Below, piece after piece: positions 1-64,000 of a DNA stretch of 64,000 nucleotides; positions within the stretch are counted from its first letter, which is position 1; each line of letters begins with the position of its first letter. Below the pieces are notes generated by a model, which saw only the letters and a list, made by a program, of their open reading frames with translations, was not told the origin of the DNA and did not search any database. The stretch is from Candidatus Obscuribacteraceae bacterium (lineage in GTDB: Bacteria > Cyanobacteriota > Vampirovibrionia > Obscuribacterales > Obscuribacteraceae). Position numbers and translations under genes: made by a program. The stretch spans positions 416,001 to 480,000 of the forward strand of contig JBGAHS010000008.1 in the NCBI GenBank assembly GCA_044226015.1. The letters run 5' to 3'.

Positions 1-2
1 TT

Positions 3-1979
3 AACCACTACGTCGGTCAAGAAAAATTGGTGCCACAAGCATCATGGGCACCAATAGCATTCGGCGGTGACTGGGTGGGTCCACCCAGACTGCAAAACGC
101 CCCTTCATTTCACTACGTTCATTCAGACCAGTGGCGCTATGACCGCTCGTTCAACGAAATGTGCAACGTAGCAGACCCCGGGCACACCATGGCATCAGGT
201 CACACCATTGACAAACAGATAATGGCAGTCCGAAATGGTTGGTTGCCTTGTTATCCACAATTCAATCGAAGCAATTTTGACCTCATTGATGAATCGATCA
301 AAAATGGAGCATCGTCTGATGAGCAGATCATCAACTATACAGTTGATGCATTGAAATCACGCAAACTGAAATTCTCCATGGAAGATCCAAACAATCCGGA
401 GAGCTTCCCCAGACTCTGGTACATCTGGCGTGGCAACGCAATTATGTCATCAGCGAAAGGGCATGAGTACTTTCTCAAGCACTACCTTGGCACGCACAAC
501 AATCTTGTGTCAGAAGAACAGGCACAAGAATTTGTCAAGGAAGTGGTCTGGCACGACAAAGTCGAGTTGGGCAAGATGGACTTGATTGTGGACCTCAACT
601 TCCGCATGGATACATCGGCTCTCTATTCAGACATCGTTCTGCCGGCGGCAACGTATTATGAAAAGCATGATCTTAACTCGACAGACATGCACACGTTCAT
701 ACATCCATTGCAACCGGCTGTGCCACCATGTTGGGAGTCTAAGTCTGATTGGGATATTTTCAAAGCAATATCGCAAAAGACCTCCGAGTTGGCTAAAACT
801 CACATGCCAGAGCCGCGAAAAGATCTTATGGTATCGCCTTTGATGCACGATACACCGGCCGAGTTGGCTCAGCCACACATAAAAGACTGGATGAAAGGCG
901 AGTGCGAGCCCATTCCAGGAAAAACAATGCCCGGCATGAAAGTTGTGACGCGAGACTACACCAAGATTTATGACAAGTTCATTTCGCTTGGTCCAAATTT
1001 CCGCAACAATGGACTTGCCGTACATGGAACACACTATGATGTTGACGATCTTTATGACCAGTATTTGAAAGACCACCCGATTGAAGAATGGGGCGGCAAC
1101 AAATATCCATCATTGAAAGACGCATACAATGCTTGCAACATTATCTTGCATTTCGCCCCTGAAACAAATGGCGAGCTTGCATGTCGTGCCTATCAATCAG
1201 AATCGATAAAAACTGGCATTGATCACAGTCACCTGGCTGAAGATACGCGAAGCGTTCGAATGACCTTCGATGACTTAAAAGCGCAACCGCGCCGTGTTTT
1301 AACCAGCCCCTACTGGACTGGAATTACAGCCAATGGACGCACGTATTCTGCATACTGCCAGAACGTCGAAGAGCTGATTCCGTGGCGCACATTGACTGGA
1401 AGACAAGAAATATACCTTGACCACGAAGCGTACATCGCATACGGCGAAAATCTTCCGACATTCAAACCTCGAGCAGATGTTCATGCATGTTATGACTTGC
1501 AGAACTCGCCGAAAGAAAGTGCGTCGCTGACTCTCAACTATTTGACGCCACATGGAAAATGGCATATTCACTCAACATTCGGTGACACGCTGCGAATGAA
1601 AACGCTTTCTCGTGGCATCGAACCAATCTGGCTCAACGATAAAGATGCAGACATGGTCGGAATCGAAGATAACGACTGGGTCGAAATCTACAATGACCAC
1701 GGAGTTGTTTGCACACGAGCATGTGTTAGCGCACGCATTCCCCGCGGTATCAGCATGATTTATCACTCGCCAGAAAGAACCGCCACAGTTCCAAAATCAA
1801 AACAGCGAGGCGGGAAACGAGCAGGTGGACATAACAGTCTCACTCGCGCTCGACTAAAACCACTGTTTATGATTGGTGGTTATGCTCAATTCACATATGC
1901 GTTCAATTACTGGGGTCCTACTGGAATAAACAGAGACACCTTCGTGATTGTCAAAAAAATGGACAACGTGCAATGGTAG
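3..1979 (+). CDS. narG: Respiratory nitrate reductase alpha subunit, C-terminal part (5'-truncated by the window)
   Basis: Frame is open from nt 3 (NHYVGQEKL, the NarG HYVGQEK motif). Also has [13 protein letters not shown]-like [56 protein letters not shown] and [12 protein letters not shown]. Followed by narH/J/I. Confidence 0.95.
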
Positions 1980-1995
1980 GCCGGAGGAGAATTTA

Positions 1996-3498
1996 ATGGA
2001 TATCCGAGCCCAGGTTTCAATGGTTTTTCACCTCGATAAATGTATCGGGTGTCACACCTGCAGCATCGCCTGCAAGAATGTGTGGACAGACCGCGCTGGT
2101 GCCGAATACATGTGGTGGAACAATGTTGAAACCAAACCAGGTACCGGTTTCCCAACACTATGGGAAGACCAGGAGCATTTCAAAGGTGGCTGGAAAATTG
2201 TAGGCAATAATGGAAAACGCAAGCTTGAATTGCGCTCGCAAGGCAAGCTAGACGCATTCTTGAAACTATTCTACAACCCAAATCAGCCCGGTCTTGATGA
2301 TTACTATGAACCATGGACATACAAATATAGTGATCTGTTTGATGCACCAGAAGGAGACGATCAGCCAACCGCCATTCCGATCTCACAGATCACCGGCGAG
2401 CCCGTCGATATCGTAGCTGGACCCAACTGGGATGACGACCTCTCAGGCTCAACCCTTTACGCAGAGAACGACATAAACCTCGATGCACTTTCAGACGAAG
2501 AGCGAGAACAATTGTTCGAAATTGAGCGCGTCTCGATGATGTATCTTCCGAGAATTTGCAATCACTGTGCAAACCCAAGTTGCGTAGCATCATGTCCTTC
2601 CGGTGCGCTATACAAGCGCGGCGAAGATGGCATCGTTCTTGTCAATCAAGAAATTTGCAAAGGCTGGAGAGCATGTGTAAGCGCCTGCCCTTATAAGAAG
2701 ATCTACTATAACTGGAAAACAGGCAAGTCAGAGAAATGCATTCTCTGTTATCCAAAATTAGAGACAGGTCAAATACCAAATTGCTTCCAGTCTTGTGTCG
2801 GTAGAATTCGTTATCTCGGTGTCTTGCTCTATGATGCTGACCAGATCGCCTCGTCAATGTCAGTTCCAGACGAAGCTCTCGTTGAATCACAAAGAAGTGT
2901 ATTTTGCGACCCTTACGATCCAAAAATCATCAAGCTTGCACGCGCTAACGGCATCAGCGAAGAATTCATCGAAGCTGCACAGAAATCGCCGGTCTACAAA
3001 TATGTAATGAAGTGGAAACTTGCACTTCCTCTGCATATTGAGTATAGAACGATGCCCATGCTCTTCTATGTGCCACCACTTCTTCCAGTAATGGGCAAGC
3101 TTGAGAACGGGCACTACGGCAATGTCATAGATGGTTTCTTCACGAGCCTGGAAAAATCTAGACTGCCAATTAAATACCTGGCGAAGTTATTTAGCGCAGG
3201 CAACACCGAACTTGTTGATGCTGTCATGAAGAAGCTAATGGCTGTGCGCTATTACAAACGCTCTCTCGACATGGGCGATGTTGATGTGGTTTCGATTAAT
3301 CGCATGATGAGAGAAGCCAACCTCACTCCGAAAGAAGCAGAAGAAATTTATGCTCTTACAGCACTTCCGACAGTTGATGAACGCTTTGTTCTGCCACCAC
3401 TTCAGAGGGAAGAGGCTGTCAACGGAACCTGTAATCCAGAAATATGCAAAGGCTCTTGCGGGCTAGGCATGAGCGTAACACCGGAGAGAGGACCATGA
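1996..3498 (+). CDS. narH: Respiratory nitrate reductase beta subunit (4 Fe-S clusters)
   Basis: ATG at 1996 with GGAGGA RBS at 1983-1988. N-terminus MDIRAQVSMVFHLDKCIGCHTCSIACK. Cys motifs CNHCANPSCVASCP, CKGWRACVSACP (3Fe-4S type) and CILCYP..CFQSC. Confidence 0.97.
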   Translation: MDIRAQVSMVFHLDKCIGCHTCSIACKNVWTDRAGAEYMWWNNVETKPGTGFPTLWEDQEHFKGGWKIVGNNGKRKLELRSQGKLDAFLKLFYNPNQPGLDDYYEPWTYKYSDLFDAPEGDDQPTAIPISQITGEPVDIVAGPNWDDDLSGSTLYAENDINLDALSDEEREQLFEIERVSMMYLPRICNHCANPSCVASCPSGALYKRGEDGIVLVNQEICKGWRACVSACPYKKIYYNWKTGKSEKCILCYPKLETGQIPNCFQSCVGRIRYLGVLLYDADQIASSMSVPDEALVESQRSVFCDPYDPKIIKLARANGISEEFIEAAQKSPVYKYVMKWKLALPLHIEYRTMPMLFYVPPLLPVMGKLENGHYGNVIDGFFTSLEKSRLPIKYLAKLFSAGNTELVDAVMKKLMAVRYYKRSLDMGDVDVVSINRMMREANLTPKEAEEIYALTALPTVDERFVLPPLQREEAVNGTCNPEICKGSCGLGMSVTPERGP

Positions 3499-4037
3499 GC
3501 ACCAAAATCAAATTGAGCCTGTCTGAAAAAATGCGTGCACTGTCAGCGGTGCTGGAATACCCTCGTGAAGACTTCATTGTCCAGCTCGATGCAGCAGCCG
3601 AAGCTGTACACGACAACCAGCAAGCCAGCCTACTTTTGTCAGAATTCAGGTCAGCGATAAATAAACTTAAGCCGCATGAATTGGAAGAGCTTTACACAAG
3701 AACTTTCGACCTGGCGCCAATTTGCATTCCATATGTGAGCAGTCATATTTACGGGGATGAGAACTTCGAAAGAGGCGCTCTCATGAGCGGCTTGCAGCAA
3801 CAATATGAAGATTGCAAGTTCAGCACCAATGGTGAACTGCCCGACCATGTGGCAATTATCTTGCGCTTTGCTCCGAATTTCTCAGAAGAAGAGTTGCAAG
3901 ACCTTATGGAATTCTGTCTGATTCAGGCTTTGCAGCGTATGCACGAAGCGCTGAAAGAAGCGGACAATCCCTATCAACACATTCTACAAACAGTACTACA
4001 AATCACTGAGTCAGAACGGCGAGGAAAAATACTATGA
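3495..4037 (+). CDS. narJ: Nitrate reductase molybdenum-cofactor assembly chaperone
   Basis: ATGA overlap with the narH stop. Motifs LEYP, LEELYTRTFD, ERGALM and GELPDH. Confidence 0.93.
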   Translation: MSTKIKLSLSEKMRALSAVLEYPREDFIVQLDAAAEAVHDNQQASLLLSEFRSAINKLKPHELEELYTRTFDLAPICIPYVSSHIYGDENFERGALMSGLQQQYEDCKFSTNGELPDHVAIILRFAPNFSEEELQDLMEFCLIQALQRMHEALKEADNPYQHILQTVLQITESERRGKIL

Positions 4038-5350
4038 CGGACACAATGTTCTTTATTGCATTGCCTTATCTGTCAATTTTTGTTTGTGTAGTTGGCAGCA
4101 TTCTGAGAATGCGAAGCTTACCGATGACGTACTCCTCACTTTCGTCGCAGTTCCTTGAAAGCAAGGCTCTGGTTTGGGGCTCAGTTCCCTGGCATATTGG
4201 TATCATAGGAATTGTGCTGGCACACTTTGTTGCATTCCTTTGCCCAGGGTTCTGGCAAATGTTGGTGGCACACGCGGTCGTAATGAAATCGATTGAGGCA
4301 ATTGGACTAACGTGCGCAATATGCTGTTTTGTCGGTCTCATCGTACTAGCAGTGCGTCGCATAAGTTCAGATCGCGTTCAAGCAGTAACAAGCCCGGTCG
4401 ATCTGCTAGTACTGCTTTTGCTTACGGTGCAAGTGGTGCTCGGCATCGCAGTTGCACTCTTACACCGATGGGGCTCAGCCTGGGCTGTTGGAACGGCAGT
4501 TCCCTACCTCTGGAGCTTGTGCCTCTTGCACCCGGACGTTAGCTATATTGCAGACCTGCCCTTGCTTGTAAAAGCACACATAGTGTTTGCCTGGCTGTTG
4601 ATCTTCCTGGTGCCATTCTCTCGCCTGATCCACATGTTCGCAGTGCCGCTGCAATACATTACGAGACCACCACAAAATGTTATCTGGAATAATTCCCGAC
4701 GCTCTGAAGCTGCAGCTGAGCAGTTTACAACGGAAGAGGCTAGACGAGATTTTCTCAAAGGTGGGGTTGGTATCACAGCAGGAACATTGCTTCTAACAGC
4801 TGGGGCTCTAGATAAAATGTTCGCGTTCTTCTTTGGTCCTCGCTTGAGTAAAACTGAGGAAGAAACGCTGATGGCAGAAAAAATCAAGCGCCTTGGCTCA
4901 GACACAGAGCAGCGTCGTCTTGAGTTAGAGAGACAGAGCAGTAAGTTCATTCTAGTTGCAGCAATGAGCGAACTGAGTAAGTCCGAAGGCAAATACTTCA
5001 TTGATTACGCGATGAACCCGGCATTAGCCTTTGCTGGCGAAGACGGAATGCCCATACTCATTTCAGCAAAATGTACTCACCTTGGTTGCACAGTCGGAAA
5101 TCAATTGAATAAGGAAGGCAAAATTCTCTGCCCATGCCATGTTTCCTTCTTCGACATTAAGACTGGCGAACCCAATGCAGATGCCCCAGCGAAAACACCG
5201 CTACCATTCTTGTGCTGGTCGATTATGGACAAGATTGGAAACATGGTCGCCAGCCGTGATGAGAAGGGTCAAATTAAAGGTGATACCAGCGCTGATGCAA
5301 TCAAAGACTGCAATCTCTATGTTTGTAAAAGCGAAGAGGTGAAGGCATGA
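4034..5350 (+). CDS. narI: Fusion protein: NarI (diheme cytochrome b gamma subunit) + twin-arginine TM anchor + Rieske [2Fe-2S] domain
   Basis: Residues ~1-220 are NarI (SSLSSQFLE, PWHIGIIGIVLAHF, KAHIVF..PFSRLIHMF; four heme His). RRDFLK at aa 237-242 is followed by a hydrophobic helix. Rieske boxes CTHLGC (nt 5072-5089) and CPCHVSFFD (nt 5129-5155). One uninterrupted frame with ATGA overlaps at both ends. Confidence 0.92.
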   Translation: MTDTMFFIALPYLSIFVCVVGSILRMRSLPMTYSSLSSQFLESKALVWGSVPWHIGIIGIVLAHFVAFLCPGFWQMLVAHAVVMKSIEAIGLTCAICCFVGLIVLAVRRISSDRVQAVTSPVDLLVLLLLTVQVVLGIAVALLHRWGSAWAVGTAVPYLWSLCLLHPDVSYIADLPLLVKAHIVFAWLLIFLVPFSRLIHMFAVPLQYITRPPQNVIWNNSRRSEAAAEQFTTEEARRDFLKGGVGITAGTLLLTAGALDKMFAFFFGPRLSKTEEETLMAEKIKRLGSDTEQRRLELERQSSKFILVAAMSELSKSEGKYFIDYAMNPALAFAGEDGMPILISAKCTHLGCTVGNQLNKEGKILCPCHVSFFDIKTGEPNADAPAKTPLPFLCWSIMDKIGNMVASRDEKGQIKGDTSADAIKDCNLYVCKSEEVKA

Positions 5351-6453
5351 ACTCAAGTTCCTCAAACCAAATCAGTAAATTTGGCGAGTTTCTCGCTTCA
5401 AGATTTCCAGTAGAAAAAATGGACTTCCACCACATGGTGGCGCAAAAAGAAGTACCTGTCCACAAAATGACATGGGGCTACTACACTGGTGGATTGACAC
5501 TGTTCTTTCTGGTAATTCAGGTAATTACAGGGCTCTTGCTTTTGTTTTACTACCAGCCTACGACCGCTTTCGCGCATCTGTCTGTTGAATACATAACGAA
5601 GCACGTTGCCGGTGGTGCGCTTATAAGAAATATGCATACATGGTCTGCCTCAGCCATGATATTTTTTGCAATGGTGCATTTGCTCACAGCTTTTGCGATG
5701 AAATCTTTTGAGAAACCCAGAGAGATAACATGGATAGTTGGGGTTCTCTTACTCTTCATAACATTCGTTTTCGGCTTTACAGGTTACCTCCTTCCATGGA
5801 ATCAGATCGCGGTAAATGCGACCAAGGTTGGACTGCAGTCAGTGGAAGAAGTGGGCAATTATCTACCGGGCGTGGTGTCTCAATTACCACATATTTTCCG
5901 AGAAACTTTCCAGGGTGAAGCGAGTGTTGGACAGTCAACTCTGGGACGATTCTATGCCATGCACGTAGTGCTACTTCCGCTCGCGCTCTTCGGCTTGTTG
6001 GGCATACATCTGCTTTCTGTACAGCTGCACGGAATGAGCAAAGGCGTCGATGAACCAGGCAAGAGAACCGAAAGATTCTTTCCATTTTTCGTCTTCAAAG
6101 ACCTTTCATTGTGGGCAGCCATCTTCTTAATTCTGCTCACCCTTTCATGGTGCATTCCATTTGACTCATTCCTGCCGTTCCCACTTCTAGAGCCTTACAA
6201 TGCACTGGGCTCAACCCCACAGGGTATCAAACCAGAATGGTATTTCTTCTTCCTGTATTACCCTCTGGAAATGCTGCCCTTCTGGTTGATATTGCTTCTC
6301 ACAAATGCCGCTGTAATCGTGCTTCTTCTCGCTCCGTGGATCTTCAAGGGCACAAGCAGAACAACATTACGCTGGATAACAGTTGCCGCAAGCGCCTACT
6401 TAGTGATCATGACGCTATTCGGCGAGCAAATTTATCACCTCGTTAAACATTGA
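5347..6453 (+). CDS. Cytochrome b subunit of a Rieske/cytochrome b (bc-type) complex, unsplit
   Basis: QVITGLLLLFYYQP; RNMHTWSASAMIFFAMVH (His97/His111); WIVGV; FTGYLLPWNQ; RFYAMHVVLLP..GIH (His206/His221); IKPEWYF Qo motif at aa 296. Confidence 0.95.
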   Translation: MNSSSSNQISKFGEFLASRFPVEKMDFHHMVAQKEVPVHKMTWGYYTGGLTLFFLVIQVITGLLLLFYYQPTTAFAHLSVEYITKHVAGGALIRNMHTWSASAMIFFAMVHLLTAFAMKSFEKPREITWIVGVLLLFITFVFGFTGYLLPWNQIAVNATKVGLQSVEEVGNYLPGVVSQLPHIFRETFQGEASVGQSTLGRFYAMHVVLLPLALFGLLGIHLLSVQLHGMSKGVDEPGKRTERFFPFFVFKDLSLWAAIFLILLTLSWCIPFDSFLPFPLLEPYNALGSTPQGIKPEWYFFFLYYPLEMLPFWLILLLTNAAVIVLLLAPWIFKGTSRTTLRWITVAASAYLVIMTLFGEQIYHLVKH

Positions 6454-6466
6454 GCGGAGCCAGGAA

Positions 6467-7099
6467 ATGAAAACGCGTAGACTTAGCCAAATACAAAAAC
6501 TCCAGGTTTATGGCGCACTGGCCACAGTAGCAGTTCTGGCATTCGCAGCAAAAGTAAATGCATATCCTGAGTTCCAACAATTCGTTGAAACTCACTCGGG
6601 AAAATCAGTTAACTGCGCGCTATGCCACCAGAATGGAAATGGTCCATCAGGAAAAGAAGAGGGACAAGTAGGGTCGCTCAATGAAAAAGAACTTGCTGCA
6701 TTGAATTCAGCAAGAGGCGCCATAGAACCCGGAATGTTGAAGGCGGACAGCCCTATCCTTAACAAGTTTGGCAACAGCATAATGAGGTCGATTGGCAAGA
6801 AGAAATTTCTTGAGCTGCGAGAAAAGCCTGAACAGCTTGCTGAAGTTCTAGATAAAAAAAGCGATATCGATGAAGACGGAATTCCGGACGGACAAGAATA
6901 TCTAGACGGAACTGACCCAAGCAACAAAAATCATGGTGATCCGTTGAAGCTCTTTGCAGTGAACATCGACAGATACAAATCTCACCTGATTCTTGCGGGA
7001 CTGGCTGTCGTTTTTCTTGATTGGGGATTCGCCCACTTAATCATGGGATTCTATCGCAAGTCGCAAGCGAAAAAGCTAAAGCGCGGCGAAACGACATGA
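6467..7099 (+). CDS. Membrane-anchored monoheme c-type cytochrome with an acidic Ca-binding-like motif
   Basis: Signal-like N-terminus ending VNA-YPEF, single CALCH (nt 6614-6628), DIDEDGIPDGQEYLDGTDP, and a C-terminal TM helix with basic tail. GGAG RBS; starts 13 nt after cytochrome b. Confidence 0.8.
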   Translation: MKTRRLSQIQKLQVYGALATVAVLAFAAKVNAYPEFQQFVETHSGKSVNCALCHQNGNGPSGKEEGQVGSLNEKELAALNSARGAIEPGMLKADSPILNKFGNSIMRSIGKKKFLELREKPEQLAEVLDKKSDIDEDGIPDGQEYLDGTDPSNKNHGDPLKLFAVNIDRYKSHLILAGLAVVFLDWGFAHLIMGFYRKSQAKKLKRGETT

Positions 7100-7171
7100 G
7101 GAGCCGATCTTGCAAAAAAAACAAGAGCTCGTTGAGTCCAGCCTTACTCGACAAATTCAGTGAGTCCAAAT

Positions 7172-7633
7172 TTAGTGACGTGCGCCAGGACGTCCACCGG
7201 GTTTGCTATCAGCTAATGGAATGCTTGAACAAAGTGGTGCCTTTGACTCCTGTACAAGTTCTGCCAGCGTTGAACTGGCAAAGGCAAGCTCAACTGCCGC
7301 CGTTGCTTCAGAAAGCCGTTTATGCAGTGGACACAAATTCATTCCGTGCGTTTCAAGTCCTAGAGGGCAAACGTCGATGCGTTTAATTGGGTCAACCGCG
7401 TTCACGATGTCGAGAACCGTTATTTCTTCTACTGGTCGTGACAAAACGAAGCCACCACCGATTCCTCTCTGCGAAATAACCAAATGTGAACGACCCAATT
7501 GCTGGAGGATTTTGCTCAAGTAGTGAACGGATACTTTGGTTGTTTCTGCTATTTGTTCAGCTGTAGCAGCCGAGCCGCGCATGGCTAGGAACACCATGGC
7601 TCTCAATGCATACTCAGCAGTTTGCGATATCAT
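7172..7633 (-). CDS. Rrf2-family transcriptional regulator
   Basis: MISQTAEYALRAMVFLA, YLSKILQQL, SQRGIGGGFVL, ITVLDIVNAVDP, and C-terminal cysteines CPLG..LCPLH..PLC. Confidence 0.95.
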   Translation of the reverse strand: MISQTAEYALRAMVFLAMRGSAATAEQIAETTKVSVHYLSKILQQLGRSHLVISQRGIGGGFVLSRPVEEITVLDIVNAVDPIKRIDVCPLGLETHGMNLCPLHKRLSEATAAVELAFASSTLAELVQESKAPLCSSIPLADSKPGGRPGARH

Positions 7634-7718
7634 CTTTTGCCTCTTTCAACACTTTCAATACATAAATAACAGATCCTTACCGTTTGCACAATTGACCAAG
7701 AGACTGAAAAGTTAATAG

Positions 7719-8795
7719 TCAGTAAGGCTGAACACTGTCTTGAAAAAGGCACAAATTGTCTTGAGAAAGATAGTCTCCTGATTCGGCAAAAGCACGAGCA
7801 CGCGAACCACCGCAAATCGCCTTGTAGCGGCATGTTCCGCACTTACCACGCAAAAGCGAAGGGTTCCGCAAATCTTTGAATAATTGCGATTCACGATATA
7901 TTTCCACAAGGCTTTGATCCCTCAAATTGCCTGCTGGGAGAGGGAGAAAGCCACTTGGACAAATATCTCCAGTATGAGAGATGAACAAAGTTCCTTTGCC
8001 ATCATTTACAGACTGATAGGAACGTAGTGCACCAAGTCGCATCTGGGGGCTCAGATCATCGAGATTATGATTAGATTGAGCCGAAAAAATGGTCTCTAGT
8101 AGAACTCTGCGAAACTGTGGAGCCGCAGTAGCTTTAACATCAAAGCTGGATGATACCGATAGTTCAGCCATCTTTTTCAAAACTTCTTCCGCTTGAGTGG
8201 CAGTGATTTGCATCTCTTGATGCGCTCTACCAGTAGGCACAACAAAGAACAAGCTCCACAAAACGGCAGCATTGAGTTCACTCACAAAGAAATGCATGTT
8301 GTCAAAATAATCAATGTTGTGTTTGCTTATGCTTGTGTTTATTTGGACTGGAATACCAAATTCTTTAGCCCACGAAATTATGTCCAAAGTTCGTGCAAAA
8401 CTTCCATCAATACGCCTGAACGCATCATGCAACTGAGCCGTGTGCCCGTCCATACTGATTGCGAGACGCTCGATTCCAGCCTCTGCCAACCTCAAGACAA
8501 CCTGTTCGGTAACTTTCGGCGTCGCACTTGGAGTGATGGCAACTTTGAAATTACGGCGCTTACATTCTTGAATTATTTCAAACAGATCTGGACGCTCAAG
8601 AGGATCGCCCCCAGTCAAAATTATTAGCGGATTATCAAATTCTTGAAGTTGATTCAACACCTGCTCTATCTCTTCGGTGCTCAATTCCTGAGCGGCCCGC
8701 CGCCTCTGTGCGCGCGCACGGCAGTGCTGACAAGCCAATCCGCAAGCCCTGGTCAATTCCCACAGAACTATGTAAGGGGATTGATCAAAACTCAT
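7719..8795 (-). CDS. Radical SAM/SPASM protein (AhbD/NirJ-like heme-related family)
   Basis: WELTRACGLACQHCRA (CxxxCxxC), LTGGDPL, SPASM-like GDICPSGFL and CGTCRYKAICGGSRARA..C. Start set at the ATG of MSFDQSP; the upstream TTG at 8891 is possible. Confidence 0.88.
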   Translation of the reverse strand: MSFDQSPYIVLWELTRACGLACQHCRARAQRRRAAQELSTEEIEQVLNQLQEFDNPLIILTGGDPLERPDLFEIIQECKRRNFKVAITPSATPKVTEQVVLRLAEAGIERLAISMDGHTAQLHDAFRRIDGSFARTLDIISWAKEFGIPVQINTSISKHNIDYFDNMHFFVSELNAAVLWSLFFVVPTGRAHQEMQITATQAEEVLKKMAELSVSSSFDVKATAAPQFRRVLLETIFSAQSNHNLDDLSPQMRLGALRSYQSVNDGKGTLFISHTGDICPSGFLPLPAGNLRDQSLVEIYRESQLFKDLRNPSLLRGKCGTCRYKAICGGSRARAFAESGDYLSQDNLCLFQDSVQPY

Positions 8796-8980
8796 TTTCT
8801 TGAACGAATTATTTGAATTTGTGCTCACGTGAAGCCTCTTTGCACGGTTTGCTGCACGGTAACCATTATGTCTCAGGCTCGAGATCAGCAACCTCAGTCC
8901 AAAGATGGATACCTGTACGAAATGATAATTTCAGTCGAAAGACTACTCCCTAAGAACGATGAATCCATCTTACGGATAAC

Positions 8981-9017
8981 CGACAATTGAAGGACATTTG
9001 GACATCTTTGTCGTATT
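8981..9017. promoter_or_regulatory. Putative regulator-binding site in the divergent radical SAM / narK promoter
   Basis: Imperfect dyad ATTTG-GACA-TCTT-TGTC-GTATT at 8996-9017, plus further GACA repeats at 8982 and 8993. Confidence 0.35.
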
Positions 9018-9080
9018 TCAACACGACTTCAGAACCTTTAGAAATTCTGTACCCGTTCAAAAAAAAGAAGAAGAGAACCT

Positions 9081-10745
9081 ATGACTATTCAATCACCAAT
9101 TCCGAGTTCAGAATCGAGCCAGCCAGTCAGATCTGATCTAGGCAGATCTGATTTGATTGGCTGGAATCCTGAAGACGAAAATTTTTGGGAGAAGCAGGGA
9201 AAAAAAGTTGCCTTCCGCAACTTATGGATTTCCGTACCCTGCCTACTTTGCGCATTTGCGGTTTGGATGTACTGGAGCATTATTACAGTACAAATGCTAA
9301 ACCTCGGCTTCCCCTACACGAAAGCTGAACTCTTTACACTTTCATCAATCGCAGGGCTATCAGGCGCGACGCTGCGAATTCCTAGTACTTTCTTGATACG
9401 CATGTGTGGCGGCAGAAACACAATTTTCTTCAGCACTCTTTTATTGATTTTTCCAGCCCTGGGCACAGGTTTAGCATTGCAAGATACGAATACTCCGCTC
9501 TGGGTATTTCAAGCCATGGCATTGCTATCTGGACTCGGTGGTGGCAATTTTGCTTCATCAATGTCAAACATTTCATTCTTCTTTCCCAAGAAAATGCAAG
9601 GACTTTCGCTGGGACTAAACGCTGGCGTAGGGAACTTTGGTGTTACAACCATGCAAATACTGGTACCACTGGCAATGACCATGGGGTTGGCAGGGCAGCA
9701 TTCAATGACATTGAAATCTGCTAGCGGAACACTTATCGGAAAAATTCCAGCAGGCACGGAAACCTATATCCAAAATGCTGGATTCATCTGGGTTCTCATC
9801 CTCACTCCACTGGTCATACTCTCGTGGATGTTGATGAACAATATACGCGACGAGCACGTTTCACCGGACACCGGCTCACCCCTTTCAGCAATCTCACGAG
9901 CGGGTGGAATGCTTTCAATCGGTCTTTTGACATCAGCTCTTGGCGCATGGGCTCTCTTACCTGCAAAATCAGGTGGGCTCGGAGTCAATCAATGGCTGGT
10001 ATTACCGGCAGTTGTATTTGCTACAGTCGGTTTGATGAAACTGCTTCCAGGAAAAATAAGACCTATTCTTGAAAGACAGTACAAAGTGTTTGGCAACAAA
10101 CATACATGGATAATGACCATCATTTATACGATGACTTTCGGTAGCTTCATCGGGTATGCAGCGGCATTTCCGTTAGCTATTCAGACAATCTTCGGCTTCT
10201 GCCATGTCGCAGGAGCTGATGGAACGCTGACACACACCATGGCAAACCCAAATGCACCCAGCGCATTAACATACGCATGGATGGGCGCTTTTATCGGCGC
10301 ATTCATCAGACCTATCGGCGGATGGATTTCAGACAAGGTTGGCGGTGCCCTCGTTACACAAATCGCCTCGGTAGCGATGGTGGCAGGTGCACTAGGAAGC
10401 GCACATTACCTAAAACTCGCATACCAAAGCGCGACCCCCGAACAGTACTTCATGCCGTTCTTCCTCTTGTTCTTATTGCTCTTCCTAGCCTCAGGAACAG
10501 GAAATGGATCAACCTTCAGAAGCGTAGCTTACATATTCAACAAAGAACAAGCCGGACCCGTACTGGGCTGGACATCTGCGATAGCAGCATATGGTGCATT
10601 CATAATTCCGAAAGTGATAGGCGAACAAATTGAGCACGGAACGCCTGAATACGCACTTTACGGATTTGCTGTCTTCTATGTTGTTTGTGTAGTTCTGAAC
10701 TGGTGGTACTACCTCAGACCAGGCGCAGAATTCAAAAATCCATAG
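9081..10745 (+). CDS. narK: NarK/NarU-type (NarK2) nitrate/nitrite MFS transporter
   Basis: WNPEDENFWEKQGKKVAFRNLWISVPCLLCAFAVW, GLGGGNFASSMSNISFFFPK, MTFGSFIG and GTGNGSTFR nitrate-signature motifs. Confidence 0.95.
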   Translation: MTIQSPIPSSESSQPVRSDLGRSDLIGWNPEDENFWEKQGKKVAFRNLWISVPCLLCAFAVWMYWSIITVQMLNLGFPYTKAELFTLSSIAGLSGATLRIPSTFLIRMCGGRNTIFFSTLLLIFPALGTGLALQDTNTPLWVFQAMALLSGLGGGNFASSMSNISFFFPKKMQGLSLGLNAGVGNFGVTTMQILVPLAMTMGLAGQHSMTLKSASGTLIGKIPAGTETYIQNAGFIWVLILTPLVILSWMLMNNIRDEHVSPDTGSPLSAISRAGGMLSIGLLTSALGAWALLPAKSGGLGVNQWLVLPAVVFATVGLMKLLPGKIRPILERQYKVFGNKHTWIMTIIYTMTFGSFIGYAAAFPLAIQTIFGFCHVAGADGTLTHTMANPNAPSALTYAWMGAFIGAFIRPIGGWISDKVGGALVTQIASVAMVAGALGSAHYLKLAYQSATPEQYFMPFFLLFLLLFLASGTGNGSTFRSVAYIFNKEQAGPVLGWTSAIAAYGAFIIPKVIGEQIEHGTPEYALYGFAVFYVVCVVLNWWYYLRPGAEFKNP

Positions 10746-10753
10746 GTCACATA

Positions 10754-10789
10754 TGGCAAGGTCGGAGAAGAGATTCTGCGACCTTGCCA
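10754..10789 (+). other. Intercistronic stem-loop between the two narK genes
   Basis: TGGCAAGGTCG ... CGACCTTGCCA, 11-bp perfect arms with no U-tract. Confidence 0.6.
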
Positions 10790-10837
10790 CCGCACATCAT
10801 GATTTAGTTCTTTGCTCACCACGAAAGAAGGTTTGAA

Positions 10838-12346
10838 ATGTCCGACGATGCAAAGGCAGTCTCAGTTCTGACTGTAAACACGCTCTCCTTTACGGTTTGC
10901 TTTGCTGCCTGGATGATGTATGGTGTCTTGATTACATACCTGGTTGATAATGGGCTTGTGCACTTCGACAAAGCGCAGCTCGGTTGGCTGATCGGTACGC
11001 CAGTTCTGACAGGCTCAATAATACGCTTGCCAGTCGGAATCTGGACTGACAGATATGGCGGGCGAATAGTATTTGCTTTAGTCATGTTGGTTTCAGCAGC
11101 ATCAATGTACTGCGTGAGTTTCTGCAACACCTTTACAGAATTCCTGATTGCTGCTCTTGGTTTTGGGCTTTCAGGCACAGCGTTTGCTGTGGGAATTGCT
11201 TACACTTCAGTCTGGTTTCCAAAAGAGAAACAGGGCACCGTGCTTGGTATCTTCGGCGCAGGAAACGCAGGCGCAGCCATTACAAGTTTCGGAGCGCCGC
11301 ACTTGCTCGCCTACCTTACTGACCACAACCACAATCTTGAAGGATGGCGCAACCTGCCAAAAGTTTATGCGGCAGCACTTGTGATAATGACTGTTATTTT
11401 CTGGCTATTCTCTTTTCCTAAGAAAGTTGACCACGGTAAGGGTTTCACTCTTGCCCAACAGCTAGCACCATTGAAGCATGTGCGCGTATGGCGATTTGGA
11501 CTCTACTACTTTTTCGTGTTCGGAGGATTCGTTGCACTATCTCAGTGGCTGATTCCATACTATCTAAATGTATATGCAATGAGTCTGGCTACGGCTGGCT
11601 TTTACGCCGCATGCTTCAGCTTGCCTTCAGGCGTAATCAGAGCATTTGGAGGATGGCTCTCTGACATGTGGGGTGCCCGCTCAGTCATGTATTGGGTGCT
11701 TTGTTCTTGCCTGATATGCTGCGCATTACTTTGCGTTCCGCGAATGGACATCATGTCTCCAGGAGAAGGAATTATGGCGCTAAAAGGCGGCACAGTCAGC
11801 TCGGTGACCGGCGCCTTAATAGAAGTAGGAGAACAAAAATACAAACTGCGTGAAAAACCAGCGCAAGATGTTCTGACGCAGGCGTCGCAAAACGAAAACA
11901 TGATCGTCTGGCCTACATTCACCTTCTGGCAAGAGCCTGCGGTTAAAGTCGGCGACACGATAGTGAAGAAACAACTGCTTGCCAGAGGCATCACTCACAT
12001 CTTTTTCCAGGCAAATGTCTGGATATTCACAGCCCTGGTACTGGTAGTCGGAGTTGCGACCGGCATAGGAAAAGCAGCCGTCTACAAGCATATTCCTGAT
12101 TACTTTCCATCCGATGTCGGTGTAGTTGGTGGCATCGTCGGCGTCATCGGGGGTCTTGGTGGCTGGGTCGGTCCAATTCTCTTCGGCATGATGCTTAATG
12201 CCACGGGAATCTGGACAACATGCTGGCTCTTCTTCTCAGTAATTATCGTAATGTGTTTAGTCTGGATGCACTGGACTATAACGCACATGATGAATGAGAG
12301 AGCTCCAGAAGTAGCACGCGCAATTGAGCTTGAAACTACGCCATAG
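10838..12346 (+). CDS. narK: NarK1-type nitrate MFS transporter with a ~90-aa inserted soluble domain
   Basis: NTLSFTVCFAAW, PVLTGSIIRLP, FAVGIAYTSVWFPKEKQGTVLGIFGAGNAG, VWRFGLYYFFVFGGFVAL and GIGKAAVYKHIPDYFP. Insertion at about nt 11738-12020. Confidence 0.92.
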   Translation: MSDDAKAVSVLTVNTLSFTVCFAAWMMYGVLITYLVDNGLVHFDKAQLGWLIGTPVLTGSIIRLPVGIWTDRYGGRIVFALVMLVSAASMYCVSFCNTFTEFLIAALGFGLSGTAFAVGIAYTSVWFPKEKQGTVLGIFGAGNAGAAITSFGAPHLLAYLTDHNHNLEGWRNLPKVYAAALVIMTVIFWLFSFPKKVDHGKGFTLAQQLAPLKHVRVWRFGLYYFFVFGGFVALSQWLIPYYLNVYAMSLATAGFYAACFSLPSGVIRAFGGWLSDMWGARSVMYWVLCSCLICCALLCVPRMDIMSPGEGIMALKGGTVSSVTGALIEVGEQKYKLREKPAQDVLTQASQNENMIVWPTFTFWQEPAVKVGDTIVKKQLLARGITHIFFQANVWIFTALVLVVGVATGIGKAAVYKHIPDYFPSDVGVVGGIVGVIGGLGGWVGPILFGMMLNATGIWTTCWLFFSVIIVMCLVWMHWTITHMMNERAPEVARAIELETTP

Positions 12347-12422
12347 CTCATCACTCGTCTTTTCCAGGACAAACAACGGCAATTGTTCAATTCCAGGAAT
12401 CAAGTTTAACCAGCAGCGCAAG

Positions 12423-12460
12423 AGAAACTCGGACACGCAAATGCGTGTCCGATTTCTTTT
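12423..12460. terminator. Intrinsic terminator, probably bidirectional, between convergent genes
   Basis: TCGGACACGCA-AA-TGCGTGTCCGA hairpin flanked by AGAAA and TTTCTTTT. Confidence 0.8.
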
Positions 12461-12472
12461 CTGCATATTCGC

Positions 12473-12625
12473 GGTTCAGCAAATCAATCCTGGTTTCAGT
12501 AAATCAATCCTGGTTCAGCGAATCGATCCTGGTTCAGCGAATCGATCCTGGTTCAGCAAATCGATCCCGGTTCAGCGAATCGATCCTGGTTCATATTATC
12601 AATCATGGTTCAGCGAATCAATCGT
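12473..12625. repeat. Tandem repeat, 8 copies of a 19-bp unit (consensus GGTTCAGCGAATCGATCCT)
   Basis: Units start at 12473, 12492 (20 bp), 12512, 12531, 12550, 12569, 12588 and 12607. They abut directly with no spacers. Confidence 0.95.
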
Positions 12626-12951
12626 TGCGCAATTAAACCAACGAATTTACTTTTACCCCTGTACCACCAACCAAGATGATTATTGCATTGACGGCAAACA
12701 GCAAACGACCAATCATATCCCACAAACCAACTCGCCTCAGGAGTGGGCTCACCAATGTCGGCCGCACCTGGCGCCTCGGAGAAACAGAGCACGTGAAATG
12801 AATATCCAGCAGGGTTGCGGAAGGTATGCTCATGGGGTTGAATAGCAGCGCCTGGGGTGGTTATTTCAAAATCACAGGCTTTGCAGCGGACGACTTTCTT
12901 CTCTTCCGTGTTGGTCTTCTCTTCAAGTTCAATCGAAAAGCCTGTGCTCAT
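12610..12951 (-). CDS. Cereblon-family (CULT / thalidomide-binding domain) protein
   Basis: CKAC and CRQC zinc pairs, FRNPAGYSF, and SWFVGYDW..HLGWWY aromatic-cage motif. Confidence 0.92.
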   Translation of the reverse strand: MSTGFSIELEEKTNTEEKKVVRCKACDFEITTPGAAIQPHEHTFRNPAGYSFHVLCFSEAPGAADIGEPTPEASWFVGYDWSFAVCRQCNNHLGWWYRGKSKFVGLIAQRLIR

Positions 12952-12968
12952 AAATCAATAGTGAAGCA

Positions 12969-14960
12969 TCAAATCAGTTTGACTATACCCAGTGCAGCCA
13001 GAGCTTTCAAAATGGCTATGAAAGCCGAGGACAATGATTCACCAGCAATGGCGCCTGATGCTACAGGAACGGTGTATCCTTCGGCAGTTTTGGCATGAAC
13101 CTTCTTCCATATCGACGCAATGCTTGCACCAATCATAAAAGCAAGAGCGTTTTGGAAAGGCATTACCCAGGCGAGTCCCAAGCCCATTGCAGATGGCGTA
13201 AACTTTTTCCACTTTGGAAAGTAGTGATCGACAAGAGTCAAGGCAAACCCTAACGCGAGTCCAATCATTATGGCGGCCTGCGCTGACTTGGGAATAGAAT
13301 CAATGCCATGCGCCAGAGCCTGTGCAACGGCTTTCCAGATGTTGGTTGCTGGTGGGTCGTAACTCTCAAGCACTTGTTTTGAGGGAATCATCAAATACCA
13401 AGCAGGCACAACAGCGATGACACCAAAGAAGACACCAGACAATTGCGCAAAGAACTGCTTACGCGGATTAGCCCCAAGCAAATACCCGCTCTTCAAGTCG
13501 GTTAGCAAGTCAGCCGAAGCGATAGCAGTGTTTGCGGTCACACTTGCTGTCATCAAATTGGCGGTGATGTTATTGGGACACAAAACAGCAAAGGTGAGCT
13601 GTGAAACTTTTCCCATGGCCCCTGTCGGTGTAATGTCAGTTTCACCTGTTGCCCGGCATGCCACCAGCGCCAGTGCGAAACTCATCACCACCGCAAAAAG
13701 TCCCAAATGCGGCGAGATATTGAACGCAAAATACATAACGATTGCCAACAAAATGGCAAACGGTAAAGCACCAAGAATGCACCACTTAATCGGAACTTCC
13801 ATCTGGTTTAGCTTTGCCATTTCGAGTTGATCGCCCGAGAGTTCGCTAGAGGTATTCACGTTCTGAAAGGTTCTAACTATGGTCTTCCACTGCAAAGCGA
13901 AAGCCGTCAAGCCAGAGGCAACCATAATCGCGGTTCCACCCCATAGTGCCCAACCAGAAATAATTTTTGCACCAGACTCAATGTCGTGACTGGCTACAAG
14001 GCCAGGTCCTAAACAGAAATAGAGAAAACATGCGCTTATGAACATGGAGAATGACACTCGCATTCCAACAATCATTCCTGCTGCGATGAGCAATACGCTT
14101 GGTTCAAAACCGAACCCGCGCAGAGTCTCCATTTTGAAACCTTGAAAGGTAATGGGAAATGGTATCAGTTCTGGAAGCTTGAAGTTAATCGCCTTTTGCC
14201 ACGCCCACTCACCCTTGCTAGCGATTCCTACCAAAGCCCCAATCACAAGCGTTACGACAAGCGAATAAGCCTGGTAGACAGCTTCTTTCGAACCACCATA
14301 CAAACTCTTTAAAGTTTCAGCAGCGGCTATTCCACTAGGAAAAGGAAGCTGCTCTTTATTAATCATCTGGCGCTTCATCGGAACAGCGAGCATCACACCA
14401 AGCATTGCAGTAGCGAATGTCCAAATCGCACAGATCTCCCAGGGCAAGTGCTTTCCTTCAATCAATAGGTAGGCACCAAATGCCATACCAATGGTTGAGC
14501 CAGTGGAGTATCCGGCGGCACTGGCTGTGGATTGCATGCAGTTACTTTCGAGGATGCTCATCTGAGTGATTTTGGGAATCAACACCATAAATGTTCGCCA
14601 GATCACAAAAGAAAGAACGCAAGCGGTGATAGCAACACCGAAGCCCCAGCCCAATTTGATGTGCGTGTACAAATTGGAGATAGCCATCATCATGCCAAGA
14701 AAACCACCCATCAGCACTGCGCGGGGCGTCAACTGCGCCACCTGGTCGCCTTGATAGATATTGCGATACCAGTGAAGCTCTCGATCTTCGTAATTCTCAG
14801 AGGCTTCCTTCTCATGTTGGACAATTTGCGCGTCCTGCAAGTCGGGCGACAGCTCACGAGCCTCATCAACAGAACCACTCAATTCAGAAATGGCCTCATC
14901 TTTGTACACAACATTGATGTCGCCTTCTTTTGCTGAATCTTGCTCATCTCCCTGGTTCAC
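12969..14960 (-). CDS. OPT-family oligopeptide transporter
   Basis: QLTPRAVLMG, SNLYTHIKLGWGFGV, LESNCMQSTASAAG, LPFPSGIAAAE, GETDITPTG, DLKSGYLLGANPRKQF and VASGAIAGES. Confidence 0.95.
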   Translation of the reverse strand: MNQGDEQDSAKEGDINVVYKDEAISELSGSVDEARELSPDLQDAQIVQHEKEASENYEDRELHWYRNIYQGDQVAQLTPRAVLMGGFLGMMMAISNLYTHIKLGWGFGVAITACVLSFVIWRTFMVLIPKITQMSILESNCMQSTASAAGYSTGSTIGMAFGAYLLIEGKHLPWEICAIWTFATAMLGVMLAVPMKRQMINKEQLPFPSGIAAAETLKSLYGGSKEAVYQAYSLVVTLVIGALVGIASKGEWAWQKAINFKLPELIPFPITFQGFKMETLRGFGFEPSVLLIAAGMIVGMRVSFSMFISACFLYFCLGPGLVASHDIESGAKIISGWALWGGTAIMVASGLTAFALQWKTIVRTFQNVNTSSELSGDQLEMAKLNQMEVPIKWCILGALPFAILLAIVMYFAFNISPHLGLFAVVMSFALALVACRATGETDITPTGAMGKVSQLTFAVLCPNNITANLMTASVTANTAIASADLLTDLKSGYLLGANPRKQFFAQLSGVFFGVIAVVPAWYLMIPSKQVLESYDPPATNIWKAVAQALAHGIDSIPKSAQAAIMIGLALGFALTLVDHYFPKWKKFTPSAMGLGLAWVMPFQNALAFMIGASIASIWKKVHAKTAEGYTVPVASGAIAGESLSSAFIAILKALAALGIVKLI

Positions 14961-15120
14961 GACATTTCCTCATAGTTCGCGGCAATGCGGCACAAGTCCG
15001 ATCTCAAGAGTGGACCACGCCCTGGATAATAGCGAACAATTATAGATGGAAAAGGCTGATTTTGTGTCCTGAGACAAGCTCGCACGGCAAGCTTAAGTAC
15101 GAATCATCAGAATCCACGCC

Positions 15121-15603
15121 TTATTTGGAACTCGGAATGAATCGAACAAAAATCGCTATCAGCATGATCAACATGGTAATCGATTGAGACATCAGCACCA
15201 TAGTAAAACCAAAGCCGCCCGACAACATGGCACAGACAAGAAGCATTGCAAGCACAGCACCACCGAGAACGAAACCCATCTGAACATTACGTGACACCGC
15301 ATCTAGTGCCAGTTTGTTCAAGCCTTCTGCAATCATAACGCCAAATATCGCCGCGAGAAGCCAACTCAAACTGTTTGCCCCTACGTATGCAAGAAGACCA
15401 AATGCAATGAACGTATAGCAAATAGCAGCAGCCTCAAGGCGCAAAAATTGATTGGATTTGATTACCTGCCGTTTTTTCGGCGCGCAACGAGAACAAAACA
15501 ACGAACTTCCCGTGGCAGTCAGACAGTCACGACAAATCTCGCGCTTGCACTGAAAGCACTTTAACTCGGTTCTGCCACATCTGTGTCCAAAAAGTTTCAG
15601 CAT
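15121..15603 (-). CDS. Membrane protein with N-terminal B-box-like zinc finger
   Basis: HRCGRTELKCFQCKREICRDC..FCSRC followed by about 4 hydrophobic segments. ATG at 15603 lies 20 nt downstream of the TetR stop. Confidence 0.65.
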   Translation of the reverse strand: MLKLFGHRCGRTELKCFQCKREICRDCLTATGSSLFCSRCAPKKRQVIKSNQFLRLEAAAICYTFIAFGLLAYVGANSLSWLLAAIFGVMIAEGLNKLALDAVSRNVQMGFVLGGAVLAMLLVCAMLSGGFGFTMVLMSQSITMLIMLIAIFVRFIPSSK

Positions 15604-15622
15604 CAGAACATACTCGCAAAAG

Positions 15623-16237
15623 CTACGGCGCGAGTCGCCGCAGGAGGACGTCAACTTCTTTTCTTGCCTGTTGTGCAAACGGTGTGTGCTTGTTTTTGGT
15701 TAGCATATTAATGAGATGTTGCTTTAAGACAGAATCTATCACTAATACTAGCAATTCCGGTGCGAATTCGGAGGTCAATTCACCATCTTCCTGCGCTTTA
15801 ACAATATATTGTATGGGCGTAAGGCTGTGTGGAGCCACATCAGAGTTGGCTTTTGAAATCAGTTCTCGCATTGCATAGAAAAAAGCCTTGGCTGACGCAG
15901 GGTGCTTATCGAACCATTCTGCAGAACTGCCGAGAACCTCGCGAATGGCATTAACAGCCGACTGCGAACGGGCGAATTCCCTCTCTCCGCGAGCCAACCA
16001 CTGTTGCGAAACCGAGTCAGTAAGCGCCAGCAAGACCTCAGCTTTGTTTTCGAAATGGTTGTAGAGCGTACCTCTAGCGACATCAGCGGTTTCGGCAATT
16101 TCCTCCATCGAGGTGTCGAGATAGCCTTTGCTTTCGAACAACTGGAGAGCAGCGCTCAAAATTGTGTTTCGGCGTTCTTGGACCTGCCTCTCGCGGCGAT
16201 TCAACTGCCGTTCACCTTTAGACAACTGTTCAACCAT
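15623..16237 (-). CDS. TetR/AcrR-family transcriptional regulator
   Basis: ILSAALQLFESKGYLDTSMEEIAETADVARGTLYNHFENK HTH. ATG 16237 with GGAG upstream; divergent from the RND operon. Confidence 0.95.
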   Translation of the reverse strand: MVEQLSKGERQLNRRERQVQERRNTILSAALQLFESKGYLDTSMEEIAETADVARGTLYNHFENKAEVLLALTDSVSQQWLARGEREFARSQSAVNAIREVLGSSAEWFDKHPASAKAFFYAMRELISKANSDVAPHSLTPIQYIVKAQEDGELTSEFAPELLVLVIDSVLKQHLINMLTKNKHTPFAQQARKEVDVLLRRLAP

Positions 16238-16470
16238 GTTCTCAACTCCAGCCTGAAAGTCACTCAATTATGTCATAAAGATGCCAAGCTTGTCGTGTGT
16301 GTTCCATAAACGAGTTCGAATTGTAAGTGCTGGGAACCTCCCAATGTAGGTTATTTCAAGAATAAAGCCAATCCGGGCACATTTTCTTGGCAATCAAAGT
16401 CGTTAGACATGTGTATAATGAAATACAGTGTTCAATCTTTTACCAGTGTCTAAAAAGTGCAGGTCAAAGT

Positions 16471-17892
16471 ATGCAAGGGTTAAAGTCAAATATTAAGCTA
16501 ACACCGCCCGGTATTCGCCCAGGCGAGAGAAAGAAAACGCTAATTGCAGCCTTCGCGGGTACGATCGTGTTGGCGCTTGTAATCTGCACACTCTCAGGGT
16601 TCAGCCCAAACGCGGCTCTTCCCAAACCGAGCGCGACCGCAGAACTTGCGCCGGTTGCAACCGTTACGACCTATTGTGTTTCCAAAGTTCCACTGCAGAG
16701 TCAGGTCACCGCTAGTGGAACGGTTGCGGCCCGCCACACACTGGATATTGGACCCGAAATAAGTGGTTTGAAAGTAGTCCAGGTAAACGTCGAAGAAGGA
16801 GACCATGTCAAAAAAGGACAAACTCTCGCACGCTTGAATGACGACATTCTCCAGGCTCAATTAAGCAGAGAACAAGCAAACTTGAATGGCGCAATCGCCA
16901 ATCTGGAAAAAACAAAGCAACCAAATCGAACAGAAGACATCGCCGCCTTGCGTGCGGCATACGAGCAATCACTCGCAGGTGTCACGCAAGCACGCGCAAA
17001 CGTGACGCGCGCCGAAACGAATTTGCAGAATCTTTCCACGATTGCATCACGCTACGACAAACTCAAGTCAGAGGGCGCGATCAGCGTGCAAGACGCGCTG
17101 GACAAAAAAACTGCAGCCAGCATGGCAAATGATGACCTTTCCGCATTGAAGCAACAAGTAGTCGCATCGCAATATGTAGCAAAGCAAGCCGAAGAAAGGC
17201 TCAAAGCAGCAGAGGCAGGCGGCAGGGCTGTTGATGTATCAATTTCTGCTGCCAATGTTGGGCAATTGCAAGCATCAGTTCGCCAAATGCAAGCTCAGCT
17301 GAATCAAACAATCTTGCGTGCCCCCACAGATGGTGTCGTCACGAAACGAAATGCAGATGTCGGTGAGATTACATCACTGGCACAAGCACTTTTCTCGATT
17401 GCCTGCAATGAAGAGCTTGAGCTAAGAGCACAAGTGCAGGAGATAGATCTTCCGGCGGTAAAAATTGGAAGCAAAGTAAAAGTCGTGCCAGCCTCACCTG
17501 AGTTGCGTCCTTTCACTGCCACTGTACGAGAGCTGAGCCCGGTCGTTGATTCGCGAACAAGACTCGGAACAGCTTACATCAACGTTCCGCCTGATGCAGG
17601 TTTGAAAGAAGGCATGTATGCAAGCGCAGCCATCAGCACGGGAGAGCGCAACGCTATAGCAGTTCCCACCCGGGCATTAAGAACCGACGACAGCGACAAA
17701 TTCGTTTTTGTCCTAAGTGCTAACAAGGCAATGAGAAGACCCGTGCAAACTGGCACCACCAACAGTGACATGGTTGAAATAAGCTCGGGCTTATCGACCG
17801 GTGAAAAACTCATACTCGACGGAGCAGGCTTTCTAAAAGATGGTGATGTCGTTGAGATCAATAATTCCGCTTCAATTTCAATGGGCAGGTAA
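16471..17892 (+). CDS. RND efflux periplasmic adaptor (membrane fusion protein)
   Basis: N-terminal TM, VNVEEGDHVKKGQTLARL, long coiled coil, LRAPTDGVV, LKEGMYA and VEISSGLSTGE. Confidence 0.93.
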   Translation: MQGLKSNIKLTPPGIRPGERKKTLIAAFAGTIVLALVICTLSGFSPNAALPKPSATAELAPVATVTTYCVSKVPLQSQVTASGTVAARHTLDIGPEISGLKVVQVNVEEGDHVKKGQTLARLNDDILQAQLSREQANLNGAIANLEKTKQPNRTEDIAALRAAYEQSLAGVTQARANVTRAETNLQNLSTIASRYDKLKSEGAISVQDALDKKTAASMANDDLSALKQQVVASQYVAKQAEERLKAAEAGGRAVDVSISAANVGQLQASVRQMQAQLNQTILRAPTDGVVTKRNADVGEITSLAQALFSIACNEELELRAQVQEIDLPAVKIGSKVKVVPASPELRPFTATVRELSPVVDSRTRLGTAYINVPPDAGLKEGMYASAAISTGERNAIAVPTRALRTDDSDKFVFVLSANKAMRRPVQTGTTNSDMVEISSGLSTGEKLILDGAGFLKDGDVVEINNSASISMGR

Positions 17893-17900
17893 GGTGCATT

Positions 17901-20900
17901 ATGGACTTCAGTAAGATTTCCTCCTGGTCAATAAAAAATCCGGTACCAACAATATTACTGTTCTTGCTTTTGACCTTCGCAGGAATAGTTGCTTTTCCAA
18001 GGCTTGGCATTGATGAGCAGCCAAACATCGACATTCCGACAGTTTCTATCTCGGCAACAGAGCCAGGGGCGGCGCCATCAGAATTAGAAACTGAGGTTAC
18101 TCGCAAGATTGAAGATACAATTTCCGGCATTCCAAATATCAAACATATAAGCTCTGCTGTAAACGAGGGCGTGTCCAATACCACAGTCGAGTTCGAGTTA
18201 GGCACTGATATCGATCGCGCAGTCAACGATGTGAGAAACAATGTATCCAAAATTAGGACGCAGCTGCCAGATGGCGTCGACGAGCCAATTGTCTCACGAG
18301 TAGACTTCGCAGGTGGAGCATTTGCAACATATACAATTTCTTCTCCAACACGCAGCGTTGAAGAACTTAGCTGGTTCGTTGACAACGACATTACCAAGGC
18401 ACTTTTAGCACAAAGCGGTGTTGGTCAGGTGCAACGCTCGGGCGGTGTCGACAGAGAAATGAGAGTAAACCTCGACCCAGCCAGGTTAGATGCACTGGGT
18501 GTTACAGCAGATCATATCTCCTCGCAGCTCAAGCAGATGAACATCAACATGCCTGGTGGGCGTGGCACGCTAGGTCAGCAGGAACAATCCATTAGAACAT
18601 TAGGTAGCGCAAGTAGCGCAGATGACCTGAGGCAGATGCAGATCGCTCTTCAAAATGGTGGCTTTGCTCAATTAAGCAGCCTTGGAACTGTCACAGATGG
18701 GTCATCGGAAAAACGTCAAAGTGCACTACTCAACAATAAACCCGTTGTCGCATTCTCAATTGTTAGAAGCACAGGCTCAAACATTGTCGATGTAGAGAAA
18801 CGTGTTGACGACGAGCTGGCGAACCTCAAGAAAACAATGCCCGTTGATATGCAGATTACAAAAATCAGAACCAACGCGCGCTTCGTAGAGGAGTCCTATC
18901 ACGCAGCAATGGAGCACCTCATAATTGGTGCAATCCTGGCAGTCGCAATAATTTGGATCTTCCTAAAGGACTGGCGAGCGGCACTAATTTCCGGAATTGC
19001 CATGCCACTATCTTTGATACCAACATTCCTCGTCATGAATATGGTTGGTTTCACGCTCAACAATATGACCCTGCTTGCGCTAGCACTCGTGGTAGGCATA
19101 CTGGTTGACGATGCCATTGTAGAAATAGAAAACATCGTGCGCCATCTGGGCATGGGGAAAAGACCTTTCAAAGCCGCACTTGACGCCGCCGATGAGATTG
19201 GATTAGCCGTTGTTGCAACCACCATGGCAATAGTGGTGGTGTTTCTTCCTGTTGCGTTTATGGGCGGAATTCCAGGTCAGTTCTTCAAATCCTTCGGACT
19301 GACAGTCGCCGCAAGCGTTCTCTTTTCACTTCTTGTCGCAAGAATGCTCACCCCACTCATAGCGGCTCACTTCATGAAAGCAGTGCCTCATGAGCCAAAA
19401 CCGGGTAGGTTTATAAAAGCTTATATGAGGATGTTGGATTGGGCTCTCAAGCACAAGAAGACAACAATTTACCTGGCAGTCGCATTTTTTGCGATCAGCG
19501 GCTTCTTGTTTGTAAAAATGCCAACCTCACTTGTCAATTCAGTCGACAGAGGCGAGTCAATCTTTACGGTCGAGCTTCCGCCCGGCGCTACCTTAAATGA
19601 AACTGAATCGGCAGTAAAGCAGGTTGGCTCAACACTAATGTCACGACCCGAAGTGAAGCTCGTTTATGCATCTATCGGCACCCCTTCAACAGGAAGTAAA
19701 GGCGCAAGCACCGCTGGTGATGTCAACAAAGCAAGCGTATATGCAGTACTCAAGCCGCGTGGAGAAAGGAAACTCTCACAGCAGAGCTTCGAAGCTGAGA
19801 TTCGAAAGCAACTCAAGTACATTCCGGGCACGCGCATCAGCATCGGGTCGAGCACAGGGTTAAGTGGCAAGCTGAAGATTCTACTGAGCAGCGACGATGC
19901 TGCTGCACTAAAATCCACATCGGATGGACTACTAAACAAGATGCGCCGCATGCCACAGCTAGCTGATGTAATCTCCAGCGCAGCTCTTACTCGTCCAGAG
20001 ATAATCGTCAAGCCCGACTTCACAAGAGCAGCTCAACAAGGCATCTCCGTCTATACCATCGCTCGCACGGCATCTGTAGCCACACTTGGTGACAATGACT
20101 CGGCTCTGCCAAAGTTCAGTTTAAGCAGCCGACAAATCAATATGAGAGTGCAGCTTGATCCAAAATATAGAGAAGACCTGGATACGATTCGCAATTTGCG
20201 AGTACAAGGTCTAAACGGTTTAGTTCCACTCGGTACTGTGGCAACCGTTGAATTTGGCGCGGGTCCAAACCAAATTGATCGATACGACAGAACGCGGCAA
20301 GTTTCCATTGATGCCAGCTTGAAACCCGGGGTAACTCTTGGTCAGGCACTCGCTGCGATTCATGCCTTACCCGAGTTCCAGAACATGCCGGCGTCGGTCA
20401 AAGAAACTCCGTCTGGTGATGCAGAGATTCAGAGAGATGTATTTAGTGGTTTCGGTATAGCAATGATGTGGGCAGTTTTGCTTATTTACGCCGTATTGAC
20501 CTTACTTTTTGCAGGATTCCTGCATCCACTAACAATCATGGTAGCCATGCCTCTCTCGCTCGGTGGAGCTGTATTAGGATTGATCATTGGTCATCAGTCG
20601 CTAGGCATGTACGCGCTGATTGGTATCATCATGCTAATGGGAATAGTCACAAAGAACTCGATTTTGTTGGTCGAATACTGCATCATGGCTCAAGCTCGAG
20701 GAACCAGCCAAAAGCAAGCAATCATTGAATCAGCAAGCTCAAGAGTTCGACCGATTCTCATGACCACGGGTGCAATGGTGGCCGGAATGGCACCCATTGC
20801 ACTAGGTATTGGAGCTGGCGCCGAATCTCGTGCCCCGATGGCGATTGCTGTGATTGGTGGATTAGTAACTTCAACGCTTCTGACACTGGTTGTAGTACCA

Positions 20901-21026
20901 GTCGTTTACAGCTTGATAGACGAACTGCAAACAAAATGGTCACGCGCCCAAATTCAACATGCGGAGGAAATCGGCGCTCTGGAACTTGACATGACTGATA
21001 CCTACGCGTCTACAAATCAGAAATGA
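17901..21026 (+). CDS. AcrB/AcrD/AcrF-family RND efflux permease
   Basis: ISSWSIKNPVP, GILVDDAIVEIENI, GIVTKNSILLVE and RVRPILMTT; 1041 aa. Confidence 0.97.
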   Translation: MDFSKISSWSIKNPVPTILLFLLLTFAGIVAFPRLGIDEQPNIDIPTVSISATEPGAAPSELETEVTRKIEDTISGIPNIKHISSAVNEGVSNTTVEFELGTDIDRAVNDVRNNVSKIRTQLPDGVDEPIVSRVDFAGGAFATYTISSPTRSVEELSWFVDNDITKALLAQSGVGQVQRSGGVDREMRVNLDPARLDALGVTADHISSQLKQMNINMPGGRGTLGQQEQSIRTLGSASSADDLRQMQIALQNGGFAQLSSLGTVTDGSSEKRQSALLNNKPVVAFSIVRSTGSNIVDVEKRVDDELANLKKTMPVDMQITKIRTNARFVEESYHAAMEHLIIGAILAVAIIWIFLKDWRAALISGIAMPLSLIPTFLVMNMVGFTLNNMTLLALALVVGILVDDAIVEIENIVRHLGMGKRPFKAALDAADEIGLAVVATTMAIVVVFLPVAFMGGIPGQFFKSFGLTVAASVLFSLLVARMLTPLIAAHFMKAVPHEPKPGRFIKAYMRMLDWALKHKKTTIYLAVAFFAISGFLFVKMPTSLVNSVDRGESIFTVELPPGATLNETESAVKQVGSTLMSRPEVKLVYASIGTPSTGSKGASTAGDVNKASVYAVLKPRGERKLSQQSFEAEIRKQLKYIPGTRISIGSSTGLSGKLKILLSSDDAAALKSTSDGLLNKMRRMPQLADVISSAALTRPEIIVKPDFTRAAQQGISVYTIARTASVATLGDNDSALPKFSLSSRQINMRVQLDPKYREDLDTIRNLRVQGLNGLVPLGTVATVEFGAGPNQIDRYDRTRQVSIDASLKPGVTLGQALAAIHALPEFQNMPASVKETPSGDAEIQRDVFSGFGIAMMWAVLLIYAVLTLLFAGFLHPLTIMVAMPLSLGGAVLGLIIGHQSLGMYALIGIIMLMGIVTKNSILLVEYCIMAQARGTSQKQAIIESASSRVRPILMTTGAMVAGMAPIALGIGAGAESRAPMAIAVIGGLVTSTLLTLVVVPVVYSLIDELQTKWSRAQIQHAEEIGALELDMTDTYASTNQK

Positions 21027-21071
21027 ATAACGAATCACATTCACGAATAAAGTGTTTAACACTGAAGTGGA

Positions 21072-21398
21072 TTAGCGCTTTTTCTCTTCTTCGCTAGCAT
21101 GTTCTATCGCTTTAGCTAGTAATTCATCCATCGTTAGCCCAAAGCCCCTCGCAATCAAATACAAAATACCTACACTCAAGTTACGCTTTGCATGCTCAAC
21201 TTCAGAAATGTATGTGCGATGTACTCCACATTTTTTCGAAAGATCTTCTTGCGATAGATTATTTGAAACCCGCAAAAACTCAATGTACTTTCCTAAAACC
21301 AAAAGCAAATTCGGAAACTCCGTCTCGTTCAACCGAGCTTGAAGGTTCTTATCGGAAAGAGAATCGGGTTTCAAGTTTTCGGAATTCACTGTTCTCAC
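21072..21398 (-). CDS. XRE-family HTH regulator (controller/C-protein-like)
   Basis: LSQEDLSKKCGVHRTYISEVEHAKRNLSVGILYLIARGF. Start codon uncertain. Confidence 0.88.
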   Translation of the reverse strand: MRTVNSENLKPDSLSDKNLQARLNETEFPNLLLVLGKYIEFLRVSNNLSQEDLSKKCGVHRTYISEVEHAKRNLSVGILYLIARGFGLTMDELLAKAIEHASEEEKKR

Positions 21399-21639
21399 CT
21401 CCCCTGGGTAAATGGTAACTCTTAGGGTGGCATCCGCAATGTCACAGTTGCATGATTTAATGTTTTGATTTCGCTGCGTACGAGTTAACTCATCATCGTG
21501 AATCCTTATACACGAACGGTTCGCAAGAATTCAACAATAAATTCCCAGCAAAATATTTTTCAAATTCTGAACAAAATTGCAAAATAGATAACTCTAAATA
21601 ACTCTTGTAAGGCGCATCGTTAGCAAGAAGGAAACTCAG

Positions 21640-22636
21640 CAGAAGATGCAACTTTCACTTCTAGGAGTGTTTTTTTTGTAGCCTTTCCTCTCGTCAGAGT
21701 TCAACACAAAGCTCCCAAATACATTATCTGACAAGGCTTTCCGTGGTCGCATTCTGCGAAGAAGAGCAACAAAAGAAAGACAATTTTTCTGCCAATGACA
21801 GTTTCTTAGTGGTTTGGATCTAACGCGAGAAAGCTTCAAATCAGGATGTAGCCTATCGTAACGAAGGACTTCAACACCTCGACTCAGTTATCACCAGCGA
21901 GACTATAAGTCACCATCTGTGGTTGCATCAATTCGCCAATGAATTTGCTCAACTAAAAAAGGAAAAAGCCTGTAGTCCATCGTAACGACAGGAATGTCGG
22001 CGACAAGCATTTTGACCAAACCGATCAGAATCGGGCAAAATTATCGACGACATTTTGACGACGCTTCTAAAAAAGTTCCGTACCAACTAACAAAGAAGCT
22101 GTCGACTATCTCAACAAAATGGGCGACAGCCTAAACAGAATTTCAAAAAAAGCGAATTGTCGACGATCTCAACGACTCAAGAAAGGATCCGAAAGCCGAC
22201 TTCATCCCCAACGTTTTTCAAAACCACTAACTTGATCTATCTACCAGCTTCAGAATTTGTTCTTCCAATGAAACTTGATCCATCTACCAACCTTCCCATT
22301 TGTTCTTCGAAGGTATACTCGAATACCAAACCTCTACGAAAAATGGGTTCCCCTTAGCACCATCCGTAGCACTACCAGTGCATATTAATCAGCGGTTGGT
22401 ACAACAGAATGGACGACTTAAAGCTGGTACACAAGAGCATTTCGCGCAGAAGAAACCGAAACAGAATTCGACAGCTAGACAGAATTAGTATCACTTCAAC
22501 GAACAAATGCTTCGAATATAATTCCACAAGAAAAGAAAAGGAAAGAAGCAAAGAAAGAAGCAAAGAAAGACAGCAGCATGAAAGCATCACAAACGAACTT
22601 GCTCGATTTTGGATCCGCTCCTTTTATTTGCGGTAA
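21640..22636 (+). pseudogene. Possible decayed gene remnant(s)
   Basis: About 1 kb with no long ORF. Protein-like fragments in shifting + frames are broken by single stops and A/T homopolymers (e.g. ..VVWI*REKASNQDVAYRNEGLQHLDSVITSETISHHLWLHQFANEFAQLKKEK..). Confidence 0.35.
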
Positions 22637-22655
22637 TTTGGCACCGAATGAACCA

Positions 22656-23342
22656 CTAAATCTTGTGACACTCAAGGGTGCGAGCCAACTCCGCTAAAAC
22701 GCGCTCGGCTTCAAAAGGCTTGACCTCTTTGCCCCGCAACACGTGTTGTTGCAGGCAGTAATGGACCACAGAACCCATAAACACTCTAGAGAATGCTTCG
22801 GGATCCAAAATCTTGTATTCCTTTTGTTTTCGCAAAATCGTTGCCACGAGTTCCAGCCCAGGACCAATTGTTGTTTCGTTGAGCATTATAGAAAGCTCGG
22901 GAAACCGCCCCGCTTCTCCGATGACCATTCGAAAAAAATTCAGATACCTTGGCTCAGCAAACTGCTGCATGATAGTCCGCCCAATATTCAAAAGTGCCTC
23001 TTTTGCTGGAAGATTGCCGTGCTCAAAGCCATCGGCAGATACGCGAACCAAATCGATTGTGCGCGACTGAAAGACCTGCTTAAACAGTGTTTCCTTATCC
23101 TTATAATGCGAATAGATAGTTTGCTTGGTTACTCCAGCCCTTGCTGCTACAGCATTCATACTTGCGCCCACGTAACCACTCTCGACAAAACAGTCGAGTG
23201 CAGCTTCCGCAATTTGCCATCTTTTCTCCAGAGAAGAATTCGAAAGGCTATTTACTGCAGCTTCATCAGTGAATTTTCTTAGCTGCCGCTTAGCTGGCTT
23301 TTTAGTTTGTGATTTTGCGGCTGGGCGAGATCTCTTTTGCAT
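22656..23342 (-). CDS. TetR/AcrR-family regulator
   Basis: IAEAALDCFVESGYVGASMNAVAARAGVTKQTIYSHYKDKETLF and RMVIGEAGRFPEL. Confidence 0.95.
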   Translation of the reverse strand: MQKRSRPAAKSQTKKPAKRQLRKFTDEAAVNSLSNSSLEKRWQIAEAALDCFVESGYVGASMNAVAARAGVTKQTIYSHYKDKETLFKQVFQSRTIDLVRVSADGFEHGNLPAKEALLNIGRTIMQQFAEPRYLNFFRMVIGEAGRFPELSIMLNETTIGPGLELVATILRKQKEYKILDPEAFSRVFMGSVVHYCLQQHVLRGKEVKPFEAERVLAELARTLECHKI

Positions 23343-23353
23343 CACAATATGCT

Positions 23354-23373
23354 ATCATACCGATCGGTATGAT
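23354..23373. promoter_or_regulatory. Perfect 20-bp palindrome, probable TetR operator
   Basis: ATCATACCGA|TCGGTATGAT, 11 nt upstream of the TetR ATG in the divergent intergenic region. Confidence 0.85.
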
Positions 23374-23475
23374 GACTAGAGAGTGAACAGCACTGAATAA
23401 TTGCGGACTTTTTTTGGAAACGGCGTCCACTTAGAAACTGCAACGTGTTTTTGGCAAGGAATTTGGTCAAATAAA

Positions 23476-24789
23476 ATGCAATCCCAGACGACGCAGCAAA
23501 ACGATCCTGCAAAAGAGCAAAAGAAAGGGCACGCAATTCCAAAATTTGTTTTGCCAGTTGTTCTTATCGTAATCGTGGCTTTTCTTGCATTCACCCTAAT
23601 TCCAAAATTATTCAAGCCTTCTGAGAATAAGCCCGGTTGCGTGCGAGTGAGCGGGCGAATTGAAGGCTATGAAACAAACATCGGAGCAAAAATTCCTGGC
23701 AGGGTTGAAATCATCACAAAGCGCGAAGGCGACGAGGTCCAGAAAAACGAGGACATCGTAAAGCTGAGTGATGATGATATTCAGGCACAACTGCGCGGTG
23801 CAAAGGCGAAAGAAGAACAAGCACAGCAGCAAATCAATGAGTCTGAAGAGCAGCTTGAAGTAGCAAAAGAGCAAGTAAAGCAATCAGCTCTCAACATAAG
23901 ACAAGCGCAGGAAGATGCAAAAGGACGAATTGAACAAGCGGTGGCAAACGTTGCAACCCAGGAAGCGCAACTTGAGCAAGCCCATTCAGAAGAGATTCAA
24001 GCCAAAGCTGATCTGGACCTTGCCGCGATTCGCATCAAAAGATATGACGATCTCGTAGTAAAAGGTGCCGTAACACAAGACGAAGATGATCAAGCGCACA
24101 GCACCTACAAAAGTGCTGTAGCTGCGGTAGAAGCGCGTAAAGCGAATGTCATCGCAGCGCAAAAGCAGGTTGAAGCAGCCAGGGCAGCAGTAGTTCTGGC
24201 GCGGAGCAATGCGCTAAATCCGCCAATTAGACGAAGCCAACAGTCGGCCAACGTTCGAACAGTTGCGCAGAATGAAGCAGCTCTGGAAAAAGCCAAACTA
24301 GAAGTCAAAAATGCCCGAGCATCCATTGACGAAATCGAAGCCAACATCGCCTACCTTAATATAAAGAGTCCGATACACGGCATCGTTACAGCCCGAACCG
24401 TCGAGCCAGGCGCAGTCGTGACTGCCGGGCAAACTGTGCTTTCGTTGATTGACTTGAACGATGTGTTTTTACGCGCATACGTACCTGACAGCGAGATAGG
24501 AAAGGTTCGAATCAACCAGAAAGCTGACATATTCTATGACTCAGCGCCAAACAAAGCCATTAGCGGAACCATCACCCAAATTGACCCCAAAGCGAGCTTC
24601 ACACCAGAGAACATCTACTTCCGTGACGACAGAGTCAAGCAAGTATTTGGTATCAAGATCAAAATAGACAATCCTGAGTATTATGCAAAACCAGGAATGC
24701 CAGCTGATGCAGACATTCATGTCTCTGACGATGTTGCGAGAAACAACAACGAGAATTCAAATTCGCAAGTTTTTTCGAAGCAACGGTAG
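23476..24789 (+). CDS. HlyD/YbhG-like ABC efflux periplasmic adaptor
   Basis: N-terminal TM, VSGRIEG, IKSPIHGIV, ASFTPENI..DRVKQVFGIKI and KPGMPADA. Confidence 0.93.
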   Translation: MQSQTTQQNDPAKEQKKGHAIPKFVLPVVLIVIVAFLAFTLIPKLFKPSENKPGCVRVSGRIEGYETNIGAKIPGRVEIITKREGDEVQKNEDIVKLSDDDIQAQLRGAKAKEEQAQQQINESEEQLEVAKEQVKQSALNIRQAQEDAKGRIEQAVANVATQEAQLEQAHSEEIQAKADLDLAAIRIKRYDDLVVKGAVTQDEDDQAHSTYKSAVAAVEARKANVIAAQKQVEAARAAVVLARSNALNPPIRRSQQSANVRTVAQNEAALEKAKLEVKNARASIDEIEANIAYLNIKSPIHGIVTARTVEPGAVVTAGQTVLSLIDLNDVFLRAYVPDSEIGKVRINQKADIFYDSAPNKAISGTITQIDPKASFTPENIYFRDDRVKQVFGIKIKIDNPEYYAKPGMPADADIHVSDDVARNNNENSNSQVFSKQR

Positions 24790-24794
24790 TTTGT

Positions 24795-26765
24795 ATGAAT
24801 ACTTCTGGGCAAACAAAAGAGACCGCCGACAGACTCAACCCGGTGATCAAAGTACATAATTTCGTAAAGCGCTACGATGACTTTGTCGCGGTTGACAAAA
24901 TCAGTTTTGAAATCAAAGAAGGTGAAATCTTCGGACTGATCGGACCCGACGGCGCAGGCAAAACCAGCACATTTCATGTGATGGGCGGTGTTATGGATGC
25001 CACCGAAGGCGATATCAGCATTCTTGGACAAACGCCCCGACTGGCAAGGAAACAAATCGGCTATTTGACTCAGCAATTTTCATTGCATCTGGATTTGAGT
25101 TTAGAAGAAAACCTCAAATACTCTGCTGGTATACGAGAGGTATCAGAAGACCAATACAGAAAACGAAGCGAATACTATCTGAAGCTGATGGATTTGTATC
25201 GATTCAAAACACGCCTTGCTGGTCAACTTTCTGGCGGTATGAAACAGAAGCTGGCATTGTGCTGCGCGCTCGTTTCAGCACCAAAGATTCTTCTTCTGGA
25301 TGAGCCTACAACTGGCGTCGACCCGGTATCTCGCAGGGAATTTTGGGATGTACTGGCGGCAGTAGCAAATGAAGGTGTTACTACTGCGGTTGCCACTCCC
25401 TATTTGGATGAAGCAGAACGCTGCAACAGAGTTGCGCTGATTAACAAAGGCAAAATTGCAGAGATTGGCAGCCCTCGAGAACTAATTGCCAATTTGGGAA
25501 TGGAGCGACTTGAGATTCATTCAGACAAGCTTGATGAGCTGGAAAGAACTCTGCGAGAACTTGCACATCATAATGGTGAATTGATTGCGGACATTCAGGA
25601 ATTCGGTGACAGGCTTGATGTCTTGAGTCCAATGGCAGAGAAGGCCGTCGAGGCTATCAGGCAAAACGTGCAGGATAATAGTCTTCGCATACAGACATCT
25701 CACCCCAGCCTGGAGAATGTTTTTGTATCACACTTGCGTTCCGCCAGCAAAGAGAAAGAAGAAAAAACGGCGTTCACTTTCGAGAGAAAAAAGGAACTAG
25801 ACTCAAGCAAAACAGCGATTGGTGCAAAAAAAATCAGCATTCATTTTGGCACGTTTAAGGCAGTGAAGTCTGTGTCCCTTGATATTAAATATGGTGAGAT
25901 CTACGGACTTCTTGGTGCAAATGGTGCCGGAAAAACTACTACCATAAAAATGCTCTGCGGGCTGCTGACACCATCACAGGGTGAGATGATTCTCGCGGGA
26001 GAAAAAAGCGATCTGCGCAAATCGTCGCTTCGTCGACGCATCGGTTACATGAGCCAAAAATTCACTCTATATGATGACCTCACCGTTGAAGAGAACCTCA
26101 AATTTTATTGCGGTGTTTATGGAGTACCTCACGAAAAGCGCACAGAGCGAATCAAATGGGTGCTTGAATCATGCGGTTTGGAAGGGCAAGAAAACCTCAT
26201 CACTAAGACCTTGCCTGGCGGGTGGAAACAACGGCTGTCTTTCGGTGCATGTGTCATGCACCAGCCAGAGATTCTCTTCCTGGATGAACCAACTTCAGGT
26301 GTAGACCCATTAGCGAGACGACAGCTCTGGCGACAGATTCGTGACTTTGCAAAACACGGAACCGCAGTTCTTGTAACGACACATTTTCTGGAAGAAGCCG
26401 AACATTGCCAGCGCATGGCGTTCATGGTCTCTGGCGAAATCGTTGCTGAAGGCAGCCCTTCTGAGATTAAGCAGAGCCAGCCAGGAAAACTCGTAGAGCT
26501 AGTTACAAACTACAATCAAAAAGCTGCGCAAGTTCTGCGCGAGAGAATGGAGTCGTGGAAAATTTCAATTTTTGCTGACAGCATTCACGTCAATGTCGCA
26601 AACGATAACGAACTCGAAGCAGTGAGATCACAATTACAAGCTGCAGGAATTGCTATTGAGTCCTCCCGTTCGATAGACTTCTCTCTAGAAGATTCCTTCA
26701 TCGGCATCGTCATGAGAGCAAGCCAGAAAGCAAGCCAGAAAGATAGCCTGGGGGCAGCGTCATGA
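24795..26765 (+). CDS. ABC transporter ATP-binding protein with two ATPase domains (YbhF-like)
   Basis: Walker A GPDGAGKT and GANGAGKT; LSGGMKQKL and LPGGWKQRL; two LDEPT motifs. Confidence 0.96.
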   Translation: MNTSGQTKETADRLNPVIKVHNFVKRYDDFVAVDKISFEIKEGEIFGLIGPDGAGKTSTFHVMGGVMDATEGDISILGQTPRLARKQIGYLTQQFSLHLDLSLEENLKYSAGIREVSEDQYRKRSEYYLKLMDLYRFKTRLAGQLSGGMKQKLALCCALVSAPKILLLDEPTTGVDPVSRREFWDVLAAVANEGVTTAVATPYLDEAERCNRVALINKGKIAEIGSPRELIANLGMERLEIHSDKLDELERTLRELAHHNGELIADIQEFGDRLDVLSPMAEKAVEAIRQNVQDNSLRIQTSHPSLENVFVSHLRSASKEKEEKTAFTFERKKELDSSKTAIGAKKISIHFGTFKAVKSVSLDIKYGEIYGLLGANGAGKTTTIKMLCGLLTPSQGEMILAGEKSDLRKSSLRRRIGYMSQKFTLYDDLTVEENLKFYCGVYGVPHEKRTERIKWVLESCGLEGQENLITKTLPGGWKQRLSFGACVMHQPEILFLDEPTSGVDPLARRQLWRQIRDFAKHGTAVLVTTHFLEEAEHCQRMAFMVSGEIVAEGSPSEIKQSQPGKLVELVTNYNQKAAQVLRERMESWKISIFADSIHVNVANDNELEAVRSQLQAAGIAIESSRSIDFSLEDSFIGIVMRASQKASQKDSLGAAS

Positions 26766-27868
26766 AGAAGATCTTGGCGCAGTGCAAAAAGGAGTTAGCT
26801 CAGTTTGTACGAGACAGGCTGACAGTGGCACTTGCATTTGTTCTGCCAAGCTTATCGCTTTTCCTCTTCGGATTTGGCGTCAGACTTGAAATTCAAGATG
26901 TGCCACTGGTCGTGCAAAATTTCGACAACGGATATTTAAGCGCAGATTTGATTGATCGAATATATCGAAACGCACAGTTCATAGCTCACGATTGGAGTGG
27001 CTCAGAACCCTGGACAGGTGCCTTGGACAGAGGTTACGCAAAAGCCGCCATAATAATTCCACCAGATTTTTCACGCCGATTGGAAAACAAAACAGGTGCA
27101 CGCTTTCAGGTTTTCATTGACGCTACAGACGTAAATAACGCTCGAGTAATTAAGAACAGCATTATAGGAACCACCCGCGGTTTCATGCAAGCAAATCACC
27201 TCATTCCCTCCAAAGAGCCAATAAAAGGTGAAATCAGACTCTGGTTCAACCCGGGACGAAAAGAAAGTTTATACGTAGTACCTGGCGCAATTGGACTCTG
27301 CTTGTGGATCTTTCCATCATTGCTTGCAAGCCTGGCCATGGTTCGAGAAAAAGAGAGTGGCACGGTTTTGCAGGTATATGCATCGAGCATTACGGCTTTC
27401 GAACTCATCGCTGGCAAAGTCTGCGCTTACACCATAGTTGCATTAGCTGAGACCACAGTGCTGGATTTACTTTCAATAATATTCTTCCAGATAAAATTGT
27501 TAGGCGATCCAACACCATATCTGGTAGGCACTCTCTTCTTCGTAACAAGCGCTGTTTGTTTTGGTACCTTCGTCGGGACACGCACAAACTCGCAGAGTGC
27601 AGCGGTACAAGCTGTAGCAACCGGAGGCTTCACCACAGCTCTTTTGCTTTCAGGCTACCTCTATCCTATTCGTAATATTGTATATCCGCTTTCATACATT
27701 ACCGTGCTGGTTCCAAATCGCTGGTACATCGAGCTTTCCAGAAATGCGTTTATTCGAGGCGGAGATTGGTTCTACGATTGGGTCTTTGTACTTTTCTTGT
27801 TGATGGGTGCAACGTTCTTTTTTTCGCTTTCGGTAAAACTTATGAGCAGGATGCAACTAAAAGCATGA
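26762..27868 (+). CDS. ABC-2 type permease (YbhS-like)
   Basis: KKELAQFVRDR, WFNPG, MVREKESGT and LLSGYLYPI. ATGA-coupled. Confidence 0.93.
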   Translation: MKKILAQCKKELAQFVRDRLTVALAFVLPSLSLFLFGFGVRLEIQDVPLVVQNFDNGYLSADLIDRIYRNAQFIAHDWSGSEPWTGALDRGYAKAAIIIPPDFSRRLENKTGARFQVFIDATDVNNARVIKNSIIGTTRGFMQANHLIPSKEPIKGEIRLWFNPGRKESLYVVPGAIGLCLWIFPSLLASLAMVREKESGTVLQVYASSITAFELIAGKVCAYTIVALAETTVLDLLSIIFFQIKLLGDPTPYLVGTLFFVTSAVCFGTFVGTRTNSQSAAVQAVATGGFTTALLLSGYLYPIRNIVYPLSYITVLVPNRWYIELSRNAFIRGGDWFYDWVFVLFLLMGATFFFSLSVKLMSRMQLKA

Positions 27869-29007
27869 ACAGAGCATTCTCCTCAATTTTAGATTTTTTC
27901 GCCAATGAAAGACTCAGAGCATTGATTGCAAAAGAGACTATTCAAATTATGCGTGACCGACAACAGCTATTTATGCTTATATTTCCTCCAATTTTCCAAG
28001 TCTGCCTCTACGGAACAGCTCTCAGCCCCGACGTACAAGACCTGAGGCTGGCTGTGGATGACGAAAGTAAAACCTATCGCAGCCGCGAGCTGGTATCAGC
28101 AATGGTGGAGAATAGAGTCTTCAAAATAAGCAAAACCGTGGATGATCGAAAAAGTATTCTGGACAAACTTGAACACGGAAAGATTGACGCAGCGCTAATA
28201 ATTCCCCCCGACTTTGATCGCAAAATCATTCAAGGCACTGGTGCAACTGTCCAGGTTCTTCTAGACGCAGTAGATGCAAATACCGCGGGAATAGCATCAG
28301 GCTATTCCACTCAAATGATCTCTGAATTTGCAAAAACCTATCGACCAAACAAGAATTTGCCCCAGCCAGTGACACCCGACGCGACTTATGTGTACAACCC
28401 TGGACTGGTCTCCGCCTGGTTCTTCATTCCTGGAGTTTTGGGCTTAGTGCTGACTATTTCTGGAACCCTTGTCTCATCCATCACTCTAGTAAAAGAGAAA
28501 GACACAGGCACACTGGAACAACTCCTGATGACCCCCGCGGTCTCCATTGAGATTCTGACTGCCAAAGTGATACCACTCATGGTTATGTTGAATGGAACAG
28601 TTTTGATCGCCTTGACCCTGGGGCTTACTGCATTCCATCTGCCTTTCAGAGGCAACTTCCTAACCTATATGCTCGTGTCGAATGTATATATCTTTGTCGT
28701 GATATCTATTGGCATTATTCTTGCCACACTATCTCGCAATCAACGACAGGCAATTCTCACATCCTTCTTTTTCAACCTTCCGCTCATTCAGCTTTCAGGA
28801 AGCTTATCGCCTATTGAGAGCATGCCTCTGTTTTTCAAATATCTTAGTTATCTGAATCCATTGCGATACTACATTCAGTGCATAAGAAATATTCTACTGA
28901 AAGGCGTAGGACTTGATGTGATGTGGCGAGATGTGGCAGCTCTCGTTCTTTTTGCTTTCGTGTTCTTGACGTTTAGTGCCGCTCGATTTAGAAAACAACT
29001 GGGGTAA
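27865..29007 (+). CDS. ABC-2 type permease (YbhR-like)
   Basis: ATGA overlap at 27865; KETIQIMRDR, YNPGL, LVKEKDTGTLEQLLMTP, LSGSLSPIESMP and NPLRYY. Confidence 0.93.
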   Translation: MNRAFSSILDFFANERLRALIAKETIQIMRDRQQLFMLIFPPIFQVCLYGTALSPDVQDLRLAVDDESKTYRSRELVSAMVENRVFKISKTVDDRKSILDKLEHGKIDAALIIPPDFDRKIIQGTGATVQVLLDAVDANTAGIASGYSTQMISEFAKTYRPNKNLPQPVTPDATYVYNPGLVSAWFFIPGVLGLVLTISGTLVSSITLVKEKDTGTLEQLLMTPAVSIEILTAKVIPLMVMLNGTVLIALTLGLTAFHLPFRGNFLTYMLVSNVYIFVVISIGIILATLSRNQRQAILTSFFFNLPLIQLSGSLSPIESMPLFFKYLSYLNPLRYYIQCIRNILLKGVGLDVMWRDVAALVLFAFVFLTFSAARFRKQLG

Positions 29008-29011
29008 GGTC

Positions 29012-31021
29012 ATGACTGAGTTGCTTAAATTCAAACGGTCAACGAGAAGAAGAGTCGCAGCACTCCTGTCGTCTCTCAGCCTTAGCACGACTTTAGCCGT
29101 ATCATCTTATGCACAGCCACCCGGCCAAGATAAGAATGGCACATCGCTGTTAGCGCAATCAAGCGATGAGTCCCCTCAGCTAAGAGGGCTGCCTGATACA
29201 GCGGCACCGGACACTGCCCCCAGCCCGCTGCAGCGTGGAACACAATCAATCGGGTCGTCCAGTAAGTTTCCATCACCCCCATCATCGAAACAAACAGCGA
29301 ATCCGTTGTCGAACCACGCAGCAAACTCCACAGGAAAGAATAACGGCTCCAGAAATCAAGCCCCCAGCGAGTCTGCTTCAGCAAATAACAGTAGCAGTCC
29401 TAATTTGAAGGATGCCCTAAAAGCAGATTTTGCGCAACACATTCAAAGCCTCGCAAACATGAAAAAGGCGCCTCCCGACGCAGCAGCTACAGGAGCTGCG
29501 TCTCCGCATACAATACCAATATTGTTGAAGGATTCTGCCGCAAACACAGGACCAAGCAAACCAAGCAACGTTGAGAATGAGGAAGATGTGATAATCGCAC
29601 GCCCTGTTCTTTCCTCGCTAATCTCTGTTAACGAATACCTCGACCCATTTTTACTCGACGCCGCGAACTCACAATCTATAACACTGAAGGACTCGCTTCA
29701 CTTTGGAATTAACCACAACCTTGACCTCGGCATCAGCCACACACAAACCAAACAGCAACAGTATGGATATTACTCATCGCTGGGCAACTTCCTGCCGGAC
29801 CCGACTTTAGGTTATAGCGAGTATTTTGCAAAGGGTAAAATCGGATTGCCGACGAGCTTCAGTAACTCTTTCGCAGGAGCAGCCGGTGCGAGTTCGGGCA
29901 GCGGCTCGTTAGTCGGTGCAGCTGCACAATACAGAAACAACAAACAAACCATCAATGTCAACAAACCTTTCATCGTTATGCATGCTGGGGCTGAATATCA
30001 CCTATACCGCGGCGGCAGTGTGGTCTTCGGTGCATTGAAGGCTCGAAATGAATTGAGGGCGTCACGATATCGAGAACACGCAAATCTCAGTGACACGCTT
30101 CTGGGAATAACTCAGAATTACTACAATCTGGTGCTTGCCGAATGCCTGCTGCAAATCCGCGTGGACGCTGTTAGAACCTCAGAAGAGGAACTGCGAAAAA
30201 ATTCAGATAGATTTCACTCGGGATTGGCTACGAACCTGGATGTTTTGCAATCAAAAACTCAGCTCTCGCGCGACAGGCAGGCACTTCTAGACCAACAGGC
30301 AAACCGACGAAGCGCCTCAATAAAGTTACTTCAATCAATGAATGCGTCTCTGGGTAGCGATGTTTTTCCAACAGATTTGGAAGTTCACAAAATTCGCCTT
30401 ATTGACCCTAAGCTAAACATTGCACAACTGCTATCTCTTGCCATCGACTTGCGACCGGAATTGAAGCAGTACGAACAGCTTCGCCTGGCAGCAAAGAAAC
30501 AAATTGCAGTCGCAGCTGCGAACCTACAGCCAAGTGTTAGTATCACGGGTAATGCCTATGGAATAGGACCACCAAACAACAATCGAGCACTTGGAGTGGT
30601 AGCACTTAACGCTAACTGGAGACTGCGCGGCTTCGGAGTTGTTGATTCCATGCAGGTACAGCAAGCGAAATGGAAAGCTAGAGAAGCCGCAATAGAATCC
30701 CAAAAAGAACTTCAAGATATCTGCGCCCAGGTACGAAACTCTTATGTGCAAATTCTCGTAAAGGAAAGCAAAATTGAAGAAGCTAAAAGCGAAGTGCGCT
30801 CATCTCTCGAAGAACTTCGCTTAGCCGAACTCAGAAAGAGCAGCGGACTGGGGTTGAATCTAGACATCATAACAGCACAACGTGACTACACTCAGGCACG
30901 GGTCGCGAAGGCACAAGCCATCGTTGACTACAATCTGGCCCAAGCGCAATTACTTCACGACATTGGCGCCATTTCCGTCGATTCGCTAACATCTGGGCTG
31001 AAGCTGAGCGCCAGCAAGTAA
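29012..31021 (+). CDS. TolC-family outer membrane efflux protein with long disordered N-terminal extension
   Basis: Signal peptide, S/P/N-rich linker, and two OEP repeats (RFHSGLATNLDVLQSKTQL; RKSSGLGLNLDIITAQRD..AIVDYNLAQAQL). Confidence 0.9.
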   Translation: MTELLKFKRSTRRRVAALLSSLSLSTTLAVSSYAQPPGQDKNGTSLLAQSSDESPQLRGLPDTAAPDTAPSPLQRGTQSIGSSSKFPSPPSSKQTANPLSNHAANSTGKNNGSRNQAPSESASANNSSSPNLKDALKADFAQHIQSLANMKKAPPDAAATGAASPHTIPILLKDSAANTGPSKPSNVENEEDVIIARPVLSSLISVNEYLDPFLLDAANSQSITLKDSLHFGINHNLDLGISHTQTKQQQYGYYSSLGNFLPDPTLGYSEYFAKGKIGLPTSFSNSFAGAAGASSGSGSLVGAAAQYRNNKQTINVNKPFIVMHAGAEYHLYRGGSVVFGALKARNELRASRYREHANLSDTLLGITQNYYNLVLAECLLQIRVDAVRTSEEELRKNSDRFHSGLATNLDVLQSKTQLSRDRQALLDQQANRRSASIKLLQSMNASLGSDVFPTDLEVHKIRLIDPKLNIAQLLSLAIDLRPELKQYEQLRLAAKKQIAVAAANLQPSVSITGNAYGIGPPNNNRALGVVALNANWRLRGFGVVDSMQVQQAKWKAREAAIESQKELQDICAQVRNSYVQILVKESKIEEAKSEVRSSLEELRLAELRKSSGLGLNLDIITAQRDYTQARVAKAQAIVDYNLAQAQLLHDIGAISVDSLTSGLKLSASK

Positions 31022-31030
31022 ACGTTTATC

Positions 31031-31088
31031 CGAAGCCGCCAGGATGGCGGCGCTCCCAGGCTCGAAGCCGGTTGGCGCAGCGGTCCCA
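31031..31088. repeat. REP-like GC-rich palindromic doublet between convergent genes
   Basis: CGAAGCCGCCA-GGA-TGGCGGCGCTCCCA followed by the degenerate copy CGAAGCCGGTTGGCGCAGCGGTCCCA. Confidence 0.5.
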
Positions 31089-31103
31089 AACGAGCAGGTC
31101 GAA

Positions 31104-33335
31104 TCAGGTAAGCAGATCTTCTATTCTGATTGGCAATTGTCGAATGCGTTTTCCGGTCGCGTGATACACAGCATTAGCAATAGCTGCAGCAACACCAGCC
31201 AAACCGATTTCACCAATGCCGCGAGCACCATAAGAATTCAAATCGGTATTCTCTTTTTCAAGGAAATGCACTTCAAGATGAGGCAGGTCTAAATTCACTG
31301 GAAGAATGTAATCAGCAAAGTTGCTATTAATCGGTGCACCCTTTGTAGGTTCATACCGCGCGCCTTCAAGCATTGCCATCCCGATGCCCATCGCGATGCT
31401 TCCCTCAACCTGGTTTCTTCCAGCCAGGGGATTTAGAATACGCCCCGCATCGATAACAGTTACAACACGATTGACCCGAAGTCGTGCAATCTCCTCCTGC
31501 CAGGTAATCTCAACAAAATGCGCTCCATACGAGTGTTTTGATTCTTTGGGCTTGCCACCACCAAAGGTGCCAGCGGAATTACCCTTTCCGAGCAGACTAT
31601 TGAAATTGCATTTCTGCAAGAATTTGTCGAACGGAATGCCGTTCTCTGCGGGCTCAGTTTTGCGGTGAATCTTGCCTTTCGCATAGGCTAACTCCTTCGC
31701 ATCAACACCTGCATATGGAGAAAATGGGCTGCTGCTAGCAGCAGAAAGCATCGAGTCCATCAATTTAGAACAAGCCTGAGTAACGGCAGGTATGAGGGAG
31801 CCTGTCACCATAGAGCCACCAGACAGGGGTCCTTCAGGTAAGGAAGTATCACCGAGCACCACTTCGACCTTACTCAACGGAACTTGCAATTCCTCTGCAA
31901 CGATTTGCGCGAGAATGGTATAAGTTCCTGTTCCAATGTCTTGCGTTCCACAAGAAACCTTTGCAGAGCCATCTTGTCTTAGTTCCACGAACGCTGTCGC
32001 GGGCAATCGCTCAGCAATCCAGGCGGCTCCTGCAGTTCCCCAACCAAGAGTAAGTCCATTTTTTCGCATGGATCCGACCTTGGGATTTCGATCTTTCCAT
32101 CCGAATTTCTCGGCGCCCATTTTGTAGCAATCAATCAAATGCCTTGACGCAAAGGGAATGTCTAATCCTTCATCTTTCGCAGGCTCATTTACTATTCGCA
32201 GTTGCACAGGGTCGATACCCAGCTTGATTGCCAGTTCATCCATAGCTGATTCGGTTGCCCACAGACCCGGCACGGCGCCTGGACCGCGCATGGATGTCGG
32301 AGAACCGACATTACGCTTAGCCAAACCCGAGCTGACTATGACGTTAGGACAGCTATAAAAATACTTGGTTGCTTCACCACAATTCTCTTTGTAGTTATCT
32401 AGCATTCCCATGTGATTCATATGATCGTGCATCAAAGCAGTCAATTTGCCGTCCTTAGACGCGGCAAGACGCACGCGCTGCTGAATAACTGGACGATGTC
32501 CGGCGGCATGGAAAACCATTTTCCTGCTGATTACCAGCTTTACGGGGCGTCCCAAATTTCGCGATGAAGCAGCAGCGAGGGCACAGTGGGTCCACGGCCA
32601 TAGCTTGCCACCAAACCCAGAGCCGAGGAACTTTGAAATCACCTTCACGTTTTCGGGCTCGACACCTAGAATCTGAGCCATTACATTTTTGTGATTGCTG
32701 ATTGCCTGGGTCGTTTCGTAAAGTGTGAAATTACCACCTTCATACACTGCTAGGGAAGCATGAAGTTCAATTGCACAATGCACAAATGCAGGTGTTTCAT
32801 AAATTTCATCAATCTGTATTTGCGCTGCGCTGAAAGCTGCATTCGCATCGCCTCGTTGATGGTCTACTTTCATTTTCGCATCGCGCAAATCAGTAGCAAC
32901 ATTTGGCTTTCCTGGTGCATATTTTACTTTGACAGCATCGGCAGCCGCCGTTGCTTGCTCAATCGTTTCTGCCAAGGCAACTGCTACATATTGTCCATAG
33001 TAGCGAATGGTGTCATCCTCAAACGGTGGACGTAGCTCATCGGTCTTCATTCCCAAGTCTTTAGCGGGAGTGACACGAAAAAGTTTGCCAATGTTTCCTC
33101 TGTGGTAAACAGCTTTTACGCCTGGCATTTTTTCTGCAATCGAGGTATCGAGCGACTCAATCGTGCCATCGGCTATGGTGGCAAAAACCGGAACCGCATA
33201 GAGCATTCCGGGGAAATTGTAGTCGGCGGAGTACATAGCTGAACCGGTAACCTTCAGCGGACCATCAATTCTATTGGTCGGCTTGCCTATTACTTCGTTT
33301 GAATTCCACTTCGATGCTATTTCATTGTCTGGCAT
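31104..33335 (-). CDS. Xanthine dehydrogenase-family molybdopterin subunit (PaoC/YagR-like)
   Basis: RIDGPLKVTGSAMY, LGSGFGGK, MRGPG, DIGTGTYT, GGSM and GARGIGEIG..AIANAVYHATGKRIR. Confidence 0.96.
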   Translation of the reverse strand: MPDNEIASKWNSNEVIGKPTNRIDGPLKVTGSAMYSADYNFPGMLYAVPVFATIADGTIESLDTSIAEKMPGVKAVYHRGNIGKLFRVTPAKDLGMKTDELRPPFEDDTIRYYGQYVAVALAETIEQATAAADAVKVKYAPGKPNVATDLRDAKMKVDHQRGDANAAFSAAQIQIDEIYETPAFVHCAIELHASLAVYEGGNFTLYETTQAISNHKNVMAQILGVEPENVKVISKFLGSGFGGKLWPWTHCALAAASSRNLGRPVKLVISRKMVFHAAGHRPVIQQRVRLAASKDGKLTALMHDHMNHMGMLDNYKENCGEATKYFYSCPNVIVSSGLAKRNVGSPTSMRGPGAVPGLWATESAMDELAIKLGIDPVQLRIVNEPAKDEGLDIPFASRHLIDCYKMGAEKFGWKDRNPKVGSMRKNGLTLGWGTAGAAWIAERLPATAFVELRQDGSAKVSCGTQDIGTGTYTILAQIVAEELQVPLSKVEVVLGDTSLPEGPLSGGSMVTGSLIPAVTQACSKLMDSMLSAASSSPFSPYAGVDAKELAYAKGKIHRKTEPAENGIPFDKFLQKCNFNSLLGKGNSAGTFGGGKPKESKHSYGAHFVEITWQEEIARLRVNRVVTVIDAGRILNPLAGRNQVEGSIAMGIGMAMLEGARYEPTKGAPINSNFADYILPVNLDLPHLEVHFLEKENTDLNSYGARGIGEIGLAGVAAAIANAVYHATGKRIRQLPIRIEDLLT

Positions 33336-33388
33336 TTCAACTTCTCTTCTTCGCTAATGTAATCGTCTCACGCTAAAACAATGTCCTG

Positions 33389-34393
33389 TTAAGCTAAAGC
33401 AATCGCCTGGTTAAGTGCATGCACTAAACATCGCTTTGCTAACTCGACCTTGAACTTGTTTTCTTTATGTGGTCGAGCATTCTTCAGCACAGCATCAGCG
33501 GCTCGTCCAAACAGGTCTGCACTGGGTGCCTGACCCTCAATCACTTTTTCTGCTTCAAAACATCTCCAGGGTTTAGCTCCGATGCCTCCCATCGCGATTC
33601 TCACTTTGCTTATTCGATTGCCACTGGACTTAACTATTACAGCCGCAGATGCCAGCGCAAACTCGTAGGAAGCGCGGTCTCGCAATTTCAGATAAAGCGA
33701 CTTAGAACCATCATCAATCTTCTTTAGTAAAACGTGGGTGATGAGGTCACCAGGCTCAAGCACATTTTCGACGTGCGGCTTGTCACCGGGTAACACGTAA
33801 AAATCATCGAAGGAAATTGTTCTCACTCCATTTTTACCCTGCACATGAATAGTGGCTTCAAGAGCAGTCATAGCTACATTCATGTCAGATGGATTAGAAG
33901 CGATGCAGGAATCACTGGTGCCAAGAATTGCAAGATTTCTGTGTTCGCCTTCAATCGCTGGGCAGCCAGAGCCAGGCTCACGCTTATTACAAGCAAACGC
34001 TGTATCACGGAAATAGATGCATCTGGTGCGCTGCAAAATGTTCCCCGCAGTCGTTGCTTTATTTCTCAACTGCGCTGAAGCACCAGAAAGAATAGCTTCA
34101 TGCAAAACAGGGTAGTGCGAACGAACATAGGGATGCATCGCAAGATCTGAATTGCGAACCATTGCACCAATCTTCAAGCCGCCATCCGGCAAGGTTTCGA
34201 TTTTGTCGAGCGGAAGCCCCGTGATGTCGATAATCTTATCGGGCGTTTCAACATTCAATTTCATCAAATCAACAAGAGTTGTTCCGCCAGCGATGAAGCG
34301 AATATCCCCGCCTTGCTGCACTGTTTTTGCCATTCCACCTTCTTGAATGGCTTTGTCAATTTCACTTTGTTTGGAATACGTAAATAACTTCAC
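33389..34393 (-). CDS. Xanthine dehydrogenase-family FAD subunit (PaoB/YagS-like)
   Basis: FIAGGTTLVDLMK, GASAQLRNKATTAGNILQRTRC, CNKREPGSGC and KLRDRASYEFAL. Confidence 0.96.
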   Translation of the reverse strand: MKLFTYSKQSEIDKAIQEGGMAKTVQQGGDIRFIAGGTTLVDLMKLNVETPDKIIDITGLPLDKIETLPDGGLKIGAMVRNSDLAMHPYVRSHYPVLHEAILSGASAQLRNKATTAGNILQRTRCIYFRDTAFACNKREPGSGCPAIEGEHRNLAILGTSDSCIASNPSDMNVAMTALEATIHVQGKNGVRTISFDDFYVLPGDKPHVENVLEPGDLITHVLLKKIDDGSKSLYLKLRDRASYEFALASAAVIVKSSGNRISKVRIAMGGIGAKPWRCFEAEKVIEGQAPSADLFGRAADAVLKNARPHKENKFKVELAKRCLVHALNQAIALA

Positions 34394-34420
34394 TTTGATG
34401 TCTCTCTAAACACTAAGCAA

Positions 34421-35062
34421 TTACACTAGAGTTCTTTTCGCTTGCTTGATGGCAGCCAAAATGTTCTGATAGGCTCCACAACGACAGATGTTGCCGCTCA
34501 TGCATTCTCGAATTCCATTATCGTCATCGGGGCAACCTTCTTTCAGAAGCGCTGTTGCCGACATGATCTGCCCCGAAGTGCAGTAGCCGCATTGGTAAGC
34601 ATCACAATCAACAAATGCCGATTGCATCGGGTGCATTTTTTCTGGCGTTCCCAGACCTTCGATCGTGGTCACTTCAGCACCGTCACACATCACAGCAAGA
34701 GTCAGACAGGAGTTGACTCTCCGTCCATTCAGATGTACTGTGCAAGCGCCGCACTGACCATGATCGCACCCTTTCTTGGTGCCGGTGATTTTCAAGTTCT
34801 CTCTCAGGCAATCAAGAAGCGTTGTTCGTGGATCTAATTTCAGGTTTCGCTTCTTGCCATTCACTGTCATAGCAATCGCAACAGCGCCTGGAACGGAACC
34901 TGCACCCTCACCCGTTTTCGCTTCATCTTGAGCAGCAACAGCTGCATGTTTCCCACTAACGGCAGCAGCTCCAGCAATACCGAGATGCGCCAGGAAATTA
35001 CGTCGCGAAGTCTGCAATTGCTTCGGTTTTTCGGTTTCATCTTCCGAATTATTTTTCGACAC
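34421..35062 (-). CDS. 2x[2Fe-2S] subunit with Tat signal (PaoA/YagT-like)
   Basis: SRRNFL twin-arginine signal, GTKKGCDHGQCGACTV, QCGYCTSGQ and GNICRCGAY. GTG start with GGAGG RBS. Confidence 0.96.
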   Translation of the reverse strand: MSKNNSEDETEKPKQLQTSRRNFLAHLGIAGAAAVSGKHAAVAAQDEAKTGEGAGSVPGAVAIAMTVNGKKRNLKLDPRTTLLDCLRENLKITGTKKGCDHGQCGACTVHLNGRRVNSCLTLAVMCDGAEVTTIEGLGTPEKMHPMQSAFVDCDAYQCGYCTSGQIMSATALLKEGCPDDDNGIRECMSGNICRCGAYQNILAAIKQAKRTLV

Positions 35063-35291
35063 TTCTGCCTCCGCTTGAGAAAAAACTCAGACTAGCATCT
35101 CTGAATATGCTCGTCTACGGATGATAATCACGTCCGCCAAATTTAATAGACCGCCCGCCACTTGAAAAGCAACCAACTCGCTTGAATTGAGCAAACTCAT
35201 TTAACTGAGGCGCAATGTTGAGTATCATGGAATTGTGTTTTAGAGACTTCAACCAATCTCGATTGTTAAGCGCAAAATGTGGTGATTTCTT

Positions 35292-37913
35292 ATGACAGTA
35301 TCAAAGCAAATACTATTGGTACAACTGGCAGTGCTCAGCATTTGCACAACAATCAAGTTTGCAGCCGCTCAAAGCTCAGCAGAGCAAAGCGACTTCAGCT
35401 CGGAGAAGCAACTAAAAACAGAGATTTCAAAACTCCAGAAGAAGGAAACCAGGAAAGATTCACTTTTCAGATTGATTAATTTCGCAGCGACAGAACTCTT
35501 TCCATCGGGAAGCGTTTTCTATCTAAGTGACCATGAAGACTGGGTCAAAATGGCGGCGGCAGCAGTGAACAAGCTAGCCAAAAACGATGAAGCTTTGACC
35601 TTGTGCCTTGAAGAAGGTGACCACACATCGAAATTATGGGCAATAAGAAACGTTGCGGGAAATCCGAAATTCATAAAGGCGCTGGAGAGCATAGCGGAAT
35701 TTGACACAGACTCCTCGGTTCGAAAACAGGCTTTAAAAGCATTGCCAAAAGCTGATTCAGCACGATTAACGACTCGGCTGAAGAAAACGCCTCCCAAGGA
35801 CCCTTATGTTCTGGAATCGCTCTTTGAAGACGAAGCCTCATTCAATACTCAACTCGCAGCAGTTCTGCAATCAGCAAATGGCGAGTCAAGAATACAGATA
35901 CTAAATTTTATAGGCTCAGATGGACTCCTGGGGCTTAATCCAACCCCGAAACATGCATTCTCTTCTGAAGTATTCAATGCGGTTATAAGATCTTGCAAAG
36001 CTGAAAACATTAAAGAAAGGGCTGCCGCAGCCTATGCTCTCGACAGACTGAAAAAATTCGACCCTGCTGAGAGCAAAAAAGTCTTTCTGGAACTGTCACG
36101 TGATAGTGAGCCTGATGTCCGATGGAGAGCAGCCAAAGCACTTTCAAATCAACGTGGTGACAAAGCAGTTGACGAAATGTTTGGTCGATTGCAGCAGGAC
36201 GAGTCTTCGCTCGTCAGAAGCATGACAACGAACTTTGCCACCGAGAATAAACAAACGCCAGAAGAGTTGGCAAAAAGCAGCAACGAAATAGAAAAGTTGG
36301 ATAAAGACAATCCGGCTAAAGACGCGCCAAATGACGGCACGCCAGATAAAGACATTCAAACAAAAACCAGCGATAAGCCAACACAAGTTGTGCCTGTCAA
36401 TTCCGCAGCAGCAGCAGCGTGGATCGGACGTAAGGATGTGCCTGCACAGTTCTTGTTGCCCGACCCACCGAGACCAAATGCAAGCAAACGATCAACTGTT
36501 GAACAAACACAAGAATTCATTTCGTTTATCAACAAATACATCGACGAAATCAAAGCAGAGCAGCCCGACAAATCCTATGAACTAAAGCGCTCGCTAGAGG
36601 CTCGAATGGCTTCAGCCTCCGAGGAATCCCATTTTGCAGAAATCAGGAAACTAATAAACCAAACAAAAGGAAATGAGAATACACCCGATCTTTACGTGGT
36701 CAATGTGGTATCGGAAGACTGGCCGCGCACAGACAACGTCTACACGCGCAGCGTGCACCTGACCAAGACAGGCGCGCCAGTGGTTCTTGCTTTGATGGCC
36801 GGAGACCAGGAGGGAACTCAATGGACTTTGACCGTCGACGAGGGTGTTGAACTCAAGAAAATTATTCTTAGCGGCAATGGTGTAAGAAACAGCACTGTTG
36901 CAGGCAATTTTCCGAAGTCCATTCCCGTTCTAAGCAAAGAGAATGACGATTCCACTTTCACTGTTTGGGTTCCTGATGAGCAAAATTTTGAGTTAACGAA
37001 CAGGCGCGAGGCATTCTTCAGTTCGCACTTCGGACTGAGCCCTACCACGATTCAAAATAGAAAGGACAAGGGGCATCAGCCACGCGCAACTATTGTTGTT
37101 GGAAACAGTGAAAGCGATTGGTGCGAGTCTCTGACCAAAGAGCTGCTCAAGCCATTGTATCTCGAGGCGAAAGATTACGAGAATAACAAGTTTGCATCAT
37201 CATTTGAGTATGAGTTTCCCATGCTAATCGCTACTCCCGTGCATGAAACTTGGAATTCAAGCCTTGCCTTCAACACGGGCTGGTGCACACACCTGAAGGG
37301 AACACTAAAAACTCCCATTAACAAAATCAGCCCACTTCATGCTTTTGAGTATGCAGGGTTAACATACGATCCAAATTCGGAAACGTATTTTTTTGCCACA
37401 CGAAAACAGGCATATATTATTGATGCAACAGGTGATTGCACCCCTATATTTAGCGATGAACAAGCGAAGGAATTCGAAAAGGACACACTCCGAGGAATTG
37501 TGGTTGATACCAGACGAAATCGATTGCTGCTCTCCTCTGGCAAGAAAACATTTGCTTATGACCTTTCACTAAAAAAACTCACGGAGCTAAATTTCAACCG
37601 ATACTCATCAAATCTGGCTTGTTATGATGCCAATGACGACATACTTTATGCACGAGACGGCAACGTTGTTTTCAGAATCAATCCGGAAGATGGCTCGCTG
37701 CTATCTCAGGGTTATTTGCCCATCTCTAGCAATGAAATTCTTAAAGAGATGCATTCCGACGGCAACAATTTCGTTTTTACATCTTCAGGATTTGCCACTG
37801 CTGGCGGTGCCAAGCAAATCGCCACCGTCATTGACAAAAGAGATGGCAGCATAATGTATCAGAGCGACTGTGTCTTCACCCCAATCAAAACAGATCAGAA
37901 CACGGTCAAATGA
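35292..37913 (+). CDS. Exported multidomain protein: HEAT-like repeats plus C-terminal beta-rich (propeller-like) region
   Basis: Signal peptide; DSSVRKQALKAL, ERAAAAYAL, DSEPDVRWRAAKAL, DESSLVR; C-terminal GLTYDPNSETYF, GIVVDTRRNRLLL and ACYDANDDILY repeats. Confidence 0.7.
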   Translation: MTVSKQILLVQLAVLSICTTIKFAAAQSSAEQSDFSSEKQLKTEISKLQKKETRKDSLFRLINFAATELFPSGSVFYLSDHEDWVKMAAAAVNKLAKNDEALTLCLEEGDHTSKLWAIRNVAGNPKFIKALESIAEFDTDSSVRKQALKALPKADSARLTTRLKKTPPKDPYVLESLFEDEASFNTQLAAVLQSANGESRIQILNFIGSDGLLGLNPTPKHAFSSEVFNAVIRSCKAENIKERAAAAYALDRLKKFDPAESKKVFLELSRDSEPDVRWRAAKALSNQRGDKAVDEMFGRLQQDESSLVRSMTTNFATENKQTPEELAKSSNEIEKLDKDNPAKDAPNDGTPDKDIQTKTSDKPTQVVPVNSAAAAAWIGRKDVPAQFLLPDPPRPNASKRSTVEQTQEFISFINKYIDEIKAEQPDKSYELKRSLEARMASASEESHFAEIRKLINQTKGNENTPDLYVVNVVSEDWPRTDNVYTRSVHLTKTGAPVVLALMAGDQEGTQWTLTVDEGVELKKIILSGNGVRNSTVAGNFPKSIPVLSKENDDSTFTVWVPDEQNFELTNRREAFFSSHFGLSPTTIQNRKDKGHQPRATIVVGNSESDWCESLTKELLKPLYLEAKDYENNKFASSFEYEFPMLIATPVHETWNSSLAFNTGWCTHLKGTLKTPINKISPLHAFEYAGLTYDPNSETYFFATRKQAYIIDATGDCTPIFSDEQAKEFEKDTLRGIVVDTRRNRLLLSSGKKTFAYDLSLKKLTELNFNRYSSNLACYDANDDILYARDGNVVFRINPEDGSLLSQGYLPISSNEILKEMHSDGNNFVFTSSGFATAGGAKQIATVIDKRDGSIMYQSDCVFTPIKTDQNTVK

Positions 37914-38056
37914 CAACCACCCACCTAACCTCTCAAACAACCGCAAGACATACCTATATATAGGAACAGGAAAATAGTTCAACTTTTTAATCTTTTGGAT
38001 TGAACTTTTTGACCCCGAATTACGTTTTAAAAGTATCAACCCCTTCCAAAGGATTT

Positions 38057-38407
38057 ATGACAATGAAGTCAGTTATGTCGCTAGCACTAGTCGGAACCAT
38101 TCTTTCAGCATCCGCCATGATTATGTTTGCAGACTCTGCATCCGCAAAGCCTTGGTCACGCAGGGTTAATGCAAGACAGTGCAAACAACAAGACAGAATC
38201 GGCACCGGTGTAAGCAATGGCTCGCTAACTGCCAGAGAAAGCGCAAGAATCGAGCGTCAGCAGGCAGCGCTTTCGAAGCAGGAAGAGCGTATGCGTGATT
38301 CCGGCAACGGACTGAGCGCCCGCGAACACCGCAGACTAAAGAAAGAACAGAATCAACTAAGTCACAATATCTATAGACAAAAGCACGACTCACAAGAAAT
38401 GCACTAA
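38057..38407 (+). CDS. Small exported helical repeat protein (hypothetical)
   Basis: Signal peptide ending ASA; QQDRIGTGVSNGSLTARESARI..GLSAREHRRL..LSHNIYRQKHD internal duplication; AAAGGA RBS. Confidence 0.8.
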   Translation: MTMKSVMSLALVGTILSASAMIMFADSASAKPWSRRVNARQCKQQDRIGTGVSNGSLTARESARIERQQAALSKQEERMRDSGNGLSAREHRRLKKEQNQLSHNIYRQKHDSQEMH

Positions 38408-38435
38408 ATCTTTTCACGGTCAAACAGAAGTGCGA

Positions 38436-38467
38436 CAGGGAGGGGCGCTGCAAAGCGGTCCTCCCTG
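38436..38467 (+). terminator. Strong GC hairpin with GCAA tetraloop downstream of the small exported protein
   Basis: CAGGGAGGGGCGCT-GCAA-AGCGGTCCTCCCTG; no clear U-tract. Confidence 0.5.
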
Positions 38468-39004
38468 CCTCTACAACAAGGATTGCAGCGACTGTTGGAC
38501 AGAACACGAAAGAAAGGCAACTCAAGCACGCAGCTATGAAAGTAACTCCCCAAACTCAAAGAAATGCAATAGCCTCAATCAAAATTACAGCAACACCACA
38601 TGCGATATCACTATTCAACAAAGACTGATTCTGATAGGGCAAAATACTCAGGTCCTTACCAGGAATTTAGATGGTTTATGTCATCAAAACGTTCCCTGGC
38701 TCTGTAAGATGCTACGAAGCTGCAGTCTACAAAATGGACTTCTCCGGAAGAAATCTTTCGCGAAAATTTCAATTATGTCGAAAGTGGACAAGTGATTTAT
38801 CATTAGAAAGGAACTTTGGCATGCTGGTACTCCTTCACCAGCATGCCAGCACAGTATGCCGTTGCATTTATGGAGCGGCGACATGTTCCTGGTCGTCGCC
38901 ACCTTTTGCGCTCGAGTAGAGGAAGGTTCATTTCCTCACGCAAGATTTTGCAAACCACTCAAACGCAATCATGCCGCAAAAGGGGCACGACCTTTTATCA
39001 AGCT

Positions 39005-39271
39005 CTATTCTTCCTCTTCTTCATCATCGTCGTCGTCATCAAGCAGATCCAAATTTTCGACAAGGCGATCATAAATGTCAAAAGCATGTTGCGGGACGGC
39101 TTTGTCACCAAATACCGACTGAGCCATGGTCCAGCAGAGATCGAGGGAGTTATTCATGAACAAGACCGATTCATTCAGCTCTTCATAACTGAAATTAGCC
39201 ATAATCGGGTCTGCTTCATTATTCATTAGCGCTTTGAGACGCTCTAGCTTCGCTTCAATTCCACCGCTCAT
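39005..39271 (-). CDS. Small hypothetical protein with poly-Asp/Glu C-terminal tail
   Basis: GAGGAG RBS before ATG 39271; helical composition; ends LLDDDDDDEEEEE. Confidence 0.75.
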   Translation of the reverse strand: MSGGIEAKLERLKALMNNEADPIMANFSYEELNESVLFMNNSLDLCWTMAQSVFGDKAVPQHAFDIYDRLVENLDLLDDDDDDEEEEE

Positions 39272-39471
39272 ACCATTCTCCTCAAACTCTGGTTCAATTG
39301 TACTGCGGAGCTGCAAACTGGCTGCCGACATTGACAACATCCAACCGTATCTTTATCGATGTTTCATCTATTGACCCAGAATTGCCCCAAAGCTGACCCG
39401 ATAGAAACCCAGCAGTCGAATACGCTAATCACATGCAGAAAGAGGTCTGCCAAAGAGGAGAGATGTGAGTC

Positions 39472-41247
39472 ATGAGCGATCCATTTAGCAACTGGGCAAA
39501 CAAAGGTTGGGAGAGAGTTCGAGAAGTCGGACACAAAGTTCAGTCCCAATTTCATTTAACGCCAGAAGATCACCATACTCAACAACAGCACCACGAACAC
39601 CAGTTAAAAGTTGACCGCGTAGAACTTAGCAAAGAAGGCAAACTTCCGCAGGCTAAAGTAAGCAACAGTCATCTTGAGTTCGTAGCAAATTTCAACAACG
39701 AGCATTCAAAAGGTGATTCACCAAGAAAAACTAGTTCCGGCAGAAAGTCCTCCAGTGGATCGGAACGCAGGGATTCAGGCAAGCAGGAACAAAGAAACCA
39801 CCAGGAACAAAGTAATCACACAGAACAAAGAAAAGCTCATCAAGCAACAAACGAAGCTACTAATCAGAGTCGCCCTCAGCCAGCTGAACACGAAGTTGCA
39901 GGCAGCAAGAAAGGACAGACAACTGTCGAAGCTAAGAATCTGGGTAAGAGCATTCCCGAAGAAACACGCAGAGCATGGGATGAAGCCATCCTTGCCTACC
40001 AAGAAAAATATAGTTCGGCACACAGTGTAGACAACTCAAAAGTAATACCAAGCACAGGCAGCAACTCAAGAACTCATGGATACGTGGAACTAAAAAACAC
40101 CCCAGAGCATGTTAAAAACGCCGGTAAGATGCCTGGTGCAAATACTCATGGAAGCGAACACGTCGAGCTGCGAAATCTCCCAGAACATCTGAAACGTGGC
40201 AAGTCTCAAGCAACTGACCACCGTGCAACAACAAAAGGATTGGGCGAGCAAGCCAAGTCCACCGCAGCTAGCAAAAGTGAGTTGCACAACTCAACAAGCC
40301 ATCAATCAGAATCTCCACGTCATATTGAGTCCAAAGAAACGAAATCAAGCAAAACGAACACCCAAATAACAGGTGATAAAGGACCTTTAAGCGAAACCAA
40401 ACAATCTGCGCACAACTCAGAACGAGGACCGAAAGAAACGAACAAGGGTACGGCCGCAGAAGGTCCTCACTCCGCAAAAAATCCTGGCGTTTCCGCAGAA
40501 GTGCCAAAAGATTCTCCATTAACACCACGTGTCATTGGAGGACGAATTGCATTTGGCGGGCTAAGCGTCATGGGCATTGTGGGCGGAGCCTACGAAATCA
40601 AAGATGGAATTCAACAACTCAAAAGCGGCAAGCATTTGGAAGGAACACTTAATACCACAGCTGGTGTCAGCGACATCACAAGTGGAACAGCATCGTTGCT
40701 CTACACTTTTGGCAAAGAACACCTCGGAAACTTCGCAGCTAAGGTTGGCGGCATAGGCTCGATCACTAGCGGGCTGGCAGAGGGCATCGACGGGTTCAAA
40801 AATAAAGACGACGAGAAGAAGTTTGAAGGTTCCCTAAAAGTTACTCTTGGTGCCGGAATGCTCTTCAGCAGCACCGCTGCAATATCTACGTCAGCGGCTC
40901 TCGGATGGGGCGTAGGTCGCTTCGCTGGAAGGAATGTTGGATGGGGCGGAGAGAACGTCGACACAAAGGTAACCAGACTAGCCGATGGGTTGATTAATAG
41001 CAAAGTAAACGCTGAACTCGCAGCCATTCAACACAAAGAAAGCGAACTGTCTGGCAAAGCCCTCGAATTGATGGGACAAGATGCTCAAGCTCTTAACGCA
41101 AAAGGCATTAGTAAGAAGGAAGCCACAGAAGCCATAATCGGGCTTCGCTCTATGCTAGAACAAGAGCGAAACGCAGGTCGCGATACGCAAGAACTTCAAG
41201 CCAACTTGAAAATGATGCTTGAGGTGCGTGCGCAGCTGAAGAGCTAG
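39472..41247 (+). CDS. Hypothetical protein: disordered N-terminal half, Gly-rich amphipathic/hydrophobic C-terminal half
   Basis: 591-aa ORF with GAGGAG upstream; no Sec signal; internal repeat THGYVELKNTPEHVK / THGSEHVELRNLPEHLK. Confidence 0.8.
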   Translation: MSDPFSNWANKGWERVREVGHKVQSQFHLTPEDHHTQQQHHEHQLKVDRVELSKEGKLPQAKVSNSHLEFVANFNNEHSKGDSPRKTSSGRKSSSGSERRDSGKQEQRNHQEQSNHTEQRKAHQATNEATNQSRPQPAEHEVAGSKKGQTTVEAKNLGKSIPEETRRAWDEAILAYQEKYSSAHSVDNSKVIPSTGSNSRTHGYVELKNTPEHVKNAGKMPGANTHGSEHVELRNLPEHLKRGKSQATDHRATTKGLGEQAKSTAASKSELHNSTSHQSESPRHIESKETKSSKTNTQITGDKGPLSETKQSAHNSERGPKETNKGTAAEGPHSAKNPGVSAEVPKDSPLTPRVIGGRIAFGGLSVMGIVGGAYEIKDGIQQLKSGKHLEGTLNTTAGVSDITSGTASLLYTFGKEHLGNFAAKVGGIGSITSGLAEGIDGFKNKDDEKKFEGSLKVTLGAGMLFSSTAAISTSAALGWGVGRFAGRNVGWGGENVDTKVTRLADGLINSKVNAELAAIQHKESELSGKALELMGQDAQALNAKGISKKEATEAIIGLRSMLEQERNAGRDTQELQANLKMMLEVRAQLKS

Positions 41248-41327
41248 TCGCCATCGCTCCTGCTCATTCCGTTCTTAGTCTCGTAGAATTACACGACTAC
41301 TCCAAGCATAGTAAACTAAGACCTGGC

Positions 41328-42050
41328 ATGGAAGCTGTGATGATTTTTGATTCTGAAGAGTCTTATAGAAGAGCACAAAAACAAGCCGTCAATCAGCTGC
41401 GGGACCTTTTCGCTTCTGGGTCTGCGCTAAGCTCGACTGTAAAACCGGTACCGGACTATACCAGCGACCTTCGCCTTTGCCTGACTGCAGTCGCTTTTGT
41501 TGGGAATCATTTTGCAAACGATTCAAAGTTGAATAGCTTAATCGAGTCGTTGCGAGCCTTGGAGCCCTGGCAGTACTTCTACCCTCCAGAATCGCTACAC
41601 ATCACCATTCAAAATGTTCAAACTATAGATGAACCACCGAAATTCGACGAAAGAACAATCCAACTCGCACGCTTGATTTTCGAACGCATAATACCGGAGC
41701 ACAAGACCCTAGAATTTGAAACCGATGGTCTTCTTGTGACACCGTCAAGTTCGGCACTAGTGGCTTTCGCTGATTCGAGCATTCTGGCGCTTAGCAAGTC
41801 ATTGAGGAACGCATTGGCTGAATCGCAAATTCCCGATGACAAACATTACATCAGTGATGAAGTTGTCTTCGGCAACATCACATTTTGCCGATTTACTCGA
41901 AACCCTGGTTCGAAATTCAGAGAACTGCTCGATGCTTATATCGGTTCTGAAATTTGTATTCGGGCGAATGAGATACATTTGGTGTCCACCAATAGTGTTT
42001 GCTATCGCCCTCTTACCAGTATTCATGGGCGATTTCGCCTCATGGACTGA
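41328..42050 (+). CDS. 2H-phosphoesterase (2'-5' RNA ligase-like) superfamily protein, second motif degenerate
   Basis: YFYPPESLHITI (HxT at aa 91) and FGNITFCRF (NxT at aa 183). Confidence 0.65.
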   Translation: MEAVMIFDSEESYRRAQKQAVNQLRDLFASGSALSSTVKPVPDYTSDLRLCLTAVAFVGNHFANDSKLNSLIESLRALEPWQYFYPPESLHITIQNVQTIDEPPKFDERTIQLARLIFERIIPEHKTLEFETDGLLVTPSSSALVAFADSSILALSKSLRNALAESQIPDDKHYISDEVVFGNITFCRFTRNPGSKFRELLDAYIGSEICIRANEIHLVSTNSVCYRPLTSIHGRFRLMD

Positions 42051-42238
42051 CACATCACATTTCGACTGACTGAAATCACACCAGCGGACACAAATTCATC
42101 AAGAGTCTGCATTTTATTAACTCAACCATTCATCATAGATGAGCGATTACACGAACTGCAGATTTGTGTCATCATTGAAGAACAAGGCAGTTTCCCAAGG
42201 CAAGTTCTCTTTCAACCTTCGATGGTGGCAGGTTCTCT

Positions 42239-42460
42239 ATGGACTCAGAGAAACGAGATGACCAAGAATTGACAGAAGTCGAACTTGCCATAATAAACCT
42301 CGTTGCTGATGGCAAGTCGAATAGGGAAATCGCAAAAGAGCTTAGCTGCAGTGTTGATACGATAAGAACTTACATGAAGTACATCTTCAGGAAGCTAAAG
42401 GAGAAATCCCGGAAGCAAATTGCGGAAAAATACAGCAAAATAGACCCAGAAGAAGAATAA
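42239..42460 (+). CDS. Stand-alone LuxR/GerE-type HTH regulator
   Basis: LTEVELAIINLVADGKSNREIAKELSCSVDTIRTYMKYIFRKL. Confidence 0.9.
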   Translation: MDSEKRDDQELTEVELAIINLVADGKSNREIAKELSCSVDTIRTYMKYIFRKLKEKSRKQIAEKYSKIDPEEE

Positions 42461-42589
42461 AGCTTACCATTCGTTAAGCTTGTAGCCCTGCGAACATTTT
42501 GCCCGTAGATGTCAGCATTCCAAAAGATATAATGGACAAGCAAAAGCAGTTCTGCTCTTGCGAAGTGAACTCACCCAACAGTCGACATC

Positions 42590-45500
42590 ATGAGAGCAAA
42601 AAATAGAGCATTCCTTTTGAGTTTATCCCTATCACTGCTAGGTCAGGTCAGCGTTCCGTTGATTTGCAGTGCTCAGGGAGTACGTCCTGGATCAATACCA
42701 TTGTCGCAGTCGAACAACTCTGGAAGCACCACGGTTCCTTCGAATTTGGATCTCAGCTCTACAACAGCTTCCATGGGGGCACAAAACACAAAGCCTGTTA
42801 ACATTCAGGTCGGAGGCAACTCGCTCAATGGCACCATAAGCGGTGGCACATCGCTTACAGTCCTACCAGGACAGCTCTTAACCCCCGCTCAATATCTCGC
42901 GACTCTGGCAGCTATTAATGGGCATCAAACATTACTGTTGAACAATTCGGGGGCAGCGATCGGTGGCTCTGCCATATTGAACGCGAAGACAAGCCCAGCA
43001 CTAAATGGTCTTCTAGTGCCGACGAATGTTAGCATCAATGCGATAGGATTTAACAAAGCGACCCCGCTCAATGTAAGTGGGGTTGTTGATATTTTCGGCT
43101 CTGTTTACGCACTGCAGAACACACAAAATGTAGTTGCATCAATGAACCTCGGTAGCCTCGTAGTAGAACAGGGTGGACTGCTTTCGACAAGGTTACCAGC
43201 TGGATTCAATCTGCCTGGTGTATTCTCATCTGCAGGACTTCAAATCAATACGAGCGGAAACGTATTGAATCATGGCACCATATTCAGTGGCGGCAATCTC
43301 GCAATCAGCGCGGGTGGTGCTATCACCAATCAAACACTGGGGAATCTACAAGCGCAGATAAGTGCAATCAACCTGAGCTTGAATACAGCTCAGGGCAGCA
43401 TCATAAACAGTGGATTGATTCAAGCTAGTCAATCAATGGAACTCAGCGCAGCTCTGGGAAAAGACCTATTCATAGATAATAAGAATGGGCTGATTGAGGC
43501 AACTGGACTTGTAAACGCTGTAACAAAGCTCGTCTCCGAAGGAACAATAAATATCGGAAACATTCAAGCGCCTGAACTTGCGAATGTGAGAATCATCGGG
43601 GGGCAAATAAGTTCTGTTGCTGGTACCAGCATCTACGGCAAGAATATGGATGTATCTGTCGATCGCGTCGATGGAGTTATCAACAACACAGGATCCACAG
43701 CGCATCTGGACGTGAGTGGTGGCAACCTGCTAATAGGCACGCAAAATCTGTCCGGTGATCCAACCTATTTCAACAGCAACGGAGACATTACGCTGACTGA
43801 TACTATCAGCGTCGCAGGCGATCTCGCTTTTGTTGCTTCAGGCAACATTTTAACGACCGGAAAGACTTCAATCCAGACAACGGCTGCAAACAACAGCATT
43901 CTAATGAGTGCTGGATACCAATTCACTACCGATGGACCCGCCAGCGGAACTGATAGCACAACGACCATAACATTTAATGGCAGCGCTGATTCAAGTAAGA
44001 ACATAAGCTCGCCTGGAAATGAGCTGAACATCAAAACTAGCGGCACAGGTACTATCACGCTCATATCCGCAGGGAAGGTGGATCTCGGTACAGGCGTCAT
44101 CAGCAGTCAATCAGGAAAAATAAATATTCTTGGTGCTGGTGGTGTCACTACAAAGGGATCGATAAGCTCTACCGCAGGCAATATTTCGATTGCCTCAGGA
44201 GATGTAGGCAACATAAATCTCATAAGCATTAAAGACGGCACACCAAGCGCGCTTCCAAGCTTGGGTACACTAAGCAGTTTCCCCGTGCAGGTAAGCGACA
44301 TAAGCATAGGTAATGGTCAAACTCTGGATCTGAGTACTGCTGCACAGCTGACAATCGGAAAGGTGACTTCAAATACGAGCAACTTGAATTTCACAGGCAG
44401 CGCAGTCACCATTACAGGTAATGTAGGATCGCTCACTGACACCACCACAATAACGAGTACAGCTGGCGATATCACGGTGCTATACGACCCCAGCCCGGGC
44501 TTGCTTAGTTCGAAACAACTTGTACTTAACAGCGCGGGCAGCATAAATGGCGTAAACAATGACTCGCTTGCATTTCTGGCTGATGTTGCAGACTTCATTG
44601 ATGCTAGCGCAGCGAAATCGGTCTTCATTTCAAATTCTCACACTCTAGGCACACTAAGTGTCAAAGCAAAAGCTGGAACCGGTTTCATAAATTTGAATTC
44701 GAGCAATTCAATCAAACTGCTCAGTGACCTCGACGCGCAAGGCGTCACTTTGCGGGCGTCAAATTTTGCTAATGCCCAAATTGATTTGAATGGTCATTTG
44801 CTTAAGTCTAACGGCAAAGATATTTCTCTTGTAGCTTCAGATATCGTGTTCAACAGTGGCACTATAAATGCGGGAGCAGGAAATGTCTTCGTAATTTCTG
44901 CTCAACCCGACCTACCTATTTCACTTGGCTCTGCAACTGGAGGACTACACTTCAGTCAAGCTGATCTCAAAGCAATCACAGCAAACAAATTGAGAATCGG
45001 ATTCGGCATGAATGGTGGCATGACCATTGGCAACGGAGATGGCACAGGCGGAGCTCTTGTCTTTCCTTATAGTGTCGACCTCTATCAATTCGATGACCCG
45101 GACATTCCGACTGCAGTGGGCAACATAAATTCAGGTGCTATTGGGATAGAAGTATCAGGCAATCTTTATGCCCAGAGCCAAGCTGGCGATATCTCTGTTG
45201 GAAAGATAACTAGCACCACGAATGGAAACGTAACGCTTGTCACCAGTGGTGGTGACATAAACCTCTCTGGCACAAACGGTGCATCTTTGCCGGTCGCGCA
45301 TGAAATCAAATTGCTCGCAGGTGGGATAGGCGTGGGTTCAGCTACTGGCGCTCTCACCGGGCTGGGAAGCGCAGCACTGCTGATAACGCCAGTCGTTGTT
45401 GGAAATGACGCTGGCTCAGTTTACCTTCGAGGCAATAATCTTGGAACAACGGGAAATGTTGGCACCACCGCTGCACCTCTGACAATAGATGTTAGTGCGC

Positions 45501-48500
45501 CCGGCAGCACGGGAAACGGCGGCGTAGCCTCATTTGAGCGCACTGCAACGGGAGCATTTGCACCAACATCTGCATCTTTGTTATTAAAGGTCAGCGGTGG
45601 CAGCACAAGCGGAAATCAAGGCACAGCTGTCATATCCAACAACGGCGACCTCACTTACAACACATCAGCAGCAAACAAGAGCATTGAATATGGAAGCGGT
45701 TCCGGAAATGGCGTCAGCATAACGCTGAGCGCTGGAAATATCTCAAAAGGTAACCTGCTTGTTACTGGTCCACTGGACACAAGCGCAAATGGAAGTGACC
45801 ACGACGGCGGTAACATCACTCTCGAATCAAACAGCACCACTCCACTTGCCATAGCAATGAGCAATACGAAGAACGGAATAACCGGGCTGCTAACGCTAAA
45901 CAAAACGGGCATTGGTAAGGATGGCGCACTTACAATCGTTAACCGTGGTGGCAACATAAGCAACACCGTACAGAATTTGACAGCGGTCAGCAAGCTCGTT
46001 TTCGATACTAGCTCTGCGGCAACGGGCTCAATAACAAACACAAAATTGCTCGGTAGCAGCAGTACAAGTGAAATCAGAATCTCGACTAAAGGTGGTGCAA
46101 TAAACAGCACCGCAGTCACGCTCACCACCCAGTCCACAGGTAGCGTGTATTTGCAAACAGCAAGTGGAGCAATAACAGCAAACATTGACACGGGAAACGT
46201 CTCAGTGAACACTGGCGGCAGTGCTGCAGCAACAATCAATAGCATTGGATCAAACCCGCTGAATGTCTTATCCTCATCAGTTGGTGGTTCCCTAACAATC
46301 ACCCAAGCCGGGGGCGACCTCAATGTCACAGAGCCAATATTCAGTGGGAACACGCTCACTTTAAAGACCAGCAAGACCGATGCAGTCATCAACGTAAACG
46401 CAAACTTGACTGCAGGATTTCAATTTGTCGGCTTCGGCACGATGAATTTGCAAACCGCAGGAAACGGTTCTATCAGTGGTACGGGCACCCTAAACGCAAA
46501 AACCATCAATTTGACTTCTGGTACAGGTTCCTTTGGAACCGCCCTGCAGGCATTGAATCTGACCACAGCTCAAGTCAGCTTAAACAGCAGCGGTCTGGTC
46601 AATATCAATAATGGTGCCTACAACCTTGACGCTCTGAAAATAAGCTCAGCGAAATCGGCGAACAACTTCACCCTAATATCAAGCAACTCAATAGTGTTGG
46701 CTGCAGCCCTGACCAATGTCAGCAAGGCAACACTACAGAGCACCAATGGTAGTCTCACACTGAGTTCAGGTATAGGAAACAGTACCAGTACCGACAATAT
46801 CACACTAACTGCCAAAGGAAGCATCACCGGAGCAGGTCTTCTCACGAACAGCACCGGTAAAACTATAGCATTGACAGTGCAAAGTACCACCGCAACGATA
46901 GGCAGCAGCAGTGTTCCCATAAACGTTAGCGGCTCATTTATTACGATAAGCAATTCTCCGACAGCGTCTGGTCTGATTAACTTAAACAGCAAAAACACAG
47001 GCTCAAGCACTATCAGCGGGCTTGTCACTACAGGTTCGGTCAAATTGGCTACCGCTGGAGCCGCCAACTTTGGTAGCAATGTTAGCGGTTCATCGGTCAC
47101 TTTAAATCTGAAAGACGATAACAACTTCCTTGGTAGCATCGCAGCCAGCAACGGTGCCCTCACCCTGACACAGACAGGTGCGGGCTTTGATACGGTCGAC
47201 GTAGCATTTGCTTTGAGCGCCACATCGAGCATCACAATCAAGGTTGCTGGGGCTTTAGCGGTTCATGACACAATTAATTCAGGCGCCTCTTTAACGGTCA
47301 CCAGCGGCGGTGCAGTCAACCTCGGCTTGGCATCCAAAAGCATCACTACGACAGGTCCTATCAGCATCACACAGACCGCTACAGATGTAAACGGAAGCTC
47401 CTTTGGTTCTTTGTCCGGGCAGTCGGTCACAGTCAAGCTCAAGCCATTGTCCTCTGCCGTTCAATTCCTGGGAAGTATCACGGCAACCAATGGAAGCATC
47501 TTAATCAGCGAAACGGGATTGGCGACCAACACAAGTATCGCATCAACAGCCAAAGCAACTGGCGACATAACGATTACGTCTGTGGGACCGGGCTCTTTCG
47601 GAGATATTACAGCCGGAGACAAAGCTGGAAATGGTGCGATTAATCTTACTCTAGGAGACGCGAGTTCACTTGGGGCTCTCTCAACTAGCGGCACCAAAGG
47701 CAACATCACTATCGTGGAAAAATTTGGCAAGCTATCGTTTCCATCAGCAACTGCAAGTGCCGCAATTTCTATTACGAATCAGTTTGTAGATGGCATTGAA
47801 GTTTCCGGCGCACTAGCTGCAAATTCCAAGGTTACAATAGCATCAAACGGGTTTGTGTCTGTTGGAGGGAAAACCAGCGCGAGCAGCAAGACAGGGTTGA
47901 TTTCTATTGCAGCTCCAGGCAATCAATATGTATCACTAGCAGCAGTGGATGCACCAACAGTAACGATAAGCGCAGGAAACATCGGTGCTGACACCTTAGC
48001 CTCGACTCCGACGCTGCTGAACAGCGCAAGCCTAACTTTTAAGTCTCTCGGTTCAGTCAATTTCAATAATTCAGGAACCTCTCTACTTACAATCGCGGCT
48101 GCAAGCACGGCGACAAACAGTGCAACTGTAAGTTCGCAAGGTGCAATAAGCATACTAAGTCCGCTGAAGACGACCCAGTCGATTGAGCTCAGCAGCAACA
48201 GCGACATGTTGATCAAAGCCACCACAGTCGGTGGCAGTAGCACAAACAAGATTTCGATCAGCGCAAATACGCTTACAGGCGCTGGCGTTCTGAAAGCAAA
48301 TGAAACAAGCGGCGTTATAGACTTAAAAGTCGCAGCAAACATCGGAACGAGCACAAGCAGCCTGAAAGTTAATGCTAAAACAGTAAATATCGCGAACGCG
48401 ACAAGCGTCGTAAACGTTTTCAATCAATTAGCGAGCACAAAATCTACTTTCAATGTATCGACCACTTCAAGCCCAAATTTGATACTCGGTAGCGCAGGAG

Positions 48501-50086
48501 CGAGCACGTATAGCGACCTTACTGCAGGCAGCATCACAATAAAGTACAGCGGGGCGTCTGATTTTAACAAGCTGACTTCGAGCATCGGCGCAATTAGTTT
48601 GACGCAATCTGGAGCGGCGAGCAAAAGTTCGTTCAACGGCATCATAAGTTCGGCAAAATCTGTGAGCATCACAACGACAGGCGATGCGACCTATGGCTCT
48701 AACATAACCGCGTCTGACGGCTCAATAGTCTTGTCTGCTAATACTGGAGTGCTCCAAGTAAGCAATAACGTTTCGATAAACTCAAATGGCACTGGTTCAC
48801 AAATAACATTGATGGAGAAGGCAAACACCAATACGTCAGGCATAGTCATTGGTTCGTTAGTCTCCCTTTCGACACTGGCCAGCTCAAAAACTGGAACCAA
48901 GCTTCCCTTGCCAGGACAAATAAACATAATAATCGGAACGAGCGTGCCTACGGCTCCTGTTCAAAATCCTACGGGTCAACCAGCAAACACAATCATCGAC
49001 ATACAACCACCAACAACTTCAATCAACAAAGTTTACTGGGGCACGAATTCAGGCAAGATTGACTCAAGCGGTGCAAGCGGGGCTGGCAATGAAATAAAAT
49101 TGAGTGTCATTGGAAACAGTGCAATTGTCTTTTCAGCCGGAACAAAAGCTGGTATCACCATTGGTGCCAAAACCACCTTAACGGCAGATCCACCAAGCAA
49201 CATCAATGCTGTGCCAGCTCTGAGATCTTTCCCTTCTGCGGTGCCAGTGGCGCAAGCATTTGCAACACGCTCCTCACAAATTGCTGCACTCGGACAATCT
49301 AACATAGCACCATTGAGTCACCAGAACTCAAAGGCTGACGCTGATATTACATCGTTCTATCAATCGTTACCCTTACCTGGGGCAGCGAACATAACAAGCT
49401 TAGCTGCAGTGAACAGTGCGACAAGATCGCTGTCTTCAACACCCCCGCTCACTTCGTCCAAGTCTGCTTTTACCAACTCAGCATCGGCATTCCCATTGCA
49501 TGGCACAGTGAACAAGCAAGAAAGATTAGGCTCCAACAAGACCCATACAGAGTTTGAACATCGACTACAGACAAGCAGCGGATATGATTACACTCACACT
49601 TTGGAAAATGGTGGCAGATTAATCGCGCCGACCTCAGATATGGTTTTGAAAACGAATCTGGCAGACATCGATATCGCCGCAAAATCCCTGGTACTAATCT
49701 ATTGCAATGACAGCACTCTAGTCGTTTTCAACATCGACGACCACCACAAGAATGCAGTTCGAGTTAAGTTCAACAAACACTGCATTGATGTCCCTGCGGG
49801 ATCACAGCTTTTGCTAAGCGATAAGGTAGAAGAATCATTCGAGAAACTCAATGTGGTTAAAAGAGCTTCCTATCGCAAAATAATCGAAAAGCGCAGCGAT
49901 GATTTGAAGTTTATTTCAGCGGAATTTTCTGTTCCCTCCTTGCTAACGGCAATTTCGAAGATTCGCGGTCTGCTTAACTCAAACAATGCATTTGAAACCA
50001 AGATTGGAAAGCACTTGCTAAAAACGGCAGCAGCATTGAATTCGGTTCGCAAGGACAACAGCGCATTTAGAATGTTGAATGATTGA
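42590..50086 (+). CDS. Giant secreted G/S/T/N-rich beta-helix (hemagglutinin-like) protein with conserved C-terminal domain
   Basis: 2498-aa ORF; signal peptide; repetitive xGxIxLxS/A strands; distinct globular C-terminal ~160 aa. Confidence 0.85.
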   Translation: MRAKNRAFLLSLSLSLLGQVSVPLICSAQGVRPGSIPLSQSNNSGSTTVPSNLDLSSTTASMGAQNTKPVNIQVGGNSLNGTISGGTSLTVLPGQLLTPAQYLATLAAINGHQTLLLNNSGAAIGGSAILNAKTSPALNGLLVPTNVSINAIGFNKATPLNVSGVVDIFGSVYALQNTQNVVASMNLGSLVVEQGGLLSTRLPAGFNLPGVFSSAGLQINTSGNVLNHGTIFSGGNLAISAGGAITNQTLGNLQAQISAINLSLNTAQGSIINSGLIQASQSMELSAALGKDLFIDNKNGLIEATGLVNAVTKLVSEGTINIGNIQAPELANVRIIGGQISSVAGTSIYGKNMDVSVDRVDGVINNTGSTAHLDVSGGNLLIGTQNLSGDPTYFNSNGDITLTDTISVAGDLAFVASGNILTTGKTSIQTTAANNSILMSAGYQFTTDGPASGTDSTTTITFNGSADSSKNISSPGNELNIKTSGTGTITLISAGKVDLGTGVISSQSGKINILGAGGVTTKGSISSTAGNISIASGDVGNINLISIKDGTPSALPSLGTLSSFPVQVSDISIGNGQTLDLSTAAQLTIGKVTSNTSNLNFTGSAVTITGNVGSLTDTTTITSTAGDITVLYDPSPGLLSSKQLVLNSAGSINGVNNDSLAFLADVADFIDASAAKSVFISNSHTLGTLSVKAKAGTGFINLNSSNSIKLLSDLDAQGVTLRASNFANAQIDLNGHLLKSNGKDISLVASDIVFNSGTINAGAGNVFVISAQPDLPISLGSATGGLHFSQADLKAITANKLRIGFGMNGGMTIGNGDGTGGALVFPYSVDLYQFDDPDIPTAVGNINSGAIGIEVSGNLYAQSQAGDISVGKITSTTNGNVTLVTSGGDINLSGTNGASLPVAHEIKLLAGGIGVGSATGALTGLGSAALLITPVVVGNDAGSVYLRGNNLGTTGNVGTTAAPLTIDVSAPGSTGNGGVASFERTATGAFAPTSASLLLKVSGGSTSGNQGTAVISNNGDLTYNTSAANKSIEYGSGSGNGVSITLSAGNISKGNLLVTGPLDTSANGSDHDGGNITLESNSTTPLAIAMSNTKNGITGLLTLNKTGIGKDGALTIVNRGGNISNTVQNLTAVSKLVFDTSSAATGSITNTKLLGSSSTSEIRISTKGGAINSTAVTLTTQSTGSVYLQTASGAITANIDTGNVSVNTGGSAAATINSIGSNPLNVLSSSVGGSLTITQAGGDLNVTEPIFSGNTLTLKTSKTDAVINVNANLTAGFQFVGFGTMNLQTAGNGSISGTGTLNAKTINLTSGTGSFGTALQALNLTTAQVSLNSSGLVNINNGAYNLDALKISSAKSANNFTLISSNSIVLAAALTNVSKATLQSTNGSLTLSSGIGNSTSTDNITLTAKGSITGAGLLTNSTGKTIALTVQSTTATIGSSSVPINVSGSFITISNSPTASGLINLNSKNTGSSTISGLVTTGSVKLATAGAANFGSNVSGSSVTLNLKDDNNFLGSIAASNGALTLTQTGAGFDTVDVAFALSATSSITIKVAGALAVHDTINSGASLTVTSGGAVNLGLASKSITTTGPISITQTATDVNGSSFGSLSGQSVTVKLKPLSSAVQFLGSITATNGSILISETGLATNTSIASTAKATGDITITSVGPGSFGDITAGDKAGNGAINLTLGDASSLGALSTSGTKGNITIVEKFGKLSFPSATASAAISITNQFVDGIEVSGALAANSKVTIASNGFVSVGGKTSASSKTGLISIAAPGNQYVSLAAVDAPTVTISAGNIGADTLASTPTLLNSASLTFKSLGSVNFNNSGTSLLTIAAASTATNSATVSSQGAISILSPLKTTQSIELSSNSDMLIKATTVGGSSTNKISISANTLTGAGVLKANETSGVIDLKVAANIGTSTSSLKVNAKTVNIANATSVVNVFNQLASTKSTFNVSTTSSPNLILGSAGASTYSDLTAGSITIKYSGASDFNKLTSSIGAISLTQSGAASKSSFNGIISSAKSVSITTTGDATYGSNITASDGSIVLSANTGVLQVSNNVSINSNGTGSQITLMEKANTNTSGIVIGSLVSLSTLASSKTGTKLPLPGQINIIIGTSVPTAPVQNPTGQPANTIIDIQPPTTSINKVYWGTNSGKIDSSGASGAGNEIKLSVIGNSAIVFSAGTKAGITIGAKTTLTADPPSNINAVPALRSFPSAVPVAQAFATRSSQIAALGQSNIAPLSHQNSKADADITSFYQSLPLPGAANITSLAAVNSATRSLSSTPPLTSSKSAFTNSASAFPLHGTVNKQERLGSNKTHTEFEHRLQTSSGYDYTHTLENGGRLIAPTSDMVLKTNLADIDIAAKSLVLIYCNDSTLVVFNIDDHHKNAVRVKFNKHCIDVPAGSQLLLSDKVEESFEKLNVVKRASYRKIIEKRSDDLKFISAEFSVPSLLTAISKIRGLLNSNNAFETKIGKHLLKTAAALNSVRKDNSAFRMLND

Positions 50087-50325
50087 CCCCTAGAGAAAAC
50101 AAGCGCGAATCAGTCAACTGACGGATTCGACGCAGAACGATTAGAAATAGTCACAGGAACGACCTTCTTTGTCGCCCAAAACTGAGCACTGCCAAAGCTC
50201 TCAAGCTCACGAGCCCATCATGCCGTCTTGTAAACTTCCTATTACCAAGATCTTGTCGATGCACGGAGACCGGGACATTTCAGAGTATTATTTAGACATC
50301 TCCTGGATATTCATGGTGGTATGAG

Positions 50326-50892
50326 ATGAACTTAAGTAAATTGTCTAAGGCAGCTGTAATGACCGCATTGGTCTCTATGACAGCAGCCCCGTCTTTCGCA
50401 GCAGGCGCAGCAGCCAACATGTCAGTGAAGGTCGGCTATTTCAACCTCGCTCTTGTCAAAGCTTCCTATCCTGAATCTGCTGGTTCTGAAACACTACGTG
50501 TGCAAGCTGAGAACCAACTTCGCCGCGACGTAGAAGAGGGCAACAAGCGCCTGCAGAAGCTTCAAGAAGATAAGAAGCCAAAAGAAGAAGTTGAAAAAAT
50601 GGCTCAACAACTCCAAGTTGAAATCAACGCTAAACAAAGAGCATTGATTGAATTGGTGCAAAATCAGCAAGCGCAAGCAAACGCGCAGATCGCTCAAGTT
50701 GTAAACACAGTTGCTAAAGAGAAGGGTCTAGACCTGGTATTCGACGGCGCTGGCGTTTTCTCCGGTGGGGACAAGATCATCACCTCAGGCGAAGACATCA
50801 CTGATTCAATCGTCAGAAAGCTGAACCCGATGGCTGCTAAATCAGCTTCGACACCAGCCCCAGCTGAAAAGCCGGCTGCAGAGAAGAAATAA
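50326..50892 (+). CDS. OmpH/Skp-family periplasmic chaperone
   Basis: Signal peptide; KVGYFNL, coiled coil, VAKEKGLDLVFD and DITDSIVRKLN. Confidence 0.9.
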   Translation: MNLSKLSKAAVMTALVSMTAAPSFAAGAAANMSVKVGYFNLALVKASYPESAGSETLRVQAENQLRRDVEEGNKRLQKLQEDKKPKEEVEKMAQQLQVEINAKQRALIELVQNQQAQANAQIAQVVNTVAKEKGLDLVFDGAGVFSGGDKIITSGEDITDSIVRKLNPMAAKSASTPAPAEKPAAEKK

Positions 50893-50909
50893 GCACTCTG
50901 AAAAACATT

Positions 50910-50944
50910 AAGTCTGCCAGTTGCGAAATTGGCAGACTTTTTTT
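50910..50944 (+). terminator. Rho-independent terminator
   Basis: AAGTCTGCCAGTT-GCGA-AATTGGCAGACTT followed by a T-run. Confidence 0.9.
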
Positions 50945-51026
50945 GTGCTTTGATTCTAAAATGATGGTCTTGGAACATGCTGATGACATCCCATAGGTGC
51001 GCTGCAATCTGGACTGGAGGTTCAAA

Positions 51027-51854
51027 ATGAGCAGACTTTTCCCGCTCCTGGCTGTTTTCATTATTTCGATGAACCCGGCCAGTGCCCAATTCAACATTCA
51101 GACAAAGGATGGTGGGAACGTAAGCATTGGACCAAACGGTATTTCCGTTAACAAGCGCAATAAGAAAATTGATATTAGTCCAGCCGGAATAAACATTGAA
51201 AAGCCCGGAAAAACCGTCGAAGTGACGCCTGATGGAGTTAAAACGAGCAAGAATAAACACAAAAAAGCAGACAAGGATGACACTGAAGCTGTAAGTGGTG
51301 CTGGCAGTACATCGCTGTCTGTCAATGCCGGTAATCTGAGCCTTGACCAGCGCATCACATTGATTGAAATGCATGTTTATGGAAAGAAATCCGACCAACC
51401 GCTAATGCATCGCGTCGAAAAACTTGAGCGAGACAACTTTGGAAAGAAAGGCTCAGGTACGATAGTTCAGCGCATCGATGCTTTATGGAAGGATCTAGCA
51501 CCACCTGCAACACCACAAGATTCCACAATCAACAGTGGAATAGGAATTGGAAGCAGCCCTCTTGAGCTCAGCAAAAAAGACGATTCGCAAGTTCTTACGC
51601 TAAACAACAGCAATTTCGAAGGCGAAATCAAATGCCAGAACAACGACGCAATTCTCAATGCAAGCAATTGCAAGATTAAGTTCCTTGGTCCTCTGCGGAA
51701 ACTCGTCGTCAACGGAAGCAACAACGAAATTTACTGCGAGAACATTCTTGAGATACAAACGAATGGCAGCGGGAATGATGTGTCCTGGAGTGCAGACATG
51801 AAACCATCAGGCGCAGACGCTGGCACATCGAACAAGCTTCATGCGAAAGAATAA
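51027..51854 (+). CDS. Exported protein: N-terminal beta repeats, helical repeat, C-terminal short beta-solenoid (DUF3060-like)
   Basis: GGAGG RBS; signal peptide; VSIGPNGISV / IDISPAGINI / VEVTPDGVK; RITLIEMHVYG / RVEKLERDNFG; LNASNC / VNGSNN / TNGSGN. Confidence 0.7.
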   Translation: MSRLFPLLAVFIISMNPASAQFNIQTKDGGNVSIGPNGISVNKRNKKIDISPAGINIEKPGKTVEVTPDGVKTSKNKHKKADKDDTEAVSGAGSTSLSVNAGNLSLDQRITLIEMHVYGKKSDQPLMHRVEKLERDNFGKKGSGTIVQRIDALWKDLAPPATPQDSTINSGIGIGSSPLELSKKDDSQVLTLNNSNFEGEIKCQNNDAILNASNCKIKFLGPLRKLVVNGSNNEIYCENILEIQTNGSGNDVSWSADMKPSGADAGTSNKLHAKE

Positions 51855-51929
51855 GTGGTACGCGGCGCTGGTTTAGGGATCTGAATAAGCGCCAGACAAT
51901 AAGCCGCTGCATCCGAGTAGCACTGCAAA

Positions 51930-51966
51930 GAAAATGAGTCGATCTCAAAGAAATCGACTCATTTCG
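51930..51966. terminator. Intrinsic terminator, probably bidirectional, between convergent genes
   Basis: AAATGAGTCGAT ... ATCGACTCATTT, 12-bp perfect arms with A/T flanks. Confidence 0.85.
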
Positions 51967-52003
51967 TTTATTGGTTCAGAGGACCAGCTCCGCAACTCAC
52001 AAG

Positions 52004-55000
52004 CTATTGCTTGTAGCTGACCGGGGTGAAGTTATCGTCATGTGCATAACGAGTTCCGTTCTCTGGAGTGCTTGTTGGAACGACCTTTTTAGGAGTCGAC
52101 TTATAGCCACCGTGACCTTGAGTGATTGTATGGAGTGCCGCTGCAGTCTTCAGCAATCGGTCACGCAACGTCTTCTCAACGTTGTTGTTAGGATGGCGCA
52201 AGGACTTCAGATGGTCAGTGTTGGACAAGACACTCGGTAGCGAGACTTCGCAGGTAGAGAAGAACAAGCCATTTGGATACGAGTAGTGGCGGAATCCTCT
52301 TCTACCAATACCGTCAGCCTTGAATTGCTCTGCTTCGGTGAGAGCATGTCGTGAAATGGTTATTTCTTCTCCAGAGCTCAGTACTACCGTCTTATTGTGA
52401 ATCTTGACGGAAACGGCACCAGACTCGCCGCAGTTTGCGACTCTCAGAGACACATTGTCTTGTGAAACTGCAGTCAGAGCACCCTTCTTCACATTGATTT
52501 GAGCAAAGGGTGAGCTGATAGTGGTGTCAAAGTTTGGATGAATAATCATCTCACCAGAGCCAAACGCTAGCTTCACGTTAGCATCATGCTTGCCACGAGC
52601 GGTATCATCCATTTTCGCGGTTAGTGCATGACTCGATTCTTCACCGCTGACAAACAAATCAGCTAGCTTGTGAGTACTACCAGACTCTTGCTCATCAACT
52701 TCAAATGTAGTCGACGGCACCACAGAGACGGTGTATCCGATGGCCTTGTAACCTGCGACAGTGAACGTCACACCATCCATGTGTACTGTGTTGGTAGCAT
52801 TCGTATCGAATACGATGCCGCCACCGGACAGGTTCATGGTTGTGGTGTTTGAGTTGCTCGTCGATAGGTTCACACTACCAGTCGCAGCGCCATTGGTGTA
52901 GTTCAGTGCGAGCGAACCTTGAACAGTGCCAGTAGCAGGGTTGTTGATCGTCACCTTGCTGCCGAAATCGCTTGCTGGCGGATATGGCAATGTTTTCTTG
53001 GCAGACAACTTGCTGACCAGGGTACCAGCACCGAATTCGATACCACCTCCCGAGGACGATTGGCTTGTTCCTATAGCAGACGCCTGGAAGTTGTTGCCAC
53101 TGTTAGTAGCAGTGGATATATCACCGTTCGCCAGAACAACTATGTTGCCACCACTTGCGGTCCAGGTGTTGCCGGATCCGATTGTCAGAGGATTTGTTCC
53201 TTTAGATGTGAGGTTGATGTTTCCACCGATGGAATTAAATTTGGTGGTGTTGCCTACTGTGATAACACCTGCCGCACTCATATTGATAGAGCCCTTTGTC
53301 AGAACTTGGGTATTGGTCAACGGCGTACAGCATGGAATACTTGCCGAGGAGAACAAGCCAGCTGTAATCGCGGTTCCATCAACATTCACATTGCCAGAAG
53401 TGGAAGTCACGCTAACACCCTTAGAGCCGTAGAAGCCCGTTCCGGCAGTGGTCGAAGCGTTGAGAGTAATATCTCCCGTTGCAGTCAATCCGATGTTTGC
53501 ATTGGAAGTAGTGAAGGTGTTATCGGCACCAATTGTGATGCCACCACCGGTAGCGCTGAACGTGACAGCACCATTCAAATTATTGAGCGTTGTCGCAGTG
53601 AGTGAATTTCCGCTACCAAGCACAATATTCTTCGCACTGTTAACTGTCATGGAGGCACCCAGCGCATTGAACGTACCACCATTGTTAATGCTCAACGTTG
53701 CACTCGTATTTGAGGATTTGAGGGCAATGTTTCCACCAACAGAGGTGAAGGCGACACCATCGTTAATAAGCAACTGAGAACCGGCTGTCGTGATATTGAT
53801 TGCACCCGCTGAACCGATATTTGTTGAGGTCAGCGACTGAGCTGGATTTCCATTTAGTTGTCCTGCGTTTATTACAACGTTATTGCCGATATTGATTCCA
53901 GTACCAGTAGCGGAGGTATCGGATATATTTACGTTCGTTGATGAATTCAAGCTCTGGTTGCTGGCGATCGTTATGCCACCAGCAGAACTCAAAGTTAGCG
54001 CGGTTGCTGAAGTTCCGAAAGTGTTATTGACGGAATTTACAAGCAATCCACCAGCGCCGGCCGTCACAGTGATGGCAGCAGCCGTAGAGAAAGAACTGAC
54101 GCCATTAATGCTGACAGTGCTTCCCTTCAAGTTGATTGGCTGATTACCCAGAGAACGCACGGTACCATTCGAGAAGGTGAATGTGCCCGTGCTTCCACCG
54201 AGGTTGATGGCTCCAAAACCAACAATCGTATCAGCTGTCGAACCGATAGACAGACCGGTTGTCCCGATAGTGATTGCTCCCAGGCTGGTGGTGGCACTAG
54301 CGTTGGTCAGACCGCGGGCCTGATAAGTTACGTTGCCCTTGTCAGTTACTGTACCAGCTATGGTGATATTGCCGCCGTTAGCGAAGAATCCATCGGATGA
54401 ACCCAGCGACTTAGTTCCAGAACCGTTGATAGATATGTTGGCACCATTGGAGGTGAAGCTAGAGGTATTACCAACAGTGACGCCTCCAGTTCCTGCAGTA
54501 ATGCTAATAGCACCAGTTTTGGCTATGTCGGAGCTAAATACCGCAGATGGCGCAGGGGGAGCACCAGCATTCAAAGCACCTGCAGTGAACGTGGTGTTGT
54601 CCCCGATATTGACAGAGGATGTCGTTCCATTGGCTGTGATGTTTGTTGAACCTGAACTAGCTACCGTCAAGTTGTTATCGAAAGTCACATTACCGACTCC
54701 GGTGACTGTCAATGAATTACCAGTAGTTGAAGTATTTGTAGATAGACTGGAAACAGAAAGATTGCTTCCAGCAACTACGGTTACAGTTCCTCCACTGCTT
54801 GTAATTGAGCTGGAACCACCAATTGCTGTCATCGGAGCATTGTTCAACAATATGTTGCCTTGTCCAGTGACTGTGAAGCCACCATGGTATGTATTGATCG
54901 GCACATTCACAAGATCTACAGAACCAGCGGAAGCTCCGATTATGACGCCAGCACCAGCATTCACAGAACCTGACAAGGTGACGCCTTGTTTGCCCGTTAT

Positions 55001-58000
55001 TGTCACAGCACCAAGGTTACCCGCAGTATTGAGCGATTGAGCAAAAATCGCAGTATTGCCATTTGCAACGAAACTTCCACCGGTGGAGTTCAGAGATACA
55101 GAGCCACCGTAAGCATTTATGGTACTCGTAGTGAGGAAGATGGTACCAGTTGTATTCATGGTAGTCTGACCAACGGAACTCAAAATGATGTTGCCAACAC
55201 TGATGCCACCACTTCCAGCAGTTATCTGAAGGTTACCAGCCGTCTGAATACCACTTGAGCTCAGAGGCGAAGGCAGCGCAGGCGGGGCAACCTTCAGTGC
55301 GCCGGCGGATACGCCGAGCACACCAGGAGTTATGTCAATCTTCGAATTCTTCTCGGTTGCTTTGAGTGTCAAATTCGTGCCAGCTGACACCAGAGATCCA
55401 GCAGTGAATGAAATAGCGGTGCCTGTTCCAGCAGCAGTCATGCTGATCGCCTTATTGCTGCTGGTGACATTAGCGTTGTTCACCCCGATGATGCCCTTGG
55501 CCGTCATACCGACGCCACCATTGTTGAATGCACTGACAATGCCGTTGTTTACAGATATGTCTAAGGAGCTGTTCAAGGTGACATTCGCACTTGCGGCTTT
55601 GCTGGATAGACCAGAGCTAATGCTTGCATTCGCTACCGTTATGCTACCTGGTGTTTTCGAATTGGTTGTCAGCGTAGCAAGCGAACCAGCGTTGATTGAG
55701 CTAGCACTCACAGTGGCTGAACCAACCTGATAAACCTGCCCTCCGGACGCATTGTTCAGGGTGGATGAAGTGACACTCGATCCTGCCACTACGTTCAAGA
55801 CACCGGGAGCAGTCACTGAGAGCGCTCCGCCGTTTATCGTCAGTGCGCTGGAAATGAAGCTGCTGTCACCGCCGCTCTTGATAGTGATAGAGCCACTGTT
55901 TGCAGTGAGACTACTCGAATTAACAAGAAATGGTGCCGTGCCAGCATTGTTGAAACTTATCGAGCCCGAACTGACTACCTGGCTCTTAGTGACGTTGAAT
56001 CCTAGAACGGCCGAGTTCAAGGCGCCTGCCTTCAACGTTGAACCATTAACGATGTTCACACCAGCAGTCTTGTCTGACGAGTTGAAAGCCATTGACTGAG
56101 TGGTGGTCACAAGCGCGTTATTTAGCTGCAAAGATCCGCTGTAGGTCGTCGTCATCTTACCCGCAGATGATACCGAAGGTCCAACTCCGATGCCTTCACC
56201 GAAGTTGACCCCTGTTTTACCAGTGATGGTCAAGTTGCTGTTTGCCTTGTTGGTAGACACACTGGAACGAAGCACAGTTGGAGAGTCAGCTATCGTGACT
56301 ACCGCATCTGAACTCAACGATAGAGTCGTGCCAGCAACAAGATTGCTTGGGTTCGCGATCACCGTAGCGGTCGAAGATCCGATAGCGAGTGGTGTTGCAG
56401 GAGCACCCTTAACAGTTTTCGCTGTGATGGCTATGCTACTCGGAACGAAAGATGGAGTAACGTTGGATGTATCACCGCCCACGATAGCAGTCTGTGCCTT
56501 GTTTGAAGGATCACTGAGAGCAAAATTGAGGGCAACCTTTTGGGTTGTCGATGGAGCGAACGCTGCAGCTAGAGGCTTGGCAGCGGCAGCCATCGGCATA
56601 GCCTGGAAGAGCACGGGCAAATTGAAGTTAGAAGCAGTGGAATTGAAATTGAACGTCAAGTTGGTTCCCATTCCCTGATCAATAATGATTGCTCCATTGG
56701 CTGGTCCCATGATGGTGCCACCATTTGTCTGGTTGAAGTTGATGCCATTGCCGTTGTTTGCAGCCATGAGAATCTTGCCAGCCACAATGGTTCCCTGGTT
56801 GCTCCAGTTGGTTCCAGTTGCAGTCAACATCAGTGTAGAGCTGTTTGTAGCGCTGACCTGACCGCCTGGAAGAACCTTCATGCCACTGCTACCGAAGTCA
56901 ACCATAGCTGTCGAACCCAGAGTAGTGAAGTTCAAAGTTCCACCAATAGCACTGTTGGCTCCAAGATATGCAGTCGGATGATCACCAGCAACATTGAGCA
57001 CAAAGTTTCCGCCACCAGATACAACAAGGTTGAACTTGCTGAAGCTAGATGGAAGATCATATCCATTCACCGCGATTGAACTGCCTGCAACAGCTTGATT
57101 GTTGCCATTCAAATTGACTGTCACAACTTGACCACGAGTCGCCTGGTATTGTGCCAGAGCTTGCGATGGAGTGATTTGTGTTCTTACACCGCTGCCATTG
57201 TCCGGTGCGATCGTCGGCGTTCCGCTAACGGTGATGCTGACACTTCCTTTGGTGAAGTCACTGTTGAAGTAAACGCGTCCGGTGCCACCATTGATGTCTG
57301 CAGCAGTGACAATCGGGTTTGATGTTCCGGTGTTACCAGCGATGTTCCCCTTGATGCCATTGACCACAGCCGAATTTCCAACTGTGAATAGAGCACCAGG
57401 AAGAGCATAAACGCCATTGCCAGCTTTGCTCAAATCGCTAGTTCCTACTGTAAGGTCAAGGTTTGTTGGCAGAGACTGAATTGAAGAAGAAGTGAGTGCA
57501 ACATTACCGTCAGTTCCGTTGGTTGCGCCGGTTGAGCCCTTTAAGCCGCCTCTGGCATCTACACTGACGCTGCCGGTGCCGTTGCTTGTTCCAGCAACGG
57601 CAATAGAACCTGCAGAGAGTGTGATTGCTCCTGCAGTGCCACCATTACCTGTGCCAGTCTTAGCAGCGTTGCCGCCGCGGGAATCAACAGCTCCTGTTAT
57701 GTTTATAGCACCTTGATACAAGCCACCAGTCTGTTGAGTCACAATACTGATGGAACCAGCAGCACCACCTGACTCATTCGTCACGCTTCCATTGCCACCG
57801 GAAGAGACCACAGAGCCTTTGATGCTCACAAAGCTCGCTGCATTAATCAGCACAGCACCACCTGCTCGAGCAGGGTTAGCGCTGAAGCCCTTAGCAGAGC
57901 TGCCTCCAGCATTTATGGAACCCGCGATGGATACAATTCCTGTGAGTTGTGCTGAGGGAACGCCCTGGTTAATGAAGACAGAAGCGGCGTTTATCACGCC

Positions 58001-61000
58001 TGAAGTCGTGATAGCACCCTGAACTGTTACGTGCGAGTCAGAAGCAAGCACAACTGTACCGCCTGAGCCATTCGCGCTTGACGTGTTGATGGCACCGCCG
58101 ACGTAGATTGCTGCACCATTGAGCGCACTAACGGAACCCGCATTTGTGCCAAAGGAACCACCAGTAACGCTGTTGTTGTAAATGACAGGAGAGCCGATCA
58201 CCACTGGTGCCGAACCCACGAGATTTACAGTGCCACCATTGCTAGGCTGGATGGTATTCGTCGAGCCAGCAGCGGTGATGCCTTTGTCGATAATGATACC
58301 GCCAGGACCCGCCACGGTGACTTTACCTGCGTCGAACTTGGATGAAGTGGTGATTGAACCGACGTGAATCAAGCCATTGTTCAACAAGCCAGCATTAGCC
58401 ATCAGGGTGACGTTACCGCCATTAGCCTGCTTACCTCCAGTCGGCACCTTGCTCGCTGTGCTGGAGGTATCGATAGCTGTATTCGGGAGAAGGATGGAAC
58501 CACCCGATGCGGACGGAACCAGGTTCGTGATTTGTCCATTAGGATTGCTCGTATAATCCCATCCAGCAAGGATGAAGAGATCACCACCACCTCTGGTTGA
58601 GCTGTTGAGCTTGATGCTACCAATAGCCTTGCCCTGGAGAATGTTGCCTTTAGCAAGCAGAACGAGGGAGTTACCATTGAAGGTAATAGCATTATTCAGA
58701 ACGAGGTCTTGCGACGAAACCATCGTCGGAGTTGTGTTGCTACCTGGAGGAGCTGTCCACACGATGCCCGGGGTCACGCTTGTCGAATTATCTGTAAGAA
58801 CAGAAGTATTAATGTATAGCGGACCAGGATTGACTGTAATCACAGAACCCGTAGCAAGCACAACGGATTGTCCAGACTGAGTGGCATTCACATTTGTGAA
58901 ACCATTGAATGTCTGAGTTCCAGCCAGAGTTAGCACCTGATTTGCGGCGCTGCCAGTCAGGTTCAGATTTACACCATTGCCGGTTCCAGACCCCGTAGCT
59001 GTCATCGTGCCACCTGCGCCTGTTCCGGTGACCGTCAGACTCTTACCAGATTCACTATTGACGTTGATGAAACCATTGGTTGCAGTCAATGTATTGCCGT
59101 AGTTCAGCGCGTTGGTGTTAAGCACGAGGTTATTGCTTGCAGTGGTATTGCCACCAGTGGTGATGCTTCCCGAAGACGAGAAAGTGATGTTATTGCCTGT
59201 GCTCGCATTCAACACGGTATTGCCAACTACTTTGACGAAGACATCTCCAAGCGTGTTAGCACTGACACTTGTAGAGGATACATTCTTCGGAACGTTGATG
59301 AGAATCGGAACAGAAGAAGAACCTATGTTTCCGAGGCCAGTTCCAGCAATACTGCTCAAATTAACGACATTTGCAGTAATTGGTGTATTAGCTTTCTGTT
59401 GTATTGCAGTTGGCAATGCAGGATTGCCCTGAAGTGCCGAGCCGCCGTCAATATTTACGGTGCCAGTTATGCCCGCAGTGGTTGTGATCTTGTTGTTCAA
59501 GAACACTGTGCCACCAGCACCCAAGGTAATAGTTTTGCCATTGTTGATGGCTGTGCCCAAGGTGAGGTTGCCGGTGGAAGTGGCTACGGCAGTGACCGCG
59601 AGCGTGCCGTTGTTGCCGATGGTGACTTTGCTGAGCACAACATCACTGTTGCCCATGTTATGAACAAAAGCATCGTTAGTGGAAGTCAGGGTCAGGTTCG
59701 CAGACCCTGAAGTAGATTGATAGTTCAGGGAGTTGCCGGCTGCACCAATATTGGCTCCGGATAGAAGCAGTTTGGAACCAGTGATTTGAATTCCGTTACC
59801 CGTTCCAGCAGTGTCAGTGATCGTGCCAGTTCCGGTTGCGGTTAGTGTCACCGAGCCAGAGGCAGATGTGGCGACCACATTTGATGTGCCAGTAAGTTGA
59901 ATGCTTGTATTGATCTTCGTGCTGCTTCCTTTCAAGGTAACAGAACTTCCAACTACATCACTCAAAACTTGCAGAGTGGAATTATTTTGTGTACTGCTAA
60001 TTTGCACCGGTCCAGGAGCCGTGACGCCTGACACTGTGGTAGTGCCAGCTCCATTGTTGTTAAGGAAGACGCCTGCAGTCGAAGTACCTGAGGTGTTAGA
60101 AACCAGGGCAGAGCCTAGCGCCGGCGAGCTGAAGCCAACTGGTGTGACGGAACTTCCGATAGCGCCATTCTGTGTAGTCAGTGTCAGCATCGCAGAGGCT
60201 GCTAACAAGCCAGTGGCACTGGCATTGATGGAACCAGTGCCGGTAGCATTCACGGTGACATTGCTTGAGCTCACCGTCGAGTTGTTTGTTATCGACACGT
60301 TGGTGTTCGAGTTTCCTGCAATAGTCAGGTTGTTTCCAGCGTTCATCGTCTGAGCGATGGTTACATTTCCATTACTGACTAAATTGTAGTTAGTTCCTGC
60401 AGTGCTCTTGTTGATCGTCAAAGGAGTGGTGCCGAGGCTGGTCAAGAATGTCGAACCAGTGCCACCAGAATTGGTCTGTATTGAATTAGCAGTGAACGAG
60501 AACGGAGTCAGGCTAGAGCCAATATCAGTTGTGTCTGTGGACAGGCTCAATGAGTTGGTGTTCAGTGTGCCACCAAGGTTGCTGATAGTGCCAGCCACTG
60601 GTCCGGCTGTAGTAGCCTTCAGAACGATTGAGTTGCTAGCCTTAACTGGCGATTGAATTGTAATTGAACCACCGTTTAGAGCATTCAATGTAAGGTTGCT
60701 TACACTGATGTTTCCACTGGTAGTGATATTACCTGTAGTGACCGGAGCCTTAGCAGGATTGCCTGGTGAACCGGCATCAAATTGGAAGTTCGCAGCATTG
60801 ATATTGCCGAGAACTACGGAACCAGGAGAACTCATAAATACATTGCCAGTTGTGTTGACAGTCAAAGGAGATGCGTTCAATGCAAATGGATTTGTAGCAG
60901 TACCGACATTGCCCGTTCCCTTGATGTTAACGGTATTGCCATCGACAAATGCACCATTTGTCTCGCTGAGCGTGCCGCCATTCACTTCGAGATTGAGAAT

Positions 61001-64000
61001 GCCACCGTTAGGTGAACTGGCGTGTAAGACGCTATTGGGGTCATTAGGACTTCCAGCGCCAATCAAGGTTAGATTGCCAGCGAGTGTTTTCAATGAAATA
61101 TTAGGAGCAAAGCAACCGAGACATACAGATTGAATTCCGGCTACGTTTACATTCAGACTTCCAGCAGAAGTAGCATTTACGGTGCCACCATCTTGCGTGA
61201 ATATCTTGATCTGACCAGCACTCGTGCCAATGTTCATCGCTGAACCTGAGCTAGTTGTGGTCAGGGTGACTGAACCGCCCTTACCTTTGTTAGTTCCATT
61301 GGCATTAAGAGAAAGCGGTGCAGTAGCTCCTGAAGCTGTGACGAAGCTTGTTGCATTTATCGTGATGCTGCCACCGGCTTGGGCAGTCGGTCCAGCGCCG
61401 TTGGCATTGATTGTACCTCCGGCGATGGCAAAGGTTCCACCGAGATTGTTCAAGGTCACAGAGCCACCATCACCGAGTGCAGCTGCTGATGACGAGATGA
61501 GTGCAGTGTTAGTGAACAAGTAGCCGCCAGCAGAGTTGCTGACTGTCACTGTGCCACCATTGCCACGTGTGCTGCCACCGTCTGCGATGATGCTGCCTGT
61601 TATGCCAGCATTGTTGCCAGTTACTGTGCCGCCAAACTGAAATGTGCCAGTGCCGCTTGAGGTGATATTGATGCTTCCACCCTTACCTTCAGCGCCAGCA
61701 TTGGCAGTCAGGGAACCAAGAACCTGAACATAGCTTGTCTTAGATACCAGCGAAATTGAACCACCGTCGCCAACACCCTTACCGCTGACATCAAGTCCGA
61801 AAGCCAACTTCAGTGGTGCCACGAAACCTGTGCCTGCTGTCAGGTCGATAGAGCCGCCAGTGCCCTTAGCACCGCTGGCTACATTGATCGCAGATGCAGA
61901 ACTGACAGTCAGAGCGTTTCCAGCCGATACAACGACAGAACCACCGGCTCCGGCATTAGGTCCAGCAGTCGCGGAGAGCTGGAATTGGTTTGCAGCAGTA
62001 CCGAGCGTTATGCCGCTGGTCACAGACTTAATGGTTATCGTACCACCATCGCCACCGAGGGCTCCGTTAGCGCTGATGATACTCGAGGACGCTGGTCCGA
62101 TAGCTGCAATGTTATTGCCAGTTATCGTCACGGTTCCCCCCTTGTAGGAGCTGATACCATCAGTAGCTGCATCAGCAGAGAGCGTGCCCTGTCCGACGCG
62201 AACTGTACCCAGCGGAGCTGCAAGAGTTATGGTCCCGCCATCGCCACCCTTGCTGCCAGGGGCATGTCCGACGAGAATAGCGTTTGTCGGATCGGCCACC
62301 GTAAGAGTGGATGCACCATTTACAGTGACGAGCACGCTTCCGCCAGTTGATGCGGAGCCAGAGCTACCCAGTGCAGATAGACTGCCAGCGACTCCCTGTT
62401 GTAGATTTTGAAGGCTTACAGTGCCACCAACAACAAATGGAGATGCATTGCTTACTGTTAGCGAAATTGTTCCGCCATCACCGGAATTACTGCCACCATT
62501 TGCAGAAAGCGAACCGTTAACAAATAAACCTGATGCACTCAGGAAGATGCTACCACCACGTCCTGTCTGAGCACTATCAATATGAATTCCGTTAGTGTCG
62601 ACAACGATGTTGCCGGTATTCACAACACTAAAACTACCTTGAGCACCAATTGCACTCAGATCGATTGATGAACCAGAATTGTTGACGGTGACCGTACCAG
62701 CAGCCCCGATGACAACCGCTCCGCCGTTTGATGCACCTTGAGCCTCAAACATGACTGAATTGCCAGTATTATCGATGGTCATTCCGCCCGCACTCAGCGA
62801 AATTGTAATTTTGCCACCTTTATCACCATTGGACTGGAATAGGACAGGACCACCGGTTATAGCCAGTGACGGAGCCTTAATCGAAATATCTCCTCCAGCA
62901 CCATCTCCGTTGGCGGAGAGAGTTCCTGTGCTAATTGTAAGAACCCCTTTTGATTCTATTGTGAGAATTCCGCCGGCTCCAATTCCGCCTGGAATGCCTC
63001 TAATATCAACCAGGTTTGGATTAATCGAGATACCACCTGCGGAGTTAACAATGGTGAGATTTCCGGAAGCCTGGAGTCCGCCAGTAGCAGTGATGCCACC
63101 GACAACACCACCACCAGCCTGGGTAGCAGTGGAACCAACAACAAATGTGTTGGCAGAACTCTGTGTAATATTGATGTCTCCACCAAGTCCAGTTGAACCG
63201 TTTGCAGAAAGCTTGCCTCCAATAAAAATGTAACCGGACACAGCATTCAAAAGCACTTTCGCATTTGTATCTCCTGGAGCCTGTCCGGAGCTGTCTGCAA
63301 GAACATCACCTGTAATAATGATGTTGCCCTTGCCAGCAAATATATTGATGAATCCCCCATTAGAATTGCCGGATGATTGAACATTCAAGTCACCGGTCAC
63401 GGAGACATTGGTGGCAGCAAGAAGCTGCACCGCACCGCCAGGACCATTACTACCCACTTTATTAGAGAATGTCTGAATACTTCCAGCATTGCTAGAAATC
63501 ACAGCTCCAGTGGTTGACTGAAGAACAACTTGTCCACCACCGCCTCCGAGTGGTCCAGCATTAGCAATGACAGAATACTGTCCAGAGCCAGTCCCGACCG
63601 TGATGCTAGGACTGGTGTTTATAGTGACGGAGCCACCGCTTCCATGACCCTGCCCACTAACATCAATCACACCGGCAGGAATGGAAAGCGTTCCGTTCGG
63701 AACCAATAGTTGAAGTTCTCCACCATCACCATCCGAACTTCCACTCACGTTCAATGTATTGGTAACTGCAGAGCCAAGAATCCTCAGAACACCGCCCTGA
63801 GCCGTGTCGTTCAGCACGACCTTGCCACCGCGACCCAGTGCACCCTGTCCGCCAGCACCAGTCACTGAGATGGTACCATTCACACCATTTCCGGTCGCTG
63901 AATTTCCTACTGTGAAGGTGCCACTATTGCTGGCATTAATCACGACAGAGCCACCAGCACCTGTTCCGGCAGCATTGGCATTGATGTTGCCAGTTATATT
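52004..64000 (-). CDS. Giant G/S/T/N-rich beta-helix (hemagglutinin-like) protein, N-terminus outside window, same C-terminal domain as 42590-50086
   Basis: Frame stays open past the GTG at 63943 to the window edge (NITGNINANAAGTGAGGSVV), so the protein is at least 3998 aa. GGxGGxIxL repeats; C-terminal LLKTAAAL. Confidence 0.88.
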   Translation of the reverse strand, partial: NITGNINANAAGTGAGGSVVINASNSGTFTVGNSATGNGVNGTISVTGAGGQGALGRGGKVVLNDTAQGGVLRILGSAVTNTLNVSGSSDGDGGELQLLVPNGTLSIPAGVIDVSGQGHGSGGSVTINTSPSITVGTGSGQYSVIANAGPLGGGGGQVVLQSTTGAVISSNAGSIQTFSNKVGSNGPGGAVQLLAATNVSVTGDLNVQSSGNSNGGFINIFAGKGNIIITGDVLADSSGQAPGDTNAKVLLNAVSGYIFIGGKLSANGSTGLGGDINITQSSANTFVVGSTATQAGGGVVGGITATGGLQASGNLTIVNSAGGISINPNLVDIRGIPGGIGAGGILTIESKGVLTISTGTLSANGDGAGGDISIKAPSLAITGGPVLFQSNGDKGGKITISLSAGGMTIDNTGNSVMFEAQGASNGGAVVIGAAGTVTVNNSGSSIDLSAIGAQGSFSVVNTGNIVVDTNGIHIDSAQTGRGGSIFLSASGLFVNGSLSANGGSNSGDGGTISLTVSNASPFVVGGTVSLQNLQQGVAGSLSALGSSGSASTGGSVLVTVNGASTLTVADPTNAILVGHAPGSKGGDGGTITLAAPLGTVRVGQGTLSADAATDGISSYKGGTVTITGNNIAAIGPASSSIISANGALGGDGGTITIKSVTSGITLGTAANQFQLSATAGPNAGAGGSVVVSAGNALTVSSASAINVASGAKGTGGSIDLTAGTGFVAPLKLAFGLDVSGKGVGDGGSISLVSKTSYVQVLGSLTANAGAEGKGGSINITSSGTGTFQFGGTVTGNNAGITGSIIADGGSTRGNGGTVTVSNSAGGYLFTNTALISSSAAALGDGGSVTLNNLGGTFAIAGGTINANGAGPTAQAGGSITINATSFVTASGATAPLSLNANGTNKGKGGSVTLTTTSSGSAMNIGTSAGQIKIFTQDGGTVNATSAGSLNVNVAGIQSVCLGCFAPNISLKTLAGNLTLIGAGSPNDPNSVLHASSPNGGILNLEVNGGTLSETNGAFVDGNTVNIKGTGNVGTATNPFALNASPLTVNTTGNVFMSSPGSVVLGNINAANFQFDAGSPGNPAKAPVTTGNITTSGNISVSNLTLNALNGGSITIQSPVKASNSIVLKATTAGPVAGTISNLGGTLNTNSLSLSTDTTDIGSSLTPFSFTANSIQTNSGGTGSTFLTSLGTTPLTINKSTAGTNYNLVSNGNVTIAQTMNAGNNLTIAGNSNTNVSITNNSTVSSSNVTVNATGTGSINASATGLLAASAMLTLTTQNGAIGSSVTPVGFSSPALGSALVSNTSGTSTAGVFLNNNGAGTTTVSGVTAPGPVQISSTQNNSTLQVLSDVVGSSVTLKGSSTKINTSIQLTGTSNVVATSASGSVTLTATGTGTITDTAGTGNGIQITGSKLLLSGANIGAAGNSLNYQSTSGSANLTLTSTNDAFVHNMGNSDVVLSKVTIGNNGTLAVTAVATSTGNLTLGTAINNGKTITLGAGGTVFLNNKITTTAGITGTVNIDGGSALQGNPALPTAIQQKANTPITANVVNLSSIAGTGLGNIGSSSVPILINVPKNVSSTSVSANTLGDVFVKVVGNTVLNASTGNNITFSSSGSITTGGNTTASNNLVLNTNALNYGNTLTATNGFINVNSESGKSLTVTGTGAGGTMTATGSGTGNGVNLNLTGSAANQVLTLAGTQTFNGFTNVNATQSGQSVVLATGSVITVNPGPLYINTSVLTDNSTSVTPGIVWTAPPGSNTTPTMVSSQDLVLNNAITFNGNSLVLLAKGNILQGKAIGSIKLNSSTRGGGDLFILAGWDYTSNPNGQITNLVPSASGGSILLPNTAIDTSSTASKVPTGGKQANGGNVTLMANAGLLNNGLIHVGSITTSSKFDAGKVTVAGPGGIIIDKGITAAGSTNTIQPSNGGTVNLVGSAPVVIGSPVIYNNSVTGGSFGTNAGSVSALNGAAIYVGGAINTSSANGSGGTVVLASDSHVTVQGAITTSGVINAASVFINQGVPSAQLTGIVSIAGSINAGGSSAKGFSANPARAGGAVLINAASFVSIKGSVVSSGGNGSVTNESGGAAGSISIVTQQTGGLYQGAINITGAVDSRGGNAAKTGTGNGGTAGAITLSAGSIAVAGTSNGTGSVSVDARGGLKGSTGATNGTDGNVALTSSSIQSLPTNLDLTVGTSDLSKAGNGVYALPGALFTVGNSAVVNGIKGNIAGNTGTSNPIVTAADINGGTGRVYFNSDFTKGSVSITVSGTPTIAPDNGSGVRTQITPSQALAQYQATRGQVVTVNLNGNNQAVAGSSIAVNGYDLPSSFSKFNLVVSGGGNFVLNVAGDHPTAYLGANSAIGGTLNFTTLGSTAMVDFGSSGMKVLPGGQVSATNSSTLMLTATGTNWSNQGTIVAGKILMAANNGNGINFNQTNGGTIMGPANGAIIIDQGMGTNLTFNFNSTASNFNLPVLFQAMPMAAAAKPLAAAFAPSTTQKVALNFALSDPSNKAQTAIVGGDTSNVTPSFVPSSIAITAKTVKGAPATPLAIGSSTATVIANPSNLVAGTTLSLSSDAVVTIADSPTVLRSSVSTNKANSNLTITGKTGVNFGEGIGVGPSVSSAGKMTTTYSGSLQLNNALVTTTQSMAFNSSDKTAGVNIVNGSTLKAGALNSAVLGFNVTKSQVVSSGSISFNNAGTAPFLVNSSSLTANSGSITIKSGGDSSFISSALTINGGALSVTAPGVLNVVAGSSVTSSTLNNASGGQVYQVGSATVSASSINAGSLATLTTNSKTPGSITVANASISSGLSSKAASANVTLNSSLDISVNNGIVSAFNNGGVGMTAKGIIGVNNANVTSSNKAISMTAAGTGTAISFTAGSLVSAGTNLTLKATEKNSKIDITPGVLGVSAGALKVAPPALPSPLSSSGIQTAGNLQITAGSGGISVGNIILSSVGQTTMNTTGTIFLTTSTINAYGGSVSLNSTGGSFVANGNTAIFAQSLNTAGNLGAVTITGKQGVTLSGSVNAGAGVIIGASAGSVDLVNVPINTYHGGFTVTGQGNILLNNAPMTAIGGSSSITSSGGTVTVVAGSNLSVSSLSTNTSTTGNSLTVTGVGNVTFDNNLTVASSGSTNITANGTTSSVNIGDNTTFTAGALNAGAPPAPSAVFSSDIAKTGAISITAGTGGVTVGNTSSFTSNGANISINGSGTKSLGSSDGFFANGGNITIAGTVTDKGNVTYQARGLTNASATTSLGAITIGTTGLSIGSTADTIVGFGAINLGGSTGTFTFSNGTVRSLGNQPINLKGSTVSINGVSSFSTAAAITVTAGAGGLLVNSVNNTFGTSATALTLSSAGGITIASNQSLNSSTNVNISDTSATGTGINIGNNVVINAGQLNGNPAQSLTSTNIGSAGAINITTAGSQLLINDGVAFTSVGGNIALKSSNTSATLSINNGGTFNALGASMTVNSAKNIVLGSGNSLTATTLNNLNGAVTFSATGGGITIGADNTFTTSNANIGLTATGDITLNASTTAGTGFYGSKGVSVTSTSGNVNVDGTAITAGLFSSASIPCCTPLTNTQVLTKGSINMSAAGVITVGNTTKFNSIGGNINLTSKGTNPLTIGSGNTWTASGGNIVVLANGDISTATNSGNNFQASAIGTSQSSSGGGIEFGAGTLVSKLSAKKTLPYPPASDFGSKVTINNPATGTVQGSLALNYTNGAATGSVNLSTSNSNTTTMNLSGGGIVFDTNATNTVHMDGVTFTVAGYKAIGYTVSVVPSTTFEVDEQESGSTHKLADLFVSGEESSHALTAKMDDTARGKHDANVKLAFGSGEMIIHPNFDTTISSPFAQINVKKGALTAVSQDNVSLRVANCGESGAVSVKIHNKTVVLSSGEEITISRHALTEAEQFKADGIGRRGFRHYSYPNGLFFSTCEVSLPSVLSNTDHLKSLRHPNNNVEKTLRDRLLKTAAALHTITQGHGGYKSTPKKVVPTSTPENGTRYAHDDNFTPVSYKQ

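Follow-up and report, generated by a model that had tools for sequence, protein, structure and literature searches.

In textbook accounts, bacterial Nar works without the bc complex and translocates two charges per nitrate, so that about half of the span between menaquinol and nitrate is lost. E. coli NarGHI oxidizes quinol directly at heme bD using His66 and Lys86 and likewise moves two charges per nitrate. We take Lys86 of NarI, together with His66, to form the quinol site by heme bD and to be needed for quinol oxidation. PDB entries 1Y5I and 1Y4Z (E. coli NarGHI) bear on this site. In Thermus thermophilus, the narCGHJIKT cluster (L082) encodes a diheme periplasmic cytochrome, NarC, in addition to a cytoplasmic NarG; the available text of PMC7694296 reports a two-hybrid interaction between NarC and NarI and proposes that NarC takes over from complex III in passing electrons outward. 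For Streptomyces coelicolor, the accessible portion of PMC7931247 proposes that c hemes of the bcc-aa3 supercomplex donate electrons to NarI hemes bD and bP and then to NarG, with 4 H+ instead of 2, and this Q-cycle-fed Nar of Streptomyces spores rests on co-purification. Haloarchaeal clusters combine Nar with Rieske and cytochrome b genes, and Q-cycle coupling has been proposed for them in the available part of PMC3509893. In Melainabacteria, NarG adjoins a bc-related gene (petB) with a predicted role in nitrate reduction (accessible text of PMC6349859, citing Soo 2017).

The locus described here lies at the start of the window, a 64,000-nucleotide stretch of a Candidatus Obscuribacteraceae genome that groups with Obscuribacterales, and consists of seven genes in the order narC-narG-narH-narJ-narI::Rieske-cyt b-cyt c. 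The features are as follows (window positions, or contig positions where marked C12).

C12:413440-414342, upstream of the window: narC, Thermus-type diheme cytochrome, 4 nt before narG
C12:414347-417979: narG, whole gene, 1210 aa, without a Tat signal
3..1979, + strand: narG, 3' part (TIGR01580, 1535.9 bits, cut-off 1084)
1996..3498, + strand: narH, Fe-S subunit, 500 aa (TIGR01660, 637.9 bits, cut-off 524)
3495..4037, + strand: narJ, chaperone, 180 aa (PF02613, E 2e-12)
4034..5350, + strand: narI::Rieske fusion, 438 aa (TIGR00351, 131.4 bits, cut-off 105.6)
4280..4282, + strand: Val83 codon of narI, at the position of E. coli NarI Lys86
4739..4834, + strand: internal twin-arginine motif R237-R238, then F240, and sixth membrane helix, aa 249-267 (RR conservation, hydropathy)
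4949..5200, + strand: Rieske [2Fe-2S] domain with both Cys/His boxes, Ser371 and Phe373 (residue conservation)
5347..6453, + strand: cytochrome b, 368 aa, four heme His, PEWY
6467..7099, + strand: monoheme cytochrome c with signal peptide, CxxCH and C-terminal membrane helix
7172..7633, - strand: Rrf2-family regulator (profile match)
7719..8891, - strand: TIGR04053 radical SAM/SPASM protein, related to AhbD heme b synthase (profile match)
9081..10745, + strand: narK-type nitrate/nitrite transporter 1 (profile match)
10838..12346, + strand: narK-type nitrate/nitrite transporter 2 (profile match)

The preliminary description had treated six of these genes as one unit. This gene order stands, as do the ATGA overlaps of narH/narJ, narJ/narI and narI/cyt b and the 13-nt spacing between cyt b and cyt c, and narC was found upstream of the window as a seventh gene. 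Both narK genes, described earlier as adjacent, are present but lie about 2 kb downstream, behind the opposite-strand rrf2 and radical-SAM genes. narK occurs within 44 of the 57 fused loci, and the neighbors include the anaerobiosis genes nrdD, nrdG, ric and narK as well as heme genes. In other loci, an rrf2 gene often adjoins narC.

The narI::Rieske fusion is not an assembly artefact, because 119 of the best 120 protein matches contain both the Nitrate_red_gam and Rieske domains (the exception being a 313-aa fragment) and the fusion is present in 57 of the 80 loci kept, under about 14 phylum labels. Fused loci with enough DNA retain cyt b (53/54), cyt c (53/53), narJ (52/52), narH (45/45) and narG (40/40), and the Thermus-type membrane-anchored diheme cytochrome gene narC lies immediately 5' of narG in 39/39. 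This cyt b is absent from 19/19 unfused NarI loci. The NarI proteins of fused loci form one clade (SH-aLRT 99), and so do their NarG proteins in a tree built without NxrA reference sequences (SH-like 100). In the host's order, NarI is found in 36 of 85 genomes, and 34 of those 36 have a 436-494-aa frame; fused NarI is the main Nar type of the order. Automatic annotation labels the fused protein plain narI. Fusion-bearing lineages inhabit wastewater, lake, soil and groundwater. In one locus (L110), a cytochrome c domain is fused to NarI. Free copies of the Rieske-cyt b-cyt c module adjoin Cyc2-like cytochromes.

We propose, with a probability of about 0.6, that the products form one membrane complex for Q-cycle-fed cytoplasmic nitrate reduction, in which MKH2 plus nitrate would move 4 charges over the membrane rather than 2. 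A Thermus-type narCGHJI cluster is here joined, by fusion of narI to the Rieske gene, to a Rieske-cyt b-cyt c module. Menaquinol would be oxidized at cyt b, where its two electrons would part at the Qo (PEWY) site. One electron would travel from Rieske through the new cytochrome c, NarC, NarI heme bD, heme bP, NarH and NarG to nitrate, although which of the two c-type carriers comes first is a guess, and the other would cross cyt b to re-reduce quinone at Qi. NarI would probably be a mere inward electron carrier to cytoplasmic NarGH. The energy would suffice because about 1000 meV per nitrate exceeds the 600-800 meV for 4 charges (potentials as in the available part of PMC7931247).

NarG, NarH and NarI all score over the curated equivalog cut-offs for respiratory nitrate reductase. 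The FS0 His/Cys and Mo-Asp ligands of NarG are present in 39/39 fused loci and are shared with E. coli NarGHI (1Q16, 1Y4Z, 1Y5I; L081), as are NarH, NarJ and a five-helix diheme NarI; however, the E. coli system has no NarC and no bc module. The preliminary description had NarGH probably face the cytoplasm and pointed to the NarG N-terminus upstream of the window. Inspection of that region revealed a Tat signal in 0/39 full-length NarG proteins of fused loci, and this supports a cytoplasmic orientation. It had also compared the locus with the haloarchaeal clusters. An identity with haloarchaeal pNar and its NarB/NarC was rejected since that system needs a Tat-exported NarG and has no NarI, whereas here NarG has no Tat signal and NarI is present. 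According to the accessible text of PMC3509893, the haloarchaeal system also differs by an outward NarG, by the absence of cytochrome c, by a Gly/Phe low-potential Rieske protein and by a cyt b of the actinobacterial/Thermus type. The closest template is instead the narCGHJI cluster of Thermus, to which a Rieske-cyt b-cyt c module has been added by capture. The locus and the Thermus cluster share the narC-G-H-J-I order, a NarI subfamily with an invariant Glu in helix 3 and a nearby narK; NarG is 60.6% identical, and NarC matches its Thermus counterpart at 30% over 211 aa (E 3e-15). NarC has a signal peptide, two CxxCH motifs, each with an invariant Met, and a C-terminal membrane helix, and its Cys/His/Met ligands are kept in 41/41. 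In Thermus, however, NarI stands free, still has Arg where E. coli has Lys86, and lacks adjoining bc genes.

What is the role of NarI in the fused protein? The NarI part (Nitrate_red_gam, aa 3-218, E 1e-58) retains the five-helix fold of the E. coli structure (Foldseek E about 5e-11), and the four heme His noted earlier, H54, H64, H182 and H200, are present in 57/57 rows and 117/117 fused proteins. The basic residue of NarGHI is missing, with Val83 at the Lys86 position; a basic residue occupies this column in 1/57 fused rows (Arg in L025) and in 0/117 fused proteins. By comparison, it is Arg in 34/34 unfused sister loci (19/19 plus 15/15 further Bacteroidota loci, one of which repeats L077) and also in Thermus and L086. 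On the tree, the loss is one ancestral event, not 57, because it maps to one branch. The NarI anchor is thus without a residue that quinol oxidation likely requires, and its electrons probably come from the bc part. The basic residue is also missing from 11 unfused NarI proteins, 7 inside the fused clade and 4 outside. Four unfused loci with a pentaheme ACIII-like neighbor retain Arg, and thus the loss is not a necessary consequence of having a quinol:cytochrome c oxidoreductase nearby.

Between NarI and the Rieske domain lie the twin-arginine motif, conserved in 57/57 rows (42/42 in a second count), and an extra membrane helix that is weakly hydrophobic (hydropathy 1.36 versus 2.24-2.89 for the five NarI helices). 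Because NarI ends in the cytoplasm and is followed by these two elements, the segment is a predicted Tat signal-anchor, and the Rieske head, carried on a helical neck of about 30 aa, is predicted to be periplasmic. Free-standing Rieske homologs begin with the same twin-arginine motif, and TatC is encoded in the genome. The full Rieske domain that had been claimed spans aa 306-389 (Pfam E 5e-8), with both Cys/His boxes and the two potential-tuning residues, Ser and Phe, each in 57/57. The potential of E. coli heme bD is about +20 mV. By analogy with the available part of PMC3509893, the Ser/Phe pair suggests a Rieske potential near or above +200 mV. Since this potential would lie well above that of heme bD and the inward step would run against the membrane potential, the NarI hemes would have to be retuned. 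The sequence is predicted to follow the Sec/Tat dual-targeting pattern, resembling proteins such as actinobacterial QcrA in its internal RR after Sec-type helices, one weakly hydrophobic helix and a cofactor domain behind it (accessible text of PMC5449189). Here, however, the motif comes after five helices that belong to a diheme cytochrome b, NarI, giving six in all, and this architecture is absent from the dual-targeted families named in that text.

The preserved NarI hemes, together with the unfused NarI proteins that likewise have no basic residue, are also what would be seen if NarI oxidized quinol in a plain redox loop while the bc module delivered electrons, by way of cyt c and NarC, to acceptors on the periplasmic side, such as a cbb3-type oxidase or a copper protein. 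A Ser/Phe Rieske center could easily reduce such acceptors in a downhill step, the available part of PMC7694296 has Thermus NarC passing electrons outward to Nir/Nor, and the genome encodes both a fused cbb3-type oxidase, located on C1 at a distance from the three cyt b loci, and a multicopper protein that weakly resembles NirK (75.5 bits, cut-off 296). We nevertheless regard this branched use as unlikely. The Lys86-equivalent was lost on the fused branch, and a covalent tie to NarI would be unnecessary. NrfA was not found in the genome, the NirS family gave a weak partial match alone, and the NO reductase is of the quinol-fed qNor type; NosZ gave no match in a search whose control was likewise silent. 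Moreover, two other Rieske/cyt b operons already sit with their own oxidase-type genes, as in Melainabacteria complex III/IV reports (accessible text).

Several features of a bc complex are present in the module: the Rieske-cyt b-cyt c gene order and, as claimed for cyt b, PEWY (53-54/55 rows) and four heme His (H97, H111 and H206 in 55/55; H221 in 54/55). Cyt b has seven predicted helices, with a b6-like N-terminal part joined to a subunit IV part. A cytochrome b6f assignment was rejected since split cyt b6 and subunit IV are expected, whereas here there is one 368-aa chain with the heme ci Cys in 0/55. Q226 (54/55) stands at what is presumably the usual Qi His position, and K251/D252 (53/55) at what we take to be the expected place of the Qi Lys-Asp pair.

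The 210-aa monoheme cytochrome c has no match to a listed family. Its predicted mature start is at 6563 (Tyr-Pro), 17 residues before CxxCH, a spacing found in 57/57 loci and 38/38 representatives checked, and it contains an acidic EF-hand-like loop. No conserved Met or His was found as a sixth heme ligand, and the fixed N-terminus may bind the heme iron by analogy with cytochrome f, whose heme lies near the processed N-terminus and is ligated by the Tyr amino group (PMC6616624, PMC7908018). Cyc2/Cyt572 heme domains also hold heme near a processed N-terminus, and Cyt572 likewise starts Ala/Tyr-Pro-x-Phe (PMC8406198, PMC13741234). However, no significant profile match to cytochrome f or Cyc2/Cyt572 was found, the Cyc2 match being confined to CxxCH. 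Cytochrome f was rejected on the model's own secondary structure (pLDDT 96.8), which is helical with no strand of 3 or more residues instead of a beta-sheet domain. The Cyc2 cytochrome-porin was also rejected: the spacing of AXPXFAR[Q/K][T/Y], 5 aa before CxxCH, differs, and the protein has no porin and ends in a membrane helix. Cyt c is predicted to bind cyt b with a score of 0.74 (best control 0.01), the score mark being reached by 116/157 solved pairs and 2/215 mismatched pairs, and likeness to solved bc complexes may contribute to this score. At least 96% of contacts are shared between the runs, and partner pLDDT is at least 84. In the model, cyt b contacts lie at aa 245-293 beside PEWY, and the cyt c heme region faces cyt b at the c1/f place.

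The Gln at the Qi His position, the missing heme ci Cys, the missing Met or His ligand of cyt c and the covalent neck between NarI and the Rieske head would also suit a module that feeds NarI without a full Q-cycle or c-type relay, with Rieske reducing heme bD directly or no return at Qi, for a gain below 4 charges. This seems distinctly unlikely to us, given the retained ligands of both b hemes and K251/D252, the presence of cyt c and narC in every locus with enough DNA and the modeled position of the cyt c heme region beside PEWY.

Loss of the NarI quinol site would also fit the reverse direction, in which NarGH would oxidize nitrite and electrons would pass through NarI, NarC, cyt c and Rieske into a pmf-driven reversed Q-cycle that reduces menaquinone. 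A similar Nitrobacter cluster works as NXR (available part of PMC7694296), a Melainabacteria enzyme with adjacent petB was labelled cytoplasmic NXR (Matheus Carnevali 2019, accessible text of PMC6349859), and uphill flow is plausible for the free module copies beside Cyc2-like cytochromes. We consider this direction very improbable. RuBisCO, sought as a carbon-fixation route, was not found in the 92% complete genome; the neighboring anaerobic RNR, ric and heme genes lend no genomic support; and NarG is close to that of Thermus. Nitrate respiration was predicted for O. phosphatis (Soo 2014, PMC4040986), and the available supplement of PMC6349859 also predicts reduction.

Feeding of NarI by the bc module is favored by the Lys86 loss, the periplasmic Rieske anchor and the predicted cyt b/cyt c contact, and this part of the preliminary description thereby gains support, with the route probably running through NarC. 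It is also favored by the joint travel of the seven parts with single NarI and NarG fused clades, by the Thermus NarC-NarI contact and the L110 fusion, by the presence of MqnA/D, TatC and the two further oxidase-linked operons in the genome, and by the anaerobiosis neighbors. The Qi Gln, the absent heme ci Cys and the unfused NarI proteins without a basic residue argue against it, as do the single origin of the Lys/Arg loss, the Arg of fused L025, the Arg retained beside ACIII-like neighbors and the retuning that the NarI hemes would need.

The locus shows the known NarG/cyt b adjacency, and the proposal takes up the published bc-feeding idea, now with a covalent dedicated module. The supposed novelty is thereby reduced, as both are already in print; the fusion itself was found in no paper, although Soo 2017 and its supplement may say more. 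The accessible text of PMC6349859 is silent on narC and the fusion, on the altered quinol site, on the new cytochrome c and on the occurrence in other phyla. In the available description of S. coelicolor (PMC7931247), Nar1 borrows an aerobic supercomplex encoded by separate genes, whereas here the module is dedicated, in the operon and covalent to NarI. More tentatively, at somewhat less than even odds, we envisage a third kind of bc-complex c-subunit, a helical cytochrome of unsolved fold with an N-terminal amine ligand, a NarI that acts as a Q-cycle-fed wire, and a single module capture whose product reached a dozen phyla, among them the sister group of oxygenic cyanobacteria. Because the seven genes encode the whole path with a covalent link, a Q-cycle-fed Nar becomes directly testable. 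If the proposal is true, the charge moved per nitrate would be doubled, and the new cytochrome would represent a third Rieske-acceptor solution beside c1 and f, in a lineage next to cyanobacteria.

The operon is real, conserved and uncharacterized, and is a variant that unites two known machines and is new in that form. ORF calling places the start of the window within narG and, together with family scans, bears out narG, narH, narJ, the NarI::Rieske fusion (438 aa), cytochrome b (368 aa) and a monoheme cytochrome c (210 aa), with the gene overlaps claimed in the preliminary description. NarG, NarH and NarI pass their NCBIfam equivalog cut-offs. Full-length NarG, whose 5' part was taken from the genome sequence, consists of 1210 aa without a Tat signal; the cytoplasm-facing enzyme that had been thought probable is thus upheld, and an outward-facing NarG is ruled out. 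The gene ending 4 nt before narG encodes a diheme cytochrome c and matches Thermus NarC (30% over 211 aa, E 3e-15). The operon has hemY, a B12 radical SAM gene, ric, nrdD and nrdG farther upstream, and rrf2, a radical SAM gene resembling AhbD and two narK genes downstream. Promoter and terminator scans gave counts at or below shuffled ones, no clear FNR box was found before narC, and in one run of activated-sludge RNA the contigs of relatives were all short and, by the rule applied, did not span any two genes. Two features of the window are named here.

6467..7099 (+), last gene of the operon, the monoheme cytochrome c (hereafter the new cytochrome c)
12610-14960 (-), after narK, a zinc-binding ORF resembling Yippee/cereblon and a transporter of the OPT family, with no sign of cluster membership

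The closest named homologs come from Obscuribacterales. Nitrate_red_gam and Rieske domains stand in one protein in 119 of the best 120 among 556 protein matches, domain content being checked in those 120. A species-genome scan confirmed 578 stretches, of which the best 80 were kept, a set hence selected for likeness; it holds 57 fused loci, 19 loci with unfused NarI, one frameshifted fusion (L059) and three with a free Rieske-cytochrome b module. By these counts (119/120; 57 of 80), the fusion is neither a product of the assembly nor a chance event. Where fused loci extend far enough, cytochrome b comes next in 53/54 and cytochrome c in 53/53, preceded by narJ (52/52), narH (45/45), narG (40/40) and narC (39/39); the one locus without intact cytochrome b, L025, has it frameshifted into cytochrome c. 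This cytochrome b is absent from every unfused NarI locus (n=19). The 57 fused loci carry 14 phylum labels, most commonly Verrucomicrobiota (15) and Melainabacteria (13), and four are unlabelled; some labels look wrong. Among 85 Obscuribacterales genomes, 36 have NarI, 34 of them in a 436-494-aa frame, and 41 have the new cytochrome c. In trees, NarI and NarG from fused loci form one clade each, beside Thermus-type enzymes. As side observations, one same-genus genome (G052, 6% contamination) holds the complete seven-gene operon in two copies (L093 and L094); frameshifts in narG, cytochrome b or narI::Rieske at L025, L046 and L059 reflect error or decay; and the nar genes of L061 and L064, which are of the Thermus type, come from genomes bearing the labels Microseira and Phormidium (oxygenic cyanobacteria).

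How is a Rieske head joined to NarI? NarI has five helices and a cytoplasmic C-terminal end, an orientation established for E. coli and assigned here by fold match. Behind it follow R237-R238 (57/57), Phe240 (51/57) and a weakly hydrophobic sixth helix. In a model with an overall pLDDT of 77 and a linker below 50, a helical neck then leads to the Rieske head. We take this neck (aa 273-302) to be longer than the usual Rieske hinge. The same pattern of RR and weak helix is handed from Sec to Tat in the excerpt of Tooke et al. (PMC5449189), and the host genome encodes TatC. Free-standing Rieske homologs start at the same RR motif and have the same cytochrome b and cytochrome c behind them, from which we infer that a portable module of three genes probably gained narI at its start. 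The neck and the loci carrying the module are as follows.

Window 4850-4940, conserved helical neck of ~30 aa from Tat anchor to Rieske head, also present in free Rieske proteins
L089:7061-11720, Rieske-cytochrome b-cytochrome c module away from nar genes
L097:7626-12618, the same module away from nar genes
L099:545-5854, the same module away from nar genes
L056, L071, L090, L092, L095, L096 and L098, further free Rieske-cytochrome b-cytochrome c examples
L076, module likewise free of nar genes

Adjoining the module in L089, L097 and L099 are a small cytochrome c, a secreted protein of 426-557 aa and a heme domain like that of Cyc2, and L097:12235-12618 fits the published Cyc2 motif. This setting hints that Obscuribacterales-type genomes may have an uphill path or a path of extracellular electron uptake.

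Lys86 of E. coli NarI is likely to matter for quinol oxidation. In an alignment with E. coli and Thermus NarI, Val83 of the window falls in this column, 8 residues ahead of a conserved Gly. The column is basic in 1/57 fused rows (the window, 55 loci and L059, with partial L007 and L039 left out) and in 0/117 fused proteins, a set that overlaps the 57 rows and leaves out two short proteins. It is Arg in Thermus, in 19/19 unfused loci, in L086 and in 15/15 Bacteroidota loci (one repeating L077), and is among four columns separating fused from unfused NarI. The 35 short NarI proteins comprise 23 with Arg, one partial fusion, seven Arg-less members of the fused clade and four Arg-less ones outside it; searches for the gene neighbourhoods of the seven found none. 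The operon shares most features of NarCGHI, but the quinol-site feature fails. Three observations count against the argument from this site: these Arg-less short proteins exist, the loss of the basic residue falls on one branch of a quick NarI tree, and four unfused loci beside an ACIII-like gene retain Arg. The sole fused copy with Arg is L025, whose narG and cytochrome b are broken. Gly65 was discarded as a second quinol-site marker, being Gly or Ala in fused and unfused proteins alike. At L062, L067, L069, L070, L086 and L107, pentaheme cytochrome genes come after a cluster of narCGHJI type without the fusion; NarI retains Arg in these loci, and four of them have ActB-sized genes (alternative complex III). 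A Bacteroidota NarI of 468 aa (L110:817-2223) carries a fused N-terminal cytochrome c domain, and its ~320-aa relatives (L108, L109, L111-L114, L117) have extra N-terminal membrane segments without a heme motif.

Among solved chains, cytochrome b6 comes nearest to the cytochrome b of the operon (E 5e-42), which has b6-type His spacing, contains PEWY and lacks the heme ci Cys. A Lys-Asp pair lies at what we take to be the expected Qi site, and Gln occupies what is presumably the usual place of the Qi His. Ser/Tyr Rieske proteins are of the high-potential type. The Rieske head here has Ser371 and Phe373 in 57/57, intermediate between the Ser/Tyr type and the Gly/Phe type, which is the low-potential one in the excerpt of PMC3509893.

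The new cytochrome c has no NCBIfam match, no Pfam family except TSP3_bac in 32/57 members, no Foldseek match at E <= 0.001 and, whether searched as protein or as profile, no sequence match in the PDB. VIA-align with the whole chain matched the C-terminal helix only (best Z 5.2), which does not imply a new fold. Homology to cytochrome f or Cyc2 was rejected, as PDB, Pfam, NCBIfam, Foldseek and hhalign all failed to link them; hhalign against a Cyc2-like protein covers CxxCH only (probability 33%), and a cut-down motif profile placed three Cyc2-like ORFs in the top five non-members at E 0.2-0.4 only. A 50%-identity search returned the protein's own family and then acidic-repeat proteins. The acidic loop of the new cytochrome c may bind calcium. 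In the Atlas it has its own 280-member cluster (0.96), the Temptin_C clusters (0.89 and 0.82) being a lead only; the language-model neighbours of window 6563-7096 are Temptin C-terminal-domain proteins (0.89; PF24784 in 65% of that cluster). CxxCH is preceded by a signal-peptidase site at a distance of exactly 17 residues (57/57 loci, 38/38 representatives checked), the mature protein begins with Tyr, His or Phe, in most cases with Pro next, and no Met or His is conserved besides the CxxCH His. In cytochrome f the amino group of the N-terminal Tyr binds iron (excerpt of PMC6616624), and Cyt572 is cleaved at a similar motif (excerpt of PMC13741234). Given the fixed cleavage site, the lack of a conserved Met or His and these two precedents, the heme iron would, by analogy, be ligated by the N-terminus; alternatively, the heme may be five-coordinate or take its ligand from another subunit. 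Unlike cytochrome f, the new cytochrome c is helical in its model (pLDDT 96.8). Its modelled complex with cytochrome b and three hemes scores 0.74 (best control 0.01), the mark for this score being reached by 116/157 solved pairs and 2/215 mismatched pairs, although likeness to solved bc complexes may have helped the score. Contacts agree in at least 96%, with a partner pLDDT of at least 84, and place the membrane helix and heme region on cytochrome b aa 245-293.

We propose, with a probability of about 0.6, that this operon mediates Q-cycle-fed cytoplasmic nitrate reduction, as the preliminary description had suggested. Menaquinol would be split at Qo. The high-potential electron would pass from Rieske through the new cytochrome c, NarC, NarI hemes bD and bP, NarH and NarG to nitrate, and the other would return to Qi by way of bL and bH. 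For each nitrate reduced, two electrons would cross in cytochrome b and two in NarI, giving four charges at a cost of 600-800 meV against ~1000 meV available; with ubiquinol (660 meV) the scheme would be marginal. The same charge count is given for S. coelicolor Nar1 in the excerpt of Falke et al. (PMC7931247), and the operon would work like the proposed Streptomyces Nar1-bcc coupling. The weak step would be the passage of electrons from Rieske by way of bD to bP, which runs against the membrane potential and requires NarI heme potentials above those in E. coli. Branching of electrons by the bc module to outside acceptors, the strongest rival, is unlikely; coupling of the module to NarI that is only partial is improbable, and nitrite oxidation, which the preliminary description had allowed, very improbable.

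For one Melainabacteria genome, Matheus Carnevali 2019 (PMC6349859) describes a cytoplasmic nitrate/nitrite oxidoreductase with petB and narK behind it, predicts a reductive role for it and credits Soo 2017 with a bc-related protein beside NarG. In the literature found on the operon there is no description of the NarI::Rieske fusion, of the altered quinol site or of the new cytochrome c, although Soo 2017 may say more, and the excerpt of Dibrova 2017 (PMC5600118) makes no mention of a NarI::Rieske fusion. Two further Rieske/cytochrome b operons of the host, of which one carries a C-family oxidase and the other bd-like genes, match the reported complex III/IV operons of Melainabacteria. The host loci (genome G000) are as follows.

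G000:C4:145215-149404 (L083) and C5:64495-72989 (L084), the two further operons, one with bd-oxidase-like genes, one of these with a fused cytochrome c, the other with the C-family oxidase and two cytochrome b genes
G000:C1:305393-308188 (L102), fused cbb3-type oxidase with three c hemes
C8:473536-475932 (L101), qNor-type NO reductase
C12:95704-96771 (L100), two-domain multicopper protein below the NirK cut-off

Menaquinone is made via the futalosine route (MqnA/D found, MenD not found in the host genome). The presence of qNor, with NrfA and RuBisCO not found and no curated NirK in the 92% complete genome, fits nitrate-to-nitrite respiration by a heterotroph, and nitrate respiration was predicted for O. 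phosphatis in the excerpt of Soo 2014 (PMC4040986).

Follow-up and report, generated by a model that had tools for sequence, protein, structure and literature searches.

A NarI–Rieske fusion with an internal twin-arginine motif: a candidate dual Sec/Tat-targeted protein in a nitrate reductase operon of Vampirovibrionia

How would a single chain that joins a NarI-type membrane protein to a Rieske iron-sulfur domain be assembled, and what might such a union do in respiration? The question is raised by a gene in a 64,000-nucleotide stretch of DNA (hereinafter the window) from a Candidatus Obscuribacteraceae bacterium, which the original prediction had read as a NarI-Rieske fusion with a twin-arginine (RR) motif in its interior. 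The parts of the gene are:

4034..5350, forward strand: narI::Rieske fusion gene, 438 aa; TIGR00351 narI, 131 bits (cut-off 105.55)
4040..4687, forward strand: NarI domain, aa 3-218; Pfam PF02665, E 9.6e-59
4742..4759, forward strand: twin-arginine motif RRDFLK, aa 237-242; R237 in 117/120, R238 in 120/120 and F240 in 118/120 rows
4760..4843, forward strand: weakly hydrophobic helix 6 (aa 243-259), followed by its end (aa 260-270), which holds basic residues and an FFFGP turn
4850..4939, forward strand: predicted charged helix of 30 residues (aa 273-302) between the anchor and the Rieske head
4949..5200, forward strand: Rieske [2Fe-2S] domain, aa 306-389; Pfam PF00355, E 4.8e-8

The fusion gene and its domains

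The gene at 4034-5350 is a real NarI::Rieske fusion, as had been proposed: a single 438-aa translation runs through it with zero internal stops, and both Pfam domains are found in this uninterrupted frame. Among the 120 top-scoring of 530 database matches, 119 likewise contain both domains, at 50-100% identity. The junction, for which a check at the level of reads had been advised, is spanned by two contigs, which are assembled sequences rather than raw reads and no proof of transcription. One, from run X2 (of another study than the possible source run X1), covers 3900-5500 with 5 substitutions and 0 gaps; the other, of 155 nt and derived from a relative's RNA library (X6), covers 4649-4803 with 0 gaps and shows synonymous changes in the codons of R238 and F240. 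An assembly or frameshift artefact is ruled out by the two-domain matches, the gapless contigs and the existence of 33 fused ORFs.

The NarI domain comprises five hydrophobic helices, aligns to E. coli NarI (1q16_C) and has a fold match in 3ir5_C (E 2.4e-12), with all four haem b ligands (H54, H64, H182, H200) retained in 120/120 aligned rows. Judged by score, helices, histidines and operon, it can be assigned to the gamma subunits of respiratory nitrate reductases. In the Rieske domain, the ligands C347, H349, C366 and H369 and the cysteine pair C352/C368 are found in 119/120 rows, the exception being a C-terminally truncated fragment. This type of pair forms a disulfide in bc-type Rieske proteins. 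The second box retains its Ser and has Phe at the Tyr position, a combination that presumably confers a middling potential, a point of doubt for electron delivery to the distal haem of NarI. An AlphaFold model of the fusion has a pTM of 0.48, too low to place the Rieske head with respect to NarI.

The internal twin-arginine motif and its origin

The motif RRDFLK indeed lies deep inside the protein, ahead of a hydrophobic helix: 17 uncharged residues (aa 243-259) follow it, and a single predicted helix spans aa 228-267. Conservation of the RR in homologs, which the original prediction had required, is borne out by the counts given above, with R237 replaced by Lys in 3/120 rows. The linker before it drifts (the top residue at aa 224-234 is shared by 18-72 of 120 rows), and the spacing from H200 to R237 is 36-39 residues in 120/120 rows. 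All six Arg codons are used at R237 and again at R238 among the 33 fused ORFs, a diversity pointing to purifying selection on the RR motif. Among the genome's 4856 ORFs that reach 200 aa, 5 match the pattern RRxF[LIVM][KR] followed by at least 13 uncharged residues; four of these matches fall within the first 34 residues and that in NarI::Rieske is the sole internal one. A looser pattern yields 28 internal and 20 N-terminal matches, both patterns having been composed after the motif was known. A chance motif is ruled out by the row conservation, codon use and pattern counts.

Helix 6 is weakly hydrophobic, its maximal Kyte-Doolittle value over 19 residues being 1.36 here and 1.63 on average over 120 rows, as against 2.05-2.62 for helices 1-5. 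Within the 15 residues after it, at least one K/R is present in 120/120 rows and at least two in 115/120. The original prediction had argued that the topology of NarI would place the RR on the right side of the membrane. The alternating charge of the loops agrees with this: K/R averages are 3.5, 3.0 and 7.5 in loops 1, 3 and 5 as compared to 0.6 and 1.1 in loops 2 and 4. From this bias and from homology to NarI, we infer that the motif faces the cytoplasm.

The relatives of the Rieske part indicate where the motif came from. Nine stand-alone Rieske genes (L033-L040 and L047), each preceding the same cytochrome b, share the RR, the hydrophobic stretch and the long helix, with the RR at residues 3-25. 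The fusion motif aligns with this N-terminal RR anchor, the charged helix at aa 273-302 has its counterpart in the same alignment, and the HMM for cyanobacterial PetC aligns from aa 234 of the fusion. The same N-terminal motif in the nine stand-alone relatives thus suggests that the internal RR is the signal-anchor of the Rieske protein retained after fusion. In a second fusion, cytochrome c::Rieske (P0126 and P0282; locus L052), the RR is likewise kept after a single membrane helix. In a tree of the Rieske module (60 rows), fused and stand-alone rows are intermixed, requiring 6 label changes, 2 of them forced by strong branches; because of this intermixing, neither the number of fusions nor their direction (fusion or fission) is settled.

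Could the arginines instead be a mere positive-inside signal or a structural contact, with the Rieske domain remaining in the cytoplasm or being exported without Tat? Arg pairs are common at the cytoplasmic ends of helices, R108-R109 of the fusion itself (120/120) being an example, and the Tat-signal HMM TIGR01409 gives 14.3 bits on the motif, below its cut-off of 16.7. However, Lys substitutes at the first Arg alone, F stands at +2 in 118 rows, the stand-alone relatives carry this motif at the N-terminus, and the disulfide Cys pair and the partner with a PEWY motif indicate the periplasm. We therefore find this reading scarcely credible, and regard the internal RR helix as a predicted, likely uncleaved, Tat signal-anchor.

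Dual targeting by Sec and Tat

With the conserved internal RR helix as a likely signal-anchor, it is highly probable that NarI is inserted by Sec and that the Rieske domain, once folded, is exported by Tat, so that its head comes to lie in the periplasm. By analogy with known families, the five NarI helices would be inserted N-out/C-in via Sec, which would let go of helix 6 owing to its weak hydrophobicity and the basic residues after it. The [2Fe-2S] cluster would be loaded in the cytoplasm, TatC would bind the RRxFL, and Tat would carry the folded head to the periplasm, the side of the PEWY motif and of both c cytochromes of the operon. The features for release from Sec described by Tooke 2017 (PMC5449189), low hydrophobicity of the last helix and basic residues downstream, are both seen in helix 6 (120 rows). 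The genome encodes TatC and one TatA/B-family protein. TatC was found in 20/20 fusion-bearing genomes tested and in 11/14 control genomes; being so common, its presence discriminates little.

Dual Sec/Tat targeting is itself an already known class. The available text of PMC5449189 and PMC13673990 names, as Class IV Tat substrates, the actinobacterial Rieske protein Sco2149/QcrA, Sco3746 (haem b/MoCo), the polyferredoxin Q1NSB0 and the polytopic YkuE, and NarI::Rieske is not among the dual-targeted families named there. The family was not found in the literature searched, and the fusion goes without mention in the available text of PMC5600118, PMC5317091 and PMC4122944. As far as those Class IV descriptions go, NarI::Rieske shares with them the Sec-type helices, a conserved RR immediately ahead of a weak last helix with basic residues after it, and a cofactor domain; moreover, it is apparently a fusion of a Sec protein to a neighbouring Tat substrate, an origin proposed for Sco3746 and Q1NSB0. 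It differs from the members described there in having five helices before the RR (six in total, N-out), where they have 2 or 4 (N-in) or, in YkuE, 3 (N-out), and in that its Sec part is a full dihaem NarI, which would also anchor NarGH.

A lasting covalent link would be lost if signal peptidase cut after helix 6 once Tat had acted, or if an internal start gave rise to a separate Rieske protein. The sequence A-G-A at aa 256-258 is a possible signal-peptidase site; however, A-x-A occurs there in just 14/120 rows, and the Tat anchors of Rieske proteins are normally uncleaved (PMC7317946). As to an internal start, the original prediction had seen no Met between the HMF at the end of NarI and the RR; while there is indeed no ATG after M201, it overlooked a GTG in the same frame, at V204 (nt 4643-4645), before which no obvious ribosome-binding site is seen. 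A start-like codon is present at this position in 16/33 fused ORFs, but none is kept between NarI and the RR in more than half of the 33, and no stop codon lies in that stretch in any of them. Either way of losing the covalent link is very improbable. Taken as a whole explanation, dual targeting of NarI::Rieske, together with a likely tie of Nar to a Rieske/cytochrome b complex, appears quite probable.

A nitrate reductase operon with a Rieske/cytochrome b module

The operon was underplayed in the original prediction: through the fusion, a nitrate reductase facing the cytoplasm is likely tied to a full Rieske/cytochrome b module. The other genes of the operon are:

G000:C12:413440-414342: dihaem cytochrome c gene, before narG
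1..1979, forward strand: 3' part of narG; TIGR01580 narG, 1536 bits; best PDB match E. coli NarG
1996..3498, forward strand: narH; TIGR01660, 638 bits
3495..4037, forward strand: narJ chaperone; Pfam PF02613; TIGR00684, 55.3 bits, slightly below the cut-off of 59.35
5347..6453, forward strand: cytochrome b, with b6 and subunit IV in one chain (Pfam), 368 aa
6467..7099, forward strand: monohaem cytochrome c with signal peptide, CxxCH, DxDxDG motif and C-terminal membrane helix
9081-10745 and 10838-12346, forward strand: two NarK-type nitrate/nitrite transporters; MFS_1, with NarK/NarU models as best NCBIfam matches, below cut-offs

The narG gene starts upstream of the window (G000:C12:414347) and encodes 1210 aa without a Tat signal, and the narJ stop overlaps the start of narI::Rieske. 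The order dihaem cytochrome c, narGHJ, narI::Rieske, cytochrome b (PEWY), monohaem cytochrome c and narK is conserved in 20 loci of several phyla, wherever the contig extends far enough. Within the window's class, 23/201 genomes have the operon; records from at least four further phyla contain it too, and the sequencing runs matching it come from activated sludge and bioreactors.

The cytochrome b has haem histidines 97/111/206/221 in 43/44 rows and the quinol-oxidation motif PEWY in 42/44, the remaining two being split or truncated. By their Cys2His2 ligands, disulfide pair, four haem histidines and Qo motif, the Rieske domain and cytochrome b can be classed as bc-type. A cyanobacterial cytochrome b6f is rejected: the 368-aa cytochrome b is unsplit and has no Cys ahead of the GG motif where the haem ci cysteine was sought, and there is no cytochrome f match. 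The PetC HMM gives 32 bits on the Rieske part against a cut-off of 250. The monohaem cytochrome c, its CxxCH invariant in 29 aligned rows, follows cytochrome b in 18/20 fused loci, the other two ending at contig ends, and is the presumed c1/f equivalent of the module. We take its predicted mature start and nearby CxxCH to resemble those of cytochrome f and Cyc2. Identity with cytochrome f was rejected, as neither Pfam nor NCBIfam nor PDB sequences yielded a match. The product falls in one unnamed atlas cluster; structure searches gave a best Foldseek E of 4.6 and a best VIA-align Z of 3.0, the latter for the C-terminal helix alone. These missing matches do not show a new fold.

With E. coli NarGHI the system shares the five helices, four haem histidines, fold, narG/narH/narJ/narK operon and a NarG without Tat signal; it goes beyond it in the 220-residue C-terminal extension of NarI with its Tat anchor and Rieske domain, and in the added cytochrome b and two c cytochromes. 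Another difference lies at the E. coli quinol-site Lys, K86, whose position is hydrophobic in the fusion: with E. coli NarI as the reference for comparison, every one of 120 rows has V, I, L, F, A, T or N at the corresponding position 83. The invariant E88 was rejected as a mark of the fusion, as it is also present in the unfused NarI of L041-L043. None of 21 NarG ORFs, a few of which are called from upstream of the true start, has RRx[FL] within its first 60 residues, and the window's NarG lacks it as well; by this missing Tat signal, an outward-facing NarG of the pNar or haloarchaeal type is ruled out.

For the function of the operon, Q-cycle-coupled cytoplasmic nitrate reduction is the likeliest reading, held at about even confidence. 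Menaquinol would be oxidised at the PEWY site, with one electron recycled via the b haems in a Q-cycle and the second passing from the Rieske cluster through the monohaem c, dihaem c and NarI haems to NarH and NarG. Nitrate would be reduced in the cytoplasm, and the yield per nitrate would rise from 2 protons to 4, the figure calculated for Streptomyces Nar1 (PMC7931247). In Streptomyces coelicolor, Nar1 is proposed to draw on the bc complex, with a dihaem cytochrome c handing the electrons to NarI haem bD, likewise with 4 H+/nitrate (PMC7931247). The present system resembles it in having a cytoplasmic Nar, a bc complex as its proposed electron source and a dihaem cytochrome c between the two, but Nar1 and the bcc-aa3 supercomplex are encoded by separate genes and linked by genetic dependence and co-purification, whereas here one chain and one operon join the two. 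The haloarchaeal nar cluster has Rieske and cytochrome b genes and a proposed Q-cycle coupling (PMC3509893); its NarGH faces outward and its listed cluster lacks NarI, in contrast to a NarG without Tat signal alongside NarI and NarK here. More tentatively, and at somewhat less than an even chance, we posit a genetically hard-wired nitrate reductase-cytochrome bc supercomplex with a six-helix, N-out Sec/Tat link, the NarI haems as the inward electron wire in place of a quinol oxidase, and a cytochrome c of no recognised fold in place of c1/f.

Coupling is favoured by the fixed operon order in the 20 loci and by the surroundings of the two further Rieske/cytochrome b sets in the genome, both of which adjoin a terminal-oxidase-type gene. 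It is rather unlikely that the two halves work side by side, NarI (still dual Sec/Tat-targeted) oxidising quinol itself, as it does in E. coli, while electrons from the bc module and dihaem c go to different acceptors in the periplasm, the fusion merely setting stoichiometry and co-expression. Such a division of labor accords with the retention of all four haem ligands in NarI and with the occurrence of the Rieske/cytochrome b/cytochrome c module without nar genes (nine loci and L052), which also weighs against the electron route, as does a dihaem c with narGHJI but no bc module in L041. The available text on Thermus thermophilus narCGHJIKT (PMC7694296) describes a membrane-anchored periplasmic dihaem cytochrome c as the product of the first gene, and two NarK-type transporters, as here; it mentions no Rieske or cytochrome b, and our dihaem c is likened to NarC by layout, not sequence. 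In Thermus, NarC is proposed to lead electrons away from Nar, an outward branching that fits the side-by-side arrangement and counts against the proposed route. On the other hand, Lys never occupies the K86 position, the bc-Nar linkage recurs in an unfused layout (L042 and L043, where a different Rieske/cytochrome b pair, its cytochrome b fused to a dihaem c, lies upstream of narGHJI), and the window's genome (92% complete) has no nirK above cut-off and a short and weak cytochrome d1 match.

It is improbable that the system runs in reverse, as a cytoplasm-facing nitrite oxidoreductase (NXR) passing nitrite electrons via NarI to the c cytochromes and bc module. A Melainabacteria enzyme encoded before petB and narK was classed by phylogeny as a cytoplasmic NXR (PMC6349859), and a similar NarC-NarI layout is noted for Nitrobacter in the available text of PMC7694296. 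Yet NarG passes the narG equivalog, the 92% complete genome has no match to the RuBisCO large subunit, and nitrate respiration is predicted for Obscuribacter (PMC4040986).

If dual targeting holds, NarI::Rieske would add a fifth family to a class known from four and a new topology with five haem-binding, N-out Sec helices; since its unfused parents exist, it also illustrates how dual Sec/Tat proteins arise. The usual description of cytoplasmic Nar in bacteria has it bypass the bc complex (PMC3509893), with Streptomyces Nar1 a proposed exception on the basis of dependence and co-purification (PMC7931247). Here, two normally separate respiratory enzymes are likely tied into one unit, and with the covalent NarI-Rieske link within one operon, Q-cycle-coupled cytoplasmic nitrate reduction could be put to a direct test in a laboratory host. 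If the supercomplex is real, nitrate respiration would yield twice as many protons in Vampirovibrionia, Verrucomicrobia and other uncultured lineages.

The fused gene and its twin-arginine motif

The narI::Rieske gene is a single open reading frame, within which domain searches delimit two parts:

4034-5350, + strand: narI::Rieske ORF, single frame, 438 codons
aa 3-218, + strand: NarI domain
aa 306-389, + strand: Rieske domain

As originally predicted, a twin-arginine (RR) motif, RRDFLK, lies inside this ORF (aa 237-242; nt 4742-4759), and 17 uncharged residues directly follow it. The accompanying claim that no in-frame Met lies between the NarI end and the motif holds, there being no ATG between M201 and the motif; an in-frame GTG does occur at codon 204, with no obvious ribosome-binding site upstream. 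A contig from run X2, whose study is not that of the possible source run X1, spans 3900-5500 with 5 substitutions and no gaps, and a short contig from a relative's RNA library also crosses the junction, with the R238 and F240 codons changed synonymously; both are assemblies rather than raw reads and no demonstration of transcription.

In an alignment of 120 rows (the query and 119 matches, self-match removed), R238 and G257 are invariant and R237 is present in 117 rows (Lys in the other three). F240 occurs in 118, only L, I, V or M is found at position 241, and the last haem ligand precedes the RR by 36-39 residues in every row. Over aa 224-234, no more than 18-72 of the 120 rows share the commonest residue. 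In 33 fused ORFs taken from DNA loci, one duplicated pair among them, R237 and R238 each use all six Arg codons and F240 both Phe codons. To judge from these sequences, the RR motif is under selection. The Tat consensus is given as S-R-R-x-F-L-K (PMC7317946). A strict Tat-like pattern, defined after the fact, matches 5 of the 4856 long ORFs genome-wide and falls internally only in the fusion; it is this count that carries the argument, because a looser pattern has 28 internal matches in the genome. The Tat-signal HMM scores 14.3 bits on the motif, below its 16.7 cut-off.

The protein search scored 7995 candidates and yielded 530 matches. Both domains are present in 119 of the best 120 of these, the remaining one being a 313-aa fragment, and the named organisms among these best 120 are Obscuribacterales, Melainabacteria or an unclassified genome of the cyanobacterial phylum; the window itself probably derives from this group. 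Full-length matches occur in 23 of 201 genomes of the window's class (own genome included), divided between the window's family (18/48) and one other (5/12). A scan of species genomes recovered 20 fused loci labelled Verrucomicrobia, Alphaproteobacteria, Calditrichaeota and Eisenbacteria, the rest being unnamed, and cluster names add Bacteroidota and Spirochaetota. The Proteobacteria label of L001 (JAJPGY010000005.1), one of these 20 loci, is probably wrong, since G100, a genome from the window's own family, has an identical Rieske module.

Origin of the motif and proposed dual targeting

Nine loci encode a stand-alone Rieske protein matching only the C-terminal half of the fusion, with an RR at residue 3-25, hydrophobic residues behind it and then the long helix also seen in the fusion. 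The same cytochrome b gene follows in all nine and the same cytochrome c gene occurs in eight, the ninth being at a contig end; no nar genes occur in the flanks examined. As these relatives share the RR anchor and the alignment with the cyanobacterial PetC model begins at aa 234 of the fusion, the internal motif is an ordinary N-terminal Rieske signal-anchor, intact within the fusion; the tree fixes no count of fusions or fissions. A second fusion, found in only two proteins (P0126 and P0282), has a monohaem cytochrome c in front, connected to the same RR-Rieske module by a Pro/Ala linker and a single membrane helix. The gene for P0282 (L052:8001-9407) lies upstream of the cytochrome b and c genes described above, in a locus without nar matches, and its product is another candidate for dual Sec/Tat targeting.

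Between anchor and Rieske head lies a 30-residue charged helix (window 4850-4939), at a position taken in bc-type Rieske proteins by a short flexible hinge. The helix is characteristic of this Rieske subfamily, in fused and stand-alone members alike, and may immobilise the head. Elsewhere in the genome, the anchor motif encoded by the Rieske gene of a bd-like oxidase set (G000:C4:147697-148236, L050) reads RG instead of RR.

Dual Sec/Tat proteins already form a recognised class with four named families (PMC13673990; PMC5449189), in which, according to Tooke 2017, a weakly hydrophobic last helix and basic residues downstream release the chain from Sec (PMC5449189). The original prediction was that Sec inserts NarI and Tat then exports the Rieske head, leaving the sixth helix uncleaved. 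The hydropathy maximum of this helix averages 1.63, versus 2.05-2.62 for helices 1-5, and K/R follows it in 120/120 rows. The nine stand-alone anchors have higher values (1.73-2.39), although six further stand-alone database proteins give 1.56-2.16. Lower hydropathy in the fusion is what selection for Sec escape upon fusion would predict, but, the rows being related, is only suggestive. The K/R charge bias gives NarI an N-out, C-in topology, which places the RR in the cytoplasm, as the dual route would need. In the structure model (mean pLDDT 84), aa 228-267 form a single helix and the parts match the fold of E. coli NarI and that of the b6f Rieske protein; with a pTM of 0.48, it does not place the head. 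The genome encodes TatC and one TatA/B-family gene, and TatC is present in each of 20 selected genomes that carry the fusion; this is necessary for the Tat model but weak support, TatC being common. The A-G-A beyond the hydrophobic residues is a possible peptidase site, but A-x-A occurs there in just 14/120 rows, and Rieske anchors are normally uncleaved (PMC7317946). Overall, the observation behind the original prediction is confirmed, and its interpretation is supported at the sequence level.

The Nar-bc operon

The operon of the window's genome starts, upstream of the window, with dihaem cytochrome c and continues with narG, narH, narJ, narI::Rieske, cytochrome b and monohaem cytochrome c; from this last gene on, the layout is:

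6467-7099: monohaem cytochrome c
7172-8891, - strand: opposite-strand insert before narK, rrf2 and a TIGR04053 radical SAM/SPASM gene
beyond this insert: two narK-type genes

Among the 20 fused loci, narG lies upstream in 19, cytochrome b downstream in 19, monohaem cytochrome c is present in 18 and dihaem cytochrome c comes first in 15, each absence falling at a contig end. NarK-type matches occur in 16; two loci are cut short, and the examined DNA of L001 and L011 has no NarK-type gene. An rrf2 gene also adjoins the operon in many related loci. NarG passes the narG model and has no Tat signal. The cytochrome b has the four haem His in 43/44 rows and PEWY in 42/44, and is devoid of the haem ci cysteine, while the Rieske domain retains its four ligands and the Cys pair of the disulfide described in PMC7908018; these are the requirements of a working outward-facing quinol-oxidation site. 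At L017:8067-9415 the cytochrome b gene lies in two frames, reflecting a frameshift or assembly error.

The monohaem cytochrome c has a confident structure model (pLDDT 95) and no family, sequence or fold match. As no Met or His is conserved as sixth haem ligand in 29 aligned rows, its haem may be ligated by the free N-terminus after signal cleavage. In cytochrome f, the N-terminus ligates the haem.

Proposed electron flow and energetics

We favour, at about an even chance, a coupling in series, whereby quinol oxidation drives cytoplasmic NarG. Quinol would be oxidised at the PEWY site of cytochrome b, and the high-potential electron would reach NarG by way of the Rieske centre, both c cytochromes and the haems of NarI. 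The same electron scheme has been proposed for Streptomyces Nar1, with 4 protons per nitrate instead of 2 (PMC7931247). Two MqnA/MqnD-family proteins encoded in the genome point to menaquinone as the quinone.

These proteins and three further observations support the series coupling. The position of E. coli K86 is never Lys in the NarI alignment. In two loci (L042:1994-10846 and L043:11-8741), genes for an unfused Rieske protein and for a cytochrome b with a fused-on dihaem cytochrome c stand immediately ahead of an unfused narGHJI, with narK following. This Rieske/cytochrome b pair is a different one (38-40% identical) and represents another route by which a bc module is linked to cytoplasmic Nar. 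Finally, the genome's two other Rieske/cytochrome b sets adjoin oxidase-type genes, namely a bd-like and a haem-copper oxidase gene, respectively. In the latter region (G000:C5:64495-72989, partly L051), the oxidase gene is clustered with two genes for dihaem c, one Rieske gene and a pair of cytochrome b-like genes that both lack PEWY. Separately, G000:C1:305393-308188 holds a 931-aa ORF of the haem-copper oxidase family that contains three CxxCH motifs and adjoins genes for a small cytochrome c and a Tat-signal protein.

The series coupling is weakened in that the Rieske/cytochrome b/monohaem cytochrome c module also occurs without Nar, the dihaem cytochrome c is found in L041 with no such module, and Thermus NarC has been proposed to channel electrons outward (PMC7694296). 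Nar and the bc module might instead operate side by side, which we consider distinctly less probable, the genome having no convincing nirS or nirK. That the complex oxidises nitrite is improbable: the 92% complete genome has no RuBisCO match.

No description of a NarI-Rieske fusion was found in the full-text literature searched, to which work on Obscuribacterales respiration or multiple Rieske/cytochrome b complexes may add; the supplementary files of Tooke 2017 (PMC5449189) gave no match by term, and its full external candidate lists may include NarI-Rieske. What comes nearest is a single-sentence mention of a nitrate/nitrite oxidoreductase of Melainabacteria whose gene precedes petB and narK (PMC6349859), and nitrate respiration has been predicted in Obscuribacter, with Rieske unmentioned in the text searched (PMC4040986). 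The predicted targeting is of an already known kind; the Nar-bc operon around the fusion is apparently undescribed, and its energetics are testable.
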